This document shows, in pieces, positions 1-64,000 of a stretch of 64,000 nt of DNA. The number at the start of each line of letters is the position of its first letter. The stretch's first letter is position 1. Location of the stretch: positions 1,936,830 through 2,000,829 of the forward strand of contig CBDFKX010000002.1 of NCBI GenBank assembly GCA_965249055.1, read 5' to 3'. A program made the position numbers and the translations under genes. Source of the stretch: Candidatus Aldehydirespiratoraceae bacterium. GTDB taxonomy: Bacteria; Actinomycetota; Acidimicrobiia; Acidimicrobiales; Aldehydirespiratoraceae. The notes under the pieces are model-generated. The model was not told the origin of the DNA. It did no database searches and was given only the letters and a program-made list of their open reading frames with translations.

Positions 1-374
1 TCCGCAGGGGGCTTTGTGAAGCGACCCGTCGAGCGCGACCTCAGACAAGTCGAGGCCCACGATCCGGTCAAAGGCTTCCAGCGCCTCGCCGCAAACCCGG
101 TCGAACACCCCGACCGCGATCCATTCGTCGCGGCGGCCCCGAAGCGTGGTGTCAGACACCTCAAAATCCATGATCGCTTCCACATCGACCCACGACGCCC
201 CCGTCACCAACCGGATCATGATCCCCCGAAAACACACCCTGTCAGCGATCCGCGGTCGGTGACAACCCAACGGATGGCCCCGATCCGGCGGCGGCAACAA
301 CCACTTGACTGCCGCCCATACAGCATCAAACACTTCAGGCTCCAGCGCGCGCATAATGACAGAAACCTCCACCT
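1..374 (-). CDS. IS5-family (IS4/IS5 superfamily) DDE transposase, N-terminal part; the ORF runs off the left edge
   Basis: My own minus-strand translation from the ATG at 374-372 gives MRALEPEVFDAVWAAVKWLLPPPDRGHPLGCHRPRIADRVCFRGIMIRLVTGASWVDVEAIM...SEVALDGSLHKAPCG. This matches the typical N-terminus of actinobacterial IS5/IS427-group transposases. It is absent from the ORF track because it has no stop in the window. The listed 16..390 + ORF is its antisense shadow. Confidence 0.7.
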
Positions 375-455
375 GGTCGTCGTTGGTTAGGTCAACCCAA
401 AGTTCACTTCGGGCAACCCGACGACCGGTGGATGGTCACCTACCCGCGCGGCCCC
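1..455 (-). mobile_element. Partial IS5-like insertion sequence. Its inner end is placed near the TTAG at 456-459, where cas9 homology stops.
   Basis: The transposase start at 374 lies about 80 bp from the point where the cas9 reading frame degenerates into RLRGRAGR-stop. The exact terminus is not verifiable without the other end. Confidence 0.5.
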
Positions 456-2598
456 TTAGCCTCAAGAAGACGCGTACCCGACGCACATTCAACTGCTTGA
501 GTGCTTCTTCGGCGAACGTTTTCTGCACCGATTGCTCGCTATTCCCCGGGTTGTCCGCCTTGATCTGGCTCCACAGGTCTTTGAGTTCATCTCGGAGTTT
601 GCGATCGCGTACGTCGTCGAGCCTCTTTTCTGTGAGGGAGTCAAGTGACTTTGTCTCGATCAGGATAAATTTCCCGTTCTCGTCTCGCTTCGGCTTGCCT
701 TCGGAATCCCGAACGATTCCGTAGGCGGTGTCGTTGTGCAGAGCCCCGCTCGTCACATCTCTACCCGCGAGTCTCAACGTCTCCTTGTCCTTGAGAGCCG
801 TGAAGTGGTTTGGCCGATGACGTACGACGCAGCGATTCACAAGTTCGCTGACATCTGACCGGTAGCCCTGCCAAGGCAATTCTGCGGTAGCGATGTTCTC
901 AAGACATTCGTCCCGCCCGCTCGCGGTAGCAATGTTCCTCAAAAGAGATCGGGACGTCATCCCGACCACTGCCGCATCGACCATATGATGGCGATGATCC
1001 TTACGGTTCTTGCGTGCCTCTCCCGAACCCGAGAGGATGCTGTCGAGTCCCCAGTCTCGTCGCAGTTTTGCAGTCATTCGGCCCGGTGTGACCCAGATCC
1101 GGTTGTGGGGAACCGCCACTTCAAGGTAATCGCTGACGAGCCGAGAGAGGTAGCGATGTTCGTTCAGTTGACGATCGAGAAATCTATCATCTTGCTCCAA
1201 TCGCTCCATCGCGTTTTCTTTGAAGCGCCATTCTTTCTCCGCAGGCAAGAGTCTCGCCCGGGCGACAATCGCGTCGTAACGCTCGTTGTCGTGACCCCAG
1301 GCTTCAAATGGCGTTCGCTTGCCTTTCTCTTGGTTCGCAGCGGCCATGACAACGACCTTGTTGTTCATACTGATGTCAAGGCTCCGACAACCCGGCAGCA
1401 GGTGGTCCACCTCAGTTTCCGGGGAAAGCACACTCTCTATTGATAGCGATTCGCCAGTGAACGGACAGATTCGCTCGTTCGGCTTGCCTTGCTCATCCCA
1501 GAGCCGCAACCTGCCCATGTCCTTGCCTGAGAGATTTGAATGACCGGCGTCGAAAGCCGCGCTCCGTAACCGCTCGTTGCGTTCTCGGTTCTCTTTTTGG
1601 CTCTTCTTGTCTTCTCGTCGCTGTTGCTCGTTTTGTTTGAGTTCGCGTGCCAGTTCGACGACCACTTCGTAGGGTTTGCCGTGTTCGTCCACGATCGCGT
1701 TGAACAGTTTCCTTACCTGTCCGAGGGCGATATGCACCCTAGGATTGGCGAGCCGTCCGTGTTGTTCGGGTTTGCTGTACCCTGCGGGATCACCCCCTAC
1801 TGCTTGGGACAAAACGGTGCCATAGTAGGGCAATTTATCTTCATTGCCGCTGGCGTGACGGTTCGAATGATGGCCTAAACCGGCGGCCTCCACCGCTTCG
1901 TTGTAGCGGAGACCTGCAGACAGGTGCGGCAGGAGTCGTTCGATAGTGACCTTGGAGAGATGGCCGGTGCCCAGAGGCAGCCGCGCAGATGCTACGTGGG
2001 TTGCCGCTTCCTCACCGAGTCCGAATCTCTTCTCTAGCCAAGTAACGAGTTGTTGATGGTCCGTTTTCTCAATCAATCCCTCAACTAAGTCTTGTTGGTC
2101 GTCGAGGCTCAACGTGGCCCATCCGGCCTTACCAAAACACTTTGCGTTGCGTAATTTCACTCCGGTCTGATCGCCATCGATTTTCTCTCGGTTGCTCGAC
2201 ATATTGATACGGGTGCCCTCGGGCAATCCGAGGAATGCAACAATTTGGCCAAAGGTGTGGTCTTTGCTCTCCAGCAGATTGCCCACGAGCCTCTCCCGTT
2301 CTTCAGTGGTGAGAGACCTTGACTCCTGGTTTGGCGGTGCAACCCTCAGGTTGACGACCTCCTGCCAAATTCGGAATCGCTGGAACAACGGATGTGCTTT
2401 GTCGATTCTCTTATGATCGGGCAGGAGTGTGCAGTATCCCCGCTCAACAGGCCGTAGCTCACGTTGAAAAAGAACCGTGTCAACTATTCCCTTCCAGTCT
2501 TGTGGTGTGATTTGAGGGTGATGAGGTTTTTGTGCCGCGCGAATCGCATTGAGTTCATCCTCAATCATCGCTCGGTCCGGGTAGAGGCCATTTTCTAA
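436..2598 (-). pseudogene. cas9: cas9 (type II-C-like), C-terminal fragment: REC lobe, RuvC-II, HNH and RuvC-III. It lacks most of the WED/PAM-interacting region.
   Basis: Motifs found: VVVELAREL (RuvC-II), EVDHLLPGCRSLDISMNNKVVVMAAANQEKGKRTPFEAW (HNH) and HRHHMVDAAVVGM (RuvC-III). Only about 170 aa follow RuvC-III before the frame runs into the IS5-like element. Confidence 0.85.
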
Positions 2599-4252
2599 GC
2601 CTGGATCCACCGACGGGTTTGTGGGATCGTCGGTTTGGGGCCGGGTGGTCGTTGGGCTGGTGCGTGTGTGCGGGCTGGCGCGTTTTGGGGCGTTTTGGGG
2701 CGTGCGGGACTGGAGTGCGGGGCTGTGGCGGGTTGGTGGCGCTTGGGGTTGGGCTGCGCTGCGCGGGGCGCTGAGCGGCGGCTCAGATGAGCAGGGGGAG
2801 GTTGCGGATTCGTTGCAGGGCGGTGGTGAAGGTGTTCTGCCAGGGCCAGTTGAGCGGCAGGCGCAGTCTGTGGCGGCCGCTGTGGTTGACGAGGCGGCCT
2901 GGCACGGTGAGGAGCCGGTTGCGGATGGTGGCTGCGACGGTGAGTTGGCGCGTGGGGTGGGCGCGGCCGAGGCGGGCGGTCCAGCGGGCGAGGTTGTGCG
3001 CGAGCACGCAGCAGGCGAGCCAGGCGCCGTTGGCGGGGAATCGTCCTGAGGGGCAGCGGCTGAGCCCGGCGCTCTCTTTGAGGTCTCTGATGGCGAGCTC
3101 CACGGTGGCGTGGGCTCGGTGGTAGGTGTCGGCGGCTTTGGTGTCGAGGTCGTGTCTGTCGGTGACGAAGCAGTGGTAGCGCCAGTTGGGCCACAGCTCG
3201 CCTTGGGCGCCGAGCAGGCGGGTGCGGCGCACGATGAGCCGCAGCTTCGCGGGCTTGGCGTCGTCGCCGTGGAGCTTGTCGCCGCGGCGGCCGGCTTCGA
3301 TGGTGGTCTCAGCGACTTGGGCCTCGCCGCCGCGGGTGTAGGCGATCGGTGCCCAGTCGTCGTCGTCGTCTATGGCCGCTATGGCTGCTTTGACCTTGGC
3401 GTTCTGCGGGATCGTGATCGAGTAGGACGCACCGTGGGCGCCGAGGGCCGCGATCATGTCATAGGAGAAGAACCCCGCATCGGCGCGCACCGTCACCGCC
3501 GCGTGCGCCGCCAGGCGCCGCACCCTCGCCAGGGTCTCACGAGCGAAGTGCACGTTGCCGCGCTGAGACGATCCCGACCGCATCCGCGAGTGCAGCACCT
3601 CGCCGGTGTCTGAGCGCACCGCCACCAGCGGGTGATAGCCCAACACCTTGGTGTGGCCGTACGCGGCGCCGTGCTTGGCCTTGCCGCACACCTCACACAC
3701 CGTGGAGTCCAGATCCACCGTCATCTCCGCCACGCTCGGCGCGGCGCCCACAGACCACGCCCGCATCTGTGCTGACTCCAGAGCCTTGTCGAGTTGGCGC
3801 ACATGCCCGAACGTGAACGACCTCAAAAACGTCCCCAGCGTCGACGGCGCCAACGGCGCGAACGGCAGCACCGCCGCCGCCGAGCCCGACCGCAGCCGCT
3901 GCGCGTCGTCGATGCAGCACCCGCCCACCAGCATCGACGCCACCAAAGACAGCACCTTGTGACCCGCCCCCGAACCCGCCGACCCGCCCGGACGCACCGT
4001 GTCGTCGATCAACGCCTCCAAACCCAGCCTCGACATCACCGTGCCCGCCAGCAACAACCCCGCATCAGCCACCAAAGACCCATCATCGAACACCGCCCCC
4101 AACCCGTCGATCCCACCAGCTACGCTCCTCACAGGAAGTGCCTCCTCTCGTGGCCAGAATGACCGTTACATCAAACAGCATTCTCCCACGTCAGGAGGCC
4201 TTTCTGGTGGACGCGCCAACCCCCACAACCTCACCGCACCGGTGGATCCAGG
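2599..4252 (-). mobile_element. Complete IS1380-family insertion sequence (about 1.65 kb) inserted in cas9
   Basis: 14-bp perfect terminal inverted repeats: GCCTGGATCCACCG at 2599-2612 and CGGTGGATCCAGGC at 4240-4253. These are flanked by the direct repeat CTAA at 2595-2598 and 4253-4256 (one base ambiguous). The element holds a single 449-aa transposase ORF. Confidence 0.85.
2783..4132 (-). CDS. IS1380-family DDE transposase
   Basis: 449-aa ORF. The N-terminus ...FDDGSLVADAGLLLAGTVMSRLGLEALIDDTV... and the overall length are typical of IS1380-family transposases. Confidence 0.8.
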   Translation of the reverse strand: MRSVAGGIDGLGAVFDDGSLVADAGLLLAGTVMSRLGLEALIDDTVRPGGSAGSGAGHKVLSLVASMLVGGCCIDDAQRLRSGSAAAVLPFAPLAPSTLGTFLRSFTFGHVRQLDKALESAQMRAWSVGAAPSVAEMTVDLDSTVCEVCGKAKHGAAYGHTKVLGYHPLVAVRSDTGEVLHSRMRSGSSQRGNVHFARETLARVRRLAAHAAVTVRADAGFFSYDMIAALGAHGASYSITIPQNAKVKAAIAAIDDDDDWAPIAYTRGGEAQVAETTIEAGRRGDKLHGDDAKPAKLRLIVRRTRLLGAQGELWPNWRYHCFVTDRHDLDTKAADTYHRAHATVELAIRDLKESAGLSRCPSGRFPANGAWLACCVLAHNLARWTARLGRAHPTRQLTVAATIRNRLLTVPGRLVNHSGRHRLRLPLNWPWQNTFTTALQRIRNLPLLI

Positions 4253-4253
4253 C

Positions 4254-4829
4254 TAAGTTGGCGCGGATCGGCTTACCGCGGGTCTTGCGCAGCCACAGGT
4301 ATTCACCCAGGGTCCTTGCACCAGATTGTTGGATTCGATTGCGCTGTTCGCTGACCGCCTTGCGAATTAGCCCGCCTTCGCCACCGTCGGTCTTGCGGTT
4401 GCTCTTGAAACCTCGACGATCGACGAACGACATTAGCACGACACCCAGTTCATGCTCTTCCAGCCGTCGGTCCAAGCCCTCGGCACGCAGGCACCAAGGG
4501 TCAAGGTCTTGTGAGGCATTGCGTCCCGCTTCATCGGTGGTTAGCAGGCTGAGTTCGTGGAGTGTCTTAACCAGACGCTGTCGTCGGCCAATCATGCGGT
4601 CGCGGTTACGACGCATTCCACGTTTTTCGCGTCGATAGGATGCGTTCGACGTGCCGTTCTTCGGATTGCGGCCATCGGTGTGGATAAGGACTCCACCGTC
4701 AAGCAGTGAGATCGGCTCGGGCGGATCGCTATCGTCTAAGACATAGAGAACCCAACCGATGCTGTTGGTCCCTAGATCAAGTCCGAGGCGCAGCCTCTGT
4801 TGGTGTTCGTTAGGAGCCTTGGCGCGCAT
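4254..4829 (-). pseudogene. cas9: cas9, N-terminal fragment (RuvC-I and arginine-rich bridge helix)
   Basis: ATG at 4829 preceded by GGAGGAGAAG. Motifs found: LGLDLGTNSIGWVLY (RuvC-I Asp) and SYRREKRGMRRNRDRMIGRRQRLVKTL (bridge helix). Removing the IS and one TTAG copy rejoins this fragment in frame with 436-2598 (...RANL|ENGLYPDR...). Confidence 0.85.
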
Positions 4830-4845
4830 GACTTCTCCTCCGCTG

Positions 4846-4988
4846 GCTTGGAACACGTTGCCATACAGGGTCGCGAAGTGTAACGTTGTGGCAAGGGAAT
4901 GGTTGGCGATGCCTACGGGCACCAACAACAAGCTGAAATATGCACCAAGTTGCGAGACGGGCTCCGGCCCGTCTCTGCTCTGTTTTAT
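4846..4988 (+). ncRNA. Candidate structured small RNA (possible tracrRNA or repeat remnant), divergent from and partly antisense to the cas9 5' region
   Basis: The region has no credible ORF. It holds three hairpins in series: TTGCCATACA...TGTA..TGGCAA, then GTTGGCGATGCC-TACG-GGCACCAAC, then a GC-rich terminator hairpin followed by a T-tract. There is no CRISPR repeat in the window to test anti-repeat pairing. Confidence 0.3.
4954..4988 (+). terminator. Intrinsic-terminator-like hairpin
   Basis: GAGACGGGC-TCCG-GCCCGTCTC (9-bp perfect stem) followed by TGCTCTGTTTTAT. Confidence 0.55.
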
Positions 4989-5175
4989 CGCACTCTGTCC
5001 GCATCCGAGAGCGGTGGTCGGTGCATCCTCTGTAGCCTGTTGAGAGATCATTTGAAGATCGGTACCCCGCCGCCCCCTGACGTTCGGATGCTTTGTGCAA
5101 GTTCTGAAAAATGGAGTCTAGAACCTCCGCAAAGTGGAGTTTTGGACGGTGCGGATGCGGCCCATGTCGCTGTGA

Positions 5176-6042
5176 GAGTCGGGGGATTCCAGCGGAGAAG
5201 TATCCCTGGCCTCGCTGCTGGAAGGCGGACGCTGCGTGGCGAAAGATGTCGAACAGACCTACAGCGGCGTTGCTTCGGTGATCTGTCGAGGGGGTTGGCC
5301 CCGCATGATCAAGATGGCGCCGGACACGGCCCAAGCTCGCCTGCGTGACTATCTGGACAACATCACCCGCACCGACATTTCCCGAGTATCCGGCATCAAA
5401 CGCGACCCCCGGCTGGTGATGGCCCTGCTTGCATCCCTTGCCCGCAACGAAGCAACCGCCGCCTCCGGCGCTACCCTGATCAAGGATGTGGCCGGGGAAG
5501 CGGGCAACCCGCCGGCACGCTCCACGATTAGGGCCTACCTGGACGACTTGACCCGATTGTTCGTGCTTGAGCCCCTCCCGGCCTGGACCACCCATCTGAG
5601 ATCGTCGGCTCGTTTGAGAAAATCCCCGAAGCGGTTGTTCATCGACCCCTCGCTGGCCGTCGCCGCCTTGGCCGCGTCGGCGGGATCTGTCGCCCAAGAC
5701 AAGGAGGCGTTGGGGTTTCTGTTCGAATCGATGGCGATCCGTGACCTCCGGGTGTATGCCCAGTCGCTGGATGCCCACCTCTACTACTACGGAGATTCGA
5801 ATGGCCTCGAGGCTGATGTCGTGATCGAAGGATTGGACGGCCAATGGGCTGCCGTGGAGATCAAGCTCGGCGGAGGGAATGCTGTCGCCGGGGCCTTCGA
5901 ATCGCTTCGGGCAGTTCGCTCACAGATCGACACCACCCGGCGCGGAGAACCAGCCCGCCTCATCGTGCTCACCGCATTCGGCCACGGCTACCAGACCCAC
6001 GACGGCATCGCCGTCGTACCCCTGACCGCCCTCAAGCCCTGA
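5176..6042 (+). pseudogene. 5'-truncated AAA-ATPase/DUF4143-family gene. Only the C-terminal DUF4143 part is present.
   Basis: The ORF reads ...RGGWPRM...ARLRDYLDNI...LFIDPSLAVAAL...EALGFLFESMAIRDLRVYA...EADVVIE..., which matches the C-terminal two-thirds of COG1373-type ATPases. The Walker A/B N-terminal domain (about 150 aa) is missing, and the frame opens directly after a stop at 5173-5175. Confidence 0.6.
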
Positions 6043-6416
6043 ACGAGCACCGACGATGAACCTATAGGTCCCGGCGGATTTCCAGTTCCGGTCACCGATC
6101 CCCGCAGCCGCTACCGGCTCTGGCGAGCGACCGAGGTTGAGCACTGGATGCGAACCCACGTCGACGATGGGTATGAGACCCATGAGGACCACGTACGTGT
6201 GGCTATCAACGCCACTTTGGAGCTCCGCTACCACTCAAGCCACATTCCCGACGACCGGAGATCAAACCTGCTCGCTCTGGCCGGCCTGTAGACATGGACC
6301 GGTCTGGCTGGCCGTTTACCGATATATGACGTGAACTTGGATGCCGATGTCCTGAATTTTACATATACTTCATGATTTATGAGTGATTGTCACAGGGGGT
6401 CGATATAGTTACACCC

Positions 6417-7856
6417 ATGGAATTAGCCCCTGTTTCGGATCACTCGGACACCATCGCTGGTGGTGAGACGGCTGCTGGTGGCGTGGCTGTTGGTGGTGAG
6501 ACGGCTGCTGGTGGCGTGGCTGCCGGTGGGGTGGTTCATGTCGAGGTGGTGGATGTGGCCGCTTTGTGTGATGAGGGGTTGTCGTTGCGCCTGGGGGTGT
6601 TGGGTCGTGCTGAGTCTCGCTTGGCGGCGATGAAGGCGCAGGTGCTCGCTGAGGTTGGTCGTCGTCACAGCAAAGGCGATGCGCAGCGTATGGTTCGTGA
6701 CGAGTTGCAAGCCTCGAAGCGTGAGGCCAAACGCGATGTTGAGTCAGCGGCTCGGTTGGCGGAACTGCCCGCGACTAGTAAGGCGTTGGCGTCCGGTGAG
6801 ATCCCCCAAGGTCACGCTCGGTTGATTGCTCGGGCGTCGGGTGAGAGCACGATTGATGAAGAGCTGCTTGTTGAAGCAGCCAATACTGAGCCTTTTGATG
6901 AGTTCGCTAGGACTGTGAAACGTCATCAACAAGACCATGCCGACGATGACGGGCAGGCCTTGTTGGATCGTCAACGCAAGAACCGCAAAGCACGCATCTT
7001 TGAATCAGCCGAGTCCGGCATGTTCGTGCTGAGCGGTGAGTTTGATCAGATCACCGGAGCACGTATCGCTACCGCGTTGACCGCGAAAGAACGCCAGCTA
7101 TGGCACCGCGAGGACCCCAACAAGCGAGCCACGCCTCAGCAACGGATGGCTGACGCGTTGGCCGAGTTGATCTGCGAACCTGCTGGTGACGGCAAGTCTG
7201 CGGGCACTGATCTGTTGGTGATCGCTGATTTCGACGTGCTCAAGCAACAACTAGACAATCCCCGCCTCGCGGACGGTTCACCGATACCTGTCGTTGAGCT
7301 GCATCGCCTAGCCCTTGAAGCCAACTTGTTGCCTTCGATCTTTGACACCAAAGCCCAAGACATGTGGCTGGGCCGCCGGTTGCGGACCGCTTCTGAAGCT
7401 CAACGGGTCGCGTTGATCGCCCGTGATCAACACTGCATCGGCTGCGGGGCGAATCCGTTGTGGTGCCGAGCTCATCACATCATCTGGTGGTCAAAGAACG
7501 GACCCACCGACCTAGACAACCTGGTGTTGGTATGCGACGACTGCCACCACAAAATCCACGACCACGACTGGCAAGTCTACAAACACCCCGAAACCGGCAA
7601 ATACAAACTCAAACCCCCCAACCCAGCCGACACAGCAACCGCAGTCAACAAGGCAACTCCAACCTCATCCGGAGACCGGGCAGCAGCCGAAGTCAACTCG
7701 GCAACCCCAACCGGGCATCCGGGTGACCGCAAACGGGCAACCCCGGGCAGTCCAGCCGATGTCTTAAGACGCAACCGGACGGCGCAGGAACCAAACCCTC
7801 GGAGTGTGACTGCTTCGGAGGAGACTAGGGCAGGACCGGACTCAGAGCACAGGTAG
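6417..7856 (+). CDS. DUF222/HNH endonuclease (REP13E12-like family common in Actinobacteria)
   Basis: The C-terminal part reads DQHCIGCGANPLWCRAHHIIWWSKNGPTDLDNLVLVCDDCHHKIHDHDW (HNH). The N-terminal part is DUF222-like and helical. The start is uncertain (TTG 6387 or ATG 6417). The upstream region is AT-rich. Confidence 0.8.
   Translation: MELAPVSDHSDTIAGGETAAGGVAVGGETAAGGVAAGGVVHVEVVDVAALCDEGLSLRLGVLGRAESRLAAMKAQVLAEVGRRHSKGDAQRMVRDELQASKREAKRDVESAARLAELPATSKALASGEIPQGHARLIARASGESTIDEELLVEAANTEPFDEFARTVKRHQQDHADDDGQALLDRQRKNRKARIFESAESGMFVLSGEFDQITGARIATALTAKERQLWHREDPNKRATPQQRMADALAELICEPAGDGKSAGTDLLVIADFDVLKQQLDNPRLADGSPIPVVELHRLALEANLLPSIFDTKAQDMWLGRRLRTASEAQRVALIARDQHCIGCGANPLWCRAHHIIWWSKNGPTDLDNLVLVCDDCHHKIHDHDWQVYKHPETGKYKLKPPNPADTATAVNKATPTSSGDRAAAEVNSATPTGHPGDRKRATPGSPADVLRRNRTAQEPNPRSVTASEETRAGPDSEHR
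6456..6521 (+). repeat. 33-bp tandem duplication inside the HNH gene (AGGETAAGGVA x2)
   Basis: GCTGGTGGTGAGACGGCTGCTGGTGGCGTGGCT is repeated with one mismatch. Confidence 0.8.
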
Positions 7857-8099
7857 CGCCAAGGCTCAAACAAGACGGGAACGGTTGATCCGGTTGCGAG
7901 TCACCCAGCCGTTAGTAGGTCCCGGCAGGTCCGAGTTGAGTTTCGGAGATGGCCAACCGACGGCGCTCCCGGTGGACGCCGAATGTCGCTCGCGCCGATA
8001 ATCTCTGGACCTTGGTATCCTCACCGGTAGCCGAATGGTGGCTGCCGCCCGCGCAATGCGGGGCGTGCGGCTGGGTAAGAGACCCAAAGGAAATATCTA

Positions 8100-8381
8100 A
8101 TGGCTACCAGCCTGCGCCCAAAATCTGAGACCATCGCCGATATGGCGACCGCCTTTGATCTAGCCGAGAACGACACCGGTTCGCCGGAAATACAAATCGC
8201 CCTGCTATCGGCACGGATCACACACCTCACCGAACACATGAAGGTTCACAAAAAGGACCATCACACGCGGAGAGGTTTGCAGATGCTGGTAGGCCGCCGT
8301 CGTCGTCTTCTCGACTACGTCATGGACAACGATGTAGAACGCTACAGAGCAGTGATCACCCACCTCGGGTTGCGTCGCTGA
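8100..8381 (+). CDS. rpsO: 30S ribosomal protein S15
   Basis: 93 aa, reading ...[48 protein letters not shown]... It sits upstream of pnp as usual. Confidence 0.95.
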
Positions 8382-8626
8382 ATAAAGTCCGCTGAATAAA
8401 ATCAAAGGGCAATCCCACGGGGCTGCTCTCAACCGGTTGGATCCAGGTCAACACCTAGAACCAACCCGACGAATCCCAGTCGCTGGAATGTCCAGCAAAC
8501 GAAGAACACAAGACCGTTGGTGCTAGTCGAAAATCTCTGAACTGATCAGCCTCCCGAGAGGCCAAGACCAAGATCAGCGATTTCCGACTGGGAACTGGCA
8601 GTCATGTGTTCAGGAGAAACAACAAA

Positions 8627-11071
8627 ATGACTAATTCCCAATCCTTCACCGGCTCGTTCGCGCGCGGTGAGGGCAAAAACGCCACATTCGAGGTTGGCAA
8701 GTTCGCCCCCCTCGCCGGTGGCTCCGTCACCGCAAGTATCGGTGACACAGTTGTACTGGTCACCGCGACCGGAGCAGCGACACCCCGCGAAGGTGCGGAT
8801 TTCTTTCCGCTGACCGTCGATATCGAGGAGCGGATGTATGCCGCCGGCAAAATCCCCGGCTCCTTCTTCCGACGGGAAGCCCGAGCGGGTGAGCAGGCGA
8901 TACTCACCTGTCGCCTCATCGACAGACCGCTTCGCCCCGCCTTCCCTGATGGTTACCGCAATGAAGTACATGTGGTAGGCACCGTTCTCGGAGCGGACCA
9001 GAAGAACCCCTATGACGTTCTGGCTCTCAACGCCGCCTCGTTGGCCCTGTGCCTCTCGCCCGTCCCGTTCGATGGCCCCATCGGAGCAGTCCGCATGAGC
9101 TGGTCGCCAGAAGGCGAGTGGATTCCCTTCCCCACCTATCAAGAGTCCTCCGAATCGGCCTTCGACATGGTGGTCGCCGGTCGACTGAGCGACAACGATG
9201 TTGCGGTGATGATGGTTGAGGCCGGCGGAACCGGCAATTCTTGGACTCTGTACGAGTCGGGCACACCCAAGGTCGACGAAGATGTGCTCGCCGGAGGCCT
9301 TGAAGCGAGCAAGACTTGGATTCGCGAGATGATCGAGTTGCAGCAGCAGGCGGTTGACGCCGCTGGCGACATCAAAAAGATGGAACCCCCGCTCATCGTC
9401 GACCACAGCGACGAAATCTTTCAAGCGGTGCAAGCTGCGGCTACTGAGCGAATCGCCAACACGCAACAAATTGCTGACAAGAGCGAGCGCCAGGCAGCAG
9501 AAGCAGAACTCAGAGAGGCCGTCGTAGCCGAACTGGCTGAGTTCACCGCAAAAGACCCCAATGCCGCCAGACAGATCAAAAACTCCATCCGAGCGATCAC
9601 CAAACAGGTAGTCCGCAAGCGGATAGTCGAAGAAGGCATCCGCATTGATGGACGCAAGACCGACGAACTCCGCAAGGTCACCAGCGAAGTTGAGGTGATC
9701 CCCACAGCACACGGCTCCGGCCTCTTCCAACGCGGGGAGACCCAAGTGCTCAACTTCACGACACTCGGGATGGGTCGAAGCGACATGATGATCGACGACA
9801 TCTCGCCGACAGACAAGAAGCGGTACTTCCATCACTACAACTTCCCGCCTTTCTCCACTGGAGAGACCGGGTTCATGCGAGGCCCCAAACGCCGCGAGAT
9901 CGGGCACGGAGCTCTGGCCGAACGTGCTGTGTTCCCGGTGATTCCCTCCTTCGAGGAATGGCCCTACACCGTGCGAACCGTGTCTGAGGTGATGGCCTCC
10001 AACGGTTCGAGTTCGATGGGTTCGGTGTGTGGATCGACGCTCTCGCTGATGGATGCTGGCGTTCCGATCAAGGCTCCGGTTGCCGGCATCGCCATGGGCC
10101 TTGTTCACGCTGAGGGCGAATACGTCACACTCACCGACATCCTGGGTGCAGAGGATGCCTTCGGCGACATGGACTTCAAGGTCGCAGGCACAACCGATTT
10201 CGTAACTGCACTGCAGCTCGACACCAAGATCGCAGGCATCCCGGCCAACGTTTTGGCGAATGCGCTCGCGCAGGCCAAAGAGGCTCGCCTCGACATTCTC
10301 GATGTGATGGCTGAGGCCATTGCTGAGCCCCGCGAAGATGTGCGTGACACCGCGCCGAAGATCACCACCTTTGAGATCCCGGTCGACAAGATTGGTGAAA
10401 TCATCGGCCCCAAGGGCAAGGTCATCAACGCCATCCAGGCCGAGACTGGTGCCGATATTTCAGTTGATGACGACGGCATGGTCGGCGTTGTGTCGATTGC
10501 CTCGGTTGACAACGCCAAGGTGGCCGAAGCTGAGCGTCAAATCAAGCTGATCCTTGATCCACCCACCGCCGAGGTTGGTGCCACCTATCCGGGCCGAGTT
10601 GTGAACATCACCAAGTTCGGTGCCTTCGTCAACATTCTTCCCGGACGTGATGGCCTGCTCCACATCTCCAAGATTGGTGGCGGCAAGCGGATCGACCGGG
10701 TTGAGGATGTGCTCTCTTTGGGAGACGAATTGGTGGTTGTCGTCGAAGACGTGGATCCCAACGGAAAGATCTCGCTGAAGCCCGAGGGCGCTGCAGACAC
10801 CGACCGCGATCGCGGAGGTCGTGACCGTGATCGTGGAGGTCGTGACCGAGGTGGTCGTGACCGTGGCGGGCCGAATCGTGACCGCAACGACCGCAACAGC
10901 CGTAACGACCGCGGTGACCGCGAATCAGAAGCGTCCGATGACCGCAAGCGCCAGTCGGTTTCGTTCGAGGACGCCTTCGACGCAGAGCTATCCCAGCAGT
11001 TCGACAATCTCGGCCCAGACGCTCCCGCGCGCGGACGAGGTTACGGCTCTGGCGGACGCGGTCGTCGCTAA
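8627..11071 (+). CDS. pnp: Polynucleotide phosphorylase with an extra Arg/Asp/Gly-rich C-terminal tail
   Basis: Two RNase PH domains, then KH and S1 (GRVVNITKFGAFVNILPGRDGLLHIS). AGGAGA precedes the ATG at 8627. A low-complexity tail of about 95 aa follows S1 (DRDRGGRDRDRGGRDRGGRDRGG...GRGYGSGGRGRR). Confidence 0.95.
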   Translation: MTNSQSFTGSFARGEGKNATFEVGKFAPLAGGSVTASIGDTVVLVTATGAATPREGADFFPLTVDIEERMYAAGKIPGSFFRREARAGEQAILTCRLIDRPLRPAFPDGYRNEVHVVGTVLGADQKNPYDVLALNAASLALCLSPVPFDGPIGAVRMSWSPEGEWIPFPTYQESSESAFDMVVAGRLSDNDVAVMMVEAGGTGNSWTLYESGTPKVDEDVLAGGLEASKTWIREMIELQQQAVDAAGDIKKMEPPLIVDHSDEIFQAVQAAATERIANTQQIADKSERQAAEAELREAVVAELAEFTAKDPNAARQIKNSIRAITKQVVRKRIVEEGIRIDGRKTDELRKVTSEVEVIPTAHGSGLFQRGETQVLNFTTLGMGRSDMMIDDISPTDKKRYFHHYNFPPFSTGETGFMRGPKRREIGHGALAERAVFPVIPSFEEWPYTVRTVSEVMASNGSSSMGSVCGSTLSLMDAGVPIKAPVAGIAMGLVHAEGEYVTLTDILGAEDAFGDMDFKVAGTTDFVTALQLDTKIAGIPANVLANALAQAKEARLDILDVMAEAIAEPREDVRDTAPKITTFEIPVDKIGEIIGPKGKVINAIQAETGADISVDDDGMVGVVSIASVDNAKVAEAERQIKLILDPPTAEVGATYPGRVVNITKFGAFVNILPGRDGLLHISKIGGGKRIDRVEDVLSLGDELVVVVEDVDPNGKISLKPEGAADTDRDRGGRDRDRGGRDRGGRDRGGPNRDRNDRNSRNDRGDRESEASDDRKRQSVSFEDAFDAELSQQFDNLGPDAPARGRGYGSGGRGRR

Positions 11072-11118
11072 CCCTTTGGCACACCCACAGGCTCCAGCGG
11101 CTGTACTGTTGTAGAGAT

Positions 11119-12030
11119 ATGCAGCCGTTTCGCAATTTCGGCGAGAGTGACGATCCGTGGTTCCGCGTCGGTCAAGTCGCCGTAACTACCACCGTCATCG
11201 TTTCGGCGATGAGCGTGGCCTACATGTTCGTCTGGGCGTTCGAGGGTTTTGACCGTCCGATTACCACGAAACTCCTGCTAAACGCAGGGTCTCGGCATGG
11301 GACTGTGGGTGGAGGTGAGATCTGGAGGCTGGTGACATGGCCACTTCCGACGGAGCCCTCGCTGTGGACGCTGCTGTTGGTCGCAGTCTTTTGGATGCTG
11401 GGATCACAGCTGGAAGCGCTGATGGGTCGTCGGCGCTTCACGTTCTTTCTCTTGGTGCTAACCGTTGTTCCGGCGCTGGTGATGACGGCGTTGGAGTTCA
11501 CCGACATCTTCGGCTTCGCCTATGGGCTCCGCTACGTCGAACTCGGGATTCTGGTTGCGTTCGCAACCCAATACTCAAGCATCCGCTTCTGGCCAGGGAT
11601 CCCCGCCTGGGGACTAGCGGGGATCATCGTCGGGATGGCAATGCTTCAAGCCATCAGCAACCAGAGAGGCTACGAACTCGTCCTTACCGTGACGATGGCC
11701 TTCCTGGCGCCTTTGATGCTGCGGGCCCTCGGCCACGCTGAACAACACGAATGGATACCTAAGTTCCCACTGCCGGCCAAACTCGGAGGCGGTCCGAATC
11801 ATCGCCCGCCGACCCGACAACGCAAACGTTCCCAACCCCGTCAACGCAGCACTCACCTCTCTTCAGTTCCGCCCCCACCGCCACCCCCAGGCGATGTCGC
11901 TGCCCAGGCTAAGATCGACGCCTTGCTCGACAAGATGGGTGAGCATGGCTTGGAGAGCTTGACCGAAGCCGAACGCCGCACGCTCGAAGACCTCTCCAAG
12001 CGTCTGCGCGACAGGCGGGACCGAAGTTGA
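11119..12030 (+). CDS. Polytopic membrane protein, rhomboid-like; catalytic GxSG/His not evident
   Basis: GEIWRLVTWPL and LEALMGRRRF resemble rhomboid TM2/L1 motifs, and there are several TM helices. The C-terminal tail is soluble, helical and charged. I could not find a Ser-His dyad. Confidence 0.4.
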   Translation: MQPFRNFGESDDPWFRVGQVAVTTTVIVSAMSVAYMFVWAFEGFDRPITTKLLLNAGSRHGTVGGGEIWRLVTWPLPTEPSLWTLLLVAVFWMLGSQLEALMGRRRFTFFLLVLTVVPALVMTALEFTDIFGFAYGLRYVELGILVAFATQYSSIRFWPGIPAWGLAGIIVGMAMLQAISNQRGYELVLTVTMAFLAPLMLRALGHAEQHEWIPKFPLPAKLGGGPNHRPPTRQRKRSQPRQRSTHLSSVPPPPPPPGDVAAQAKIDALLDKMGEHGLESLTEAERRTLEDLSKRLRDRRDRS

Positions 12031-12037
12031 GTCGGCC

Positions 12038-12766
12038 ATGACGCGCATAGGAGTCGTGGGTGCCGAAGGGCGCATGGGCCAGGCGGTTTGCAGCGCGGTC
12101 CGAGACGACCCAGCACTTGAGCTTGTGGCTGCAATCGACATCGAAGATTCACTTGCGGTACTCGTAAAGAAGCAATGTGAAGTAGTCGTTGATTTCACGG
12201 TTGCTTCAGCAGCTCGCCAAACGCTTAGGTTCCTAGCCGCCAACGGAATTCACGCCGTCGTCGGCACGACCGGATTCAGTGATGAGGACCTGGCTCTTTT
12301 TGCTCAAGCATTTACCGAAAGCAACTGTTTGATCGCGCCCAATTTCGCCATCGGAGCGGTGCTGATGATGCGTTTCGCCGAGTTGGCAGCTCCCCATTTC
12401 TCAACGGTTGAGGTGATCGAATATCACCACGACGCCAAGGTAGATGCTCCCTCGGGAACAGCGATTCGTACGGTCGAGCGTATTAGCTCAGCTTCGGCTG
12501 ATTGGGGCGACGACCCCACGCAACACGAGGTCGTGCCAGGGGCGCGTGGAGGTCAAGGACCTGGCGGCGTGAAGGTTCATTCGGTGCGTATGCGCGGCGT
12601 TGTTGCCAATCAGGAAGTGCTGCTGGGTACGACTGGTCAAACCCTGTCAATCCGTCACGACACCATCGATCGCACCTCGTTTATGCCTGGCGTTTTGCTT
12701 GGCTGCAAGCGGGTAGCCGAATTCGAGGGGCTAACCCTCGGCCTAGATGCCTTCCTCGGTCTCTGA
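12038..12766 (+). CDS. dapB: 4-hydroxy-tetrahydrodipicolinate reductase
   Basis: Motifs found: RIGVVGAEGRMGQAV and EVIEYHHDAKVDAPSGTA. Confidence 0.9.
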   Translation: MTRIGVVGAEGRMGQAVCSAVRDDPALELVAAIDIEDSLAVLVKKQCEVVVDFTVASAARQTLRFLAANGIHAVVGTTGFSDEDLALFAQAFTESNCLIAPNFAIGAVLMMRFAELAAPHFSTVEVIEYHHDAKVDAPSGTAIRTVERISSASADWGDDPTQHEVVPGARGGQGPGGVKVHSVRMRGVVANQEVLLGTTGQTLSIRHDTIDRTSFMPGVLLGCKRVAEFEGLTLGLDAFLGL

Positions 12767-13586
12767 GCCAACCGAGTCTGCTGGATTGGGGGAGACGGTT
12801 CAGCCAGAGGGTCAATCACAGAAGCCACCAGCATCGTCGGCGCGCTGGGCGTTCTCGGTGCGCTGGATCCTCTCACACCTCTTTGTTCTGACCATGGTCG
12901 TCACCATGATCAACCTGGGGTTTTGGCAAATACGGCGCCTCGAAGAACGACAGGAGCGAAACAGCGAAATCAAGGCGGTTCTAGAAGCGGAGCCACAAGA
13001 AATCGAGACGTTACTGGCGTTGCCGACGTTGCCGCCAGACCACACAGCAGCGCTTGTCGTTGGCCAATACCTTGATGAGCATTCGTTTCTGGTAGCCAAC
13101 CGGACCTACGACACCGAGCCGGGAAACTGGCTCGTAACCCCTATGGAATTGTCAGATGGAACGGTCGTGGTCATTAGTCGGGGTTGGGTTCCCCGCCTAT
13201 GGGCCGCCGGGGTGCACGAGCATGATCTCAGTGTCCCAGATGGGGAGGTGATCGTCGTCGGCAGGGCCTTCAGCAGTGTCGGCGGGGGAAGTATCGGCAG
13301 CGACGACATTGCCATCCTGACTGAACTGAATCGACTTGATCTTGACCGGGTTTTCGAACTCACCGGTCTTGCGGTAGCGGACCTGTGGGTGCAGTTGGAT
13401 CAACAACAGCCTGCGGTCGCTTCACTGCCAGTGCCGGTGCCGCCAGAGAGCCTCGACGATGGCCCGCATCTTTCGTATGCGTTTCAGTGGTTTTTCTTCT
13501 CGGCGGGAGCCATCGTCGTCTACGGCTTGATCCTGCGCAGGCGTCACCGTGAGCCGCAAAGAGCGCCGCGCGTCGAGCCGCTGTGA
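12747..13586 (+). CDS. SURF1/Shy1-family cytochrome oxidase assembly protein
   Basis: N-terminal TM with GFWQIRRLEERQ, then ISRGWVP, and a C-terminal TM with LSYAFQWFFFS. Confidence 0.8.
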   Translation: MPSSVSEPTESAGLGETVQPEGQSQKPPASSARWAFSVRWILSHLFVLTMVVTMINLGFWQIRRLEERQERNSEIKAVLEAEPQEIETLLALPTLPPDHTAALVVGQYLDEHSFLVANRTYDTEPGNWLVTPMELSDGTVVVISRGWVPRLWAAGVHEHDLSVPDGEVIVVGRAFSSVGGGSIGSDDIAILTELNRLDLDRVFELTGLAVADLWVQLDQQQPAVASLPVPVPPESLDDGPHLSYAFQWFFFSAGAIVVYGLILRRRHREPQRAPRVEPL

Positions 13587-13665
13587 ATCGAGCCCTGTGA
13601 ACAATGACCGGAGCAAAGATCGGAATTGGAAGCCAACTCTTGCTTCGGCGTGGCACGATAACAAG

Positions 13666-14556
13666 ATGCAAGCACGCTTTGGGCGGGTACTCACCGCCAT
13701 GGTCACCCCGTTCCACTCCGACGGATCGCTGGATCTCCAAGGTGCGCAGCAACTGGCCCGTTACCTCACCACCCAAGGCGGTAGCGACGGTCTTGTGATA
13801 GCGGGTACCACAGGAGAAAGCCCGACCCTCACTCACGATGAGCAGATCGATCTGATCTCGGCGGTGACCGAAGCCATCGACAAGCCGGTAGTTGCGGGTG
13901 CAGGTAGCAACGACACTCGCGCCGCGGTGGAGTTGAGCGAACGCGCCACCGAAGTGGGGGCAGCGGGGCTGTTGCATGTAGCGGGGTACTACAACCGTCC
14001 GAGTCAAGCTGGACTGAGAGAACACTTTCGTGCCTGCGCGCAGTCCACTGATCTGCCGATACTGCTCTATGACATTCCAGGCCGCACGGGTCGCAAGATT
14101 GCCACTGAGACCATGGCGGAACTATTCGCCACAGTGCCCAACATCATTGGCGTGAAGGATGCCTCCGCAAACCCTGCCGAGACCGCCAGGTTGCTTGCGA
14201 TTTCTCCCGATGACACTCAGGTCTACAGCGGTGATGACGGACTCACTTTGGCATTGCTGGCTATCGGCGCGGTGGGCACGATCGGCGTGGCTACTCATTG
14301 GATCGGATCCGAAGTGGCCGAGATGATGGAGACATTCTTCGCTGGTGATGTGGACTCCGCCGCTGAGATCAACCGCCGACTGATCCCGTCCTATCAGTTC
14401 GAGACGGGCGACGACGCCCCCAACCCCGTCCCGACCAAGGCAATGCTGCGGGTGATGGGCCTTCCCGGTGGGCCGACGCGCATGCCGATGGGGCCTGAAC
14501 CCGAGGGCCTCCAAACAGAGGCCCAGGCGGTGCTCTCGGCGCTTGGCCGGTCCTGA
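13666..14556 (+). CDS. dapA: 4-hydroxy-tetrahydrodipicolinate synthase
   Basis: Motifs found: FGRVLTAMVTPF..., GLVIAGTTGESPTLT and IIGVKDAS. The ATG at 13666 was chosen over the longer ORF. Confidence 0.9.
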   Translation: MQARFGRVLTAMVTPFHSDGSLDLQGAQQLARYLTTQGGSDGLVIAGTTGESPTLTHDEQIDLISAVTEAIDKPVVAGAGSNDTRAAVELSERATEVGAAGLLHVAGYYNRPSQAGLREHFRACAQSTDLPILLYDIPGRTGRKIATETMAELFATVPNIIGVKDASANPAETARLLAISPDDTQVYSGDDGLTLALLAIGAVGTIGVATHWIGSEVAEMMETFFAGDVDSAAEINRRLIPSYQFETGDDAPNPVPTKAMLRVMGLPGGPTRMPMGPEPEGLQTEAQAVLSALGRS

Positions 14557-14557
14557 T

Positions 14558-16219
14558 ATGGCGGAACCGGTTCGTATCACCTTTCTTGGTGGTCTAGGTG
14601 AGATTGGTCGCAACTGCGCGGCTATTGAAACGAAGGGTCGGGTCGTGGTGCTCGACTGTGGCCAGATGTTTGCCGGGGATGATCTGCCGGGAGTTGACGC
14701 GGTTCTACCTGACCTTGACTGGCTGATCTCCAACGCTGACCGGGTCGATGCGGTGATCGCCACACATGCCCACGAAGATCACATCGGGGCGCTTCCATAT
14801 CTTCTCCGCCACATGTCGCTACCGATCTACGGGTCGGTTTTTACTCTTGGCATGATTGAACACAAGCTTCGCGAGGCCGGCCTGAAAGACCGGGCTGATC
14901 TGCGCAGAGTCAGCGACGGTGATCGCCTCAAGGTCGGCCCATTCGACTGCGAATTTCTGCCTGTTACCCACTCAATTCCTTCAGGCAACATCACCGCTTT
15001 CCACACCGATCAAGGTGTGATTCTTCACTCGAGCGACTTCAAGTTGGACCTGACTCCCGTTGATGGTCGCCGTACAGACCTGTCTCGTATCGGCGCGCTG
15101 GCCAATAATCCGGGAATCCGACTGATGCTCGCAGATTCGACCAACGCCGATCGCCCTGGTGCATCTCGCTCAGAAAAAGAAATTGGCGCGGTCCTCACAG
15201 GCTTGCTGCGCGCCAACGAAAAACGTCGTGTGATCGTCGCTTCGTTCGCGAGCCATATCCACCGACTGCAGCAGGTGGCCGATGCTGCGTTGACCACCAA
15301 CCGGATCGTCGTGCCCGTCGGGCTCTCCATGCGGCGCAATATCAAACTCGCTCGAAAGGTGGGGATTCTCCGCATCCCGGATCACGCGATCAAAGATGTC
15401 GAAGAGGTAGACGACATTGACCCCCAACGAGTATGCGTGGTGTGCACCGGATCGCAAGGAGAGCCTCGAGCGGCGCTCACCCAGATGGCCCTAGGCGAGA
15501 GTCGTTGGCTGAAGCTCGACGAAAACGACACGGTCATATTCTCCGCACACCCGATACCAGGAAATGAGACAGCGGTGGCGTCGGTCCGCAATGGTCTCGC
15601 CCGCCTCGGAGCGCTGGTGATCCACAGCGGGCTCGTCGATGTTCATACCAGCGGACATGGCAAGCAACAGGAACTCAAGACCCTTCATTCGGTTGCGGTA
15701 CCCGATTACTTCGTGCCTGTGCACGGCGAATACTCCCATCTCGTGGCGCATCGTGATCTGGCTCTAGAGATGGGGATGGACCGTGATCATGTGGTTCTGG
15801 CCGAAGACGGGGATCAACTGGAACTGTCAGATTCGGGTTTGGTGCACCTCGGATCGGTCGGCGGGGATCACCTCTATGTCGATGGCACTGTTGGAGATCT
15901 TGGCAACGCGGTGCTCGGTGATCGCCGAGTCCTGGGCAACGACGGCTTTGTCGCGGTGATCGTTCACGTCGATTTTGAACGGCGCGAATTGTTGGCCGGG
16001 CCTGATGTGGTGACACGTGGCTGGGTCGAACAGCCTGCGTTGCGAGCCCACGAGATCGCTGTTGGCGACGCGGTGGAACGCGCAGTGATGAAGGCGTTCG
16101 ACGATGACATTGATGATCTTGCTCGTCTTTCTCAGATTGTGCGCCGAGCTGCTGGGGGCATTATCTCGGAACGAACCAGACGCCGCCCGATGATCGTGCC
16201 GATGGTCCACGAAGGTTGA
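14558..16219 (+). CDS. rnj: Ribonuclease J (metallo-beta-lactamase/beta-CASP)
   Basis: Motifs found: RITFLGGLGEIGRNC and ATHAHEDHIGALPYL. The dapA-rnj synteny is typical of Actinobacteria. Confidence 0.9.
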   Translation: MAEPVRITFLGGLGEIGRNCAAIETKGRVVVLDCGQMFAGDDLPGVDAVLPDLDWLISNADRVDAVIATHAHEDHIGALPYLLRHMSLPIYGSVFTLGMIEHKLREAGLKDRADLRRVSDGDRLKVGPFDCEFLPVTHSIPSGNITAFHTDQGVILHSSDFKLDLTPVDGRRTDLSRIGALANNPGIRLMLADSTNADRPGASRSEKEIGAVLTGLLRANEKRRVIVASFASHIHRLQQVADAALTTNRIVVPVGLSMRRNIKLARKVGILRIPDHAIKDVEEVDDIDPQRVCVVCTGSQGEPRAALTQMALGESRWLKLDENDTVIFSAHPIPGNETAVASVRNGLARLGALVIHSGLVDVHTSGHGKQQELKTLHSVAVPDYFVPVHGEYSHLVAHRDLALEMGMDRDHVVLAEDGDQLELSDSGLVHLGSVGGDHLYVDGTVGDLGNAVLGDRRVLGNDGFVAVIVHVDFERRELLAGPDVVTRGWVEQPALRAHEIAVGDAVERAVMKAFDDDIDDLARLSQIVRRAAGGIISERTRRRPMIVPMVHEG

Positions 16220-16327
16220 GGACCCGGCTGGTGTAGCAACTCATGCACGGCTCGTGAGGGTTCGGGGTGCAGGGGCTCACAGTGGGGTACATGAGGGTGA
16301 CTCACCGCGCTGGTAGCGTTTCTGATC

Positions 16328-18877
16328 GTGGCAGGCAAAGCAAACTCCGCCAAACCAAACTCGAAGAGCGACTCGAACCGCGCTTCGAAGAAGTCGGCTG
16401 TCTCACGTCGCTCGGTTTTCGGCGTTTTGTCGGGCCATCGAAGCGATCTGTGGGGCCTGGGAGCAATCCTCTTAGGCCTTTTGAGCGCGGCTAGTTTGTG
16501 GTTTGGGGCCGCGGGTGTTGTAGGTGTTGCAGTCGACGATGGGCTAGCGGTGGGCGTTGGCCTGATTCGCTTCGTTGTACCGCTCGGTCTGGTTGCTCTA
16601 GGTGTGGCTCTGATTCGCGGAACTGGTGCCGAAGGTGAGTCCGAATGGCCCGCGCGCGTCACGGTTGGTGGGATCTTGCTGCTCATCTCGTTGAGCGGGC
16701 TTCTCCATGTTGTCTCCGAGCGCCCTGGGATCAACGACACAGTCGATGATCTGGGAGCAGCCGGTGGTGTGCTCGGACTCGGCGTTGGTGGTGCACTTCA
16801 CGCCGCAGCAGCGGTAACTGGGAGCCTTTTGATTCTTGGCTTGTTGGGCATCGTTGGAGTCATCGTGCTTACTGGCAGTTCCGCTGGCGCACTGGGCCGG
16901 GGTTTTGTCATGATCGTCCGTCCGCCTCTGAATTGGTTGAAGGGGCAGGTACAGGCGTTGTTCAGTGACCTGTCCAGAACCGAAGCTACCGACACGCATG
17001 TTGAGGTCTCAGAGGGCACTGATTTCGGTGCTGTCGTCGATGGTGCGGTCCTCGTGGCGGACAATGCTCGTGACAAGATTTCCCCCGCGGGCGTGGACAA
17101 CGCAGCTGAGACCACCCAAGGCGGGGTCAACGAAGGGGCCGCCGAAACCGCACCTGAGCCGCCCCGCCAACGCGTCCGCAGACCAAAACTTGAGCCTGGA
17201 GTGGTCACCGAGCAGAAGTTGCCCCTTGAGATGAGCCATTGGACGCTTCCGTCTACGTTGTTGCTGTCTCGCAGCCACAAACAAGAAATCGACACAATCG
17301 ATGTGGTTGAGCGCGGCAAGCGGCTACAGGCAACGCTCTCCCAGTTCGGTGTGGAAACCACCTTGCTTGAACCGATTGTTGGTCCGACCGTCACCCGCTA
17401 TGTGCTCACCCTGGGCGAGGGAGTGAAGGTCACGAAGTTTGAAAGTTTGCGCAAGGACATGGCCTACGCCATGGCATCGCCCGATGTACGCATCCTCGCC
17501 CCGATCCCGGGGCGGCGTGCGCTAGGGGTCGAAGTCCCCAACAACAAACGCGAGATTGTCACTATCGGCGACATCCTGGCCTCAAAAGAAGCACAGCAAG
17601 CCTCCCACCCGCTTGAGGTTGCTGTTGGCCGCGACATCAATGGCCAAAACGTGATCGTCAACATCGCCACCATGCCCCATGTGCTCATCGCAGGGGCCAC
17701 CGGTTCAGGCAAATCGTCGTGCCTGAACTCGTTGCTGTCTTCGATTCTCATGCGCTCAACCCCGGATCAGGTGCGAATGATCCTCGTCGACCCCAAGCGG
17801 GTCGAGATGGGGCAATACGACAAGATCCCTCATTTGCTCACCGCACCGGTCACAGATCCCCGAAAGGCTGCGAACGCGCTGGCCTGGGCGGTGCGTGAGA
17901 TGGACCGTCGTTACGATCTGCTCCACCAGGTGGGTGTGCGCGACATCACCGGCTACAACAAGGCTGTCGACAACAACACCTTGAAGCCTCGGCTCGGAGT
18001 CCTTGACGACAACGGCGAGCCACTCACCTTTAGCCGCTTGCCGTTTGTTCTGGTCGTGGTCGACGAACTCGCCGACTTGATGATGGTGGCAGCCCGCGAT
18101 GTGGAGGAGTCGATAGCGCGCATCGCCCAAATGGCTAGGGCTGTCGGAATCCATTTGGTGATCGCCACGCAGCGCCCTTCGGTGAATGTCATCACCGGTG
18201 TCATCAAGGCCAACATCCCGAGCCGCTGGGCTTTTGCTGTATCGAGCCTCACCGATTCCAGAGTCATTCTCGACCAAGCAGGCGCGGAGCGTTTAGTGGG
18301 AGGTGGTGACCTATTAATGCTGGGCACTACGTCTTCGGCTTTGAATCGAATCCAGGGTTGTTGGGTCGAAGAGTCCGAGGTTCGCGCCATTGTGGGCCAT
18401 TGGCGTGATCAGGCCAAGAAGTTGAAACAGGACCCAACCGTGCCACTTGAGTCTGGCGCTGGAGCCACGCCGGTCGGGTCTGTCCGTTCGCTGGCCACCG
18501 GTAGCGGGATAACCGATTCGCCGCCGCTCGATTCGATAACCGCCACTCAAACCGAAGCAGCGGAGGACGGTGATGAACTTCTCGGCGCGGCGATGGAACT
18601 AGTGATCCAAACCCAACTTGGTTCAACCTCAATGCTGCAACGCAAGCTCCGGGTCGGTTTCGCGCGAGCAGGGCGCATCATGGATCTTCTTGAGCAACAG
18701 GGCGTGGTAGGGCCATCAACGGGGTCCAAAGCTCGAGAAGTCCTTGTCAGCCACGAAGAGTTCGAAGCGCGTCGGCAGACGGGCGGAACCGCAAGCGCCC
18801 ATCTGGGTGACGGACCGAGTTCTGCGGAACGAGGCGCCCATGAGACCGATTTCGATGAGCCCGATACTGACTTTTGA
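16328..18877 (+). CDS. ftsK: DNA translocase FtsK/SpoIIIE
   Basis: N-terminal TM segments, Walker A (LIAGATGSGKSS), VVVDELADLMM, and a C-terminal gamma wHTH (STSMLQRKLRVGFARAGRIMD). Confidence 0.9.
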   Translation: MAGKANSAKPNSKSDSNRASKKSAVSRRSVFGVLSGHRSDLWGLGAILLGLLSAASLWFGAAGVVGVAVDDGLAVGVGLIRFVVPLGLVALGVALIRGTGAEGESEWPARVTVGGILLLISLSGLLHVVSERPGINDTVDDLGAAGGVLGLGVGGALHAAAAVTGSLLILGLLGIVGVIVLTGSSAGALGRGFVMIVRPPLNWLKGQVQALFSDLSRTEATDTHVEVSEGTDFGAVVDGAVLVADNARDKISPAGVDNAAETTQGGVNEGAAETAPEPPRQRVRRPKLEPGVVTEQKLPLEMSHWTLPSTLLLSRSHKQEIDTIDVVERGKRLQATLSQFGVETTLLEPIVGPTVTRYVLTLGEGVKVTKFESLRKDMAYAMASPDVRILAPIPGRRALGVEVPNNKREIVTIGDILASKEAQQASHPLEVAVGRDINGQNVIVNIATMPHVLIAGATGSGKSSCLNSLLSSILMRSTPDQVRMILVDPKRVEMGQYDKIPHLLTAPVTDPRKAANALAWAVREMDRRYDLLHQVGVRDITGYNKAVDNNTLKPRLGVLDDNGEPLTFSRLPFVLVVVDELADLMMVAARDVEESIARIAQMARAVGIHLVIATQRPSVNVITGVIKANIPSRWAFAVSSLTDSRVILDQAGAERLVGGGDLLMLGTTSSALNRIQGCWVEESEVRAIVGHWRDQAKKLKQDPTVPLESGAGATPVGSVRSLATGSGITDSPPLDSITATQTEAAEDGDELLGAAMELVIQTQLGSTSMLQRKLRVGFARAGRIMDLLEQQGVVGPSTGSKAREVLVSHEEFEARRQTGGTASAHLGDGPSSAERGAHETDFDEPDTDF

Positions 18878-18896
18878 TCTGTAGTTTTGGAAATCA

Positions 18897-19931
18897 ATGA
18901 TTAACGGCCTTATCTACGCGGTCGGCGGGCTGCTGGTGCTTGCCGTGGCTTCCGATCAGTTCGTGAAGGGAGCGGTTCGCGTAGCGGTTGTCATGCGCAT
19001 CGCCCCGGTGATCGTCGGGACGGTGATTGTGGGTTTCGGTACCAGCGCACCCGAAATGGTCGTGTCTGGAATTGCTGCTGTCGAGGGAAATCTCGACATC
19101 GGTGTCGGCAACGTCATCGGCTCCAACGTCGCCAACATTTCTTTGGTTCTGGGCTTCGCGACGCTTGTCTCCGCGGTCCCGGTGAAGCCCTCAATACTGC
19201 GCCGTGAGGTACCGATATCTGTGGCGTCGGTAGTTATCTTCGCAGTGCTGATTCAGGGAGAGATCACACGTTTGGAGGGCACGATTCTGGTGCTCTTGTT
19301 GGTCGGCGCACTGGGGTTCATCTTGCGCACCTCGTCTCGGCACCAAGCGGAACCCGACGCGCTGTCGGCAAGCGATAGATCAGCGGCGGACCGAACAGAA
19401 CCGGACACAACAGCACCCGACATCGCAGAACTCGGAGTGCTTCGTCACGAAATTGAGGAGCTCGTCGGCGAAGCAGTGCCTTCGGCGATCACCGAGTCGA
19501 TCCGTACCGTCATCGGACTGGTGCTGGTCGCGGGTTCGGCCTGGTTCATTGTCACCGGGGCCGAACGAATTGCCGAAGAACTTGACCTGACAGGAGGCTT
19601 CATCGGCTTCACCTTGGTGGCGATTGGAACCTCCGCACCCGAACTCTTCACTGCCATTGCGGCCTCGCGCCGGGGCGAGATTGAGCTCTTGATCGGAAAT
19701 CTGCTTGGCTCCAACATGTTCAACAGCTTGGCGGTCGGCGGTGTGATCGGGCTCGCGGGACCAGGGCGGGTACTCGATGCCAGCCTGTCTGTTTGGGGTT
19801 CAACGATGATGGTTGCGGTGGTGGTTGTGAGCGCGGTGATGATGATCACCAAGAAAAGTGTCAGCCGCGTCGAAGGGCTTGTGCTGCTGGCTATGTGGGT
19901 GGCCTGCGTGGCGGTGTTAGCGACCGCTTAG
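18897..19931 (+). CDS. Ca2+/Na+ antiporter (CaCA family)
   Basis: Two alpha-repeats: GTSAPEMVVS...GNVIGSNVANISLVLG and GTSAPELFTAI...GNLLGSNMFNSL. Confidence 0.85.
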   Translation: MINGLIYAVGGLLVLAVASDQFVKGAVRVAVVMRIAPVIVGTVIVGFGTSAPEMVVSGIAAVEGNLDIGVGNVIGSNVANISLVLGFATLVSAVPVKPSILRREVPISVASVVIFAVLIQGEITRLEGTILVLLLVGALGFILRTSSRHQAEPDALSASDRSAADRTEPDTTAPDIAELGVLRHEIEELVGEAVPSAITESIRTVIGLVLVAGSAWFIVTGAERIAEELDLTGGFIGFTLVAIGTSAPELFTAIAASRRGEIELLIGNLLGSNMFNSLAVGGVIGLAGPGRVLDASLSVWGSTMMVAVVVVSAVMMITKKSVSRVEGLVLLAMWVACVAVLATA

Positions 19932-19938
19932 AGTCGGC

Positions 19939-22077
19939 TCAGCGCGCCAAGATTTTGGCTAGCTCATCAAAATGGGGGAGTTGGTGGAGTGGTGCGATCA
20001 AGGTGATTTGATCGTCGGCTTCGAGTACGAACTCTTCGCTTGCCCTGTGGACTACGCCATCTCGGGCGACCGCTTCAAGGTCGAAGCCTTCGTCAATATT
20101 GAGTTCGTCGACCCTCATTCCTATCAATGCGCCGCTCGACAGTTCCGGCAGCAGCGTGTACTGGCCGATTGAGAGATTTGGCAAGAGTGCTTCTTTGACC
20201 TCAGCCTCATACGCTGCGCCGGCCACCGCGCGGGCTCCATCAGCATGCAGGTATGCCGCCAACTCTCCTGCTAGTCGTAGAGCTCTCCCTGGCGCGTCGG
20301 AGCAACCTGCCAGAAAGAACAAGGCGTTGACCCGCTCGCCGCGGCCACCCCAAGCGGCTGGTATTCGGAGTGCACGTCCAGCCTGCACGATGACCAAGTG
20401 ATCGTCGTCGGTGTCAAAAAAAGCGACGGGAGTAGCTGTCGGGTGGGTGTCTGATGGCTGGATCCATAAAGACTCGGTAGCTAGAAACCGTTCGGTCACA
20501 GCGGCCGTGTCAATACCCATTCTCGCGCCCAATACAGCAGCTGCTCGTTGCGCCGCGAAGTTGATGTCCTCTCCCTCAGGAACGCTCAATACCGCTGCTC
20601 GGGCTATCAGGCCCGGGTATTCGTCCTCGGCGCGCAGGCCGTGACTCTGCATCGCCTGGCTGATCTCTCGGTCAATTCCGCGGTCGACGAGTTTCCCCCA
20701 TCTCTCGAAGACGTGGTAGATCGCGCCTGCGTGTGTGGCCCGGGTTCGTCCGTAGATCAAGTACCAAACGGTTCCCGCAACGACAGAAGCGCCCGTTAAC
20801 AGCAGCGCTAGGGCACCAAGCTCAACAATCAGATAGCCGTCGATCAGAATGGCAGAAAGTTGCAAGTACGGAAAGAGGGGGGCTTTGAAACTTGGCGCGT
20901 AGGACGAGATTCGTGCTGCTCGCAACACCAGCACAGCCGCGTTGACGAGCAGAAGCGTGAGGAGGACGAAAGCGCTGGCAAGTTTGGCGATGGCTGCCAC
21001 ATCAAAGGCGACCACCACCGTCGCCATGCCGGCAGCCGTCAGCACTACCCCCCAAATGGGTGTTTTGAAGCGGCTGATGCGACCGAACCGCGCTGATATC
21101 AGGTGATCCCGGCTCATTGCCAGGGGATAGCGGGCGGCTGCCAAGATGCCGGCGTTGGCCGCCGAGGAGAAGGCAGCCAGCGCGGCGATTACCACGATTA
21201 CCGCACCGGCGGTCGGCATCACGACTTTTGCTGCCGAGTGGATGGGGGCCAGATCGTCGTGGAGTTCAACTGCAGGCAACACCGCCACGGTCACGAGCAT
21301 TCCCAGCGTGTAGACCGTGGTGCTGACCAATAGCGACAGTGACATACCGAGCGGGATGTTGCGCGAGGGGTCTTCGATCTCCTCGGCCGCAGAAGCAACT
21401 TTGGTGAGTCCTCCGTAGGAAACGAACACCAGACCGATAACCGCCATCAATCCTCCCACTCCGTCGGTGAGGAACGGGCTCATGTCACCGCCGCCGTCGA
21501 GCTGGGTCAGCCCGGCGCCAAGGAACCAGGCCAGAGCTGTGAGGACGAACGCCACAAGCACCATCTGTAAGGCACCACTTACCCTGGAGCCCAGAATGTT
21601 GACGATAGTGAAAGCAGCGATCAGGGCCACAGCGAGGGGCTTCGCGGGAACGTCAAAGACGATGTTGAGGTAAGCGCTCATGCCGACGAGCGCGAAAGCG
21701 TCTTTTAGAACCAACGACAACCAAGTGGCCATGCCGGCCACGGTCCCCACAGCGGGTCCGAGCGCTCGTTCCAAGAAGTAGTAGGCGCCGCCGGCGCGGG
21801 GCATGGCGGTACTGAGTTCGGCGACCGCGAGCATTGCGGGTACTGCGAGGAGTCCGGCAATGGCGTAGGCGAGCACGGCGCTGGGACCTGCTTCTGCCGC
21901 GGCCAGGCCAGGCAACAGAAACAGCCCCGAACTCAGCATGGCCCCGGTGGAGATTACAAACACATGCCGTAACCCCAGCGAACGCGTCAGGTCGCCACCG
22001 TTGGTTGCGCCCATAGCCATCTGCAACCATACGCAATTCCCTCGCGTTGGTCCATCACTAGAGGCTTGGTGCTGCAA
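19939..22077 (-). CDS. APC-family amino-acid permease fused to cytoplasmic PTS-EIIA-like and TrkA-C domains
   Basis: About 12 TM segments, followed by a soluble C-terminus of about 240 aa that ends in a TrkA-C-like segment (IGMRVDELNIDEGFDLEAVARDGVVHRASEEFVLEADDQITLIAP). The start is uncertain (Met1, Met20 or Met22). Confidence 0.7.
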   Translation of the reverse strand: MQHQASSDGPTRGNCVWLQMAMGATNGGDLTRSLGLRHVFVISTGAMLSSGLFLLPGLAAAEAGPSAVLAYAIAGLLAVPAMLAVAELSTAMPRAGGAYYFLERALGPAVGTVAGMATWLSLVLKDAFALVGMSAYLNIVFDVPAKPLAVALIAAFTIVNILGSRVSGALQMVLVAFVLTALAWFLGAGLTQLDGGGDMSPFLTDGVGGLMAVIGLVFVSYGGLTKVASAAEEIEDPSRNIPLGMSLSLLVSTTVYTLGMLVTVAVLPAVELHDDLAPIHSAAKVVMPTAGAVIVVIAALAAFSSAANAGILAAARYPLAMSRDHLISARFGRISRFKTPIWGVVLTAAGMATVVVAFDVAAIAKLASAFVLLTLLLVNAAVLVLRAARISSYAPSFKAPLFPYLQLSAILIDGYLIVELGALALLLTGASVVAGTVWYLIYGRTRATHAGAIYHVFERWGKLVDRGIDREISQAMQSHGLRAEDEYPGLIARAAVLSVPEGEDINFAAQRAAAVLGARMGIDTAAVTERFLATESLWIQPSDTHPTATPVAFFDTDDDHLVIVQAGRALRIPAAWGGRGERVNALFFLAGCSDAPGRALRLAGELAAYLHADGARAVAGAAYEAEVKEALLPNLSIGQYTLLPELSSGALIGMRVDELNIDEGFDLEAVARDGVVHRASEEFVLEADDQITLIAPLHQLPHFDELAKILAR

Positions 22078-22148
22078 CGGGGTCTGGTGGCGCTACGGTC
22101 GAGCGACGGGGTTGGCTTAGCTCGCCAACGGTTAGGGTCGGATTCACG

Positions 22149-23468
22149 ATGTCAACTCAGTCATATGCGATTGTGACGCTTGGATGTCCCAAGAATCAGG
22201 TCGACTCGGACAAGTTGGCGGGGACACTCGCCCGTACCGGCATGGCGGCCGCCAGCGATGTCGAAACCGCTGATGTGGTGGTTGTCAATACCTGCGCATT
22301 CATCGAAGAAGCCCGCCAGGAATCGGTTGAGACGATTCTGGCGGTTGCTGAGCAGCGCAATGCCGGCGCGCGGCTCATTGTCACAGGCTGTATGGCGGAG
22401 CGCTATGGCGCTGAACTGACCGCCGAATTGCCCGAGATTGATCATCTGGCGCCGTTTGGAACGTCACTCATCCCAGCGCTGACGGGAGGCTCTGGTCAGG
22501 ATTCGCCTGGCACGCAGGTTGAACCTGCAGCAGTGCCTGTTGCGCTCGGGCCGACTCGCGGGTCCGTTCGGCGGGTCCCTGACTTCGATCTACTGAACCT
22601 GCCGCGACCCACAGCACAACGGCCCTGGGCCTATGTCAAGATCGCCGAAGGATGCGATCGGGTTTGTGGCTTCTGCGCCATCCCGTCGTTTCGGGGTCCG
22701 CAACGCAGTCGCACAATCGAACAAATCATGTCCGAGGTCGAACAACTCGCGGCGCAAGAAATAGTCCTGGTAGCGCAAGACTTGGCCGCCTATGGAAGGG
22801 ATCAGGGCACACAGAAGCGGTCCATAGTTGAGCTGGTGCGAGCCGTTGCCACGGCGGTCGAAAGGGTCAGACTGCTATACCTCTACCCTTCAGATCTCTC
22901 CGAAATTCTGATCGACACAATCTGTGATTCAGGCGTTCCCTACTTCGACTTGTCGCTTCAGCATGTATCGCCTCGTTTGTTGCGGAGCATGCGTCGCTGG
23001 GGCAATGGCGAGAAGTTTCTGGACCGGATTGAGACCATCCGCGACTCAGAACCCGGCGCCGCGTTCCGTTCGAACTTCATTGTCGGCTATCCGGGCGAAA
23101 CCGAAGAAGACCACGATCAACTTTTGGAGTTCATTACCGAGGCAAGGCTTGACTGGTGCGGTTTCTTTGCCTATTCCGAAGAGGTGGGAACCTATGCGGT
23201 GTCTCTGGACCACAAGGTTGATCCAGAACTCATCGCGGATCGGCTCGCGGAGCTGTCTGAGTTGCAAGACACGATTACCGCCACCAAACGTGACGAATTG
23301 ATAGGCAGCGAGGTCCAAGTTCTTGTGGATGAATCTGGGATCGGACGCAGCTACAGAGAAGCACCTGAAATCGACGGGATCATTTCCGTGCCCCAAACTC
23401 TTGAGGTGGGAACGATTCAGACTTTGACGGTTACCGGGGCCATCGGCCCGGACCTGGAGGCGCGGTGA
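22149..23468 (+). CDS. rimO: Ribosomal protein S12 methylthiotransferase (radical SAM, MiaB/RimO family)
   Basis: Motifs found: VTLGCPKNQVDSDK and CDRVCGFCAIP (CxxxCxxC), plus a TRAM domain. It sits upstream of pgsA-cinA. Confidence 0.8.
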   Translation: MSTQSYAIVTLGCPKNQVDSDKLAGTLARTGMAAASDVETADVVVVNTCAFIEEARQESVETILAVAEQRNAGARLIVTGCMAERYGAELTAELPEIDHLAPFGTSLIPALTGGSGQDSPGTQVEPAAVPVALGPTRGSVRRVPDFDLLNLPRPTAQRPWAYVKIAEGCDRVCGFCAIPSFRGPQRSRTIEQIMSEVEQLAAQEIVLVAQDLAAYGRDQGTQKRSIVELVRAVATAVERVRLLYLYPSDLSEILIDTICDSGVPYFDLSLQHVSPRLLRSMRRWGNGEKFLDRIETIRDSEPGAAFRSNFIVGYPGETEEDHDQLLEFITEARLDWCGFFAYSEEVGTYAVSLDHKVDPELIADRLAELSELQDTITATKRDELIGSEVQVLVDESGIGRSYREAPEIDGIISVPQTLEVGTIQTLTVTGAIGPDLEAR

Positions 23469-24043
23469 GCGATTTGGCGGTGCCGCGCAGTGCTGGGATA
23501 ACCCATCCGGCGAACCTGCTGACGATCACGCGTCTGCTGTTCGCCCCGTTGTTGTTCTGGTTGCTGCTTTCAGCGCGGGACACGCGAGGGGTTTCTTGGG
23601 CAGCTTTCGGACTCGGTGTCGCCTTGGCGAGCACTGACTTCTTCGACGGAAAAATTGCCCGTAGAGCAAATGTTGTCAGCCGCAGCGGTGCATTTCTCGA
23701 TCCCTTGGCAGACAAGGTAGTGATTCTCGGCTCGGGGTTTTGCTTAGTTGCGGTGGATCGCTATTGGTGGCTTCCGGTGACACTCATGGCTGTTCGCGAG
23801 CTTGGGATTACCGCGTGGCGCGGCCGTTGGGCACGCCATGGATTGGCCTTGCCAGCTCGACGGTCAGCGAAGTACAAAACCTTCGTGCAGGGAGTTGCCC
23901 TAGCCACCGCCGTGATGCCAACGCTTCAAGACCAGGACACTCTGATAGACGTGATGTTGTGGATCGCGGTTGTATGGACGCTTGTGTCTGGGATTCAGTA
24001 CCTGATCGACGGCCAGAATGCGCTGAGCTCCACAGGTGAGTGA
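23465..24043 (+). CDS. pgsA: CDP-diacylglycerol--glycerol-3-phosphate 3-phosphatidyltransferase
   Basis: The motif DFFDGKIARRANVVSRSGAFLDPLADK matches the CDP-alcohol phosphatidyltransferase signature. Confidence 0.85.
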   Translation: MSDLAVPRSAGITHPANLLTITRLLFAPLLFWLLLSARDTRGVSWAAFGLGVALASTDFFDGKIARRANVVSRSGAFLDPLADKVVILGSGFCLVAVDRYWWLPVTLMAVRELGITAWRGRWARHGLALPARRSAKYKTFVQGVALATAVMPTLQDQDTLIDVMLWIAVVWTLVSGIQYLIDGQNALSSTGE

Positions 24044-24057
24044 TCTAAAGAGCGTCG

Positions 24058-25326
24058 ATGAACTGTGAAGTGGTGGCGGTCGGAACCGAACTGCTGCTGG
24101 GACAGATTGTCGACACCAACTCGTCGTGGATTGGTGAGCAACTGGCGCTGGTGGGCATCGACAGCCATCACCAAACAAAAGTCGGCGACAACTTGGATCG
24201 CATGATCTCGGTACTTGAGCAGGCCCTTGGTCGCAGCGACGCAGTAATCGTTTGCGGTGGTCTGGGGCCGACCCAGGACGATATAACCCGCGAGGCAATC
24301 GCTGCGGTTATGGGGGTGGAACTGGTCCGCGATGAACGAATCATCGCCAAGATCGAAACCATGTTCGGGGGCCGCAGTCGCAATATGCCGGAGAACAACA
24401 AGCGTCAGGCAGATGTGCCCGTTGGAGCGCGTGTCAATCCCGCGATGCCCGGCACAGCAGCAGGGCTGATCTGTGCACTCAGCGGTGCCAACGAAGGCAA
24501 AGTGATATATGCGGTCCCGGGAGTGCCCTGGGAGATGCAGCAGATGGTGCTGGAAGGAGTTCTCCCGGACCTGCGGGAACGAGCAGGAATCACCGCAGTG
24601 ATTCGTAGCCGGACTTTGCGTACTTGGGGTCAGTCTGAGTCTGGTCTGGCCGAACAACTCGACGAAGAAATCCGGCGTCTCGATCAGACCGGTACGGCAA
24701 CGATCGCTTTTCTTGCCAGTGGGTTGGAAGGTTTGAAGGTGCGTATCACGGCAAAAGCCCACAGCGAAGCCGAAGCGGTCGCCATTCTCGACGACGAGGA
24801 AACTCGAGTCCGAGACCTCATCGGCGACATCGTCTTTGGAACAGACGACGACACGATCGAGTCGGTAGTTCTGGACTTGTTGCGTAGGCGTCAAATGACT
24901 CTCGCCTTGGCTGAATCGTTCACTGGAGGGCTTGTCTCAAGCCGAATCGTTGCTAATCGGGGTTGCAGCGAAGTATTTCGGGGAGCGATCGTCCCGTATC
25001 ACCGTGATCTCAAGCAGTCTCTACTCGGTGCTGCCGATGTAGCTGCCGTCAGCGAACAAATGGTGATCGAAATGGCCGAAGGTGCATGCCGCGTTCTCGA
25101 TGCCGACGTTGGTCTCGCCCTGTCAGGCGTCGCTGGCCCGCAGCCCCACGAGGGTGTCGAAGCGGGGGTTGTTTGTATCGGCATTCATATTGCCGGCGAC
25201 GGACCGGCGAAAAAAAACATCTCAGAGGCGACCACAATCAAGTTGCCCTTCGACCGTGAACGGATCCGGCAGTTCAGTTGCATCATGGCGCTCAATATGC
25301 TCCGCACCCGACTACTGGACTCATAA
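24058..25326 (+). CDS. cinA: CinA-family competence/damage-inducible protein (NMN amidohydrolase domain)
   Basis: The N-terminus reads VVAVGTELLLGQIVDTNSSWI, and a C-terminal PncC domain is present. Confidence 0.85.
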   Translation: MNCEVVAVGTELLLGQIVDTNSSWIGEQLALVGIDSHHQTKVGDNLDRMISVLEQALGRSDAVIVCGGLGPTQDDITREAIAAVMGVELVRDERIIAKIETMFGGRSRNMPENNKRQADVPVGARVNPAMPGTAAGLICALSGANEGKVIYAVPGVPWEMQQMVLEGVLPDLRERAGITAVIRSRTLRTWGQSESGLAEQLDEEIRRLDQTGTATIAFLASGLEGLKVRITAKAHSEAEAVAILDDEETRVRDLIGDIVFGTDDDTIESVVLDLLRRRQMTLALAESFTGGLVSSRIVANRGCSEVFRGAIVPYHRDLKQSLLGAADVAAVSEQMVIEMAEGACRVLDADVGLALSGVAGPQPHEGVEAGVVCIGIHIAGDGPAKKNISEATTIKLPFDRERIRQFSCIMALNMLRTRLLDS

Positions 25327-25339
25327 TGGACTCAATCTG

Positions 25340-26407
25340 ATGCGTACCGAACTAGACCTTGAACTCCTCGGACAAACCATCCAGGATCTGTACCGCATGA
25401 AACAGGGCGAGGCCATGAGCGCCGTCGTCCACCTAGGCGTGCGCCTCGGGCTGTTTGATGCCCTCGACCAGGCACCCGAATCGACCTCGGCTGAGTTGGC
25501 AGATGCGACCGGCCTACACGAGCGTTGGATCCGAGAATGGCTTTGCGCGGTGGCGGCTGCGGGCCTGGCCGAGCATGACGATGGCCGCTTCAACCTGACA
25601 CCGGAGGCTAAAGCAACGCTTTGCGAACCCGATCATCCCGCGGCGACCGCTGGTGTCTTTGGGCTTCCCATCACCCATCACGAGATCAATCGGACAGCGG
25701 AGGCGTTTGAAACCGGGTTGGGTATGACCTGGAGCGAACATGGAGTCCACGCCTGTCATTTTCAGGCCGCTATGAGCGCATCGGGGCAGCGGGCCTGGCT
25801 GGTGCCGGTAATCCTCGACTCCATTGAGGGGATGACTGAGCGGTTGACAGCGGGGGCGACTGTTGTCGACGTGGGTTGCGGTTCGGGGGTGGCTGCTGTG
25901 GCCATCGCCGGCGCCTATCCGCAATCGACTGTGGTCGGCATTGACCCGTCGGCTCACGCCATTGAGTCAGCGAACCAGCGAGCGGCCTCGGAGGGTCTGA
26001 CAAACTTGTCGTTCCAGTCGGGGACCTTTGACGATCTCGGCGATTTCAGCGATGTTGATCTACTAGTGACCCTCGATGTGCTTCACGATCTGCCGAACCC
26101 CGCCGCCGCGGTCGCAGCAGCTCTATCATGCCTAGCCGACGATGGTGTCTGGATGGTGGCCGACATCAAGACCAGAGGTGGCCTTGAAGAGAACCGGCAG
26201 ATCCCGGTGCTGCCGTTGATGTACGCCATGTCGATCCTGTACTGCATGTCTTCGGCCATGTCCGAACCAAACGGTGCCGGACTGGGAACCCTGGGACTCA
26301 CCGTTGAGGTGTTCGAGGAAATGACGACTGCCGCGGGCTTCGGCAGTGTTGAGCTTCGCGAGTTCGAAATCGATCCGCTGAACCGTTATTACGAAGTGCG
26401 AATCTGA
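25340..26407 (+). CDS. Class I SAM-dependent methyltransferase with an N-terminal winged-helix domain
   Basis: Contains VVDVGCGSGVAAVAIA (motif I). The ATG at 25340 was chosen; the upstream part of the ORF overlaps cinA. Confidence 0.7.
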   Translation: MRTELDLELLGQTIQDLYRMKQGEAMSAVVHLGVRLGLFDALDQAPESTSAELADATGLHERWIREWLCAVAAAGLAEHDDGRFNLTPEAKATLCEPDHPAATAGVFGLPITHHEINRTAEAFETGLGMTWSEHGVHACHFQAAMSASGQRAWLVPVILDSIEGMTERLTAGATVVDVGCGSGVAAVAIAGAYPQSTVVGIDPSAHAIESANQRAASEGLTNLSFQSGTFDDLGDFSDVDLLVTLDVLHDLPNPAAAVAAALSCLADDGVWMVADIKTRGGLEENRQIPVLPLMYAMSILYCMSSAMSEPNGAGLGTLGLTVEVFEEMTTAAGFGSVELREFEIDPLNRYYEVRI

Positions 26408-26431
26408 CGGACGACCAGAAGCGAGCGAGAG

Positions 26432-27223
26432 ATGCCATTCATCGAGGTCAATGACCTCACCATGTATTACGAACTTCACGGTCGAGGCCCGAATCTGTTG
26501 CACATCTCGGGTAGTGGCGGTGATCTTCGCCAGACCGCTCCGCAGTTGAACGGTCTCAACCGTGACTTCTTGGGGCTGCACTATGACCAGCGCTGTCTGG
26601 GCCAGACAACGCTCGGTGATCATGAACCGACCATGTTTGACTACGCCGATGACACGGCGGCTCTTTGTGCCGCTCTGGGTTGGGGCCGCGCTCGGGTGGT
26701 CGGCACGTCGTTCGGCGGGATGGTGGCGCAGCACCTTGCCATTCGTCACCCGGATCTTGTTGAGCGATTGGTATTGAACTGCACATCGCCAGGCGGAGAA
26801 TTGGCTTCTTTCCCGCTAGACGAGCTTTCAGACGTTCCCGGGACTGAAAGGGCCGAATTGATGCTGGCGCTCTTGGATACTCGCTACCGCGTCAGCAGCG
26901 GTGATGAACTTATTGGCCTTGAAGGGCTCACTTCGCAGTATCGCGACGGTTACGCACTATCCACATCGGCTGAGTCGGCCAAGGGGTTTGCCAAACAACT
27001 CGAAGCGCGACGGCACCACGACGTAACAGCTGACCTCAACTTGGTTTCGGCTCCGACCCTCGTGTGTGCAGGGCGCTTCGACGGGATTGCTCCGGTAGCC
27101 AATTCAGAAGCGATCGTTGCGGGTATCGCGCAGGCTCAGCTGGAGGTCTTTGAGGGAGGCCATCTCTTCATGCTGCAAGACCCCAGGTCGCTCTCGGTGA
27201 CGCGCGACTTTCTTATGGAATAA
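26432..27223 (+). CDS. Alpha/beta hydrolase
   Basis: Contains VVGTSFGGMVA (nucleophile elbow) and a C-terminal GGHLFMLQDP. Confidence 0.75.
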   Translation: MPFIEVNDLTMYYELHGRGPNLLHISGSGGDLRQTAPQLNGLNRDFLGLHYDQRCLGQTTLGDHEPTMFDYADDTAALCAALGWGRARVVGTSFGGMVAQHLAIRHPDLVERLVLNCTSPGGELASFPLDELSDVPGTERAELMLALLDTRYRVSSGDELIGLEGLTSQYRDGYALSTSAESAKGFAKQLEARRHHDVTADLNLVSAPTLVCAGRFDGIAPVANSEAIVAGIAQAQLEVFEGGHLFMLQDPRSLSVTRDFLME

Positions 27224-27276
27224 GTGGGCGCTGTGGGCTGACGGCTCAGTTCGCGCGATTCGATTTGAGCGACTGC

Positions 27277-28659
27277 CTAACGCGAGCGTCGCTGGCCGTG
27301 ACCTGCAGAACTCCGGTGTCGCTGTGTGGCACCGCTGGACACACGTTGTCGGTTGCGGTGTTTGGATTTGCTGTGCTGTTTGGATTTGTCTGCGGAGTGT
27401 TGGTTCTTCGCGCCGTGTCCGTTGCGACGGGATGAATTGGAACGGGTCTTAGGCGAAGCACCGCGAGGTGCGTGTTTTCCGTTGCGTCGAGCAGGGGACT
27501 CGCCTGGGTGAACAGGCTCCGTGGGTACAGACAGAGCCGGACCATCCAGCGTGGGTGGCGCCGAGATTTCCTGTGACAGCTTGAGCCGTCGTTTCATGGC
27601 TTTGACCAGCTTGACCTGAGATGGATCTACGAACGACACCACATGTCCCTGCGCGCCGGCGCGTGCCGTTCTCCCTGAACGATGGATATAGGCAGAGTCC
27701 TCGTCGACGGGGTCGTAGTGCACCACGCACTCGACACCGTCGACGTGAATGCCGCGGGCCGCGACATCGGTTGCAACCAACGCAAGGGCTTTGCCTGAGG
27801 CGAACTCGTGGAGGGCACGGGAACGCTGTGCTTGCGAGCGGTTCCCATGGATGGCCGCTGCTGAGATTCCCACCTGTTTGAGCTGGCGGGCGGCGCGATC
27901 TGCGCCGTGGCGTGTGCGGGTGAACACGATGGTGGAGCCGAACGTGGCTATCACAGAAGCACACAGACCGATTCGCTCAGGCCTTGGAATCTCCCAAAAG
28001 TGGTGCTGAGTAGCTGCTAGGTCGGGTGCTTCGGACCCCACTGAATGGCGTACCGGATCAGTTTGGTAATTTTTGATGAGCTTGCCCACATCACCCTCAA
28101 GGGTTGCCGAGAACAGCATCGTGTGACGCGTCTCGGAAGTGTCGTCAAGAATGCGACGGACCGCTGGCATGAAACCCATGTCGGCCATGCGGTCGGCCTC
28201 GTCGATCACGACAGTCGTGACTCGCTTGAGACTGACGGTGCGGCGCTCAATGAGATCTTCTAAGCGGCCGGGTGTAGCCACTAGCACGTCAACGCCGCGT
28301 CGCAGCTTCTTGATCTGAGGCTCAAGGCCGACACCTCCGTACACCGCGGCGATGCGGCGCTCTACTGTCTCGGCCAAAGGTCGGAGTTCGGTCGCTATTT
28401 GCTCGGCCAGTTCACGAGTCGGTGCGAGAATCAACGCGCTCGGGAGTTTCGGTTCGGCTCTGCGCACTCGTGTCAGCAGGGGAATACCGAAAGCAAGAGT
28501 CTTGCCGGAGCCAGTAGGGGCGCGGCCAACGACATCACGGCCGTTCAGCAAGTCGGGGATAGTAGCGGCTTGGATCTCGAAGGGGGAGGTGATGCCACCC
28601 CGGTCCAGGACCGCGCGAATTGAATCAGGGACGCCGAGATCGGCGAACGTGGGGCTCAT
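27277..28659 (-). CDS. DEAD-box ATP-dependent RNA helicase with a basic C-terminal tail
   Basis: Motifs found: Q-motif, APTGSGKT, DEAD (VIDEADRM), SAT and HRSGRTARAG. The tail is Arg/Lys/Ser/His-rich. Confidence 0.9.
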   Translation of the reverse strand: MSPTFADLGVPDSIRAVLDRGGITSPFEIQAATIPDLLNGRDVVGRAPTGSGKTLAFGIPLLTRVRRAEPKLPSALILAPTRELAEQIATELRPLAETVERRIAAVYGGVGLEPQIKKLRRGVDVLVATPGRLEDLIERRTVSLKRVTTVVIDEADRMADMGFMPAVRRILDDTSETRHTMLFSATLEGDVGKLIKNYQTDPVRHSVGSEAPDLAATQHHFWEIPRPERIGLCASVIATFGSTIVFTRTRHGADRAARQLKQVGISAAAIHGNRSQAQRSRALHEFASGKALALVATDVAARGIHVDGVECVVHYDPVDEDSAYIHRSGRTARAGAQGHVVSFVDPSQVKLVKAMKRRLKLSQEISAPPTLDGPALSVPTEPVHPGESPARRNGKHAPRGASPKTRSNSSRRNGHGAKNQHSADKSKQHSKSKHRNRQRVSSGATQRHRSSAGHGQRRSR

Positions 28660-28786
28660 CGGGGGACACTCCGGCAGCGGGGATGGTGTGCGACGATCGC
28701 GTCGCCCACGTGGTCCGATGCTTTAGCAGGCTACCGGTGCGTCGCGCGGTTAAGACACCGCGGCGATATTCGCTCGTTGAACTCTG

Positions 28787-29710
28787 CTAGGTGTGTGCCG
28801 CCATTTGCTCAGCGAGCCGCCGAAAGCCGTCGCGCCAGGTAACCGAGCAGGGACCGACAACTCGGCGAACCGCGTCGGTGTCGATCACTGCGCTCGGAAT
28901 CGTCAACTCGTTTACCTCAAAAATCGGTGCGGGCGCTCCGGCGACATCGCAGATGTAACGGGTCCACTCCTCGACGGACACAACCTCGTCGCCGCCCCAA
29001 TTGAGAGTCGTGGTGTTCACGGTCGCGGCGTCTAACAGGGCTGGGACCTGCGCGATGATGTCGTCGTGGTGGATCGGGTTGTAACGCGAACCATCGGGAT
29101 GCAGAGGTATCGTCTGCAACGCCTGCGCCATCATCAAGTGAAAGACCGGCCAACCGCCTTGGTCGCCGTAGGGCACGCACAGTCGGGCGATGGTCGTCGG
29201 CACAGAGAACTCGCGAGCAGCGAAACGAGCGACCGCTTCGGCAGCGGTTTTAGCCGTCGAATACGTCGGCAGGAGGTTCTGGTGGTGATCGCGGCCCAGC
29301 GCTGAGTCTTCGCGCATCGGCTCGCCGTTGGTTGGTGCGTAGACAGCTGTCGTGGAGCAGTGCAGAACGGCGTGAGCATTGCGCATGTGGCTCATTAGAT
29401 GACCGGTAGCTTCGGCATTGGCCGCAAGGTCCTTGTCCCATTTGCCGGTCTTTGTGACGGCAAAGTTGAGCAGATAGTCAACTTCAGTCGGTACGGACGC
29501 CAGGTTGGGTTCGATGAGGTCGACAGCGTGGCAGACAACCCCGGCTGCCTCCATGCGCTTGCGCGCATCTGGATCTTTGAAGCGGGCGATGCCGTGGACG
29601 TCATTACCGCTCGCCGCCAGCGCCACCGCGATTGGCCCACCTACTTGGCCGGTGCAACCGGCAACCACAATTCTTCGATCTTTCACAGAAGTCACGCTGT
29701 GTTCAGTCAC
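28787..29710 (-). CDS. NAD-dependent epimerase/dehydratase-family protein
   Basis: VVAGCTGQVGGPIAVAL (Rossmann fold) and YSTAK (catalytic YxxxK). Confidence 0.75.
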   Translation of the reverse strand: MTEHSVTSVKDRRIVVAGCTGQVGGPIAVALAASGNDVHGIARFKDPDARKRMEAAGVVCHAVDLIEPNLASVPTEVDYLLNFAVTKTGKWDKDLAANAEATGHLMSHMRNAHAVLHCSTTAVYAPTNGEPMREDSALGRDHHQNLLPTYSTAKTAAEAVARFAAREFSVPTTIARLCVPYGDQGGWPVFHLMMAQALQTIPLHPDGSRYNPIHHDDIIAQVPALLDAATVNTTTLNWGGDEVVSVEEWTRYICDVAGAPAPIFEVNELTIPSAVIDTDAVRRVVGPCSVTWRDGFRRLAEQMAAHT

Positions 29711-29755
29711 GCTGTGTTCCTTGTTTGGTTCGCGAGTTGGTGGTTCGCGAGTTGG

Positions 29756-30991
29756 TCAGGAGCGAAGGATTTCACGCCACGGCTGATTCTTGTCGTAGCC
29801 AGGTTCGCGAGGCAATTGCAGTGAGCGTTCCCCGATGTTGTTCTTGAGAACCTCGTCGGTGCCGCCTCCAATCGAGATCGAGTAGCGGCCCATCAATTCC
29901 ATTTGCGCCCAGTGAATCTTCTCACCGCTGCCTGCAGTCAATGTTGGTCCCATGATGCGTGCAGCAAGATCGCCCGATATTCGCCGGTTTTTGGAAGCCA
30001 TCAACTTGATCAATCCCGGATCCATTGGTGGCGTCTCACCGCGTCGTATTGCGTATTGGACTTGCTCGCCCATCCAGCCTGAGATCATCTCGCGGCAGTA
30101 GTAATCGGCTATTTGCTGACGCAGCACCGGATCCTGCAGGCAACCCTTGCCGCTCGCCAATTCAATCAGCTTCGTGCGAGTCGGGATGCGGTTGCCTGCG
30201 ATAAACGCCGACTCGTTGGAAAGCACGGTGCGCGCCGGTGTCCAGCCTTGGTTGATTTCGCCGATGACATTGGCGACCGGCACCCGAACATCAGACAAAA
30301 AGACCTCATTGAAGTGCGCTGATTGGTTGATCTGCATCAAAGGCCGAACCTCAACTCCTGGGGTCGACATGTCAACCAACAAGAACGTGATGCCCTTGTG
30401 CTTGGGAGCATCGGGGTCGGTGCGGACCAACACAAAACCCCAGTCGCAGAACTGCGCCGAACTGTTCCACACCTTCTGACCGTTGACAATGAACTCATCG
30501 CCGTCACGTTCGGCGCGCGTCGCCAGCGCGGCCAGATCGCTTCCGGCGCCGGGCTCGCTGAAGAGCTGACAAAAAGACAACTCCGCGGATAGCAGCTTGG
30601 GAAGAAACTCCCGCTTTTGCTCTTCACTTGCGTGGCGCAACAACGTGGGTCCCAGCATGGCGATGGCGGCGCCCACAAACCCGACCCATTCCTCGTATTC
30701 CAGCGAAATCTCGCGCTCGATGCGGGTCATCCAAAACTTGCCTCCGCCGCCTCCGTACTGCGTGGGCCAAGCGATCCCCGCGTAGCCCGCCGCAAACAGA
30801 CGGCCTTGCCAAGCCTTGGCTGCCTCGAAGTGGCGACGCGCGTCCTGCGGGTCTCTGTGAACGTTGGTTTCCCAAGGTGAGTCGCCACGTTTGGGAGTCG
30901 CATTGGCGTCGTACCAGGCCCGAACTTCGGTTCGATATGCCACTTGTTCGGCGGACTCGTTGGCCTTGTGGTTTGCGGCGGTCATGGCCAA
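29756..30991 (-). CDS. Acyl-CoA dehydrogenase
   Basis: Contains CQLFSEPGAGSDLAAL and VNGQKVWNSSA, an ACAD fold of the FadE type. Confidence 0.85.
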   Translation of the reverse strand: MAMTAANHKANESAEQVAYRTEVRAWYDANATPKRGDSPWETNVHRDPQDARRHFEAAKAWQGRLFAAGYAGIAWPTQYGGGGGKFWMTRIEREISLEYEEWVGFVGAAIAMLGPTLLRHASEEQKREFLPKLLSAELSFCQLFSEPGAGSDLAALATRAERDGDEFIVNGQKVWNSSAQFCDWGFVLVRTDPDAPKHKGITFLLVDMSTPGVEVRPLMQINQSAHFNEVFLSDVRVPVANVIGEINQGWTPARTVLSNESAFIAGNRIPTRTKLIELASGKGCLQDPVLRQQIADYYCREMISGWMGEQVQYAIRRGETPPMDPGLIKLMASKNRRISGDLAARIMGPTLTAGSGEKIHWAQMELMGRYSISIGGGTDEVLKNNIGERSLQLPREPGYDKNQPWREILRS

Positions 30992-31057
30992 GAGCTTTCC
31001 TTGTGCTTGAGGTCAACGCCAAACCCCGCAACCCTCTGTAACCCAAGGACTTACGCA

Positions 31058-32176
31058 ATGCCCCCAGATATCAGCCAGGATCGCAGCGTGGTAAGCGCCG
31101 GCGCAAAGATACGAACCTTTGATGGCGAGACACCGCTTCAGGTGATGGCACGGCAAGGCCACATGGCTCAGACCTCGATGACGTCGCTGGAACGGTTTCC
31201 GTACTACACAGCCTTCCCGTTTGCTTGGTACCCGATTGTGGTGGGTGAATCGCTCGCGGTTGGGGAGGTTCGCTCAGTTCGACTCCTCGCCCGTGACCTG
31301 GTTCTGTGGCGCGACGAAGACGGCACAGCCCATGTGATGGATGCCTACTGCCCACACTTGGGAGCAAACCTTGGGATCGGTGGACGCGTTGAGGGATGCC
31401 ATCTGGTGTGTCCGTATCACTGGTGGGAGTGGGACGGTGAGGGTCGTAACGTGTCGATTCCCTATTCGGACCGGGTCAACAAGAAGGCGCGAGTTCGTAC
31501 CTATCGGACAGTCGAGCGCAACGGCTTCGTCATGTTTTGGTTCCACCCGGATCCCGACCAGTCACCGTTGTGGGAAGTACCGGAATTACCCGAGTATCGG
31601 AGCGATGAGTGGATTGCCGTTGAGCCGGCGGAGTGGGTTGTGCGCTGTCCCTGGCAGGAGCTGGCTGAGAATGGCCCCGATTATGTTCATTTGCGGACCG
31701 TGCACGGAGCAGCCACAGTTCCAGTTTTGGAATCTCTCGAGTTCGATGGCTGGTTCAATCGACTGCGCTCAACGGTCGACTTCGATACGCCGCGCGGGCC
31801 AACCCCAGGGCGTATTGATAGTGACGGCTTCGGTCCGGGGTTTAGTGTCGCACGGTTCTCGGGGATCATCGACACTGTCTTTTTCAACGTAACCGTGCCG
31901 ATCGACTGGGAGACGACTTGGTCGATGAAGGTCTATCGGATACGAAGGTCGGGTTCGGGCGAAGAGGCCGAGTTGAAGAGTCGGCGGGTTGGCGAGGCGC
32001 TGGTTCGAGACCTCCGCAAACAGATGGCCGAAGACAATGTGATCTTCGATAACAAGATCCATAATGCTGACCCGGCACTCGCCGATGCGGATGGTCCGAT
32101 CCTGCAATTCCGCAAATGGGCGAGCAAGTTCTACGCTTCGGGCGACCCTGCCGCCCATGGAAGGGATTCGCGATGA
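31058..32176 (+). CDS. Rieske [2Fe-2S] oxygenase (KshA/phthalate-family-like)
   Basis: Contains CPHLGANLG...CPYHWWEW. The ATG at 31058 was chosen. Confidence 0.8.
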   Translation: MPPDISQDRSVVSAGAKIRTFDGETPLQVMARQGHMAQTSMTSLERFPYYTAFPFAWYPIVVGESLAVGEVRSVRLLARDLVLWRDEDGTAHVMDAYCPHLGANLGIGGRVEGCHLVCPYHWWEWDGEGRNVSIPYSDRVNKKARVRTYRTVERNGFVMFWFHPDPDQSPLWEVPELPEYRSDEWIAVEPAEWVVRCPWQELAENGPDYVHLRTVHGAATVPVLESLEFDGWFNRLRSTVDFDTPRGPTPGRIDSDGFGPGFSVARFSGIIDTVFFNVTVPIDWETTWSMKVYRIRRSGSGEEAELKSRRVGEALVRDLRKQMAEDNVIFDNKIHNADPALADADGPILQFRKWASKFYASGDPAAHGRDSR

Positions 32177-32973
32177 CCGATGAGGACTATGTACCGCAAC
32201 AGAGCTACGGGACCAGAGATGACCAGGTCGACATTGAGCGGATGCGGCTGTCGATGCTGGCTGAAGCGCGAGACCCCAAGACCTGCGCGTTGTTGACGCG
32301 AGTCGGGATCGCAGAAGGCATGCACTGTCTTGAGATCGGAGCGGGTTCGGGATCGGTCAGTGCTTGGATGGCCGACCAGGTCGGGGCGCGGGGTCGGGTG
32401 ATGTCCACCGATATCGACCTTCAGTTTCATGACGAGATGCCCTCCAACGTGATCGTTCGGCAACACGACATTGCCACCGACTCGCTTCCACGGGAGCATT
32501 TCGACATCATTCATGCCCGTGCGGTGCTGCAACATGTGCCGACTCGTGACGAGGTGGTCGGTCAGCTCGTGGACGCCTTGAAACCGGGTGGTTGGCTCGT
32601 GGTTGAAGACGGCACCTTCTTGGGGTTCGGTCAACAGGGACTGCCTGAGCCGTACAAGACAATCCACCAGGTCATGTCGGCAGGAAGCCTCGACGAATGG
32701 CGCGACCCTGACTTCGGGCTTCAAGTCCTCGAAAGAATGCGGTCTGCTGGTCTCGTCGATCTCGATGTTGTGGGCGATATCTGGGCGATGCGGCCACACG
32801 AACCAAGCGGTGAGTGGTGGTTCCTGGCACTTGAGAGGGCCATTCCTTACATGGTTACCGCGGGTGTTGTAGCCGAGGCTGACGGCGAAGTGGCACTCGA
32901 ACAGGTCCGCGCGGAGGGCTTTGTGATGATGAGTCCTGCGTCGATCGCAACTTTGGGCCGCAAACCCAACTAG
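32173..32973 (+). CDS. Class I SAM-dependent methyltransferase
   Basis: Contains LEIGAGSGSVSAWMA. Its ATGA start/stop overlap with the Rieske gene suggests translational coupling. Confidence 0.7.
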   Translation: MTDEDYVPQQSYGTRDDQVDIERMRLSMLAEARDPKTCALLTRVGIAEGMHCLEIGAGSGSVSAWMADQVGARGRVMSTDIDLQFHDEMPSNVIVRQHDIATDSLPREHFDIIHARAVLQHVPTRDEVVGQLVDALKPGGWLVVEDGTFLGFGQQGLPEPYKTIHQVMSAGSLDEWRDPDFGLQVLERMRSAGLVDLDVVGDIWAMRPHEPSGEWWFLALERAIPYMVTAGVVAEADGEVALEQVRAEGFVMMSPASIATLGRKPN

Positions 32974-33046
32974 TCGCTGTCCAACTCAAGGTTTTCCAGT
33001 CTCGGCGAATGTGGAGATCGATGCTTGTTGCGGGCAGGATGTAGGC

Positions 33047-34198
33047 ATGTCTGAGGCTTACATCATTGATGCTGTGCGAACGCCCACCGGGAAGAGGGGC
33101 GGCGGGCTGTCCCACATCCATCCGGCCGATCTCGGAGCGGCGTCGATCAGTGCCTTGATCGAGCGAACCGGGATCGACCCTACCGCGGTCGAGGATGTCA
33201 TTTTCGGCAACGTGGATTCGGTCGGGGGTCAGGCCGGTGACATTGCCCGCACCTCGTGGCTCGCTGCAGGACTTCCCACCCATGTTCCGGGCACCACCGT
33301 CGACCGCCAGTGTGGCTCGGGTCAGCAGGCAGTGACGTTTGCGGCGACGATGGTGATGGCTGGCATCGCCGATCTTGTTGTTGCTGGCGGTGTCCAGCAA
33401 ATGTCGCAGATTCCGATCGGGTCAGCGATGACTTTGGCAGCCGAACTTGGCTTCGATGATCCGTTCAGCGGATCCACGGGTTGGGTCGAACGGTACGGTA
33501 CCCAAGAAATCTCACAGTTCCGCGGGGCCGAGATGATTGCTGAGAAGTGGGATATCTCCCGGGTCGAAATGGAAGAGTTCGCCTTTGAGAGCCATGAACG
33601 GGCCATTCGTGCCATTGACGAGGGCCGCTTCGATGCCGAGATTGTGCCGCTGGGGGATTGTGTCACCGATGAGGGTCCTCGTCGCGGCAGCAGCATCGAG
33701 AAAATGGCTCAGCTTCAGCCGCTTGTCGAAGGCGGACGGCTAACCGCAGCAGTGTCCAGCCAGATCAGCGATGCGTCGGCCTCGCTATTGATCGCCTCGC
33801 AGCAGGCTGTAGAGGATCACAACCTGACTCCCCGAGCTCGAATTCACCACATGAGCGTGCGCGGCGACGACCCCGTTTTCATGCTCACCGGACCTATCCC
33901 CGCAACCGCCCATGCCCTAGAGAAAACCGGCATGTCGATCTCGGACATCGATCTCTTTGAATGCAACGAGGCGTTCGCATGCGTGCCGATGGCTTGGATG
34001 CTTGAACACGACATTCCCCACGAGCGGGTCAACGTCAATGGCGGTGCTATCGCGCTTGGCCATCCACTTGGCGCCACCGGAGCAAAGCTCATGACCACCT
34101 TGTTGCACGAACTCGAACGCATCGGCGGCCGCTACGGACTTCAGACAATGTGCGAAGGCGGAGGCCAAGCCAACGTAACGATTATCGAACGGCTCTGA
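33047..34198 (+). CDS. Acetyl-CoA C-acyltransferase (thiolase)
   Basis: Motifs found: VDRQCGSGQQA (Cys nucleophile), NVNGGAIALGHPLGATG and CEGGGQA. Confidence 0.9.
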   Translation: MSEAYIIDAVRTPTGKRGGGLSHIHPADLGAASISALIERTGIDPTAVEDVIFGNVDSVGGQAGDIARTSWLAAGLPTHVPGTTVDRQCGSGQQAVTFAATMVMAGIADLVVAGGVQQMSQIPIGSAMTLAAELGFDDPFSGSTGWVERYGTQEISQFRGAEMIAEKWDISRVEMEEFAFESHERAIRAIDEGRFDAEIVPLGDCVTDEGPRRGSSIEKMAQLQPLVEGGRLTAAVSSQISDASASLLIASQQAVEDHNLTPRARIHHMSVRGDDPVFMLTGPIPATAHALEKTGMSISDIDLFECNEAFACVPMAWMLEHDIPHERVNVNGGAIALGHPLGATGAKLMTTLLHELERIGGRYGLQTMCEGGGQANVTIIERL

Positions 34199-34222
34199 CC
34201 AATCTGGACAAGGGGGACCAAG

Positions 34223-35185
34223 ATGTTCTTTGAACCCTTAGCGGTGGGATCGGTGTCGCTGCGGCTATACCCGCACGATGTCACAGCTTGTGAGCAACTC
34301 GATCTGATCCGCAACCAGGCAGAGTCGGCCGTTTCAGCTGGATACGACGGAGTAATGGTGAGTGAGCACCACGCCAACTTCCCGGGCTATCTCCCGAACC
34401 CGATTCAACTTGCGGGGTTCTTGCTTGGGTCGATGTCGGGGGGTTGGGCGGCACCTTGCCCGTTGCTGTTGCCTATGCGGGCTTATGCGTTGGTGGCCGA
34501 GGACTTGGCATGGCTTGACGCCGCCTATCCCGGTCGAGTTGGTGCCGGCTTTGCAGCGGGCGCACTTCCCGTTGACTTTCAACTTGCAGAGGTTCCGTTC
34601 AGCGAAATTGTCGGGCGATTCAAACAAGCTTTGCCGAAGGTCGTGAATGCCCTTCGTGGCCAAGACGTTTCACCATTGGGAGCTGATAGGGCCATCGCTC
34701 GCACCTCCGATAGTCCGCTGCCCATGGTTGTTGCCGCTCAGAGTCCCGCGGCAGTGCGCCGCGCCGCGGCTCTCGATCTTGGAGTTCTCTACGACAGCTT
34801 GCAGACCGCTGCGGTTACGGCCCGGCTCGGTGAGGTCTACCGCGAAGCCAACGGTACCGGTCCGCGGATCGCCATCCGACGAGTCTGGATTGGCGATCCT
34901 CCAATCGAGCAGATGGCCAAGCAGATGGCGCATTACCGCAGCTATGCACCGGGTCGTGCGATGAAGAACTGGGACGGCGATCAATTGATCGCCGCGGCTA
35001 GCGGTGTGGAGGCAGCCAACAAGCTCGCCGACTTCTTAGCCGCAGCCGATTGCGACACCGTCAACGTACGAATCCATGTGAGCGGACTCGAACCGGCGAT
35101 GGTTGACCAGCAACTCCGGTGCCACGCCGAACAGTTCCTGCCGAGGCTTCGTCAACGTATGGAGACGTTACACAGCAGCGATTAG
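34223..35185 (+). CDS. LLM-class flavin-dependent oxidoreductase
   Basis: The luciferase-like pattern GYDGVMVSEHH is present. Confidence 0.7.
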   Translation: MFFEPLAVGSVSLRLYPHDVTACEQLDLIRNQAESAVSAGYDGVMVSEHHANFPGYLPNPIQLAGFLLGSMSGGWAAPCPLLLPMRAYALVAEDLAWLDAAYPGRVGAGFAAGALPVDFQLAEVPFSEIVGRFKQALPKVVNALRGQDVSPLGADRAIARTSDSPLPMVVAAQSPAAVRRAAALDLGVLYDSLQTAAVTARLGEVYREANGTGPRIAIRRVWIGDPPIEQMAKQMAHYRSYAPGRAMKNWDGDQLIAAASGVEAANKLADFLAAADCDTVNVRIHVSGLEPAMVDQQLRCHAEQFLPRLRQRMETLHSSD

Positions 35186-35194
35186 TTGATTGTG

Positions 35195-35674
35195 TTAAAC
35201 GAGAGCGTTGTCGACGCGGGTCGTGGCGACTTCTTCGTCAACATCAAGGGCAAACGCGAGTTCCGAAATGAGTACGGTGCGAGCCTTGGTATAGAGCGAC
35301 TTCTCACCAGCGGACAGCCCCTTGGCGTGATCGCGCAGCGCAAGGTTACGGACTACCTCGGCGACCTGGTAGACGTCGCCAGACTTCAGCTTCTCTTGGT
35401 GATTCTTGAACCGCCGTGACCAGTTGGCCGGCTCTCGCACGTCGCGCTTGGCCAGCACCTCGAATAGATCTTCGACATCTTCGGTCGAAATCGGCCAACG
35501 CATACCGACCTGTTCGACCTTGTCGACAGGTACAGAAAGAACGAGATCACCGTGCGCCATGCGAAGCACGAGGTAGTCCCTCTCCTCGCCGAAAGCGGTG
35601 CGCTTTTCCTTCTTCTCGATAACGGCTGCGCCATGGTGCGGGTACACGACGCGGTCGCCAGGTTTGTAGCTCAC
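35195..35674 (-). CDS. carD: CarD-family RNA polymerase-binding transcription regulator
   Basis: The N-terminus reads YKPGDRVVYPHHGAAVIEKKEKRTAFGEERDYLVL. Confidence 0.9.
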   Translation of the reverse strand: MSYKPGDRVVYPHHGAAVIEKKEKRTAFGEERDYLVLRMAHGDLVLSVPVDKVEQVGMRWPISTEDVEDLFEVLAKRDVREPANWSRRFKNHQEKLKSGDVYQVAEVVRNLALRDHAKGLSAGEKSLYTKARTVLISELAFALDVDEEVATTRVDNALV

Positions 35675-35765
35675 AAAAGTCCTCGAAGGTCGCGAAACAC
35701 CGTGCTCAAGGATGCCAGGACTACCGCTATTCGCAACGCTCTTCGCCTGGTTTCCTCACGGTCGT

Positions 35766-36536
35766 TTATGGCCATCGCCTAATCCACTCCCCGGGAGGAG
35801 CCAAGGCTTCATCGATGCAGGCCATCAGCGAAGGCTCCAGAAGGTCACGGAGATCGTCGATAATGGTGTCTCTGTCGGGCAGGTCTGCAAGACACCATCG
35901 GGCAAAGGATCCGTCGTCGAGCCACCCGGCGATCGACGGATCCATCCCGGGCCAGCGCGTGGTGGCGTTGGAGGCCCGATGGCGGAAGGCGTCCCAGCCC
36001 AAGGGGAGCCTCGATCGCCTATTGCGCAAGCGCCACGGTTCAATCGTCTCGTCTGTGAGGGGGTGAAGCACTGACATCGACGCCCAGCTAAGCGATTCCT
36101 CGGGTCCCGCGCGCAGCACGGCGCTTATTATCCCGTCAAGCCAGAACACATCCAATACATCGGATGGAGGGGTCGACTCGACTGGTGTGGCCATGCCCAA
36201 TACTCGTCGCCCAACATCAACGGCCGGACCGAGTTCTACCTCGATCGTCATCGGGCGATCCTGGCGAAGGTCGACGATTAGTGGAGCCTCCGTCCGGCTG
36301 ACGACGATGGCAATCTGGGTATCGCTGGGGTCACAGTCGATTAGACGGGCTGGGAGTGGGTAGGCGACGGCTTGCACGGCTGGGCCGCAGCGCACGCCCA
36401 CGAGGGGGCCGTAAGGATTCTGGTTGATGCCGGGTGGCGGGGGAATGGCAACAATCTCATCGGCTAGGGCGGCAACTCCGCAGTCGAGCGAAAGTGCGCG
36501 CCAGCCGAGAGATGAGGCGGATACGGACTGAGCCAT
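35766..36536 (-). CDS. Hypothetical protein (no family recognised)
   Basis: The ATG at 36536 is preceded by GGAGA. The ORF extends to 36620, but that upstream part is His/Arg-rich. Codon usage is consistent with the neighbours. Confidence 0.45.
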   Translation of the reverse strand: MAQSVSASSLGWRALSLDCGVAALADEIVAIPPPPGINQNPYGPLVGVRCGPAVQAVAYPLPARLIDCDPSDTQIAIVVSRTEAPLIVDLRQDRPMTIEVELGPAVDVGRRVLGMATPVESTPPSDVLDVFWLDGIISAVLRAGPEESLSWASMSVLHPLTDETIEPWRLRNRRSRLPLGWDAFRHRASNATTRWPGMDPSIAGWLDDGSFARWCLADLPDRDTIIDDLRDLLEPSLMACIDEALAPPGEWIRRWP

Positions 36537-36771
36537 CTTGGTCTCCGATTGATGTCGGTGGTGATGGCGGTCCAAACCCGGATCGCGAGGGAACCCAATC
36601 CTGGTCTGGGTGTGTGACACTGCTGAAGTCGCAGCACCGGCCGCCTAAGATTCGCCTGAGTACGGGAGTTCAGTTGTCCGATTGTCGCAAGCACAGCGCT
36701 ACCACGACCTTGAGCAAGGCTCCACACCAGTGCCTTGACATCAAACGGGTTGAGGCTTAGAGGCGCTGCTC

Positions 36772-37785
36772 ATGGCTACTGTCCGCACCGAAATCTCCGA
36801 AATAGTCACTGGGTTGGGTCTGTTCGGCTATCGAGATCTAGATCGAGCGCTTGCCGCTAGACCACGCTCGATCGGCAACGTCAATGACCGGGTGTTCGAC
36901 CGACTCGACACCGCCTACGCGGCTGACAAACATGCCGAGATATTCTCCACGGCGTACGCCAGCGGCGAGATATTTGCTCGGGCCAACGTTGGGCTGCGAG
37001 GTCGTGTGCCGTGGCTGGTCGAATGGAAAGGCCCTCATCGTCCGCCCGCGTACGAACAGATTCCTGCTGATTTGCGGGTCGATCACGTGTATTTGATCAG
37101 CTGCAAATACGGCTCGGACATTCTTCACAACGCATCTCCGTGGCATGTGTTCGACCGAGCTCTGGCGGAGCGTGCGAGACGTGGCGGTGATTGGTTTGCC
37201 GAAGTCGCCGCCGAGTCCTTTCAAGAGTTCTATTCCCAAGTGCGAAACCATGTGACCGACTTGTCGCTACCGACGCGGGTGACTGCGCTCAACGCAAACC
37301 ATCGAGCTGCGCTGCGCTCGGCGCTGAAGGGGCGGTGGCCGGCGTCGTTGCGTTATGACTGGGAACTCGTGGGGTTCGAGATTGCCCGTAACAGCGCTTC
37401 GCATCTCATGGAGCGCACCTCCAGCAGGAGAGATCGAGAGGAACTGCTGTGGAGGCTTCTGCGCCTCTCAGCCTCCCCATATTTCGTGCTTGGCACAGAC
37501 CGGAACGGGGAGCCGATCCGATACCGGGTGTTGACTCCGTGGGACTTCCAGAACCGCTTCCGTATGCGGCATTTCGACATGTGGGGAGACTATGCGGGTC
37601 AGCCGACCGTTCGGTGGCGCGCAGAGGTAGTCGATCGGGCAGACGCAACCCTCAGAACCGTGGAAGGCCATGTGGAGATTCGTTGGAGCCACGGCAAATT
37701 CGCCGGAGTTCCCGAAGCCAAAATCTATCTAGACACGCCCCACCACGATGTGGCTGGTTATGAGCCCATCGACAGTGGCAACTGA
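36772..37785 (+). CDS. Hypothetical protein; possible PD-(D/E)xK-like nuclease core (speculative)
   Basis: 337-aa ORF. The segment IPADLRVDHVYLISCKYGSD is loosely D...xK-like. Its stop codon lies inside the 7-bp target duplication of the downstream element. Confidence 0.5.
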   Translation: MATVRTEISEIVTGLGLFGYRDLDRALAARPRSIGNVNDRVFDRLDTAYAADKHAEIFSTAYASGEIFARANVGLRGRVPWLVEWKGPHRPPAYEQIPADLRVDHVYLISCKYGSDILHNASPWHVFDRALAERARRGGDWFAEVAAESFQEFYSQVRNHVTDLSLPTRVTALNANHRAALRSALKGRWPASLRYDWELVGFEIARNSASHLMERTSSRRDREELLWRLLRLSASPYFVLGTDRNGEPIRYRVLTPWDFQNRFRMRHFDMWGDYAGQPTVRWRAEVVDRADATLRTVEGHVEIRWSHGKFAGVPEAKIYLDTPHHDVAGYEPIDSGN

Positions 37786-37786
37786 T

Positions 37787-37808
37787 GGGGCTTATATACG
37801 TGAGTGAC
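37787..37808 (+). repeat. Left terminal inverted repeat of the 6.86-kb element
   Basis: Matches the right end over 22 nt, with a single 1-nt indel after the GGGG. Confidence 0.85.
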
Positions 37809-37858
37809 ATTTTCTGTCGGTTGTATCGACTGTTTTTGTGTGCTGAGCAGGGATTTAA

Positions 37859-39211
37859 AGCCTTCGCGGAAACGTGGGGTGGGGGGTGGTTGAGGGTCCC
37901 TGAGTAGGGGTCGAGGCCCTGCTGGAATCGGTGATTGAACGATCAACGATCTAGGAGGGCCCCGATGGCTAACGATGATATGCGTGTGCGGTTGCATTTG
38001 CGTGAGATACGTGTGGTTGAGGTGTTGGTGGACACGCCGAGCGTGTTGAGCGTGAGGGTCGAGTCGACGGTTAGGCATCCGCGGTGTGTGGTGTGCGGGT
38101 TCAAGTGTCACAGGGTGCATGACACCCGCGAGCGTGAGATACGCGACTTGGAAATATCGGGTCGTCGCACGGTGTTGGTGTGGTCTCGTCGCCGGTTGGC
38201 GTGCGATAACTGCGAGCATCGTTGGTTAGAGGAGCACAGCGAGTTCGACGGGCGCCTGACTCGCCGCCTGGCGCGGCGGCTGGTCGCGGACGCTGAGGTG
38301 ATGGCCATCTCAGCGGTAGCGCGCCGTCATGGTGTTGGCTGGCACACTGTGATGGCGTTGGTGAAAGCCTGGTCGGGACTGATTGCTGAGCATCGTCGTT
38401 CCCAGCGCTGTCGTGTGTTGCTGGTTGATGAGACCTCGATGCGCAAACGCCACCGTTACGTGACCGTCATCGTCAACGGCGACACCGGCAAGGTGTTGGC
38501 GATGGTCCCGCATCGCGACTGTGCTGCGTTGACAGGGTTTTTGATGTCGCAACCACATAGATGGCGCCGCGGGGTCAAAGTCGTCGTCACAGACGGATCA
38601 AAGGCCTACAAAGCCTCTGTGCAGACCTGTTTGCCCCACGCCCGTCATGTGCTTGACCGGTTCGGTGTGATCAGATGGTTCTGCACCGGGCTAACCGCGG
38701 TGCGCCGCGACATCCAACGCCGCGAACCACAAGGCGTCAAACCCGCATACGACCCAGAAGTGTTCCGATCCCGGTTCTTGCTGCTGCGCAGAGGCGACAA
38801 ACTCGAACCCGGCGACCAAGCCCGCCTCGATGAACTCTTCGAGGCTCACCCCCGTCTCAAAACCGGGTGGCAAGCTCTCCAGCAGCTCCACGGCCTTTAT
38901 CTTGCTGAGGACCACAACGGCACCCTGCAAGCCCTCAGCAGGTTCTGTGACCTCTACGAGACCGGCGAACTCCCCGAGTTCCATCACATCGTCGACACCA
39001 TCATCGCCTCATCAGACGAAATCTTGGCCTGGCACCACACCAACCGGGCCTCCAACGGCAGAATCGAGGGAACCAACAACCTGCTCCAAGTCCTACGAAG
39101 AACCGCCCACGGGTTCACCAACCCAACCAACTTCGCCGCCCGAGGACTCCTGATAACATGACCCACACACCGGCACCAGCAACCCCAAATCCCACGTTTC
39201 CGCGAAGGGCC
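37859..39211 (+). mobile_element. ISL3-family insertion sequence nested in the larger element
   Basis: The inverted ends are AGCCTTCGCGGAAACGTGGG (37859-) and CCCACGTTTCCGCGAAGGGCC (-39211). The 8-9-bp direct repeat (G)GGATTTAA lies at 37850-37858 and 39212-39220. Confidence 0.85.
37965..39161 (+). CDS. ISL3-family transposase
   Basis: AGGAGGG precedes the ATG at 37965. An N-terminal zinc-finger region is present (CVVCGFKCHRVHD...CDNCEH), followed by DETSMRKRHRYVTVIVNGDTGKVLAMVPHRD. Confidence 0.9.
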   Translation: MANDDMRVRLHLREIRVVEVLVDTPSVLSVRVESTVRHPRCVVCGFKCHRVHDTREREIRDLEISGRRTVLVWSRRRLACDNCEHRWLEEHSEFDGRLTRRLARRLVADAEVMAISAVARRHGVGWHTVMALVKAWSGLIAEHRRSQRCRVLLVDETSMRKRHRYVTVIVNGDTGKVLAMVPHRDCAALTGFLMSQPHRWRRGVKVVVTDGSKAYKASVQTCLPHARHVLDRFGVIRWFCTGLTAVRRDIQRREPQGVKPAYDPEVFRSRFLLLRRGDKLEPGDQARLDELFEAHPRLKTGWQALQQLHGLYLAEDHNGTLQALSRFCDLYETGELPEFHHIVDTIIASSDEILAWHHTNRASNGRIEGTNNLLQVLRRTAHGFTNPTNFAARGLLIT

Positions 39212-39236
39212 GGGATTTAAGCTATGTGCTAGAGGT

Positions 39237-39551
39237 ATGGTTTCCGAGCCTGATGAGGTTGCGTATTCGACTGCTGTGCGTGTGCAGTTGCCGAACCTCA
39301 ACAATGCCGCGAAGCATGATGTGTGGCGTGACCGTCAGATACAGGCACAGGGCTACAACTGGGGTGTCGAGCACGCGTTGGGGGTCTTCTTCGCAGATGA
39401 ACGTATCCAGTCGGCGCGGACGCATTCTCAACCGTTGACAAAGTACCGTCAGAAGGCTCCGTACACCACAGCATCCGCCACGACCGCAGCCCGCCTCGGC
39501 GCTCACTTGCTCACTTCGGCTCGGGCGCTGCTAGGTTCTTCGGTTCTATGA
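39237..39551 (+). pseudogene. Possible 5' fragment of a second tnpB-like gene
   Basis: AYSTAVRVQLPNLNNAAKHDVWRDRQIQAQGYNWGVEHAL resembles the TnpB N-terminal pattern (A-Y/F-x-x-R-L-x-P-N...Q...G..R..YN..L). The ORF stops after 104 aa, where the RCC1 gene starts. Confidence 0.35.
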
Positions 39552-42154
39552 CTGGAGCGACCATGACCTATGACGATGCTGCTGTTTCTGTGTGTGTGGG
39601 GGGCCGCGGTCGTGTCCGCCGGTCGTTGTCGATGTCGTTGTTGGTGGCGGCGTTGTTGGTGTGGGGGTTGTCTGCGGGGTCTACCGCTGGGGCGGTAGCA
39701 GGGTACGGCGACGTACCGGCGGGTGGGTACTTCGCTGAGCCCGTTCAATGGTCCGCCGACGAAGACATTACCGGGCTTTACGGTGCCTGTTTCGATCCCG
39801 ACGCCGAGGTGTCTCGCGGCGACTTCGCGGTGTACATCTGGAACATGGAAGGGTCGCCTACCGTCGGCGTGCCCGCCCACAAGTTCACCGATGTCGCCGC
39901 CGACGGCGAGGTGGCCACAGCCGTGTCGTGGATGGTTCACAAACAGATCACCACCGGCACCAGCGAGACGACGTTCTCGCCTGATGACACGTTGACACGG
40001 GCGCAAGCGGTGACGTTCCTGTGGCGTCTCGCCGACCGCCCCGCGGATGCTCCGGAGCATCCGTTCAGCGACGTGACCGCTCCGTGGCAGCAAGGGCCGG
40101 TCTCCTGGGCGGCGCACAACAAGATCACCACCGGCACCAGCGCGACGACGTTCACGCCTGACCGGGCGTTGACACGCGCGGAGGTAGTGACGTTCCTATG
40201 GCGCTACAACAACACACCAGCAGTAACCGTCGATCCAGCGTCGCCAGTATGCGCGCCGACGTTCCAGTCGGTCTCCGCCGGTAGTTGGCATTCGTGCGGG
40301 TTGCAGACCGACGGCACAGTCACCTGCTGGGGCAGAAACGACCACGGGCAGTCTGATGCGCCTGAGGGGACGTTCCAGTCGGTCTCCGCCGGTAGTTGGC
40401 ATTCGTGGGTCACGGGCGGTGGTTGGCATTCGTGCGGGTTGCGTACCGACAACACGGTCACCTGCTGGGGCCGGAACAGATACGGGGAGTCTGATGCGCC
40501 TGAGGGGTCGTTCCAGTCGGTCTCCGCCGGCGGTTTGCATTCGTGCGGGTTGCGTACCGACAACACGGTCACCTGCTGGGGCAGCAACGGCTACGGGCAG
40601 TTAGACGGGCTTGGGGCGATAATCCGGCCTGATCTGCTTGAAGCGCTTAGGGGATCGTTCCAGTCGGTCTCCGCCGGTGGTTGGCATTCGTGCGGGTTGC
40701 GTACCGACAACACCGTCGTCTGCTGGGGTGGCAACGACGTCGGGCAGTCTGATGCGCCTGAGGGGACGTTCCAGTCGGTCTCCTTCGGTAATTCGCATTC
40801 GTGCGGGTTGCGTACCGACGGCACCGTCGTCTGCTGGGGCGACAACGGCTCCGGGCAGTCTGATGCGCCTGAGGGGTCGTTCCAGTCGGTCTCCTTCGGT
40901 AGTTGGCATTCGTGCGGGTTGCGTACCGACGGCACCGTCGTCTGCTGGGGCGACAACGGCTCCGGGCAGTCTGATGCGCCTGAGGGGTCGTTCCAGTCGG
41001 TCTCGGTCGGCTATGGGTATTCGTGCGGTGTGCCTACCGACGGCACAGTCGTCTGCTGGGGCTACAACGACGACGGGCGGGCTGATGGGACGTTCCAGTC
41101 GGTCTCGGTCGGCCGTGGGCATTCGTGCGGTGTGCGTACCGACGGCACAGTCGTCTGCTGGGGCGACAACCGCTACGAGCAGAGGGTCACGCCTGGTCAC
41201 TCGTTCCAGTCGGTCTCCGCCGGTAATTTGCATTCGTGCGTGTTGCAGACCGACGGCACAGTCACCTGCTGGGGCAGAAACTTCGACGGGGAGTCCGTTG
41301 CGCCTGGGGGATCGTTCCAGTCGGTCTACGCCGGTGATGACTATTCGTGCGGTGTGCGGACCGACAACACGGTCACCTGCTGGGGCGTCTGGGCCGGTGC
41401 GCCTGAGGGGACGTTCCAGTCGGTCTCCTTCGGTTGGGGGCATTCGTGCGGTGTGCGTACCGACGGCACGGTCACCTGCTGGGGTTTGCTGTCTTATGCG
41501 CCTGAGGGATCGTTCCAGTCGGTCTCCGCCGGTAGGACGTTCCGGTTGGTCTCCTTCGGTAGTTGGTATTGGCATTCGTGCGGTGTGCGTACCGACAACA
41601 CCGTCACCTGCTGGGGCAGCAACAACTTCGGGCAGTCTGATGCGCCTAAGGGGACGTTCCAGTCGGTCTCCGCCGGCAGTTCGCATTCGTGCGGGTTGCG
41701 TACCGACAACACGGTCACCTGCTGGGGCAGAAACGACCACGGGCAGTCTATTGCGCCTGGGGGATCGTTCCAGTCGGTCTCGGTCGGTTGGGGGTATTCG
41801 TGCGGTGTGCGGACCGACAACACCGTCACCTGCTGGGGCAGAAACGACCACGGGCAGTCTGATGCGCCTGAGGGGACGTTCCAGTCGGTCTCCTTCGGTA
41901 ATTCGCATTCGTGCGGGTTGCGTACCGACAACACGGTCACCTGCTGGGGCAGCAGGGGCCGGCCTAGCCGCTCCAACAACGAGTACCCCAACCCCTGGCA
42001 GACTGATGCGCCTGAGGGGACGTTCCAGTCGGTCTCGGTCGGTAGTTGGCATTCGTGCGGTGTGCGTACCGACGGCACGGTCACCTGCTGGGGCAGCAAC
42101 CGCGACGGTTTTCGATACGTCGGGCAGTCTGATGCGCCTGGGGTGCTCGGTTAG
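39548..42154 (+). CDS. Secreted SLH-domain protein with 16 RCC1-like (beta-propeller blade) repeats
   Basis: Signal peptide (RRSLSMSLLVAALLVWGLSAGSTAGA) followed by three SLH-like segments (FTDV...TTGTSETTFSPDDTLTRAQAVTFLWR). Then 16 copies of FQSVSAGxxHSCG(L/V)RTD(G/N)TVTCWGxNxxGQSDAPEG. Confidence 0.85.
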   Translation: MTGATMTYDDAAVSVCVGGRGRVRRSLSMSLLVAALLVWGLSAGSTAGAVAGYGDVPAGGYFAEPVQWSADEDITGLYGACFDPDAEVSRGDFAVYIWNMEGSPTVGVPAHKFTDVAADGEVATAVSWMVHKQITTGTSETTFSPDDTLTRAQAVTFLWRLADRPADAPEHPFSDVTAPWQQGPVSWAAHNKITTGTSATTFTPDRALTRAEVVTFLWRYNNTPAVTVDPASPVCAPTFQSVSAGSWHSCGLQTDGTVTCWGRNDHGQSDAPEGTFQSVSAGSWHSWVTGGGWHSCGLRTDNTVTCWGRNRYGESDAPEGSFQSVSAGGLHSCGLRTDNTVTCWGSNGYGQLDGLGAIIRPDLLEALRGSFQSVSAGGWHSCGLRTDNTVVCWGGNDVGQSDAPEGTFQSVSFGNSHSCGLRTDGTVVCWGDNGSGQSDAPEGSFQSVSFGSWHSCGLRTDGTVVCWGDNGSGQSDAPEGSFQSVSVGYGYSCGVPTDGTVVCWGYNDDGRADGTFQSVSVGRGHSCGVRTDGTVVCWGDNRYEQRVTPGHSFQSVSAGNLHSCVLQTDGTVTCWGRNFDGESVAPGGSFQSVYAGDDYSCGVRTDNTVTCWGVWAGAPEGTFQSVSFGWGHSCGVRTDGTVTCWGLLSYAPEGSFQSVSAGRTFRLVSFGSWYWHSCGVRTDNTVTCWGSNNFGQSDAPKGTFQSVSAGSSHSCGLRTDNTVTCWGRNDHGQSIAPGGSFQSVSVGWGYSCGVRTDNTVTCWGRNDHGQSDAPEGTFQSVSFGNSHSCGLRTDNTVTCWGSRGRPSRSNNEYPNPWQTDAPEGTFQSVSVGSWHSCGVRTDGTVTCWGSNRDGFRYVGQSDAPGVLG

Positions 42155-42281
42155 GGCCGGTGGGGGTCGCCGGCTTAGGTTATTCGTGCGGTGTACGCAC
42201 CGACAACACGATCACCTGCTTCCACAACACGATCACCTGCTTCCACGAAAACGAGCACGGGCAGACTGATGCTCCGTAGAT
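40258..42281 (+). repeat. Tandem coding repeats of about 111 bp (RCC1-like blades), plus a decayed out-of-frame 17th unit after the stop
   Basis: Repeat units are near-identical at the DNA level. The remnant at 42155-42281 still reads YSCGVRTDNTITC..., contains an internal 18-bp duplication and ends HGQTDAP-stop. Confidence 0.85.
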
Positions 42282-42372
42282 CGTCGCCGTGAGCAGGGAT
42301 TACCCACCTCGATAGACGGTCGAGGTGCGCCGGTCGCCGTGAGTGGCCACAACCTCGCCGTGTAGTCGAGGG

Positions 42373-43092
42373 TTATACCTCGATGATGTCACCGCGGGCT
42401 GCTGCTGCCTCGGCGTCGAGGCGGGCTGTGGCGACCGCGCGGCGTGCCTGCGTGATCGACCAGACGCCGCGCCCTGTGGCTGTCGGCTGACCGTCGGCGG
42501 TAAGCCGGTCAGCGATCTGCTGCCAGGTCAGACCGGCTGCGCGGTGTCGCTCGATGATCGGAGCGGCTTGCCGTGTTGCCGGCGAGACGGGACCGCCGAG
42601 GCGCTGCCCGCGGCGTTTCGCCGCCGCGAGCGCGTCGATGGTGCGCTCGCGGGCTATGTCGCGCTCCCAGCGGGCGAGCCCGGCGAGCACGGTCAGCATG
42701 AGCCGACCGTTGATCGTCGCGGTGTCGAAGCCGAGATCGAGCACAGCCAGCGACCAGCCGCGGCGCTCGGCGCGCTCGGCGAGGACCAGCACGTCGGCGG
42801 CGCTGCGCCCGAGGCGTGAGATGGCCGACACGACCAGCACCGAGGCGTCGCCTGCGTCGAGCGCTGCCAACGCTCCGGAGAGGCCGGGCCGGTCGTCGGG
42901 CGCTACCGATCCGGACACGCCGTCGTCGACGACGACCGAGTGCGGCTGGTAGCCCTGGGCGACCGCGTAGGCGGTGGTGCGGTCGGTCTGTGCTTCGATG
43001 CCGAGCCCCGACGCTGCCTGATCGGCGGTGGATACGCGGATGTAGCAGATCGACGGGCGGGCGCTGGTTGTGTCTGTGGTGGTGGTGGTCAC
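42373..43092 (-). CDS. Small serine recombinase (resolvase/invertase type: N-terminal catalytic domain, C-terminal HTH)
   Basis: Motifs found: ICYIRVSTADQ (catalytic Ser), VVSAISRLGRS and GLARWERDIARERT, with a C-terminal HTH (LTWQQIADRL). The start is uncertain (GTG 43092 or ATG 43134). Confidence 0.85.
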   Translation of the reverse strand: MTTTTTDTTSARPSICYIRVSTADQAASGLGIEAQTDRTTAYAVAQGYQPHSVVVDDGVSGSVAPDDRPGLSGALAALDAGDASVLVVSAISRLGRSAADVLVLAERAERRGWSLAVLDLGFDTATINGRLMLTVLAGLARWERDIARERTIDALAAAKRRGQRLGGPVSPATRQAAPIIERHRAAGLTWQQIADRLTADGQPTATGRGVWSITQARRAVATARLDAEAAAARGDIIEV

Positions 43093-43122
43093 ACTCTGTA
43101 GTATACGTGTACGGACAAACGC

Positions 43123-44640
43123 GTGTACGCGCATCGCAAGGCAACCGAACGGACCGACGAACGTGTCGAACAGTTGACCGCCGCGACTGCCGGAACCACC
43201 CATGAAGGAGCCGTAGCAGCGGCGCTAGCAGCGCTTGTTTCGTGTCGTGCAGCACAGCAGCGTCGGCTGGCGTTAGCTGACACCAACGAAGGCGCGCTGT
43301 GGGGGCTGCGACCAACCCTGCCCGACCCGGCTCTGACCGGTTTGAGCGTCGATGAACGCTCTACCGCTATCTCTACCGCAGCGGACGCCGAAGTAACCGC
43401 AGCCGAGGAGTTGAAGACTACGCTGGGCATGATCCGTCCCGGCAAAGACAAGAAATTGAAAACAGCGGTGAACAAAACCGTCTCGGCGGTCGCCGCGGAG
43501 GCCAAAGCCGTCAAACGTCTCTGCGGCCACGTCGCCAAAGGCGAGAAACGGCTGTTTCGTTCTCGCAAAGAGACCGAACGCTGCTCCGGTCCGGCGTTGG
43601 TCTTGTTCGAGGGCTGTCGTGTCCGCGATGCTGTGTTGCGGCTCCCCGGCGGTACAGAAATCCCGTTGCCGACCGGGATCGAAACAGCCGACGACATCCT
43701 CGCCCAACATGACACACCTTTGGAGTGGAAAGGCGCAGCCCACGTCGTCGACGTGACAGACCTCGCAGGCAAAGTCACACGCCGGACCGAACCTGAGCAT
43801 CGCAAATACCATGTGCATTTTCTGTGCCGCGCCACCGCACCCGCACCGAAGCCGCCACGGACCGCGGATGAGTCGTTGGGCACCGACTGGGGTGTGACAA
43901 CCGCCCTCGTATGCAGCGACGGCTCCGCGTACGGTCTTTATCCCAACGAGAAGCAGCAACGCGCGAACCAGCAACGAGGCGACCAAGCAAAACAGCTACA
44001 GAAGTCGATGTCGAACAAGACGGCTGGTAGCCGCAGACACAACCAGCAGCGCCGTCGCCGTGCCCGGTTGATCGCCAAGAACACGAACGTGCGTGTCAAC
44101 CATCAACTCCACATCGCCAAAGATGTCGTCACCAAACCAGATCTCCGCAAGGTCGTCACCGAGGACACCAAAGCCGCGAACATGACCGCATCCGCGGTCG
44201 GAACCCGAGCGTTCCCGACACGAGGTTCCGCCGCGAAGACCGGACTGAACCGCAGCATCTTAGAGACTGCGCCGGCACGACAAACCGAGTTCATCGAACG
44301 CGCCGCTGTCCGGTACAGCGTCGCTACACAGCGGGAACATCCCGCTTACACATCGTTGACCTGTTTCGTTTGTGGAACGCTTGGAGATCGCGAGATTCAA
44401 GCGAAATTCAAATGTTCAGAGTGTTGTTCGTACACCCACGCGGATGTACAAGCATCGCTCAACACCAACGAAAAAGGCAACCCGAACCTGTATCCGGCAG
44501 GATCGGATATCGGCGGCAGGGACAGCCGTCGTAAGACGTTAGAACACGCCCTCGGGGTTTTCTTAGACTCCCAAGGTGTGGACGGAGGCGTCACAAACCA
44601 ATATGCGTCAGCAGCGACCGTCGGTCACTCACGTATATAA
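43123..44640 (+). CDS. tnpB: TnpB-like RuvC nuclease (IS605/IS607 OrfB family); appears to lack the canonical first 45 aa or so
   Basis: Motifs found: SLGTDWGV (RuvC-I Asp), KVVTEDTKAANM (RuvC-II Glu), the zinc finger CFVCG...CSECC and THADVQASLN (RuvC-III Asp). The motif KRLFRSRKE matches the conserved P-x-F-K-S-K-K region. The frame opens only 8 codons upstream of the GTG at 43123. Confidence 0.8.
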   Translation: MYAHRKATERTDERVEQLTAATAGTTHEGAVAAALAALVSCRAAQQRRLALADTNEGALWGLRPTLPDPALTGLSVDERSTAISTAADAEVTAAEELKTTLGMIRPGKDKKLKTAVNKTVSAVAAEAKAVKRLCGHVAKGEKRLFRSRKETERCSGPALVLFEGCRVRDAVLRLPGGTEIPLPTGIETADDILAQHDTPLEWKGAAHVVDVTDLAGKVTRRTEPEHRKYHVHFLCRATAPAPKPPRTADESLGTDWGVTTALVCSDGSAYGLYPNEKQQRANQQRGDQAKQLQKSMSNKTAGSRRHNQQRRRRARLIAKNTNVRVNHQLHIAKDVVTKPDLRKVVTEDTKAANMTASAVGTRAFPTRGSAAKTGLNRSILETAPARQTEFIERAAVRYSVATQREHPAYTSLTCFVCGTLGDREIQAKFKCSECCSYTHADVQASLNTNEKGNPNLYPAGSDIGGRDSRRKTLEHALGVFLDSQGVDGGVTNQYASAATVGHSRI

Positions 44641-44646
44641 GTCCCC
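44624..44646 (-). repeat. Right terminal inverted repeat of the 6.86-kb element
   Basis: See the left TIR. This repeat contains the tnpB-like stop codon (44638-44640) and the exonuclease stop codon (44625-44627). Confidence 0.85.
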
Positions 44647-45350
44647 AACTGATCAACCCCAGCCCGTGGTTGAGCGCGCCTTTGGATCAGGGCGCGAGCA
44701 AGGTGGGCATCGCTCACGACGTAGGTCCGGCGCTCGTCGTCGGACAGTTGATGGATGCGTTGTCGGTCGACCTCGACAACCTCCAGACCGACCAGACGAG
44801 CGAGGGGTTTGAGAGCACAGGAGATACCCAAGCTCGCACCGACGTCGGCTCTGAACACCTGGTAGGCATCGAGATGGCCGTGGCAGTGCCAGCGAGCCCG
44901 ATACCCGCCGACCAGGTGCTGCGGAGACTGGTGACCGCCTGGAATCAAAGGGTCGTGAACCAGACACAGCCCCAGAGGCACTCCGCAGACCGCCGCGCGT
45001 TCGCTGAGGAAGGGAAGGTCGAAACACCCCCCGTTCCAGGTCACCAGGATTCCAGGTTCCAGATCGGCCAGATGTTGGTCGAGTTCTACCAGCAAGTCCG
45101 ATTCTGCGCCGTCGAACACTGCGGAGAAGTCCTCGCCGACCAGCGCCGCAGCCAGCACCGGCGCGACCTGCGGATCGAGACCGTCGGTAGTGGTGTCGGT
45201 CTCGATGTCGAGGCCGTAGAGCGGTAGTCGTCGGTGCGCCGAAAGGAATTGAGCCGTAGGGGACCGGGCCGGAAGAGACTGACTGGACACGATGGTGGTG
45301 ATAGTAGGCGCACCCTGTGACGCGCGGCCCGTAGGTCGAGCCGTCTGCAC
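44625..45350 (-). CDS. DEDDy-type 3'-5' exonuclease (RNase H-like/PolB-exo-like fold)
   Basis: Motifs found: LYGLDIETD (ExoI), LVTWNGGCFDLPFL (ExoII) and YVVSDAHLARAL (ExoIII, YxxxD). The last six codons (GTYIRE-stop) are supplied by the TIR of the inserted element. Confidence 0.7.
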   Translation of the reverse strand: MQTARPTGRASQGAPTITTIVSSQSLPARSPTAQFLSAHRRLPLYGLDIETDTTTDGLDPQVAPVLAAALVGEDFSAVFDGAESDLLVELDQHLADLEPGILVTWNGGCFDLPFLSERAAVCGVPLGLCLVHDPLIPGGHQSPQHLVGGYRARWHCHGHLDAYQVFRADVGASLGISCALKPLARLVGLEVVEVDRQRIHQLSDDERRTYVVSDAHLARALIQRRAQPRAGVDQLGTYIRE

Positions 45351-45371
45351 CGGCGGATCTGAGCCGCCTGA

Positions 45372-45480
45372 GTCAGCTGAGAGTCAGCGTCACCAGGAAC
45401 TGCAGGACCTACACGTTCTCCGCGAGTCTGGACGAGCACGGCTGGGGTCAGTTGAGAGTCAGCGTCACCAGGAACTGCAG
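45372..45480. repeat. 34-bp direct repeat (one mismatch) duplicating the 3' end of the glutaminyl cyclase gene
   Basis: TCAGCTGAGAGTCAGCGTCACCAGGAACTGCAGG lies at 45372-45405 and TCAGTTGAGAGTCAGCGTCACCAGGAACTGCAGG at 45447-45480. The flanks are unrelated. Confidence 0.85.
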
Positions 45481-46728
45481 GGGCCAGTTCTTCCCGCCGA
45501 GGATCCACTCGCCGTCTCCGTTGTAGGCAATGCCGTTGAGCACCGTATGGCGTTCATCGGTCGAGACGCCGACTTCAGCGGCGAGCGATGCGGCGTCGAT
45601 TGACACCAGCACCTCTCCAGAATCGGGGTCGATGACGATGATCTCATTGGTCAGCCAGATGTTGGCGACAACCAGCCCCTCGACACATTCGAGTTCGTTG
45701 ATCCTTGTTACGGGCTCGTTGTTGCGTCGAATGGTCGTAGTCGCCACGACCGCGAAGTCCCTGCTGCGGTGGGTGAGTGTAGAGGTGCCGTCGCTCATCA
45801 ATAGACGCGAACTGCCGTCGTCCCAACAGATCCCCCAACCCTCGCCGTCGTAACGGTACTCTCCGAGCGGCTCGAAGGTGTCGCGGTCCCAGCGCAACGC
45901 CCGACCCTCGCGCCAACTGAGTTGAATAATCTCGTCACCGACCAGAGTCAGGCCCTCGCCGAACACCTCGGAGTCGAGCGCAACCGAGCGCAGTTCATCG
46001 GGGCCGTTGAGGGCACGCAGACGGGATTCTCCGTAGAGCCCGGTGCTCTCATAGATGATCCCGCCGTCAGTCTCAAGTCCTTGAGTGAAGGCTTCGGTGT
46101 TGTGACTCCATGAAGCTTCGATCTTCACCCGCCATTCTCGATCCTCAGCAGTGCGGGGATCTGCGGGCCACGGCGACACAGCGACCTCGCCCGGCAAAGT
46201 CGTACTGGTGGTCGAGCTCGTGCCGGTCGGAGTCGTGGTCGTCGCAGAGGTTGAGCCGGTGGACGGTGCCACGCCGGTGGTTGGCCTGGTGCCGGTGTCG
46301 ATGGACGGAGCCGCGCCGGTTGTCGGCGTCGTGCTGTCGTCGGAGGCCGTGTCGGTGGATGAGTTCGTGTCGGTGGATGAGTTCGTGTCGGTGGATGGGC
46401 TCGTGTCGGTGGATGAGTTCGTGTCGGTGGATGGGCTCGTGTCGGTGGATGGGTTCGTGTCGGTGGATGAACCCGTGTCGGTGTTTGACGTTGTGCTGTT
46501 GTCGGTGACCGTGTCGGTGGATGAACCCGCACCGGAGGTTGGCGTGGTGCTTCTGTCGGTAGCGAGGCTGGAGACCTCGGCGCTGTCGCTCGGGGTCGCC
46601 GTGGTTGAAGGGCTGACAACAGGCTCACCGACAGGCCGGTCACCGTCTGATCCAGCGCACGCCGAGGCAACGAGGCAACAGAGGCACACAACCGCACCGA
46701 GCGGGCCCCGGACGAGCCGGCGGATCAT
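45448..46728 (-). CDS. Lipoprotein: glutamine cyclotransferase (beta-propeller type) with a Ser/Thr/Asp-rich repeat linker
   Basis: Lipobox-like LVASAC and an (STDTN/STDTS)n linker. The C-terminal domain reads HNTEAFTQGLE...YESTGLYGESRLR...FGEGLTL...LSWREG...GWGI...LNGIAY. Confidence 0.75.
   Translation of the reverse strand: MIRRLVRGPLGAVVCLCCLVASACAGSDGDRPVGEPVVSPSTTATPSDSAEVSSLATDRSTTPTSGAGSSTDTVTDNSTTSNTDTGSSTDTNPSTDTSPSTDTNSSTDTSPSTDTNSSTDTNSSTDTASDDSTTPTTGAAPSIDTGTRPTTGVAPSTGSTSATTTTPTGTSSTTSTTLPGEVAVSPWPADPRTAEDREWRVKIEASWSHNTEAFTQGLETDGGIIYESTGLYGESRLRALNGPDELRSVALDSEVFGEGLTLVGDEIIQLSWREGRALRWDRDTFEPLGEYRYDGEGWGICWDDGSSRLLMSDGTSTLTHRSRDFAVVATTTIRRNNEPVTRINELECVEGLVVANIWLTNEIIVIDPDSGEVLVSIDAASLAAEVGVSTDERHTVLNGIAYNGDGEWILGGKNWPLQFLVTLTLN
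46349..46474 (-). repeat. 18-bp tandem repeat (about 7 units) encoding the STDTN/STDTS linker
   Basis: GTGTCGGTGGATGAGTTC and GTGTCGGTGGATGGGCTC units alternate. Confidence 0.8.
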
Positions 46729-47933
46729 CAGGCGACACCCACCACACCCCGAGCGGCGAGGGATTCCGCATCGTCGGAACGGCCGAGGCTGCCGAGAATC
46801 TCCACGGTGTGCTCCCCGAGTCTGGGGGCCAAGCTGCGCGGAGCCCAGGGTGTGCCGTCGAAATCGACCGGTGTGGCGATCATCGATGTCGTGGCGGACT
46901 CGTCGGGAACCTCCACAAGGGCTCCCGCTGCATAGAACTGGGGATCAGCGAGAAGATCGTCGGGTGACTGGACCGGCGCCCAGAAGAAGTCTGGTTCTGC
47001 GGCGAATATCTCTGCCCACTCGGCCAGCGTCTTGGTGACGAAGATCTTGTCGAGTTCGCCGATCAGTTCTGGGCCATTCCTCGCCCGATCAGCAGCCGTC
47101 GCGAATCGCTCGTCGGTGATCCATTCCGGGTGCCCCACGGCGCGCGCCAGCGGTGGCCAGTGCCGATTGGCTTCAAGACCCACCACCCAAAAGCGCTTGT
47201 TGTCGCTAGTCACGTAGTTGTTTGTGGTGGGGTTGTACATAGTCTCGCGGTTGCCGACACCTAGTGTGAGTCCCCAGCCCACGGTGATCGACAGATCGAA
47301 ACTGATCGTGTAGATACCTGTGCGGAACAACGAGGTGGAACAAAGTTGTCCCCTTCCGGTGTGTTCACGGCTGTATAGCGCTGCTGAAACAGCGGCTGCG
47401 GCAGCCATGCCCGCGTTGTGATCGCCCATGCCGCCCCTTTGAAACGGTGGGTTGCTTCCCTCCGGCGTGAGCATGTGGGCGATACCAGAACGGGCCCAGA
47501 AAGCGGCGATGTCGTATGCCGCGCGGTCTTTGTCAGGGCCTTCAAGCCCGAACCCGGTGATTGCTGCGTACACCAATCGGGGATGTTCCCCCAGCAAGGT
47601 CTCATGGTCCAAGCCGAGGCGTTCGAGCCCAGCGAGCCGTACATTTGTGACGAACACATCTGCCTGCGCTATCAGCTCCTTGGCGATGGCCAAGCCGTCA
47701 TCATCAGTGAGATCCAAGGCGATACTGCGCTTGGACCGGTTGTCCAGTTCGAACACGGGGTTGGTGGGCATGTCTCCGCCGAGCATGTTTTGGAAGGTGC
47801 GGGCCGGGTCGCCACCGAGAGGCTCAATCTTGATCACATCGGCGCCCCAGTCCGCCAAGATTCCTCCCGCGGCGGGTCCCGCGACCCAAACTCCAATCTC
47901 AACGATCCGTACGCCCTCAAGTGGTCCTGGCAA
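46728..47933 (-). CDS. CoA-transferase family III (CaiB/BaiF-like)
   Basis: The N-terminus reads LEGVRIVEIGVWVAGPAAGGILADWGADVIKIEP. Confidence 0.85.
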   Translation of the reverse strand: MPGPLEGVRIVEIGVWVAGPAAGGILADWGADVIKIEPLGGDPARTFQNMLGGDMPTNPVFELDNRSKRSIALDLTDDDGLAIAKELIAQADVFVTNVRLAGLERLGLDHETLLGEHPRLVYAAITGFGLEGPDKDRAAYDIAAFWARSGIAHMLTPEGSNPPFQRGGMGDHNAGMAAAAAVSAALYSREHTGRGQLCSTSLFRTGIYTISFDLSITVGWGLTLGVGNRETMYNPTTNNYVTSDNKRFWVVGLEANRHWPPLARAVGHPEWITDERFATAADRARNGPELIGELDKIFVTKTLAEWAEIFAAEPDFFWAPVQSPDDLLADPQFYAAGALVEVPDESATTSMIATPVDFDGTPWAPRSLAPRLGEHTVEILGSLGRSDDAESLAARGVVGVA

Positions 47934-48125
47934 TGCTCTGCTCCTCGGTCATCGACTGAGTTGTCCCAACGCCATCAGTCTGGCCTATCGCTCAACTAGA
48001 GACACTTTCGAGCCTGTCGTAGCACTGGCCGGTTCTGTGTGAGCGGTGGTTTGAGGCGAGTTCCACTGGGATTCGTGAGTTGCGTGATTGATGGGATTCT
48101 GTTGGAGACATGCGAGGCTTAGGGA

Positions 48126-48683
48126 ATGTCTGAGTTGCGGGCGCTGGTGGTTTGCACAGGAAACACCTGTCGCTCTCCGATGGGTGAGGCGATATTGCGA
48201 GAGCGGTTCACCTCCGCAGGTATAGACGCAGCGGTCACGTCGGCGGGGACGTTGGGGTGGTCGCAGCGCCCGGCTAGCAAACATGCAGTCACGGCCATGG
48301 CCGAAATGGGGTTGGATATCGGCGGGCATGTCAGTCGCCGTATCGCTAGCGGTGATCTCGACGTAGATCTGGTGGTGGCCATGACCAGAATCCACGCAGG
48401 CGCGGTGATCGGACGCGATAGCGAACTAAGGACGCGAGTGTTCCTCCCTTCAGAGTTCAGTCGCTTAGCGACGGATTCGCCGTCCATGGGGCTGACGACA
48501 CCCTCGAGAGCTGCCATGAGAGAACGAATCGAGGCGATCGGGGCAATGCGTGAGGGCGACCTCGTCGGGCGCCCGGCGGAAGAAATCGATGATCCGGCTG
48601 GTGAACCGTTGACTGCATACCGTGCCACGGCTGCCCGACTCGACCGTCACCTCAGCAGCCTGGTGGACGCTCTTCGGAGGTAG
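48126..48683 (+). CDS. Low-molecular-weight protein tyrosine/arginine phosphatase
   Basis: VVCTGNTCRSPMGEA matches the CX5R(S) P-loop. Confidence 0.85.
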   Translation: MSELRALVVCTGNTCRSPMGEAILRERFTSAGIDAAVTSAGTLGWSQRPASKHAVTAMAEMGLDIGGHVSRRIASGDLDVDLVVAMTRIHAGAVIGRDSELRTRVFLPSEFSRLATDSPSMGLTTPSRAAMRERIEAIGAMREGDLVGRPAEEIDDPAGEPLTAYRATAARLDRHLSSLVDALRR

Positions 48684-48775
48684 GTCGACCGGCTGAGCCA
48701 CGGATTCGGGCTAATGGACTCGACCACCCTAAAGTAGATGTCAGCCTTCGCTGGAAAGTGAAAAAGGACGAGCCC

Positions 48776-50503
48776 ATGTATGACCTACTGATTCGCAACG
48801 GAGTCATTGTCGACGGCACCGGCACTGACCGATACCTGGGCGATGTGGCCGTAAAAGAAGGAAAAATCGCAGCAGTTGGCCCCAAGATCGCAGGTGCGGC
48901 TGACAAAGAGATCGACGCCGCCGGGTGCATCGTGATCCCCGGCTTTGTTGATGTACACACGCACTACGACGGACAAGTCACCTGGGACCCGGTTCTCGAA
49001 CCGTCTGCCAGCCATGGAGTCACCACGGTCGTCACAGGCAACTGCGGCGTCGGCTTCGCCCCGGTGAAGCCTGGCAGCGAGGATTGGCTGATTCAATTGA
49101 TGGAAGGTGTCGAGGACATCCCCGGAGCCGCTTTGGCTGAGGGCATCGACTGGTCTTGGGAGACATTCCCGGAATATCTCGACAGTCTCGAAGGCAGGTC
49201 TTGGGGGCTCGACGTTGGCTGTCTGGTACCCCATGGGGCGGTTCGCGCCTACGTGATGGGTGAGCGTGGTGCCCGCAACGCACCCGCCAACAGCGAAGAG
49301 ATCGCAGAGATGCGCAGAATCGTTTGCGAAGCCGTGACCGCGGGAGCCCTAGGCGTGTCAACCTCTCGGACCCTTGCGCACACAGCCATGGACGGTGAAC
49401 CGGTGCCGGGTACGTTTGCCGCAGAAGACGAGCTCTACGCGCTGGCGAAGGGTTGTGCGGACGCGGGCCATGGGCTCCTGGAACTTGCACCGATGGGTTC
49501 GGCTGGTGAAGACACAGTGGCCCCCCATACCGAAGTCGACTGGATGGTGCGCATTTCCAAAGAGACGGGAGTGCCCGTGTCGTTCGTGCTGGTTCAAATA
49601 AACGACGAACCGGAACTGTGGCGGGCGTTGATGGACCGATCCGCGCAAGCCGCGGCCGCTGGTGCTTCTCTGCATCCCCAGATTGCCGGCCGGCTCAACG
49701 GAATCCTGCTCGGGCTCGAAGGTCTGAGTCCTTGGCGTCAGCGGCCTAGCTGGGACGAGATCGCCGATTTGCCGCTGCCCGAATTGGTGGCGGAACTCCA
49801 CCGACCAGAGCGTCGCTCGGCGATCCTTGCTGAGACTCCCGATACCGACAATCCCTTCTCGCAGTTCATTCTGGGTTCGCTGCACCGAATCTATGTGCTC
49901 GGCGACCCACCCGATTACGAGCCGGGCCCGGAACGCACCATCAAGACGATGGCCGAAGCACAAGGGCGTGAACTTGATGACCTGCTCTATGACATGTTGC
50001 TGGAAGACGAAGGCAAGGCGCTGTTGTTGTTCCCCTTCCTCAACTATGCTGACGGCAACGGCGACGCGCTTCGCGAGATGCTGCAGCATCCCGCGGGAGT
50101 CGTCGGGTTGAGCGACGGGGGAGCGCACTGCGGCGTGATTTGCGATGCCTCGCAACCGACCTGGCTGCTTACCCACTGGGCCCGCGACCGCACTCGTGGT
50201 GAACAGTTGCCACTTGAGTTCATCGTCAAGAAGCAGAGCCATGACACCGCTCGCCTCTTCGGTCTCGATGATCGGGGAACGATCGAAGTGGGTGCCAAAG
50301 CGGACCTCAACGTGGTCGACTTCGACAATCTGTCGCTGATGCCGCCCCGCGTTGCCCATGACCTGCCAGCGGGCGGCAAACGCTTCGTGCAATCCGCCAA
50401 GGGCTACCGAGCGACAATCGTCAGTGGCGAGATCACCCGCCAAGATGATGCTGACACGGGAGCGCGCCCGGGACGTTTGGTGCGAGCCGGCAGCGCCGCC
50501 TGA
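48776..50503 (+). CDS. N-acyl-D-amino-acid deacylase-family amidohydrolase
   Basis: Contains YDLLIRNGVIVDGTG...PGFVDVHTHYDGQVTWD...SDGGAHCG. Confidence 0.8.
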   Translation: MYDLLIRNGVIVDGTGTDRYLGDVAVKEGKIAAVGPKIAGAADKEIDAAGCIVIPGFVDVHTHYDGQVTWDPVLEPSASHGVTTVVTGNCGVGFAPVKPGSEDWLIQLMEGVEDIPGAALAEGIDWSWETFPEYLDSLEGRSWGLDVGCLVPHGAVRAYVMGERGARNAPANSEEIAEMRRIVCEAVTAGALGVSTSRTLAHTAMDGEPVPGTFAAEDELYALAKGCADAGHGLLELAPMGSAGEDTVAPHTEVDWMVRISKETGVPVSFVLVQINDEPELWRALMDRSAQAAAAGASLHPQIAGRLNGILLGLEGLSPWRQRPSWDEIADLPLPELVAELHRPERRSAILAETPDTDNPFSQFILGSLHRIYVLGDPPDYEPGPERTIKTMAEAQGRELDDLLYDMLLEDEGKALLLFPFLNYADGNGDALREMLQHPAGVVGLSDGGAHCGVICDASQPTWLLTHWARDRTRGEQLPLEFIVKKQSHDTARLFGLDDRGTIEVGAKADLNVVDFDNLSLMPPRVAHDLPAGGKRFVQSAKGYRATIVSGEITRQDDADTGARPGRLVRAGSAA

Positions 50504-50568
50504 CCTGACCAGAAACAACTTTGACTAGAAACAATATTTGACCAGAAACGATTTCATAAAGGACCACA

Positions 50569-52305
50569 ATGTTTGATCTTCTAATTCGCAACGGGACCGT
50601 TGTAGACGGCACCGGCTCAGACCGATTCACCGCCGATGTGGCCATCACCGATGGTGTCATCGTCGCTGTCGGCTCCAACCTTGAAGGCGAAGCCCGCGAA
50701 GTCATTGATGCGACTGGCCTGCTGGTAACGCCAGGTTTTGTCGACGTGCATACTCATTACGACGGTCAGGTCACTTGGGATGAAACGCTGGAGCCAACGT
50801 CGCTGCACGGTGTCACGACTCTGGTCATGGGTAACTGCGGGGTCGGGTTCGCCCCGGTCAAACCAGGTACCGAAGATTGGTTGATCCAGTTGATGGAAGG
50901 CGTTGAAGACATCCCCGGAGCAGCCTTGAGCGAGGGTATTGAGTGGGACTGGGAGACCTTCCCTGAGTATCTCGATGCTCTGGAGCAGCGCAAGTGGTCA
51001 GTCGATGTTGGCACCCAGATTCCGCACGGGTCGGTGCGTGCCTATGTGATGGGGGAGCGGGGCGCGCGCAACGAAGCTGCCTCGCCACCCGAGATCGAAG
51101 CCATGGCCGAGATCGTGCAGGAAGCCGTGGAAGCCGGCGCTCTGGGTGTGTCGACGTCGCGCACCCTAGGACACCGGGCGATGGATGGCGAACCCGTGCC
51201 GGGTACTTTCGCGGCCGAGGACGAACTGTTTGCGTTGGGTCGAGCTCTGCGAGACGGTGGAGGGGGAGTCTTTGAGCTAGCGCCTGCTGGTGCCGCGGGA
51301 CTTGATCTTGTGGCACCGATGCGCGAAGTCGATTGGATGCGCCGGCTCTCCGCGGAAACCGGTCAACCGGTCACCTTTGCGATGCTGCAGGTACCAGGCG
51401 CACCCGATCTCTGGAAAGAGCAGATGGCGGCTTCGCTGGCCGCTACTGAAGAAGGCGCCAGGTTGTATCCCCAGGTTGCGGGTCGGCCGTTCGGAGTGCT
51501 GGTCGGATTTCAGACAGGACATCCCTTCATGCTCCGCCCTACGTACCAAGCACTCGCCCACCTCCCGATCGAAGAACGAGTAGCAGAACTGCAACGACCG
51601 GAGGTTCGAGCCGCCGTTCTCTCTGAGGAGAATGCCGAACGCCAAGGTTCGGTCCACGAGGGTGTCGCCATGCTCGTGGCCGGGATGCTTCACAATCTCT
51701 ACGTGCTCGGCGACCCCCCAAACTACGAACCGACTCGGGAACGTTCTGTTGGCGCAATTGCAGAGGTCACCGGTGTCTCGGCCGAGGAAGTCGCTTACGA
51801 CGCGTTCCTGGCTGAGGACGGCAAGGCTCTACTGATGGCCCCGCTCTACAACTACGTGGATTCCAACCACGACGTGATCCGCGAGCAGCTCACACATCCT
51901 CAAGCAGTGGTGGGGTTGGGCGACGGCGGAGCGCACTGCGGCTTGATCTGCGATGCGTCCTTGCCGACCACCATGATTTCGCACTGGACACGCGACCGTC
52001 ATCGCGGCGAGCAACTTCCGTTGGAGTGGGTCGTGCGCAAGCAGACCAAAGACACCGCCGAACTCTTCGGAATGGGTGACCGCGGCACAATTGAGGTTGG
52101 ACGCCGGGGCGATATCAACATCATCGATCACGACAAGATCAACTTGCGGACGCCTGAGCTGGTTCACGACCTTCCTGCTGGCGGCCGACGGCTGATCCAG
52201 AAAGCCGAGGGCTACGTGGCAACGGTCGTTGCCGGGGAGATTACTCGCAAGCAAGGCGAAGATACCGGCGCACGACCCGGCCGCCTGGTCCGCGGTCGAC
52301 GCTGA
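50569..52305 (+). CDS. N-acyl-D-amino-acid deacylase-family amidohydrolase (tandem paralogue)
   Basis: Colinear with 48776-50503 over its full length, with the same motifs. Confidence 0.8.
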   Translation: MFDLLIRNGTVVDGTGSDRFTADVAITDGVIVAVGSNLEGEAREVIDATGLLVTPGFVDVHTHYDGQVTWDETLEPTSLHGVTTLVMGNCGVGFAPVKPGTEDWLIQLMEGVEDIPGAALSEGIEWDWETFPEYLDALEQRKWSVDVGTQIPHGSVRAYVMGERGARNEAASPPEIEAMAEIVQEAVEAGALGVSTSRTLGHRAMDGEPVPGTFAAEDELFALGRALRDGGGGVFELAPAGAAGLDLVAPMREVDWMRRLSAETGQPVTFAMLQVPGAPDLWKEQMAASLAATEEGARLYPQVAGRPFGVLVGFQTGHPFMLRPTYQALAHLPIEERVAELQRPEVRAAVLSEENAERQGSVHEGVAMLVAGMLHNLYVLGDPPNYEPTRERSVGAIAEVTGVSAEEVAYDAFLAEDGKALLMAPLYNYVDSNHDVIREQLTHPQAVVGLGDGGAHCGLICDASLPTTMISHWTRDRHRGEQLPLEWVVRKQTKDTAELFGMGDRGTIEVGRRGDINIIDHDKINLRTPELVHDLPAGGRRLIQKAEGYVATVVAGEITRKQGEDTGARPGRLVRGRR

Positions 52306-52392
52306 TCCTCGTTTTGGCAGAACGCTGACCCGGTCTAATCGACGCGGGCCCGTTTTGGGAAGCTTCCCGGAGTTGTGGTGAAATGCGGGCGT

Positions 52393-53388
52393 ATGGCTGA
52401 ACTCCAAGACATTGATTTCACCCTCGAGTACCCTTATACCCGTACCACCGGACCGATAATCGGTCCGTTCCTGACCGGTCTTCGAGACGGTCGAATACTC
52501 GCTACAAGGGTTGGGGACAGAGTGATCTGCCCACCGGTCGAATACGACTCCGACACTGGCGCAACCGTCGGCCCCGAGAACCTCGTCGAGGTTGGTCCCG
52601 GCGGCGAGGTCACCGGCTGGACATGGGTCACACAACACACGTCGAAGCATCCTTTTGAGCATCCTTTCGCGTTCGCCCAGATCAAACTCGACGGGGCGGA
52701 CACGACCATGTTGCATGCCGTCGATGCCGGCTCCGAAGACGCAATGTCAACCGGAATGCGCGTGGTGGTGCGTTTCCGTGGTGAACGGCTCGGCACGATC
52801 AACGATGTCTATTTTATTCCTGGTGACGAGCCGCCGACTGCGCCAAAAGTCGATGACGATGCTGAGCCGGTGATGATCACCGAGCACTTGATCGGCGTGC
52901 GCATACGCGAACCGTTGCTGCCTCATCGCCGTCGCTTCGCCGAGGGGTTGCTGGCAGGAAAGATCATCGGGCAGCGCAGCCCGGCTGACGGCAAGGTACA
53001 TGTGCCTAGCCGCGGCTACGACGCCACTAACCGGGTGCCTATGACCTCGCAGCACGATGTGGAGGTGGCCGATGTCGGCACTGTCACTTCGTTCACCGAG
53101 ATAGTGCCGGTCCAGTATCACGGGCAGACCGAGACAGAGCCTTACATTCGTTGTTCGGTGCTCCTTGACGGTGCTGATACGACGGTTGGAGGAATTGATA
53201 TTCGCGATATCAGCATTGAGGATTTCCGTGTTGGCATGCGCTTGCGGATGGTGTGGCGCGACAGCGGTGACCGCAGGGGGGATCTCGACAATCGCGGCTA
53301 CGGCCTCAACGAAGAGGTGTACGAGCGCTGGGAACCGACGGGCGAGCCTGATGTCGACCCCGATTTGTTGAAGGAGCACAACTTCTAA
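52393..53388 (+). CDS. DUF35 (Zn-ribbon plus OB-fold) protein, double-domain
   Basis: Two OB-fold/DUF35-like halves lie directly upstream of two thiolase-like genes. This is the usual partner arrangement. Confidence 0.65.
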   Translation: MAELQDIDFTLEYPYTRTTGPIIGPFLTGLRDGRILATRVGDRVICPPVEYDSDTGATVGPENLVEVGPGGEVTGWTWVTQHTSKHPFEHPFAFAQIKLDGADTTMLHAVDAGSEDAMSTGMRVVVRFRGERLGTINDVYFIPGDEPPTAPKVDDDAEPVMITEHLIGVRIREPLLPHRRRFAEGLLAGKIIGQRSPADGKVHVPSRGYDATNRVPMTSQHDVEVADVGTVTSFTEIVPVQYHGQTETEPYIRCSVLLDGADTTVGGIDIRDISIEDFRVGMRLRMVWRDSGDRRGDLDNRGYGLNEEVYERWEPTGEPDVDPDLLKEHNF

Positions 53389-54518
53389 TGTCGCAGTCAA
53401 CACTGTCTAAATCAGCACAGCCTCAGTCAGCACTGTCTAAATCAGCACAGGCGAATCGCCACGAGAACGACATTGCCATCGTGGGCTTTGCTCAAACCGA
53501 CGCCCACGTCCGCTACGACGGGCCCGAAGTCGTCCTCATTATGGAATGCGTCAACGCACTGCTAGCCGATGCCGGGATTGAGCGGTACGACGTCGACTTC
53601 ACCATTGCCGGGAGCTGCGACTACCTCAGCGGTATGCCGTTCGCCTTCGTGTCAAACGTCGATGGCATGGGGGCTTGGCCCCCGGTTTATGAATCGCATG
53701 TCGAGATGGACGGTGCCTGGGGGCTGTTCGAAGCGTGGTTGCGCCTGCAGATGGGCGACATTGACATTGCCATGGTGGTGGGCTCGGGGAAGTCCTCCCC
53801 GTGCAACGCCCGTGAGGTTTTCCATCTACAAGCCGATCCTTATGTTGTGGCTCCGCTCGGACTCGACCCCGACGCCATGGCTGGAATTGCGGCCCGCTCG
53901 CTGATCGAGGAGCGCAAGGCAACCGAGGCTGAAATCGCCGAAGTCGTGGCGCGCAGCTACACCGCAGCGGCGAGCAACCCCCATGCCCAGATCCAGAGCA
54001 CGGCCACGGTTGAAGAACTTCTTACCGCTCCCTACGACATGGCGCCGTTGCGGGCCCATGATGTCTCACCCAAAGCAGACGGTGCGGCCGCGCTGCTGAT
54101 CGCGCGTCGAGACCGGGCCCGAGAGATCACCGACAACCCGGTGTGGATCACCGGACTCGACCACCGCATTGAATCACATCACGCGGGATTGCGTGACCTC
54201 ACGGATTCGCCGAGCACCCGGTTGGCAGCCGCAGGATCCGGAGTTGCCGATGGAGCAGTTGATGTGGCCGAGCTACACGTCACCCATGCCCACGAAGAAA
54301 TCATTTTGCGCAACGCCTTGAACCTCGACGGAAGCACCGAGGTGAACCCGTCGGGAGGACCGCTCGCAGGTGATCCAGTCATGGCAACCGGATTGGTCCG
54401 TGTTATCGAAGTCGCACGACGGATCGCCGCTGGTCAAGCTCGTCGGGGAGTAGCCCATGCGTCCTCGGGCGCAGCATTGCAACAAAACTTGCTGTGTGTT
54501 TTAGAAGGAGGAGCCTGA
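53388..54518 (+). CDS. Thiolase-like protein (SCP-x/Ltp type)
   Basis: Thiolase fold, with NPSGGPLAGDPVMATG near the C-terminus. Confidence 0.75.
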   Translation: MSQSTLSKSAQPQSALSKSAQANRHENDIAIVGFAQTDAHVRYDGPEVVLIMECVNALLADAGIERYDVDFTIAGSCDYLSGMPFAFVSNVDGMGAWPPVYESHVEMDGAWGLFEAWLRLQMGDIDIAMVVGSGKSSPCNAREVFHLQADPYVVAPLGLDPDAMAGIAARSLIEERKATEAEIAEVVARSYTAAASNPHAQIQSTATVEELLTAPYDMAPLRAHDVSPKADGAAALLIARRDRAREITDNPVWITGLDHRIESHHAGLRDLTDSPSTRLAAAGSGVADGAVDVAELHVTHAHEEIILRNALNLDGSTEVNPSGGPLAGDPVMATGLVRVIEVARRIAAGQARRGVAHASSGAALQQNLLCVLEGGA

Positions 54519-54519
54519 T

Positions 54520-55677
54520 ATGGCTCGGCCATGCGCAGTCGTAGGTATTGGTCAGACGAAGTACAAGCGTCGCCGCGATGATCTGTCGCTCGACGGTTTG
54601 GTACGAGAGGCCGCTCTGCGGGCCCTTGAAGATGCCGAAGTGAGCTTTGCCGATATTGACGCAGTGGTGCTGGGCAAAGCCCCTGACGCGTTGGAGGGCG
54701 TGATCATGCCCGAGTTGTCCCTAGCCGATGCGCTCGGAGCAGTCGGTAAGCCGATACATCGAGTTCACACGGCCGGATCGGTTGGGGCGTCAACCGCCAT
54801 CTCCGCGGCTGTATTGGTTGAGAGCGGCCGTTACGACACGGTTTTGACGGTCACCTACGAAAAGCAGTCAGAGGGCAACGCCACATGGGCATTGTCGGGC
54901 GGAAAATCAGGTGGCCAGGGAGCCGGTGGTACCTTCGCTCCATGGATTCGAGAGTACATACGGCGTTCGGGAGCGCCAGAACACATTGGCTGGCAGGTAG
55001 CGGTCAAGGACCGCCAGAACGCCCTGAAGAACCAATACGCGCATCTGCATCTCGACGACATCAGCATCGACATGGTGAAGGAATCGCCGATGCTTTGGGA
55101 TCCACTGCATTTTTTGGAGTCGTGCCCTTCCTCAGATGGTGCGGCAGCGATGGTGCTGAGCTGTGAGAACTTGGTTTCCCGCTCGCCGAATCCGCCAGCT
55201 TGGGTCTTGGGACACGCCAAGCGCACCGAGTTTTCGAGTTTCCCCGGGCGTGACACAGTCAAACCCCAAGCAGGCGTCGATTGCGCTGCTGCGCTCTATA
55301 AGGAGGTCGGCATCACTGATCCGCGGCGGCAGATCGACACGGCGGAGTTGTACGTACCGTTCAGTTGGTACGAGCCGATGTGGCTTGAGGGGCATCTGAT
55401 CGCACCGGATGGGCAGGGGTGGAAGATGACCGACGAGGGCGCCACGGCCCTGGACGGGGATTTTCCCGTTAATTGCTCAGGCGGTGTCTTGTCATCCAAC
55501 CCGATTGGTGCTTCGGGAATGATCCGCTGTCTTGAAGCTGCCAATCAGGTGCGTGGCACTGCAGGTGATTATCAGGTTGACGGAGCGCGAGTTGCGCTCG
55601 GCCACGCATATGGGGGCGCGGCTCAGTACTTTGCCATGTGGATCGTGTCCTCGGAACTAGACCCGGTGTTCTCTTGA
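54520..55677 (+). CDS. Thiolase-like protein (SCP-x/Ltp type)
   Basis: Contains GIGQTKYKRR..., ESCPSSDGAAAMVL and NCSGGVLSSNPIGASG. Confidence 0.8.
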   Translation: MARPCAVVGIGQTKYKRRRDDLSLDGLVREAALRALEDAEVSFADIDAVVLGKAPDALEGVIMPELSLADALGAVGKPIHRVHTAGSVGASTAISAAVLVESGRYDTVLTVTYEKQSEGNATWALSGGKSGGQGAGGTFAPWIREYIRRSGAPEHIGWQVAVKDRQNALKNQYAHLHLDDISIDMVKESPMLWDPLHFLESCPSSDGAAAMVLSCENLVSRSPNPPAWVLGHAKRTEFSSFPGRDTVKPQAGVDCAAALYKEVGITDPRRQIDTAELYVPFSWYEPMWLEGHLIAPDGQGWKMTDEGATALDGDFPVNCSGGVLSSNPIGASGMIRCLEAANQVRGTAGDYQVDGARVALGHAYGGAAQYFAMWIVSSELDPVFS

Positions 55678-55760
55678 GCCTGTGTTCTTCAGCCCCCGTG
55701 TTTTCTAGGCACCATATTGTCTAGACCGACCGCACCAAGACCAATGACTGGGGTACCGCT

Positions 55761-56675
55761 ATGACTTCTGAGGTGGCCGATCTTGATGGGCGGGTGGTGA
55801 TCGTCACCGGGGCCGCCAGAGGTTTGGGGCGTGCTCATGTGATGGCTTTCGCGGCGCACGGCGCTCGGGTTGTGGTCAACGATCTTGGCGTTGAGCGCGA
55901 TGGCACACCGTCAACCAGCGACGCTGCGAACGAGGTTGTGGCCGAGATAGTCGCCACTGGAGGCGTTGCGGTCGCGAACGCGGCTGATGTGGCCGATTGG
56001 GACCAAGCCGCGGCGCTGGTTCGTCAAGCGATTGATACCTACGGAGGGCTCGACACGCTGGTCTGCAACGCCGGGTTTCTCCGTGACCGCATGCTCGCGG
56101 GAACGTCGGAGGATGAATGGGACAGCGTCACGCGCGTGCATCTGAAGGGCCATTTCGCTCCCGCACGCCACGCCATTGAGTACTGGCGCGACCGGGCCAA
56201 AGCAGGGGAGCCGGTTACGGCCCGAGTGGTCAACACATCTTCGGGGGCTGGTCTGGCCGGATCAATCGGCCAAGGCAACTATGCGGTAGCCAAGGCCGGG
56301 ATCGCGCTTCTCACCATCCAGCAGGCTGCGGAGTGGGGGCGTTATGGCGTACTTGCCAATGCCATTGCCCCCGATGCTCGCACCCGCATGACCGAGGGCA
56401 TCTTCTACAGCTCTGAGATCCCCGAAGGCTTCGACGAAAAGGCTCCCGAGAACGTATCTCCTTTGGTTGTGTGGTTGGGCAGCGCCTCCTGCGACGTGAC
56501 GGGTCGAACCTTTGAGAACACTGGAGATCAGCTCAACGTTTGCGACGGGTGGCAGAAGGGCCCGGTTGTCTCGGTTGGCGGCCGGCGTATGACGGTCACC
56601 GAAGCGGGTGAGCTGGCCAACCGCTCGATTGCGGGCGAGCGTGCTCCGCAACCGGTGCATGGAGCGCGGAGCTAG
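55761..56675 (+). CDS. SDR-family oxidoreductase
   Basis: Contains VTGAARGLGRA, NAG and YAVAKAG. Confidence 0.85.
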   Translation: MTSEVADLDGRVVIVTGAARGLGRAHVMAFAAHGARVVVNDLGVERDGTPSTSDAANEVVAEIVATGGVAVANAADVADWDQAAALVRQAIDTYGGLDTLVCNAGFLRDRMLAGTSEDEWDSVTRVHLKGHFAPARHAIEYWRDRAKAGEPVTARVVNTSSGAGLAGSIGQGNYAVAKAGIALLTIQQAAEWGRYGVLANAIAPDARTRMTEGIFYSSEIPEGFDEKAPENVSPLVVWLGSASCDVTGRTFENTGDQLNVCDGWQKGPVVSVGGRRMTVTEAGELANRSIAGERAPQPVHGARS

Positions 56676-56686
56676 CGGAGCAGTCG

Positions 56687-57913
56687 ATGGACTTTGATGA
56701 CACCGCTGAGGAAGCCGCGTGGCGTGAGCAATGCCGTGACTTCTTGAGTCGGCACGCTGAGTTGTTGCCCAAAGAAGTTGATCTCAGCCAGAGCTACTGG
56801 GCAAAGCCTCCCAGTGCTGCCGAGAGCGCTGCCTACACGGCACGTTGCCGCAAGTGGCAGCGCACCAAATACGACGCAGGTTGGGCGGGTTTGGCGTGGT
56901 CTACTGAGTACGGGGGGCGCGGGCTAACGGGTCATCTGGCTGGTATTTTCGCTGAGGAGGAAGCCCGTTACGACCTGCCGATGGGCCAGTTTGCACAGTC
57001 GATCGGCATGGCTGGCCCGACGATTATTGCCCATGGCACAGACGCCCAAAAGAGCCGCTATTTGGAACCCATGCTGACGGGAGAGGAAACCTGGTGTCAG
57101 CTATTCTCCGAGCCCGGGGCAGGCTCGGATCTGGCTGGTCTGCGAACGTCTGGCGTGCTTGACGGCGACGAGATCATCGTCAACGGACAGAAGGTTTGGA
57201 CTTCGAGCGCTCGTGAAGCCGCGCATGGCATGTTGTTGGTGCGCACCGATGTTGATCAGCCGAAGCATCGGGGAATCACGTATTTGTTGCTCGATATGAC
57301 TACTCCGGGGATTGATATCCGTCCCCTGAAGCAACCCACGGGGCGTTCGGAGTTCAACGAGGTTTTTCTTGAAAATGTTCGGGTGCCTCTTGACTGTGTT
57401 GTCGGTGGGATCAATCGGGGCTGGGGTCCGATTCTGACCACCCTGAGCAACGAACGAGCTGGGATCGGCGGTCAGGTTTCTTATATTGGCGATGTGATCG
57501 AGTTGGCTCGGCGTTTTGGAGCAGCCGGTGATCCGGTCATTCGCCAGCAGCTCGCGCGCTTGTACACGATTGTTGAGACGATGCGGTTTCTCGGCTATCG
57601 GGTTCGCACGGCAACCTCGCGTGGTGAGCAGCCTGGTCCTGAGAGTTCGGTGCTGAAGCTGGCGGCGTCTCGTCGGTTGGAGATGATGGGTGATTTGTCG
57701 ATGGCGATCATGGGTCCAAGCGCCACGCTTTACGGCAGCGATGCCGTGTTCAATGGGTTTTGGCAGAACTACGCCTTCTTGGGGCAGTGGATGTCTCGCA
57801 TCGGTGGAGGCACCGATCAAGTGCAGCGCAACATCATCGGCGAGAACGTGCTGGGTCTTCCCCAAGAACCCAGGCCCGACAAGGGAATCCCCTTCCGAGA
57901 AATTCCCCATTAA
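56687..57913 (+). CDS. Acyl-CoA dehydrogenase
   Basis: Contains CQLFSEPGAGSDLAGL and VNGQKVWTSSA. It is a paralogue of 29756-30991. Confidence 0.85.
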   Translation: MDFDDTAEEAAWREQCRDFLSRHAELLPKEVDLSQSYWAKPPSAAESAAYTARCRKWQRTKYDAGWAGLAWSTEYGGRGLTGHLAGIFAEEEARYDLPMGQFAQSIGMAGPTIIAHGTDAQKSRYLEPMLTGEETWCQLFSEPGAGSDLAGLRTSGVLDGDEIIVNGQKVWTSSAREAAHGMLLVRTDVDQPKHRGITYLLLDMTTPGIDIRPLKQPTGRSEFNEVFLENVRVPLDCVVGGINRGWGPILTTLSNERAGIGGQVSYIGDVIELARRFGAAGDPVIRQQLARLYTIVETMRFLGYRVRTATSRGEQPGPESSVLKLAASRRLEMMGDLSMAIMGPSATLYGSDAVFNGFWQNYAFLGQWMSRIGGGTDQVQRNIIGENVLGLPQEPRPDKGIPFREIPH

Positions 57914-57982
57914 CTGTTGAGAAAAGAGTCAAGGACTTGCGAGCGGATTCTTTTGCTTGCACTCTTGGTTGGGTGAAGTCTG

Positions 57983-58210
57983 GTGCTTGTCGTAGCAAAC
58001 GTGAAAAGTGGGCATATTTTTTTTGTGACACTTCTCGTCGTATTGATTCCGCCGAGTTTCAACTGGGTCTTTGGTGTTCCCGGCAACTTGCAGTTCCTCG
58101 CTTACGCCATTGCTTGTGCGGTAGCGCTAGGCGGCATACGCGTGTGGGAACGTTGGGGGCGTCATCGGTTTCCCTTGCCGTCTGGGATAGAGACCGAGGT
58201 GAGTGCATGA
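57983..58210 (+). CDS. Possible small two-TM membrane protein
   Basis: 75-aa ORF with two hydrophobic helices, followed by a strong terminator. No homology was recognised. Confidence 0.3.
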   Translation: MLVVANVKSGHIFFVTLLVVLIPPSFNWVFGVPGNLQFLAYAIACAVALGGIRVWERWGRHRFPLPSGIETEVSA

Positions 58211-58299
58211 GCGTCCGTTTTGTCGGCATCGTCGTGTAACCCCCGTGGCGACCAGATGGTCAAACAAACAAGAAGTGTCGCCTCCCTCCAGGGGTGTAC

Positions 58300-58339
58300 G
58301 CGGCGCCCGCCTCTACGGAGCGGGCGCCGCTTCTGTTTT
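58300..58339 (+). terminator. Intrinsic terminator
   Basis: GCGGCGCCCGC-CTCTACGGA-GCGGGCGCCGC (11-bp stem) followed by TTCTGTTTT. It overlaps the 3' end of the convergent gntR ORF. Confidence 0.6.
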
Positions 58340-58783
58340 GGTGTTGTGTCGCGCGGTTGCGGCTCTGACTGCTTCGAGCGCGTCATCGAGCCCGATTCCC
58401 AGCATGGCGAGTTCAAAGACGTATCGATCAGCCGCGGTGGCCACCCTTTTGCGGCGTTCCTGGAGCGGTTCGCTGTGGGGGGGTTCGTCCACCACGAAAG
58501 TCCCGCGGCGGCCACGGCCTTCGACGATGCCGTCGTTTTCAAGTTCTCTATAGGCGCGTGCCACGGTTCCGGGAGCCAGATCAAGTGCAGCGGCGAACTC
58601 TCGAACCGTGGGGAGTTTGCTTTGGGGCTCGAGTCTCCCAACAGCGGCCATTACCGATAGTTGGGCGCGGAGCTGTTCGAATACCGGGATGTTGGTGCCT
58701 GTTTCGAGCCGGACTACGAGCCGTTTCTCGAACCCTCGCTGGTCGCGATAGGAGACGATCGGAGCGCGTTCAGTGTCTTCCAT
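58313..58783 (-). CDS. GntR-family transcriptional regulator (short, YtrA-like size)
   Basis: The wHTH reads KLPTVREFAAALDLAPGTVARAYRELENDGIVEGRGRRGTFV. Confidence 0.8.
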   Translation of the reverse strand: MEDTERAPIVSYRDQRGFEKRLVVRLETGTNIPVFEQLRAQLSVMAAVGRLEPQSKLPTVREFAAALDLAPGTVARAYRELENDGIVEGRGRRGTFVVDEPPHSEPLQERRKRVATAADRYVFELAMLGIGLDDALEAVRAATARHNTKTEAAPAP

Positions 58784-58791
58784 ATTGACTA

Positions 58792-59261
<470 letters not shown>

Positions 59262-59381
59262 AGTCTACCGAATTCATTCGACTGGGCCGAGTTCGCCGAA
59301 ACCGCCGAATTCGCCTCTCTGGTTGGCGCGAGTAATATCTGATCGCGGCGCATCAATGGGAGAGGCAACGGGAGAGGCGAA

Positions 59382-60968
59382 GTGAGCGAACAGATTCTCA
59401 ATGCTACGACGTTCTGGGAACTGCTCGAGCGTCGTACTGCGCTTTCAGGCGACCGGCTGTTCCTAGTCGACGATGCCGGTCGGCAACTCACCTATACAGA
59501 GTTCCGCGACAAAGCCGAAAGAGTTGCGGCAGGTCTGCACGGCTTGGGAATAGCTGAGGGCACTCCGGTCACCTGGGAGTTACCCACTCGGATCGAAACA
59601 ATCGTCTTGAGCTTTGCGCTGTCGCGCCTCGGCGCAGTCCAGAACCCGATTATCCACATCTACCGACATCGAGAGGTCGGATTCTGCATCGCCCAAACGG
59701 GAGCGCGCTTCGTCTTGACACCTGGAGTCTGGGGTGATTTTGACTACCACGCCATGGCAACCGAAGTCAGCCAAGATCTTGATCCCCGACCCCAAATCCT
59801 CGACGGCTATTCGAATCTTCCCGAAGGCGACCCACAGACGCTGCCGGCCGCCCCGACTGATGGCGACGCAGTGCGCTGGATCTACTACACCTCAGGCACC
59901 ACATCAGATCCCAAAGGAGTCAAGCACTCCGACAAGACCCTGATGGCAGCAGGAACTGGGCTGGCTCTGGCACTGGAAACCAACGCCGAAGATATGGGCA
60001 CCATCGCCTTCCCGTACGCCCATATCGGCGGTCCTGACTTCATCGTGATGCTGCTAGCCGACGGCTTCGGGGCGATCCTGATCGAAAAGTTCACTCCCGC
60101 TACGGCGGTGGCTGCCTACGCCGAGCACGGAGCGACGATCGTCGGTGGGTCAACCGCTTTCTACCAGATGTTCTTGGCCCAAGATCAACAACTCGGCGGT
60201 GGATCTATGCCCCGGTTACGAGCCATGGCCGGTGGTGGCGCCCCCAAGCCCCCAGAGATCTTCTTTGAAGTCAAAGAGAAGATGGGCATACCGATCGCGC
60301 ATGGCTATGGCATGACCGAATGCCCGATGATCAGCCAGGGTTCGCCGTCTGACACCGACGAACAACTCGCCCACACCGAGGGTGCGCCGATCAGAGGTTG
60401 CGAGGTGACCATTGTGACAGCCGTTGGCTCCGTCGCGCCGCCGGGTACCGAAGGCGAGGTTCGTGTCACGGGTCCGATGCTGTTCTCGGGTTACACAGAC
60501 ACAAGCCTCAATGAGGAGGCGTTCGATGCACAAGGCCGGTTTTGCACCGGTGACCTCGGAGTCAAACATGCCGATGGTCATGTGACGCTCACCGGGCGTG
60601 TCAAGGACATCATCATCCGCAAAGGCGAGAACATCTCGGCCAAAGAGGTCGAAGATGTCCTCTACTCGCTGCCGTCGGTAGAGAATGCGGCCGTGATCGG
60701 ACTGCCCGACTCCGAACGGGGCGAACGTGTTTGCGCGGTGATCGAGACCGCCGCGGGACATTCCGACTTGACTTTCGAGGAGATGACAGCGGCTTGCCGA
60801 GAGTCTGGACTGATGCTGCAGAAGACCCCCGAGCAACTTGAAATCTATCACGGACCGCTGCCTCGCAATGCCACCATGAAGATCCTCAAATACGAGCTTC
60901 GCGATCAATACAAAGACAAACAATGGCAATACAAAGACAAACAATGGCAATACAAGGACAAACAATGA
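59382..60968 (+). CDS. AMP-dependent acyl-CoA synthetase/ligase with a repeat-encoded C-terminal tail
   Basis: Contains YYTSGTTSDPKGV (AMP-binding motif), GYGMTE and TGDLG. The tail reads QYKDKQW QYKDKQW QYKDKQ. Confidence 0.85.
   Translation: MSEQILNATTFWELLERRTALSGDRLFLVDDAGRQLTYTEFRDKAERVAAGLHGLGIAEGTPVTWELPTRIETIVLSFALSRLGAVQNPIIHIYRHREVGFCIAQTGARFVLTPGVWGDFDYHAMATEVSQDLDPRPQILDGYSNLPEGDPQTLPAAPTDGDAVRWIYYTSGTTSDPKGVKHSDKTLMAAGTGLALALETNAEDMGTIAFPYAHIGGPDFIVMLLADGFGAILIEKFTPATAVAAYAEHGATIVGGSTAFYQMFLAQDQQLGGGSMPRLRAMAGGGAPKPPEIFFEVKEKMGIPIAHGYGMTECPMISQGSPSDTDEQLAHTEGAPIRGCEVTIVTAVGSVAPPGTEGEVRVTGPMLFSGYTDTSLNEEAFDAQGRFCTGDLGVKHADGHVTLTGRVKDIIIRKGENISAKEVEDVLYSLPSVENAAVIGLPDSERGERVCAVIETAAGHSDLTFEEMTAACRESGLMLQKTPEQLEIYHGPLPRNATMKILKYELRDQYKDKQWQYKDKQWQYKDKQ
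60906..60968 (+). repeat. 21-bp tandem repeat x3 at the synthetase 3' end, overlapping the next gene's RBS and start
   Basis: CAATACAAAGACAAACAATGG occurs twice, followed by CAATACAAGGACAAACAATGA. Confidence 0.85.
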
Positions 60969-61348
60969 CCCTGACCATCTATCACAACCAACATTGAAAC
61001 TCGTCAAGCAATGCCGTGGCGGTCGCCACGGAGATGAGCGTCGACTTCACAGAAGTTCGCTACATGAAGGACTTCCCCGACGAAGAAACGCTGCGAGAGT
61101 TGATAGCCAAGCTTGAAGAACCGGTCGAGAACCTGGTGCGCAAGGACGCTCAGTTCGCCAAACTCGGCCTCAACGAAGACGACTACGTCGGCGATGTCGA
61201 TGCCGTCGTTGAGGTGCTCGAGAAGTACCACCGGCTGCTTCAGCGTCCGATTCTCGTCGGGCCTGACAAAGCCATAATCGGACGCCCTTTTGAAGGCGTG
61301 ATGGCTAAGACTCGAGTGGCCGAGATGCTCAGCTCAAAAACGGATTGA
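60965..61348 (+). CDS. ArsC/Spx/YffB-family protein with an in-frame TGA (60995-60997) at the catalytic Cys position. It is either a candidate selenoprotein or a pseudogene.
   Basis: AAGGA-N6-ATG at 60965 gives MTLTIYHNQH-TGA-NSSSNAVAVATEMSVDFTEVRYMKDFP...LLQRPILVGPDKAIIGRP. This aligns with ArsC IYHNPACGTSRN..., with the TGA opposite Cys12. Confidence 0.6.
61014..61031 (+). other. SECIS-like hairpin 16 nt downstream of the in-frame TGA
   Basis: CCGTGGC-GGTC-GCCACGG, a 7-bp GC-rich stem with a GGUC loop. Confidence 0.45.
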
Positions 61349-61355
61349 GCCGGCA

Positions 61356-62702
61356 ATGACCATCGCCGCTCCCGACGTTCATACCAACAATGCGCCTGTG
61401 GGGGAGACCATTGTTTCGGTTGGTCGGGTGAGCAAACCTAGCCAGGTTGACGCCAGCCGATACACAGACCCGGCTTGGGCCCGAATCGAAGAAGAAAAAC
61501 TGTGGCCCACTACTTGGCAGTTGGTATGCACGCTCGACCATGTGTCTGGGTCGGGTGATGCCTTTGTCTACGATGTTGGCCGCCTCTCGATTCTGATAGT
61601 GCGCGGTGACGATGGCGAACTTCGCGCCTTCCAAAACGTGTGTCGACATCGCGGCATGCAGCTTTGCAACGAACATCAACGGGGCCTCACCGAACTGCGC
61701 TGTGTGTTTCACCGCTGGTCATGGAACCTGGCCGGGGAACTGAGGGAGGTGCCGTCACGCAAGGGCTTTGGCGCCTTGCTCAACGATGATTTTCCCCTTT
61801 TCGGCGCCAAGGTCGACACTTGGGGTCCGCTGGTGTTCGTCAATCCTGCTCCTGATGCCGAACCGCTAGCCGACTTCTTGGCGCCTGTTCCTGATGACAT
61901 TGCTTGGGCCGACCTGGACGACTTCCGCTGCAAGGCGCTGATGTCGATCCCGGTCCCGTCCAACTGGAAGACGATCATCGACGGTTTCAGCGAAACCTAC
62001 CATGTGCAGGGAATACACCCCGAGATGTTGCGCATGGTCGACGACGTGAACAGTCCTCAGACAATCTGGGAACGTCACGGCAAGCTCGTGCAACCCTACG
62101 GCTTGGCCAGTCCCCGTCTTCGCGGCGGTGCCACAAATCAGGAGATCTGGGAGGGGTTTGTGGAGGTGATGGGAGGACGCATTGGTCTGAGTGAGCCGGC
62201 CGATGCGGGCGTTTGCCCAGAAGTACCGCCCGGCTCAACTCTGCGCGAGGTGCTGTCCGACATGGTTGTGGATCACTTCGGTGCCACTGAGGGAGTGGAT
62301 CTCAGCCGGTTCGGGCCCGACGAGCTGATGACCATGCAGCAGTACAACCTGTTCCCGAACATCACCGTGCTGGTGTTCGGTGATCTGCTCCAAGTGGTGC
62401 GAGCACGCCCAGGAGCGACTCCTGATGACGGTTACATGGACATCATCGCCTTTGACCGAGTCAACCCTGATGCTGGACGGAAAGAACCGCTGACCGCTGA
62501 AATGGATCCCGGTTCCCACAGTCTGGGACTGGTGCTCGATCAGGACGTCAAAAACCTCAAGCGTGCCCAGCGGGGGCTTCACGCACCGGATTTGACGCAC
62601 CTCACACTGTCGGGCGAGGAATGCCGGATCGTCAACTTGCACCGCAATCTTGACCGTGTGACCGGATGCGACTCCGGTGTCGAACTCGCTTATCTGGACT
62701 GA
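61356..62702 (+). CDS. Rieske-type aromatic ring-hydroxylating oxygenase, alpha subunit
   Basis: Contains CRHRGMQLC...CVFHRWSW, with a catalytic domain containing ETYHVQGIHP. Confidence 0.85.
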   Translation: MTIAAPDVHTNNAPVGETIVSVGRVSKPSQVDASRYTDPAWARIEEEKLWPTTWQLVCTLDHVSGSGDAFVYDVGRLSILIVRGDDGELRAFQNVCRHRGMQLCNEHQRGLTELRCVFHRWSWNLAGELREVPSRKGFGALLNDDFPLFGAKVDTWGPLVFVNPAPDAEPLADFLAPVPDDIAWADLDDFRCKALMSIPVPSNWKTIIDGFSETYHVQGIHPEMLRMVDDVNSPQTIWERHGKLVQPYGLASPRLRGGATNQEIWEGFVEVMGGRIGLSEPADAGVCPEVPPGSTLREVLSDMVVDHFGATEGVDLSRFGPDELMTMQQYNLFPNITVLVFGDLLQVVRARPGATPDDGYMDIIAFDRVNPDAGRKEPLTAEMDPGSHSLGLVLDQDVKNLKRAQRGLHAPDLTHLTLSGEECRIVNLHRNLDRVTGCDSGVELAYLD

Positions 62703-63700
62703 AGGGCTTGTAGCGCCTGAATCATCTCGGCGAGGGCCTCGTTTGTTGATGTGGAGACAGTCAGAGACAGACGGTCTGCGTGGTCGCCGTATTCTTCGCT
62801 CAGCCGCTTGGCGCAATCGGCAGGCGTACCCCGCACCGCCAATAGCTCGACGACATCATCGTCGACGAGTTCGCCCAGCGTTGCCCAGTTCCCGGACTTG
62901 GTTATCTCACGAAGCCGGGGTTGCAAATCGCCGAGTCCGTGGTGGTCGAGCACGACTCGGTAAGCGGGCGTAGAACCATAGAAGGCCAGGTTGAAGCGGA
63001 TTGCTGTGGTTGCCCGCTCGTACTGTTCGTCGGTCAGGCAGGGAGCCGCGATACAGCCAACGTTGAGCGTCAGCGATGAGCGTTCCCTGTCATTACCGGC
63101 GAGACCGGCCTCGATCATCGGTAGTGTCTGTTTCGCCAAGAACGCACCAGTGTTGAACGGATGGATGACGATGCCATCCGCGTGGGCTGCCATCGCCCGG
63201 GTCATGCGGGGGCCGAGCGCTCCCACCCAGATTTCCGGAACGGGATTCTTTAGTGGTGGCGGCACGAAGATTGGGGTCATCAGGTCGACTCGGTAGAACT
63301 CGCTACGGTGCGCAAGTGGTGTGTTGTCACTCCAGTTGGCCCAAATGGCGCGCAGTACCGTGATCAACTCGACCATGCGCTCAACGGGACGGCCCCAGCG
63401 CGATGAGAAGCGCCGTTCGACGTGAGGTTTGATCTGGGTTCCGAGTCCGAGAGCGAAGCGACCTCCGCTGGCCCGCTGGAGATCCCATGCTGAATAGGCG
63501 AGGTGCATCGGCGAACGAGGGAAGGCGATTGCAACGTTGGTGTAGAGGTCGACGTCGAGTTCGGTTGCATGTATCAGCGGAAAGAAGACATCGCTGTTTC
63601 CTTCGAAGGTGAACAGTCCGTCGATCCCGGTGGCGGCCAGGTCGGCGGCGCGTGCAGCGGCGGTGGACAGATCACCGGTGAACGAAACGTCGATCAGCAT
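62690..63700 (-). CDS. LLM-class (probably F420-dependent) oxidoreductase
   Basis: Luciferase-like fold reading GIDGLFTFEGNSDVFFPL...GGRFALGLGTQIKPHVERRF. Confidence 0.8.
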   Translation of the reverse strand: MLIDVSFTGDLSTAAARAADLAATGIDGLFTFEGNSDVFFPLIHATELDVDLYTNVAIAFPRSPMHLAYSAWDLQRASGGRFALGLGTQIKPHVERRFSSRWGRPVERMVELITVLRAIWANWSDNTPLAHRSEFYRVDLMTPIFVPPPLKNPVPEIWVGALGPRMTRAMAAHADGIVIHPFNTGAFLAKQTLPMIEAGLAGNDRERSSLTLNVGCIAAPCLTDEQYERATTAIRFNLAFYGSTPAYRVVLDHHGLGDLQPRLREITKSGNWATLGELVDDDVVELLAVRGTPADCAKRLSEEYGDHADRLSLTVSTSTNEALAEMIQALQALQSR

Positions 63701-63714
63701 TCCCCGAAGCTATT

Positions 63715-63775
63715 CCAGAAGTTGCGCTCTCCAGAAGTTGCGCTCTCCAGAAGTTGCGCTCTCCAGAAGTTGGCT
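63715..63775. repeat. 16-bp tandem repeat (3.8 units) in the divergent LLM/TetR intergenic region
   Basis: CCAGAAGTTGCGCTCT occurs three times, followed by CCAGAAGTTGGCT. Confidence 0.85.
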
Positions 63776-63826
63776 GGGTGTGGCGGCGAATTCTGTTGAC
63801 TGAGGTCGCACAGCTAACATCTCGGC

Positions 63827-64000
63827 GTGCGTTCGGAAAGAACTCTCACCGACAATCAGGCTCAGCGCCGGCAACGAGTCCTGCGGGCGGCGATAGAACT
63901 CGCCGGCGAGGGCGGCTATGAGGGAGTGCAGATGCGTGAAGTAGCCGAGAGGGCCGATGTCGCTCTGGGTACCGTCTACCACTACTTCACCTCGAAAGAC
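63827..64000 (+). CDS. TetR/AcrR-family regulator, N-terminal part (runs off the right edge)
   Basis: My own translation from the GTG at 63827 gives ...RRQRVLRAAIELAGEGGYEGVQMREVAERADVALGTVYHYFTSKD, a typical TetR HTH. Confidence 0.8.
   Translation, partial: MRSERTLTDNQAQRRQRVLRAAIELAGEGGYEGVQMREVAERADVALGTVYHYFTSKD

What the first reader, a model, noticed from the sequence alone, without database searches (positions are those of the whole stretch)
60965..61348. ArsC/Spx-family gene with TGA in place of the catalytic cysteine, plus a SECIS-like GGUC hairpin
A well-placed start (AAGGA-N6-ATG, overlapping the upstream stop as ATGA) opens a frame reading MTLTIYHNQH-TGA-NSSSNAV.... This aligns with the ArsC N-terminus IYHNPACGTSRN, placing the TGA exactly opposite the redox-active Cys. 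Sixteen nt downstream lies a 7-bp GC-rich hairpin with a GGUC apical loop. As I recall, this is the same loop sequence as the E. coli fdhF SECIS minihelix, though here it sits about 5 nt further from the UGA. Cys/Sec pairs at catalytic positions are the hallmark of bacterial selenoproteins. From memory, ArsC-like selenoproteins have been reported from metagenomes. The alternative is a TGC-to-TGA nonsense mutation.
Basis: partly seen in the sequence, partly recalled or inferred. Interest (0 to 1): 0.75.

Follow-up and report, generated by a model that had tools for sequence, protein, structure and literature searches.

The report
Selenocysteine-containing ArsC-type arsenate reductase gene
This is a real, conserved gene for an arsenate-reductase-like enzyme that most likely uses selenocysteine, encoded by an in-frame UGA with a downstream RNA hairpin, in place of the catalytic cysteine; the family has been known from marine metagenomes since 2005 but is still mis-annotated as a truncated protein.

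Summary
The TGA aligns with catalytic Cys12 of plasmid R773 ArsC, and His8, Ser15 and the Arg60/94/107 triad are kept.

All 36 TGA-form loci recovered (about 50-99% protein identity), mostly marine and sponge-associated Acidimicrobiales MAGs, have TGA at this codon. The 10 upstream codons are under purifying selection. The hairpin codons show almost no synonymous variation (0.06 against 0.48 elsewhere in the gene, p=5e-5), and two stem pairs show compensatory changes.

Homologues at 45-58% identity have TGC (Cys) and no such hairpin. The element meets all four published bacterial SECIS criteria.

This matches the "arsenate reductase, UxxS" selenoprotein family described from the Sargasso Sea (2005) and GOS (2008), so it is a new member of a known kind. 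It is not a pseudogene.

The selA, selB, selC and selD genes could not be checked. They are absent from the 0.6 Mb I could read, and the complete genomes were out of reach. Arsenate reduction is inferred from conserved residues only. No ars operon is seen in the parts of the neighbourhood that were annotated.

The parts
60954..60958 (+). Shine-Dalgarno-like AAGGA, 6 nt before the ATG
   Evidence: Sequence. The same AAGGA(G/C)AAACA-ATG junction is present in the close orthologues.
60965..61348 (+). Full coding sequence of the ArsC-family selenoprotein: 127 codons including Sec11, stop TGA at 61346-61348
   Evidence: Translation. Pfam PF03960 scores 40.5 bits against a cut-off of 24. Alignment to R773 ArsC structures, E = 7e-11. 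Ungapped orthologue alignment.
60995..60997 (+). In-frame TGA read as the Sec codon (residue 11), opposite Cys12 of R773 ArsC; first position of the UxxS motif (U11-N12-S13-S14)
   Evidence: TGA is invariant in all 31 unique orthologue sequences and in the divergent L036, L038, L042 and L043. Cys (TGC/TGT) is found in L040, L041 and L035.
61014..61031 (+). bSECIS upper hairpin: 5' arm 61014-61020, GGUC loop 61021-61024, 3' arm 61025-61031
   Evidence: Folds at -12.6 kcal/mol. 98.1% of cells are paired in 30 sequences, and 2 pairs show compensatory double changes; 0 of 500 shuffles reach the observed covariation score. Synonymous diversity is 0.06 against 0.48 in the rest of the gene.
61000..61038 (+). 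Possible lower helix (61000-61005 with 61033-61038) flanking the hairpin; weakly supported
   Evidence: In the single-sequence MFE. One pair is broken in 10 of 28 sequences, and RNAalifold does not predict the helix.
61016..61018 (+). GTG inside the hairpin 5' arm that gene callers use as the start, producing the truncated 110-aa database proteins; an annotation artefact
   Evidence: 119 of the 120 listed database homologues are 90-136 aa (mostly 100-114) and cover only 71-87% of the query; the sequences inspected begin MAVAT....
60983..60985 (+). His7 codon, equivalent to His8 of R773 ArsC
   Evidence: Alignment. Invariant in orthologues.
61139..61141 (+). Arg59 codon, equivalent to Arg60 of R773 ArsC (oxyanion-binding triad)
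   Evidence: Alignment. Invariant LVRKD in all orthologues.
61244..61246 (+). Arg94 codon, equivalent to Arg94 of R773 ArsC
   Evidence: Alignment. Invariant L(Q/E)RP in orthologues.
61283..61285 (+). Arg107 codon, equivalent to Arg107 of R773 ArsC
   Evidence: Alignment. Invariant GRP in orthologues.
60906..60967 (+). 21-nt tandem repeat (3.0 copies) across the gene junction. It duplicates the SD and ATG of arsC in frame (extra ATGs at 60923 and 60944) and adds KDKQWQY heptads to the upstream protein.
   Evidence: TRF. Copy number differs between orthologous loci, from 1 to about 9.
59382..60968 (+). Upstream gene: AMP-binding acyl-CoA synthetase-like enzyme, whose stop overlaps the arsC start (ATGA)
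   Evidence: Pfam PF00501 and PF13193. Syntenic in most loci.
58923..59261 (+). P-II signal-transduction protein gene, conserved upstream neighbour and possible first gene of the operon; promoter-like site at 58857-58886
   Evidence: Pfam PF00543. Synteny. Promoter scan.
61356..62702 (+). Downstream gene, 7 nt after the arsC stop: Rieske-type ring-hydroxylating oxygenase alpha subunit
   Evidence: Pfam PF00355 and PF00848. Syntenic in most loci.

Best explanation
The region 60965-61348 encodes a 127-residue ArsC-family (R773 / glutaredoxin-coupled type) oxyanion reductase whose catalytic nucleophile is selenocysteine.

**Decoding (inferred from the E. coli paradigm).** Translation starts at ATG 60965, translationally coupled to the upstream acyl-CoA synthetase gene. 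UGA 60995 is recoded as Sec. A SelB.GTP.Sec-tRNA(Sec) complex would bind the GGUC-loop hairpin at 61014-61031, 16 nt downstream, and deliver Sec to the ribosomal A site.

**Catalysis (inferred from conserved residues).** The selenolate of Sec11 is positioned by His7, Ser14 and the Arg59/Arg94/Arg107 oxyanion pocket. It would attack arsenate, or a similar oxyanion, to form a Se-As adduct. A low-molecular-weight thiol plus a glutaredoxin- or mycoredoxin-like protein would then resolve the adduct and release arsenite.

**What is shown.** The reading frame, the Sec/Cys pair, selection on the peptide upstream of the UGA, and RNA-level selection on the hairpin.

**What is inferred.** Sec rather than another residue at the UGA, the role of SelB, the substrate, and the thiol partner.
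For: 1. **Family and active site.** PF03960 is above its cut-off. The best NCBIfam match is TIGR00014 arsC. The full-length alignment to the R773 ArsC structures puts the TGA on Cys12 and keeps His8, Ser15, Arg60, Arg94 and Arg107.
2. **TGA conservation.** TGA is invariant in 31 unique orthologous nucleotide sequences from 34 loci. It is also present in more distant homologues, down to 50% identity and in low-GC genomes.
3. **Upstream peptide.** Codons -7 to -1 vary synonymously (ACC/ACG/ACT, ATC/ATT, TAT/TAC, CAA/CAG) while the peptide TIYHN stays fixed. No other gene covers these 30 nt.
4. **Hairpin codons.** Codons +6 to +12 have synonymous heterozygosity of 0.06 against 0.48 for four-fold-or-more degenerate codons elsewhere in the gene (Mann-Whitney p = 5e-5). 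98% of cells are paired. There are G-C to A-U (L017) and G-C to U-A (L042, L043) compensatory changes plus wobble changes, and 0 of 500 shuffles reach the covariation score. The GC/CG closing pairs and the GGUC loop are invariant.
5. **bSECIS model.** All four constraints quoted in PMC13188914 are met: 4-nt loop, 7-bp stem, GG at loop positions 1-2, 23 nt from UGA to loop, and -12.6 kcal/mol.
6. **Cys forms.** Homologues with CxxS exist at 45-58% identity. Their DNA has TGC and no GGUC hairpin.
7. **Known family.** Arsenate reductase with a UxxS motif is a published selenoprotein family.
8. **Sec use elsewhere.** Sec machinery is documented in the same class, Acidimicrobiia, in Actinomarina. 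One contig carrying a Sec-arsC homologue (L043) also carries a peroxiredoxin gene with TGA at the peroxidatic Cys.
Against: - **Machinery not seen.** No selA, selB or selD homologue and no tRNA-Sec was found in the window or in the other loci held, 0.6 Mb in total. This is uninformative for genomes of 3-4 Mb, but it means the machinery is unverified.
- **No Rfam support.** Rfam has no hit; bacterial SECIS elements are poorly represented there.
- **Below the equivalog cut-off.** TIGR00014 scores 72.5 bits against a cut-off of 106.
- **No arsenic context.** No arsB, acr3 or arsR is seen among the called genes of L036 and L038 or among the seven window neighbours I scanned. The neighbours are P-II, an acyl-CoA synthetase, a Rieske oxygenase and a luciferase-like monooxygenase. 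Arsenate as the physiological substrate is therefore uncertain.
- **A Gly variant.** One TARA scaffold (L039) has GGA (Gly) at the position while keeping the hairpin.
Confidence: 0.88

Rival explanations
1. The TGA is a nonsense mutation or a sequencing error in a Cys-type arsC, making it a pseudogene.
For: A single T-to-A or C-to-A change in TGT or TGC would give TGA. Database gene calls treat it as a stop.
Against: TGA sits at the same codon in every one of the 36 independent TGA-form loci, from many species and assemblies. The rest of the gene is intact, and both flanks are under purifying selection.
Confidence: 0.01
2. UGA is a genuine stop. The functional product is the 110-aa protein starting at GTG 61016, as annotated in public databases, and the 10-codon upstream ORF is a leader peptide or is untranslated.
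For: All database predictions use this start. A GTG or TTG codon is present at that spot in every TGA-form locus.
Against: - The truncated product would lack the first beta-strand and the whole HNxxC/U active-site loop of the ArsC fold.
- The upstream peptide is exactly the ArsC N-terminal motif and evolves under amino-acid constraint.
- The GTG/TTG codon is fixed as part of the hairpin stem and has no Shine-Dalgarno sequence in front.
- Cys homologues are full length.
Confidence: 0.03
3. The UGA is recoded, but to something other than Sec. Examples are Cys via a SelB-dependent Cys-tRNA variant, or Trp, Cys or Arg by hairpin-stimulated near-cognate read-through.
For: The Sec biosynthesis genes were not seen. 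From my own knowledge, natural SECIS-directed Cys insertion has been described in a few bacteria.
Against: - The element fits the SelB-type bSECIS model, with the same GGUC loop as E. coli fdhF.
- The family is a recognised selenoprotein family.
- A lineage able to use Cys would be expected to fix TGC, as its 45-58% identical relatives do.
Confidence: 0.05
4. A rival about function only: it is a selenoprotein with the ArsC fold, but its physiological role is not arsenate detoxification. It would be a housekeeping redox or oxyanion enzyme linked to the conserved P-II / acyl-CoA synthetase / oxygenase neighbourhood.
For: - Below the TIGR00014 equivalog cut-off.
- No ars genes seen nearby.
- Stable synteny with P-II and an AMP-binding enzyme across 66-99% identical genomes, with translational coupling (ATGA) to the synthetase gene.
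- Reviews state that the family's biology is uncharacterised.
Against: The whole arsenate-binding constellation (His8, Ser15, Arg60, Arg94, Arg107) of R773 ArsC is invariant. Chromosomal arsC genes outside ars operons are common (my own knowledge).
Confidence: 0.35

Closest known systems
"Arsenate reductase (ArsC) 1", the UxxS selenoprotein family of Zhang, Fomenko & Gladyshev 2005 (Sargasso Sea, 14 sequences) and Zhang & Gladyshev 2008 (GOS, 77 sequences); listed in the 2022 and 2026 reviews with representative MBT3519430.1
   Same: pfam03960/COG1393 domain. Sec in a UxxS motif at the catalytic Cys position. A stem-loop with G in a small apical loop downstream of the UGA. Marine origin. Many Cys homologues.
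   Different: I found nothing that differs. I could not retrieve the published sequences to measure identity. Here the family is tied to named genomes (Ca. Aldehydirespiratoraceae and other Acidimicrobiales) and to a conserved gene neighbourhood. It scores below the TIGR00014 cut-off that the 2026 review associates with the family.
Plasmid R773 / E. coli ArsC (glutaredoxin-coupled arsenate reductase; PDB 1i9d, 1jzw)
   Same: Same fold by sequence (E = 7e-11 over residues 3-113). Same active-site residues: His8, Ser15, Arg60, Arg94 and Arg107.
   Different: The nucleophile is Sec instead of Cys12. Identity is roughly 30% by eye from the alignment. It is not in an ars operon, and the thiol partner in Acidimicrobiia is unknown.
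E. coli fdhF SECIS element
   Same: A hairpin inside the coding region just after the UGA, with an identical GGUC apical loop closed by G-C-rich pairs.
   Different: The loop starts at nt 27 instead of nt 22 from the U of UGA. There is no bulged U in the upper stem. The stem sequence differs. The lower helix is not conserved here.
"Arsenate reductase 2" / arsenate reductase-like UxxC selenoprotein (cd03032, NF041106) and Spx/MgsR regulators
   Same: ArsC-superfamily fold, with Sec or Cys at the same N-terminal position.
   Different: Those proteins have a UxxC or CxxC dithiol-type motif. This one has UxxS and the Arg triad. NF041106 was not among the six NCBIfam families returned at E <= 0.01, and TIGR01617 (Spx/MgsR) scored 48.9 bits against a cut-off of 75.

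Membership tests
Bacterial selenoprotein gene (UGA-Sec with bSECIS) | In-frame UGA aligned with a (catalytic) Cys in homologues | tested here: met
   TGA lies opposite Cys12 of R773 ArsC. Cys forms P0121, P0128, P0129, P0149 and P0153 have CxxS. TGC is seen in L040 and L041, and TGT in L035.
Bacterial selenoprotein gene (UGA-Sec with bSECIS) | UGA and coding potential on both sides conserved among orthologues | tested here: met
   31 unique sequences from 34 loci all have TGA. Variation is synonymous-only in codons -7 to -3. The same holds in the divergent L036, L038, L042 and L043.
Bacterial selenoprotein gene (UGA-Sec with bSECIS) | bSECIS model: 3-9 nt apical loop, 4-16 bp upper stem, G in the first two loop positions, 16-37 nt from UGA to loop, MFE <= -7.5 kcal/mol (PMC13188914) | tested here: met
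   4-nt GGUC loop, 7-bp stem, 23-nt spacing, -12.6 kcal/mol. The helix is supported by conservation and by 2 compensatory pairs.
Bacterial selenoprotein gene (UGA-Sec with bSECIS) | selA, selB, selC (tRNA-Sec) and selD present in the same genome | not testable with these tools
   None was found in the window or the 43 loci held, 0.6 Mb in total. The queries were validated as SelA, SelB and SelD by Pfam.
Bacterial selenoprotein gene (UGA-Sec with bSECIS) | Selenium actually incorporated at the UGA | not testable with these tools
   Needs 75Se labelling or mass spectrometry.
ArsC family, R773 / glutaredoxin-coupled arsenate reductase | Pfam PF03960 domain above the gathering score | tested here: met
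   40.5 bits against a cut-off of 24, E = 3.5e-10, with U replaced by C in the query.
ArsC family, R773 / glutaredoxin-coupled arsenate reductase | NCBIfam TIGR00014 (arsC equivalog) curated cut-off | tested here: not met
   72.5 bits against a cut-off of 106.05. It is the best-scoring family but falls below the threshold.
ArsC family, R773 / glutaredoxin-coupled arsenate reductase | Active-site residues Cys12 (here Sec), His8, Ser15, Arg60, Arg94 and Arg107 | tested here: met
   Residue-by-residue alignment to 1jzw and 1i9d. Invariant in all orthologues.
ArsC family, R773 / glutaredoxin-coupled arsenate reductase | Arsenic-resistance genomic context (arsR, arsB/acr3) or demonstrated arsenate reductase activity | tested here: not met
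   Context only. No such Pfam families appear among the called genes of L036 and L038 or among the seven window neighbours scanned. Activity cannot be tested here.
Spx/MgsR RNA-polymerase-binding regulators | N-terminal CxxC redox switch and the TIGR01617 cut-off | tested here: not met
   The motif is UxxS. TIGR01617 scores 48.9 bits against a cut-off of 75.05.
Published "ArsC 1 (UxxS)" selenoprotein family | pfam03960 domain, UxxS motif and a downstream SECIS-like stem-loop | tested here: met
   compared with the family descriptions in PMC1088965 and PMC2398784.
Published "ArsC 1 (UxxS)" selenoprotein family | Direct sequence similarity to the published members (AACY01238341, MBT3519430.1) | not testable with these tools
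   Those sequences could not be retrieved.

The most novel reading that the evidence does not exclude
The Sec-ArsC of marine Acidimicrobiales is not an arsenic-resistance accessory gene. It would be a core, operon-embedded selenoenzyme, co-transcribed and translationally coupled with a P-II signalling protein and an acyl-CoA synthetase, whose real substrate or role differs from classical arsenate detoxification. The nearly identical GGC-GGUC-GCC SECIS found on a very different, low-GC contig (L043, taxon not determined) would then reflect transfer of the gene together with its recoding signal.
Probability: 0.15. Interest if true: 0.5.

Novelty: new member of a known kind. Interest (0 to 1): 0.3.

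Why it matters
- **Annotation.** 119 of the 120 listed database homologues (at least 63% identity) are called as truncated 90-136 aa proteins that lack the active site. One further full-length homologue is the Gly variant P0049. Functional profiles of these abundant marine and sponge-associated Actinobacteria therefore miss a selenoenzyme, and with it the Sec trait.
- **Anchoring.** A selenoprotein family known only from anonymous metagenome reads is now tied to named genomes, including complete chromosomes, and to a conserved gene neighbourhood.
- **A usable SECIS dataset.** The hairpin is an unusually clean natural example: an invariant GGUC loop with compensatory stem changes. It could seed a covariance model for bacterial SECIS elements, which Rfam lacks.
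- **Limits.** It does not change the understanding of Sec decoding or of ArsC chemistry.

Tried and rejected
- **Rfam.** A gathering-threshold scan of the window gave no hit.
- **tRNA-Sec.** ARAGORN on the window and 32 loci found no tRNA at all.
- **sel genes.** phmmer with E. coli SelA, SelB and SelD sequences, recalled from memory and then validated by Pfam, against six-frame translations of everything held found nothing.
- **Reaching the source genome.** An exact-protein look-up of the window's own 110-aa call found no record. I judged a word-indexed protein search with E. coli Sel proteins unlikely to list Acidimicrobiales hits among the best 120, so I did not spend it.
- **Other SECIS-like sites.** A scan for other TGA plus GGUC-loop hairpins, and for the GGCGGTCGCC core, in the window and loci found only chance sites. 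None had ORF support, or they lay antisense to real genes, for example L017 8838 and 9192.
- **Other TGA-split genes.** A codon-usage scan of the window found no convincing second candidate.
- **Lower SECIS helix.** The helix seen in the single-sequence fold is not supported by the alignment, so I rejected it as part of the conserved element.
- **Supplementary tables.** The tables of the sponge-Actinobacteriota paper, checked for selA, selB and selD KO counts, are not held.
- **Spx-type regulator reading.** Rejected, because the motif is UxxS with the Arg triad.
Full report
**1. What is in the sequence**

- AAGGA lies at 60954-60958, six nucleotides before ATG 60965.
- The ATG overlaps the TGA stop of the upstream 528-aa ORF (59382-60968) as ATGA.
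- The frame reads MTLTIYHNQH, then TGA (60995-60997), then NSSSNAVAVATEM..., and runs without further stops to TGA 61346-61348.
- After a 16-nt spacer come CCGTGGC (61014-61020), GGTC (61021-61024) and GCCACGG (61025-61031), a perfect 7-bp hairpin.

On its own the hairpin folds at -12.6 kcal/mol (z = -3.7; 1 of 200 shuffles folds as well). The surrounding 61 nt as a whole are not remarkable (z = -1.8). Stability alone would therefore not carry the argument.

**2. What the protein is**

I replaced the TGA by Cys for searching.
- The product matches Pfam ArsC (PF03960) at 40.5 bits against a cut-off of 24.
- Its best NCBIfam match is TIGR00014 arsC, at 72.5 bits. This is below the equivalog cut-off of 106. 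The Spx/MgsR models score lower still.
- phmmer against PDB sequences aligns residues 3-113 with the plasmid R773 arsenate reductase structures (1jzw, 1i9d; E = 7e-11).
- In that alignment the TGA falls on catalytic Cys12. His8, Ser15, Arg60, Arg94 and Arg107 are all matched: His7, Ser14, Arg59, Arg94 and Arg107 here.

The motif is therefore UxxS with a complete arsenate-binding pocket. This is an ArsC-type enzyme, not an Spx-type CxxC regulator.

**3. Orthologues**

- A scan of one genome per GTDB species returned 21 loci, all from Acidimicrobiales or Acidimicrobiia MAGs. They include Candidatus Aldehydirespiratoraceae, several closed 3-4 Mb chromosomes, sponge-derived bins, and a Microthrix-like MAG.
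- A metagenome scan added 13 loci of the Sec clade, one of them cut off before the TGA, and one distant Cys form.
- Every one of the 34 loci that span the site has TGA at the same codon. The alignment is ungapped and contains 31 distinct nucleotide sequences.
- More distant homologues were fetched through their truncated database proteins. L036 is 64% identical to the full query and lies on a 3.3-Mb contig. L038 comes from a low-GC 2.06-Mb contig. L042 and L043 are 50-55% identical. All also have TGA and the hairpin.
- In the 5.8-billion-protein database, 119 of the 120 best hits are 90-136 aa (mostly 100-114) and cover only 71-87% of the query. The sequences I inspected start at the GTG or TTG that lies inside the hairpin. 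Public annotation treats the UGA as a stop and reports a protein without its active site.

**4. Selection on the peptide upstream of the UGA**

Codons -7 to -1 show synonymous variation: ACC/ACG/ACT, ATC/ATT, TAT/TAC, CAC/CAT and CAA/CAG. The amino acids T-I-Y-H-N stay invariant or nearly so.

These 30 nt lie beyond the stop of the upstream gene. The only constraint that explains the pattern is translation in this frame, continuous with the rest of ArsC. This excludes the pseudogene and sequencing-error readings. It also makes the truncated protein starting at GTG 61016 very unlikely.

**5. Selection on the RNA hairpin**

- The seven codons that form the hairpin (+6 to +12: A V A V A T E) have mean synonymous heterozygosity of 0.06. 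Four-fold-or-more degenerate codons in the rest of the gene have 0.48 (Mann-Whitney p = 5e-5).
- L038 comes from a genome with AT-rich codon usage but still has GTGGCGGTCGCCAC.
- In a 30-sequence alignment, 98.1% of stem cells are paired. Sliding the 3' partner by 1-3 columns drops this to 29-71%.
- Two pairs show changes on both sides that keep the pair: G-C to A-U in L017, and G-C to U-A in L042 and L043. In L042 and L043 the amino acids also change, from V..T to L..E. Eight further cells are G-U wobbles.
- None of 500 shuffles reaches the observed covariation score or the observed paired fraction.
- The loop GGUC and the two closing pairs never vary.
- A lower helix that appears in the single-sequence fold is not conserved.

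**6. Sec/Cys pair**

An exhaustive search of 1.8 billion cluster representatives found full-length homologues at 45-58% identity with Cys at the position. Examples are ...YHYPHCHSS......YHNPNCNSS... and ...YHNPHCNSS....

I read the DNA of two of them (L040, L041) and of a distant one (L035). They have TGC or TGT and no GGUC hairpin at the corresponding place. The hairpin goes with the UGA, not with the protein family.

**7. Fit to the bacterial SECIS model**

The consensus model quoted in the 2026 review (PMC13188914) sets four requirements:
- a 3-9 nt apical loop and a 4-16 bp upper stem;
- a G in the first two loop positions;
- 16-37 nt between the UGA and the loop;
- MFE of -7.5 kcal/mol or lower.

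Here the loop is 4 nt (GGUC), the stem is 7 bp, the spacing is 23 nt and the MFE is -12.6 kcal/mol. All four are met.

I verified the E. coli fdhF element against 5,420 E. coli records. It has the same GGUC loop, starting at nt 22 from the U of UGA, against nt 27 here.

**8. Comparison with the literature**

- "Arsenate reductase" with a UxxS motif (COG1393 / pfam03960) was reported as a new selenoprotein family from the Sargasso Sea, with 14 sequences and a SECIS figure (PMC1088965).
- It was found again in the GOS data as "ArsC 1, pfam03960, UxxS": 77 sequences in 23 samples, with 784 Cys homologues (PMC2398784).
- It is listed in the 2022 and 2026 reviews, which note that its biology is uncharacterised.
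- A separate UxxC "ArsC 2 / arsenate reductase-like" family also exists. The present gene is of the UxxS type.
- Sec machinery has been described in the same class, Acidimicrobiia, in Actinomarina (bioRxiv 10.64898/2026.04.03.716425).
- The family Aldehydirespiratoraceae (formerly UBA11606) comprises sponge symbionts and free-living marine bacteria (PMC11706023).

The gene is therefore a further member of a known selenoprotein family, now placed in named genomes.

**9. What could not be shown**

- The window and the 43 loci held (0.6 Mb) contain no tRNA and no SelA, SelB or SelD homologue. The query sequences were confirmed as bona fide family members.
- This says nothing about genomes of 3-4 Mb, and the tools gave no further access to those chromosomes.
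- As indirect support, the 12-kb contig L043 carries a Sec-arsC homologue and, 2 kb away, a BCP-type peroxiredoxin gene. That gene is split into two gene calls by a TGA at the peroxidatic cysteine (ALTGG-U-TKQAC, the known TxxU form), with a small G-loop hairpin downstream.

Arsenate as the substrate is inferred from the conserved pocket only.
- No ars genes are seen among the neighbours annotated.
- The conserved neighbourhood is P-II, AMP-binding acyl-CoA synthetase, arsC(Sec), Rieske oxygenase and a convergent luciferase-like monooxygenase.
- A promoter-like site lies in front of the P-II gene.

**10. Verdict**

- I put the probability that this is a functional UGA-recoded (Sec) ArsC-family gene at about 0.88.
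- Most of the remainder goes to recoding to something other than Sec (about 0.05) and to a truncated product (about 0.03).
- Whether the enzyme's physiological job is arsenate reduction is much less certain, roughly 0.6.
- The finding rediscovers a known family, so interest is modest. Its practical value lies in correcting a systematic mis-annotation and in providing a clean, comparative SECIS dataset.

Noticed in passing
window 60906-60967; compare L001-L015 just upstream of the arsC start: A 21-nt tandem repeat (CAATACAAAGACAAACAATGG, 3.0 copies) sits exactly on the synthetase/arsC junction. Each copy adds a KDKQWQY heptad to the synthetase C-terminus and duplicates the arsC Shine-Dalgarno sequence and ATG in frame (extra ATGs at 60923 and 60944). 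Copy number differs between related genomes: 1 in L003, L007, L010 and L012; 2 in L002, L004, L006 and L014; 3 in the window and L009; 4 in L001; about 9 in L015.
   Followed up: partly
L043 6395-6892 (minus strand): A BCP/PrxQ-type peroxiredoxin gene is split into two gene calls by an in-frame TGA at the peroxidatic Cys position (ALTGG-U-TKQAC, TxxU), with a small G-loop hairpin downstream. It lies 2 kb from a Sec-arsC homologue on the same 12-kb low-GC contig, so it is a second probable selenoprotein gene there.
   Followed up: partly
L039 46-414 (TARA scaffold, protein P0049): One homologue has GGA-CAG (Gly-Gln) where all the others have TGA-AAC or TGA-ACC, yet it keeps the GGUC hairpin. 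This may be a lineage that lost Sec, leaving an inactive or repurposed protein, or an assembly artefact. It is a single 1.2-kb contig.
   Followed up: no
L042 83-151 and L043 4012-4080: Sec-arsC homologues at only 50-55% identity, one from a low-GC genome, carry almost the same SECIS (CCUUGGC-GGUC-GCCGAGG). The only differences are a compensatory G-C to U-A change and a wobble. The recoding signal is more conserved than the protein.
   Followed up: partly
window 58923-63700 and the loci: The gene order P-II, AMP-binding acyl-CoA synthetase, arsC(Sec), Rieske oxygenase and a convergent luciferase-like monooxygenase is conserved across most Acidimicrobiales loci. In L017 and L038 the P-II gene lies directly upstream of arsC. 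A P-II gene with no nitrogen-metabolism neighbour seen among the genes annotated here is unusual.
   Followed up: partly
window 53388-57913: The genes upstream are thiolase-like, short-chain dehydrogenase and acyl-CoA dehydrogenase. Together with the synthetase, the Rieske oxygenase and the luciferase-like monooxygenase, this looks like a lipid or steroid-type catabolic cluster.
   Followed up: no
database proteins P0001-P0120: Essentially all public gene calls for this clade start at the GTG or TTG inside the SECIS stem and are named "arsenate reductase" or "ArsC/Spx/MgsR family protein", although they lack the catalytic residue. This is a systematic annotation error.
   Followed up: yes
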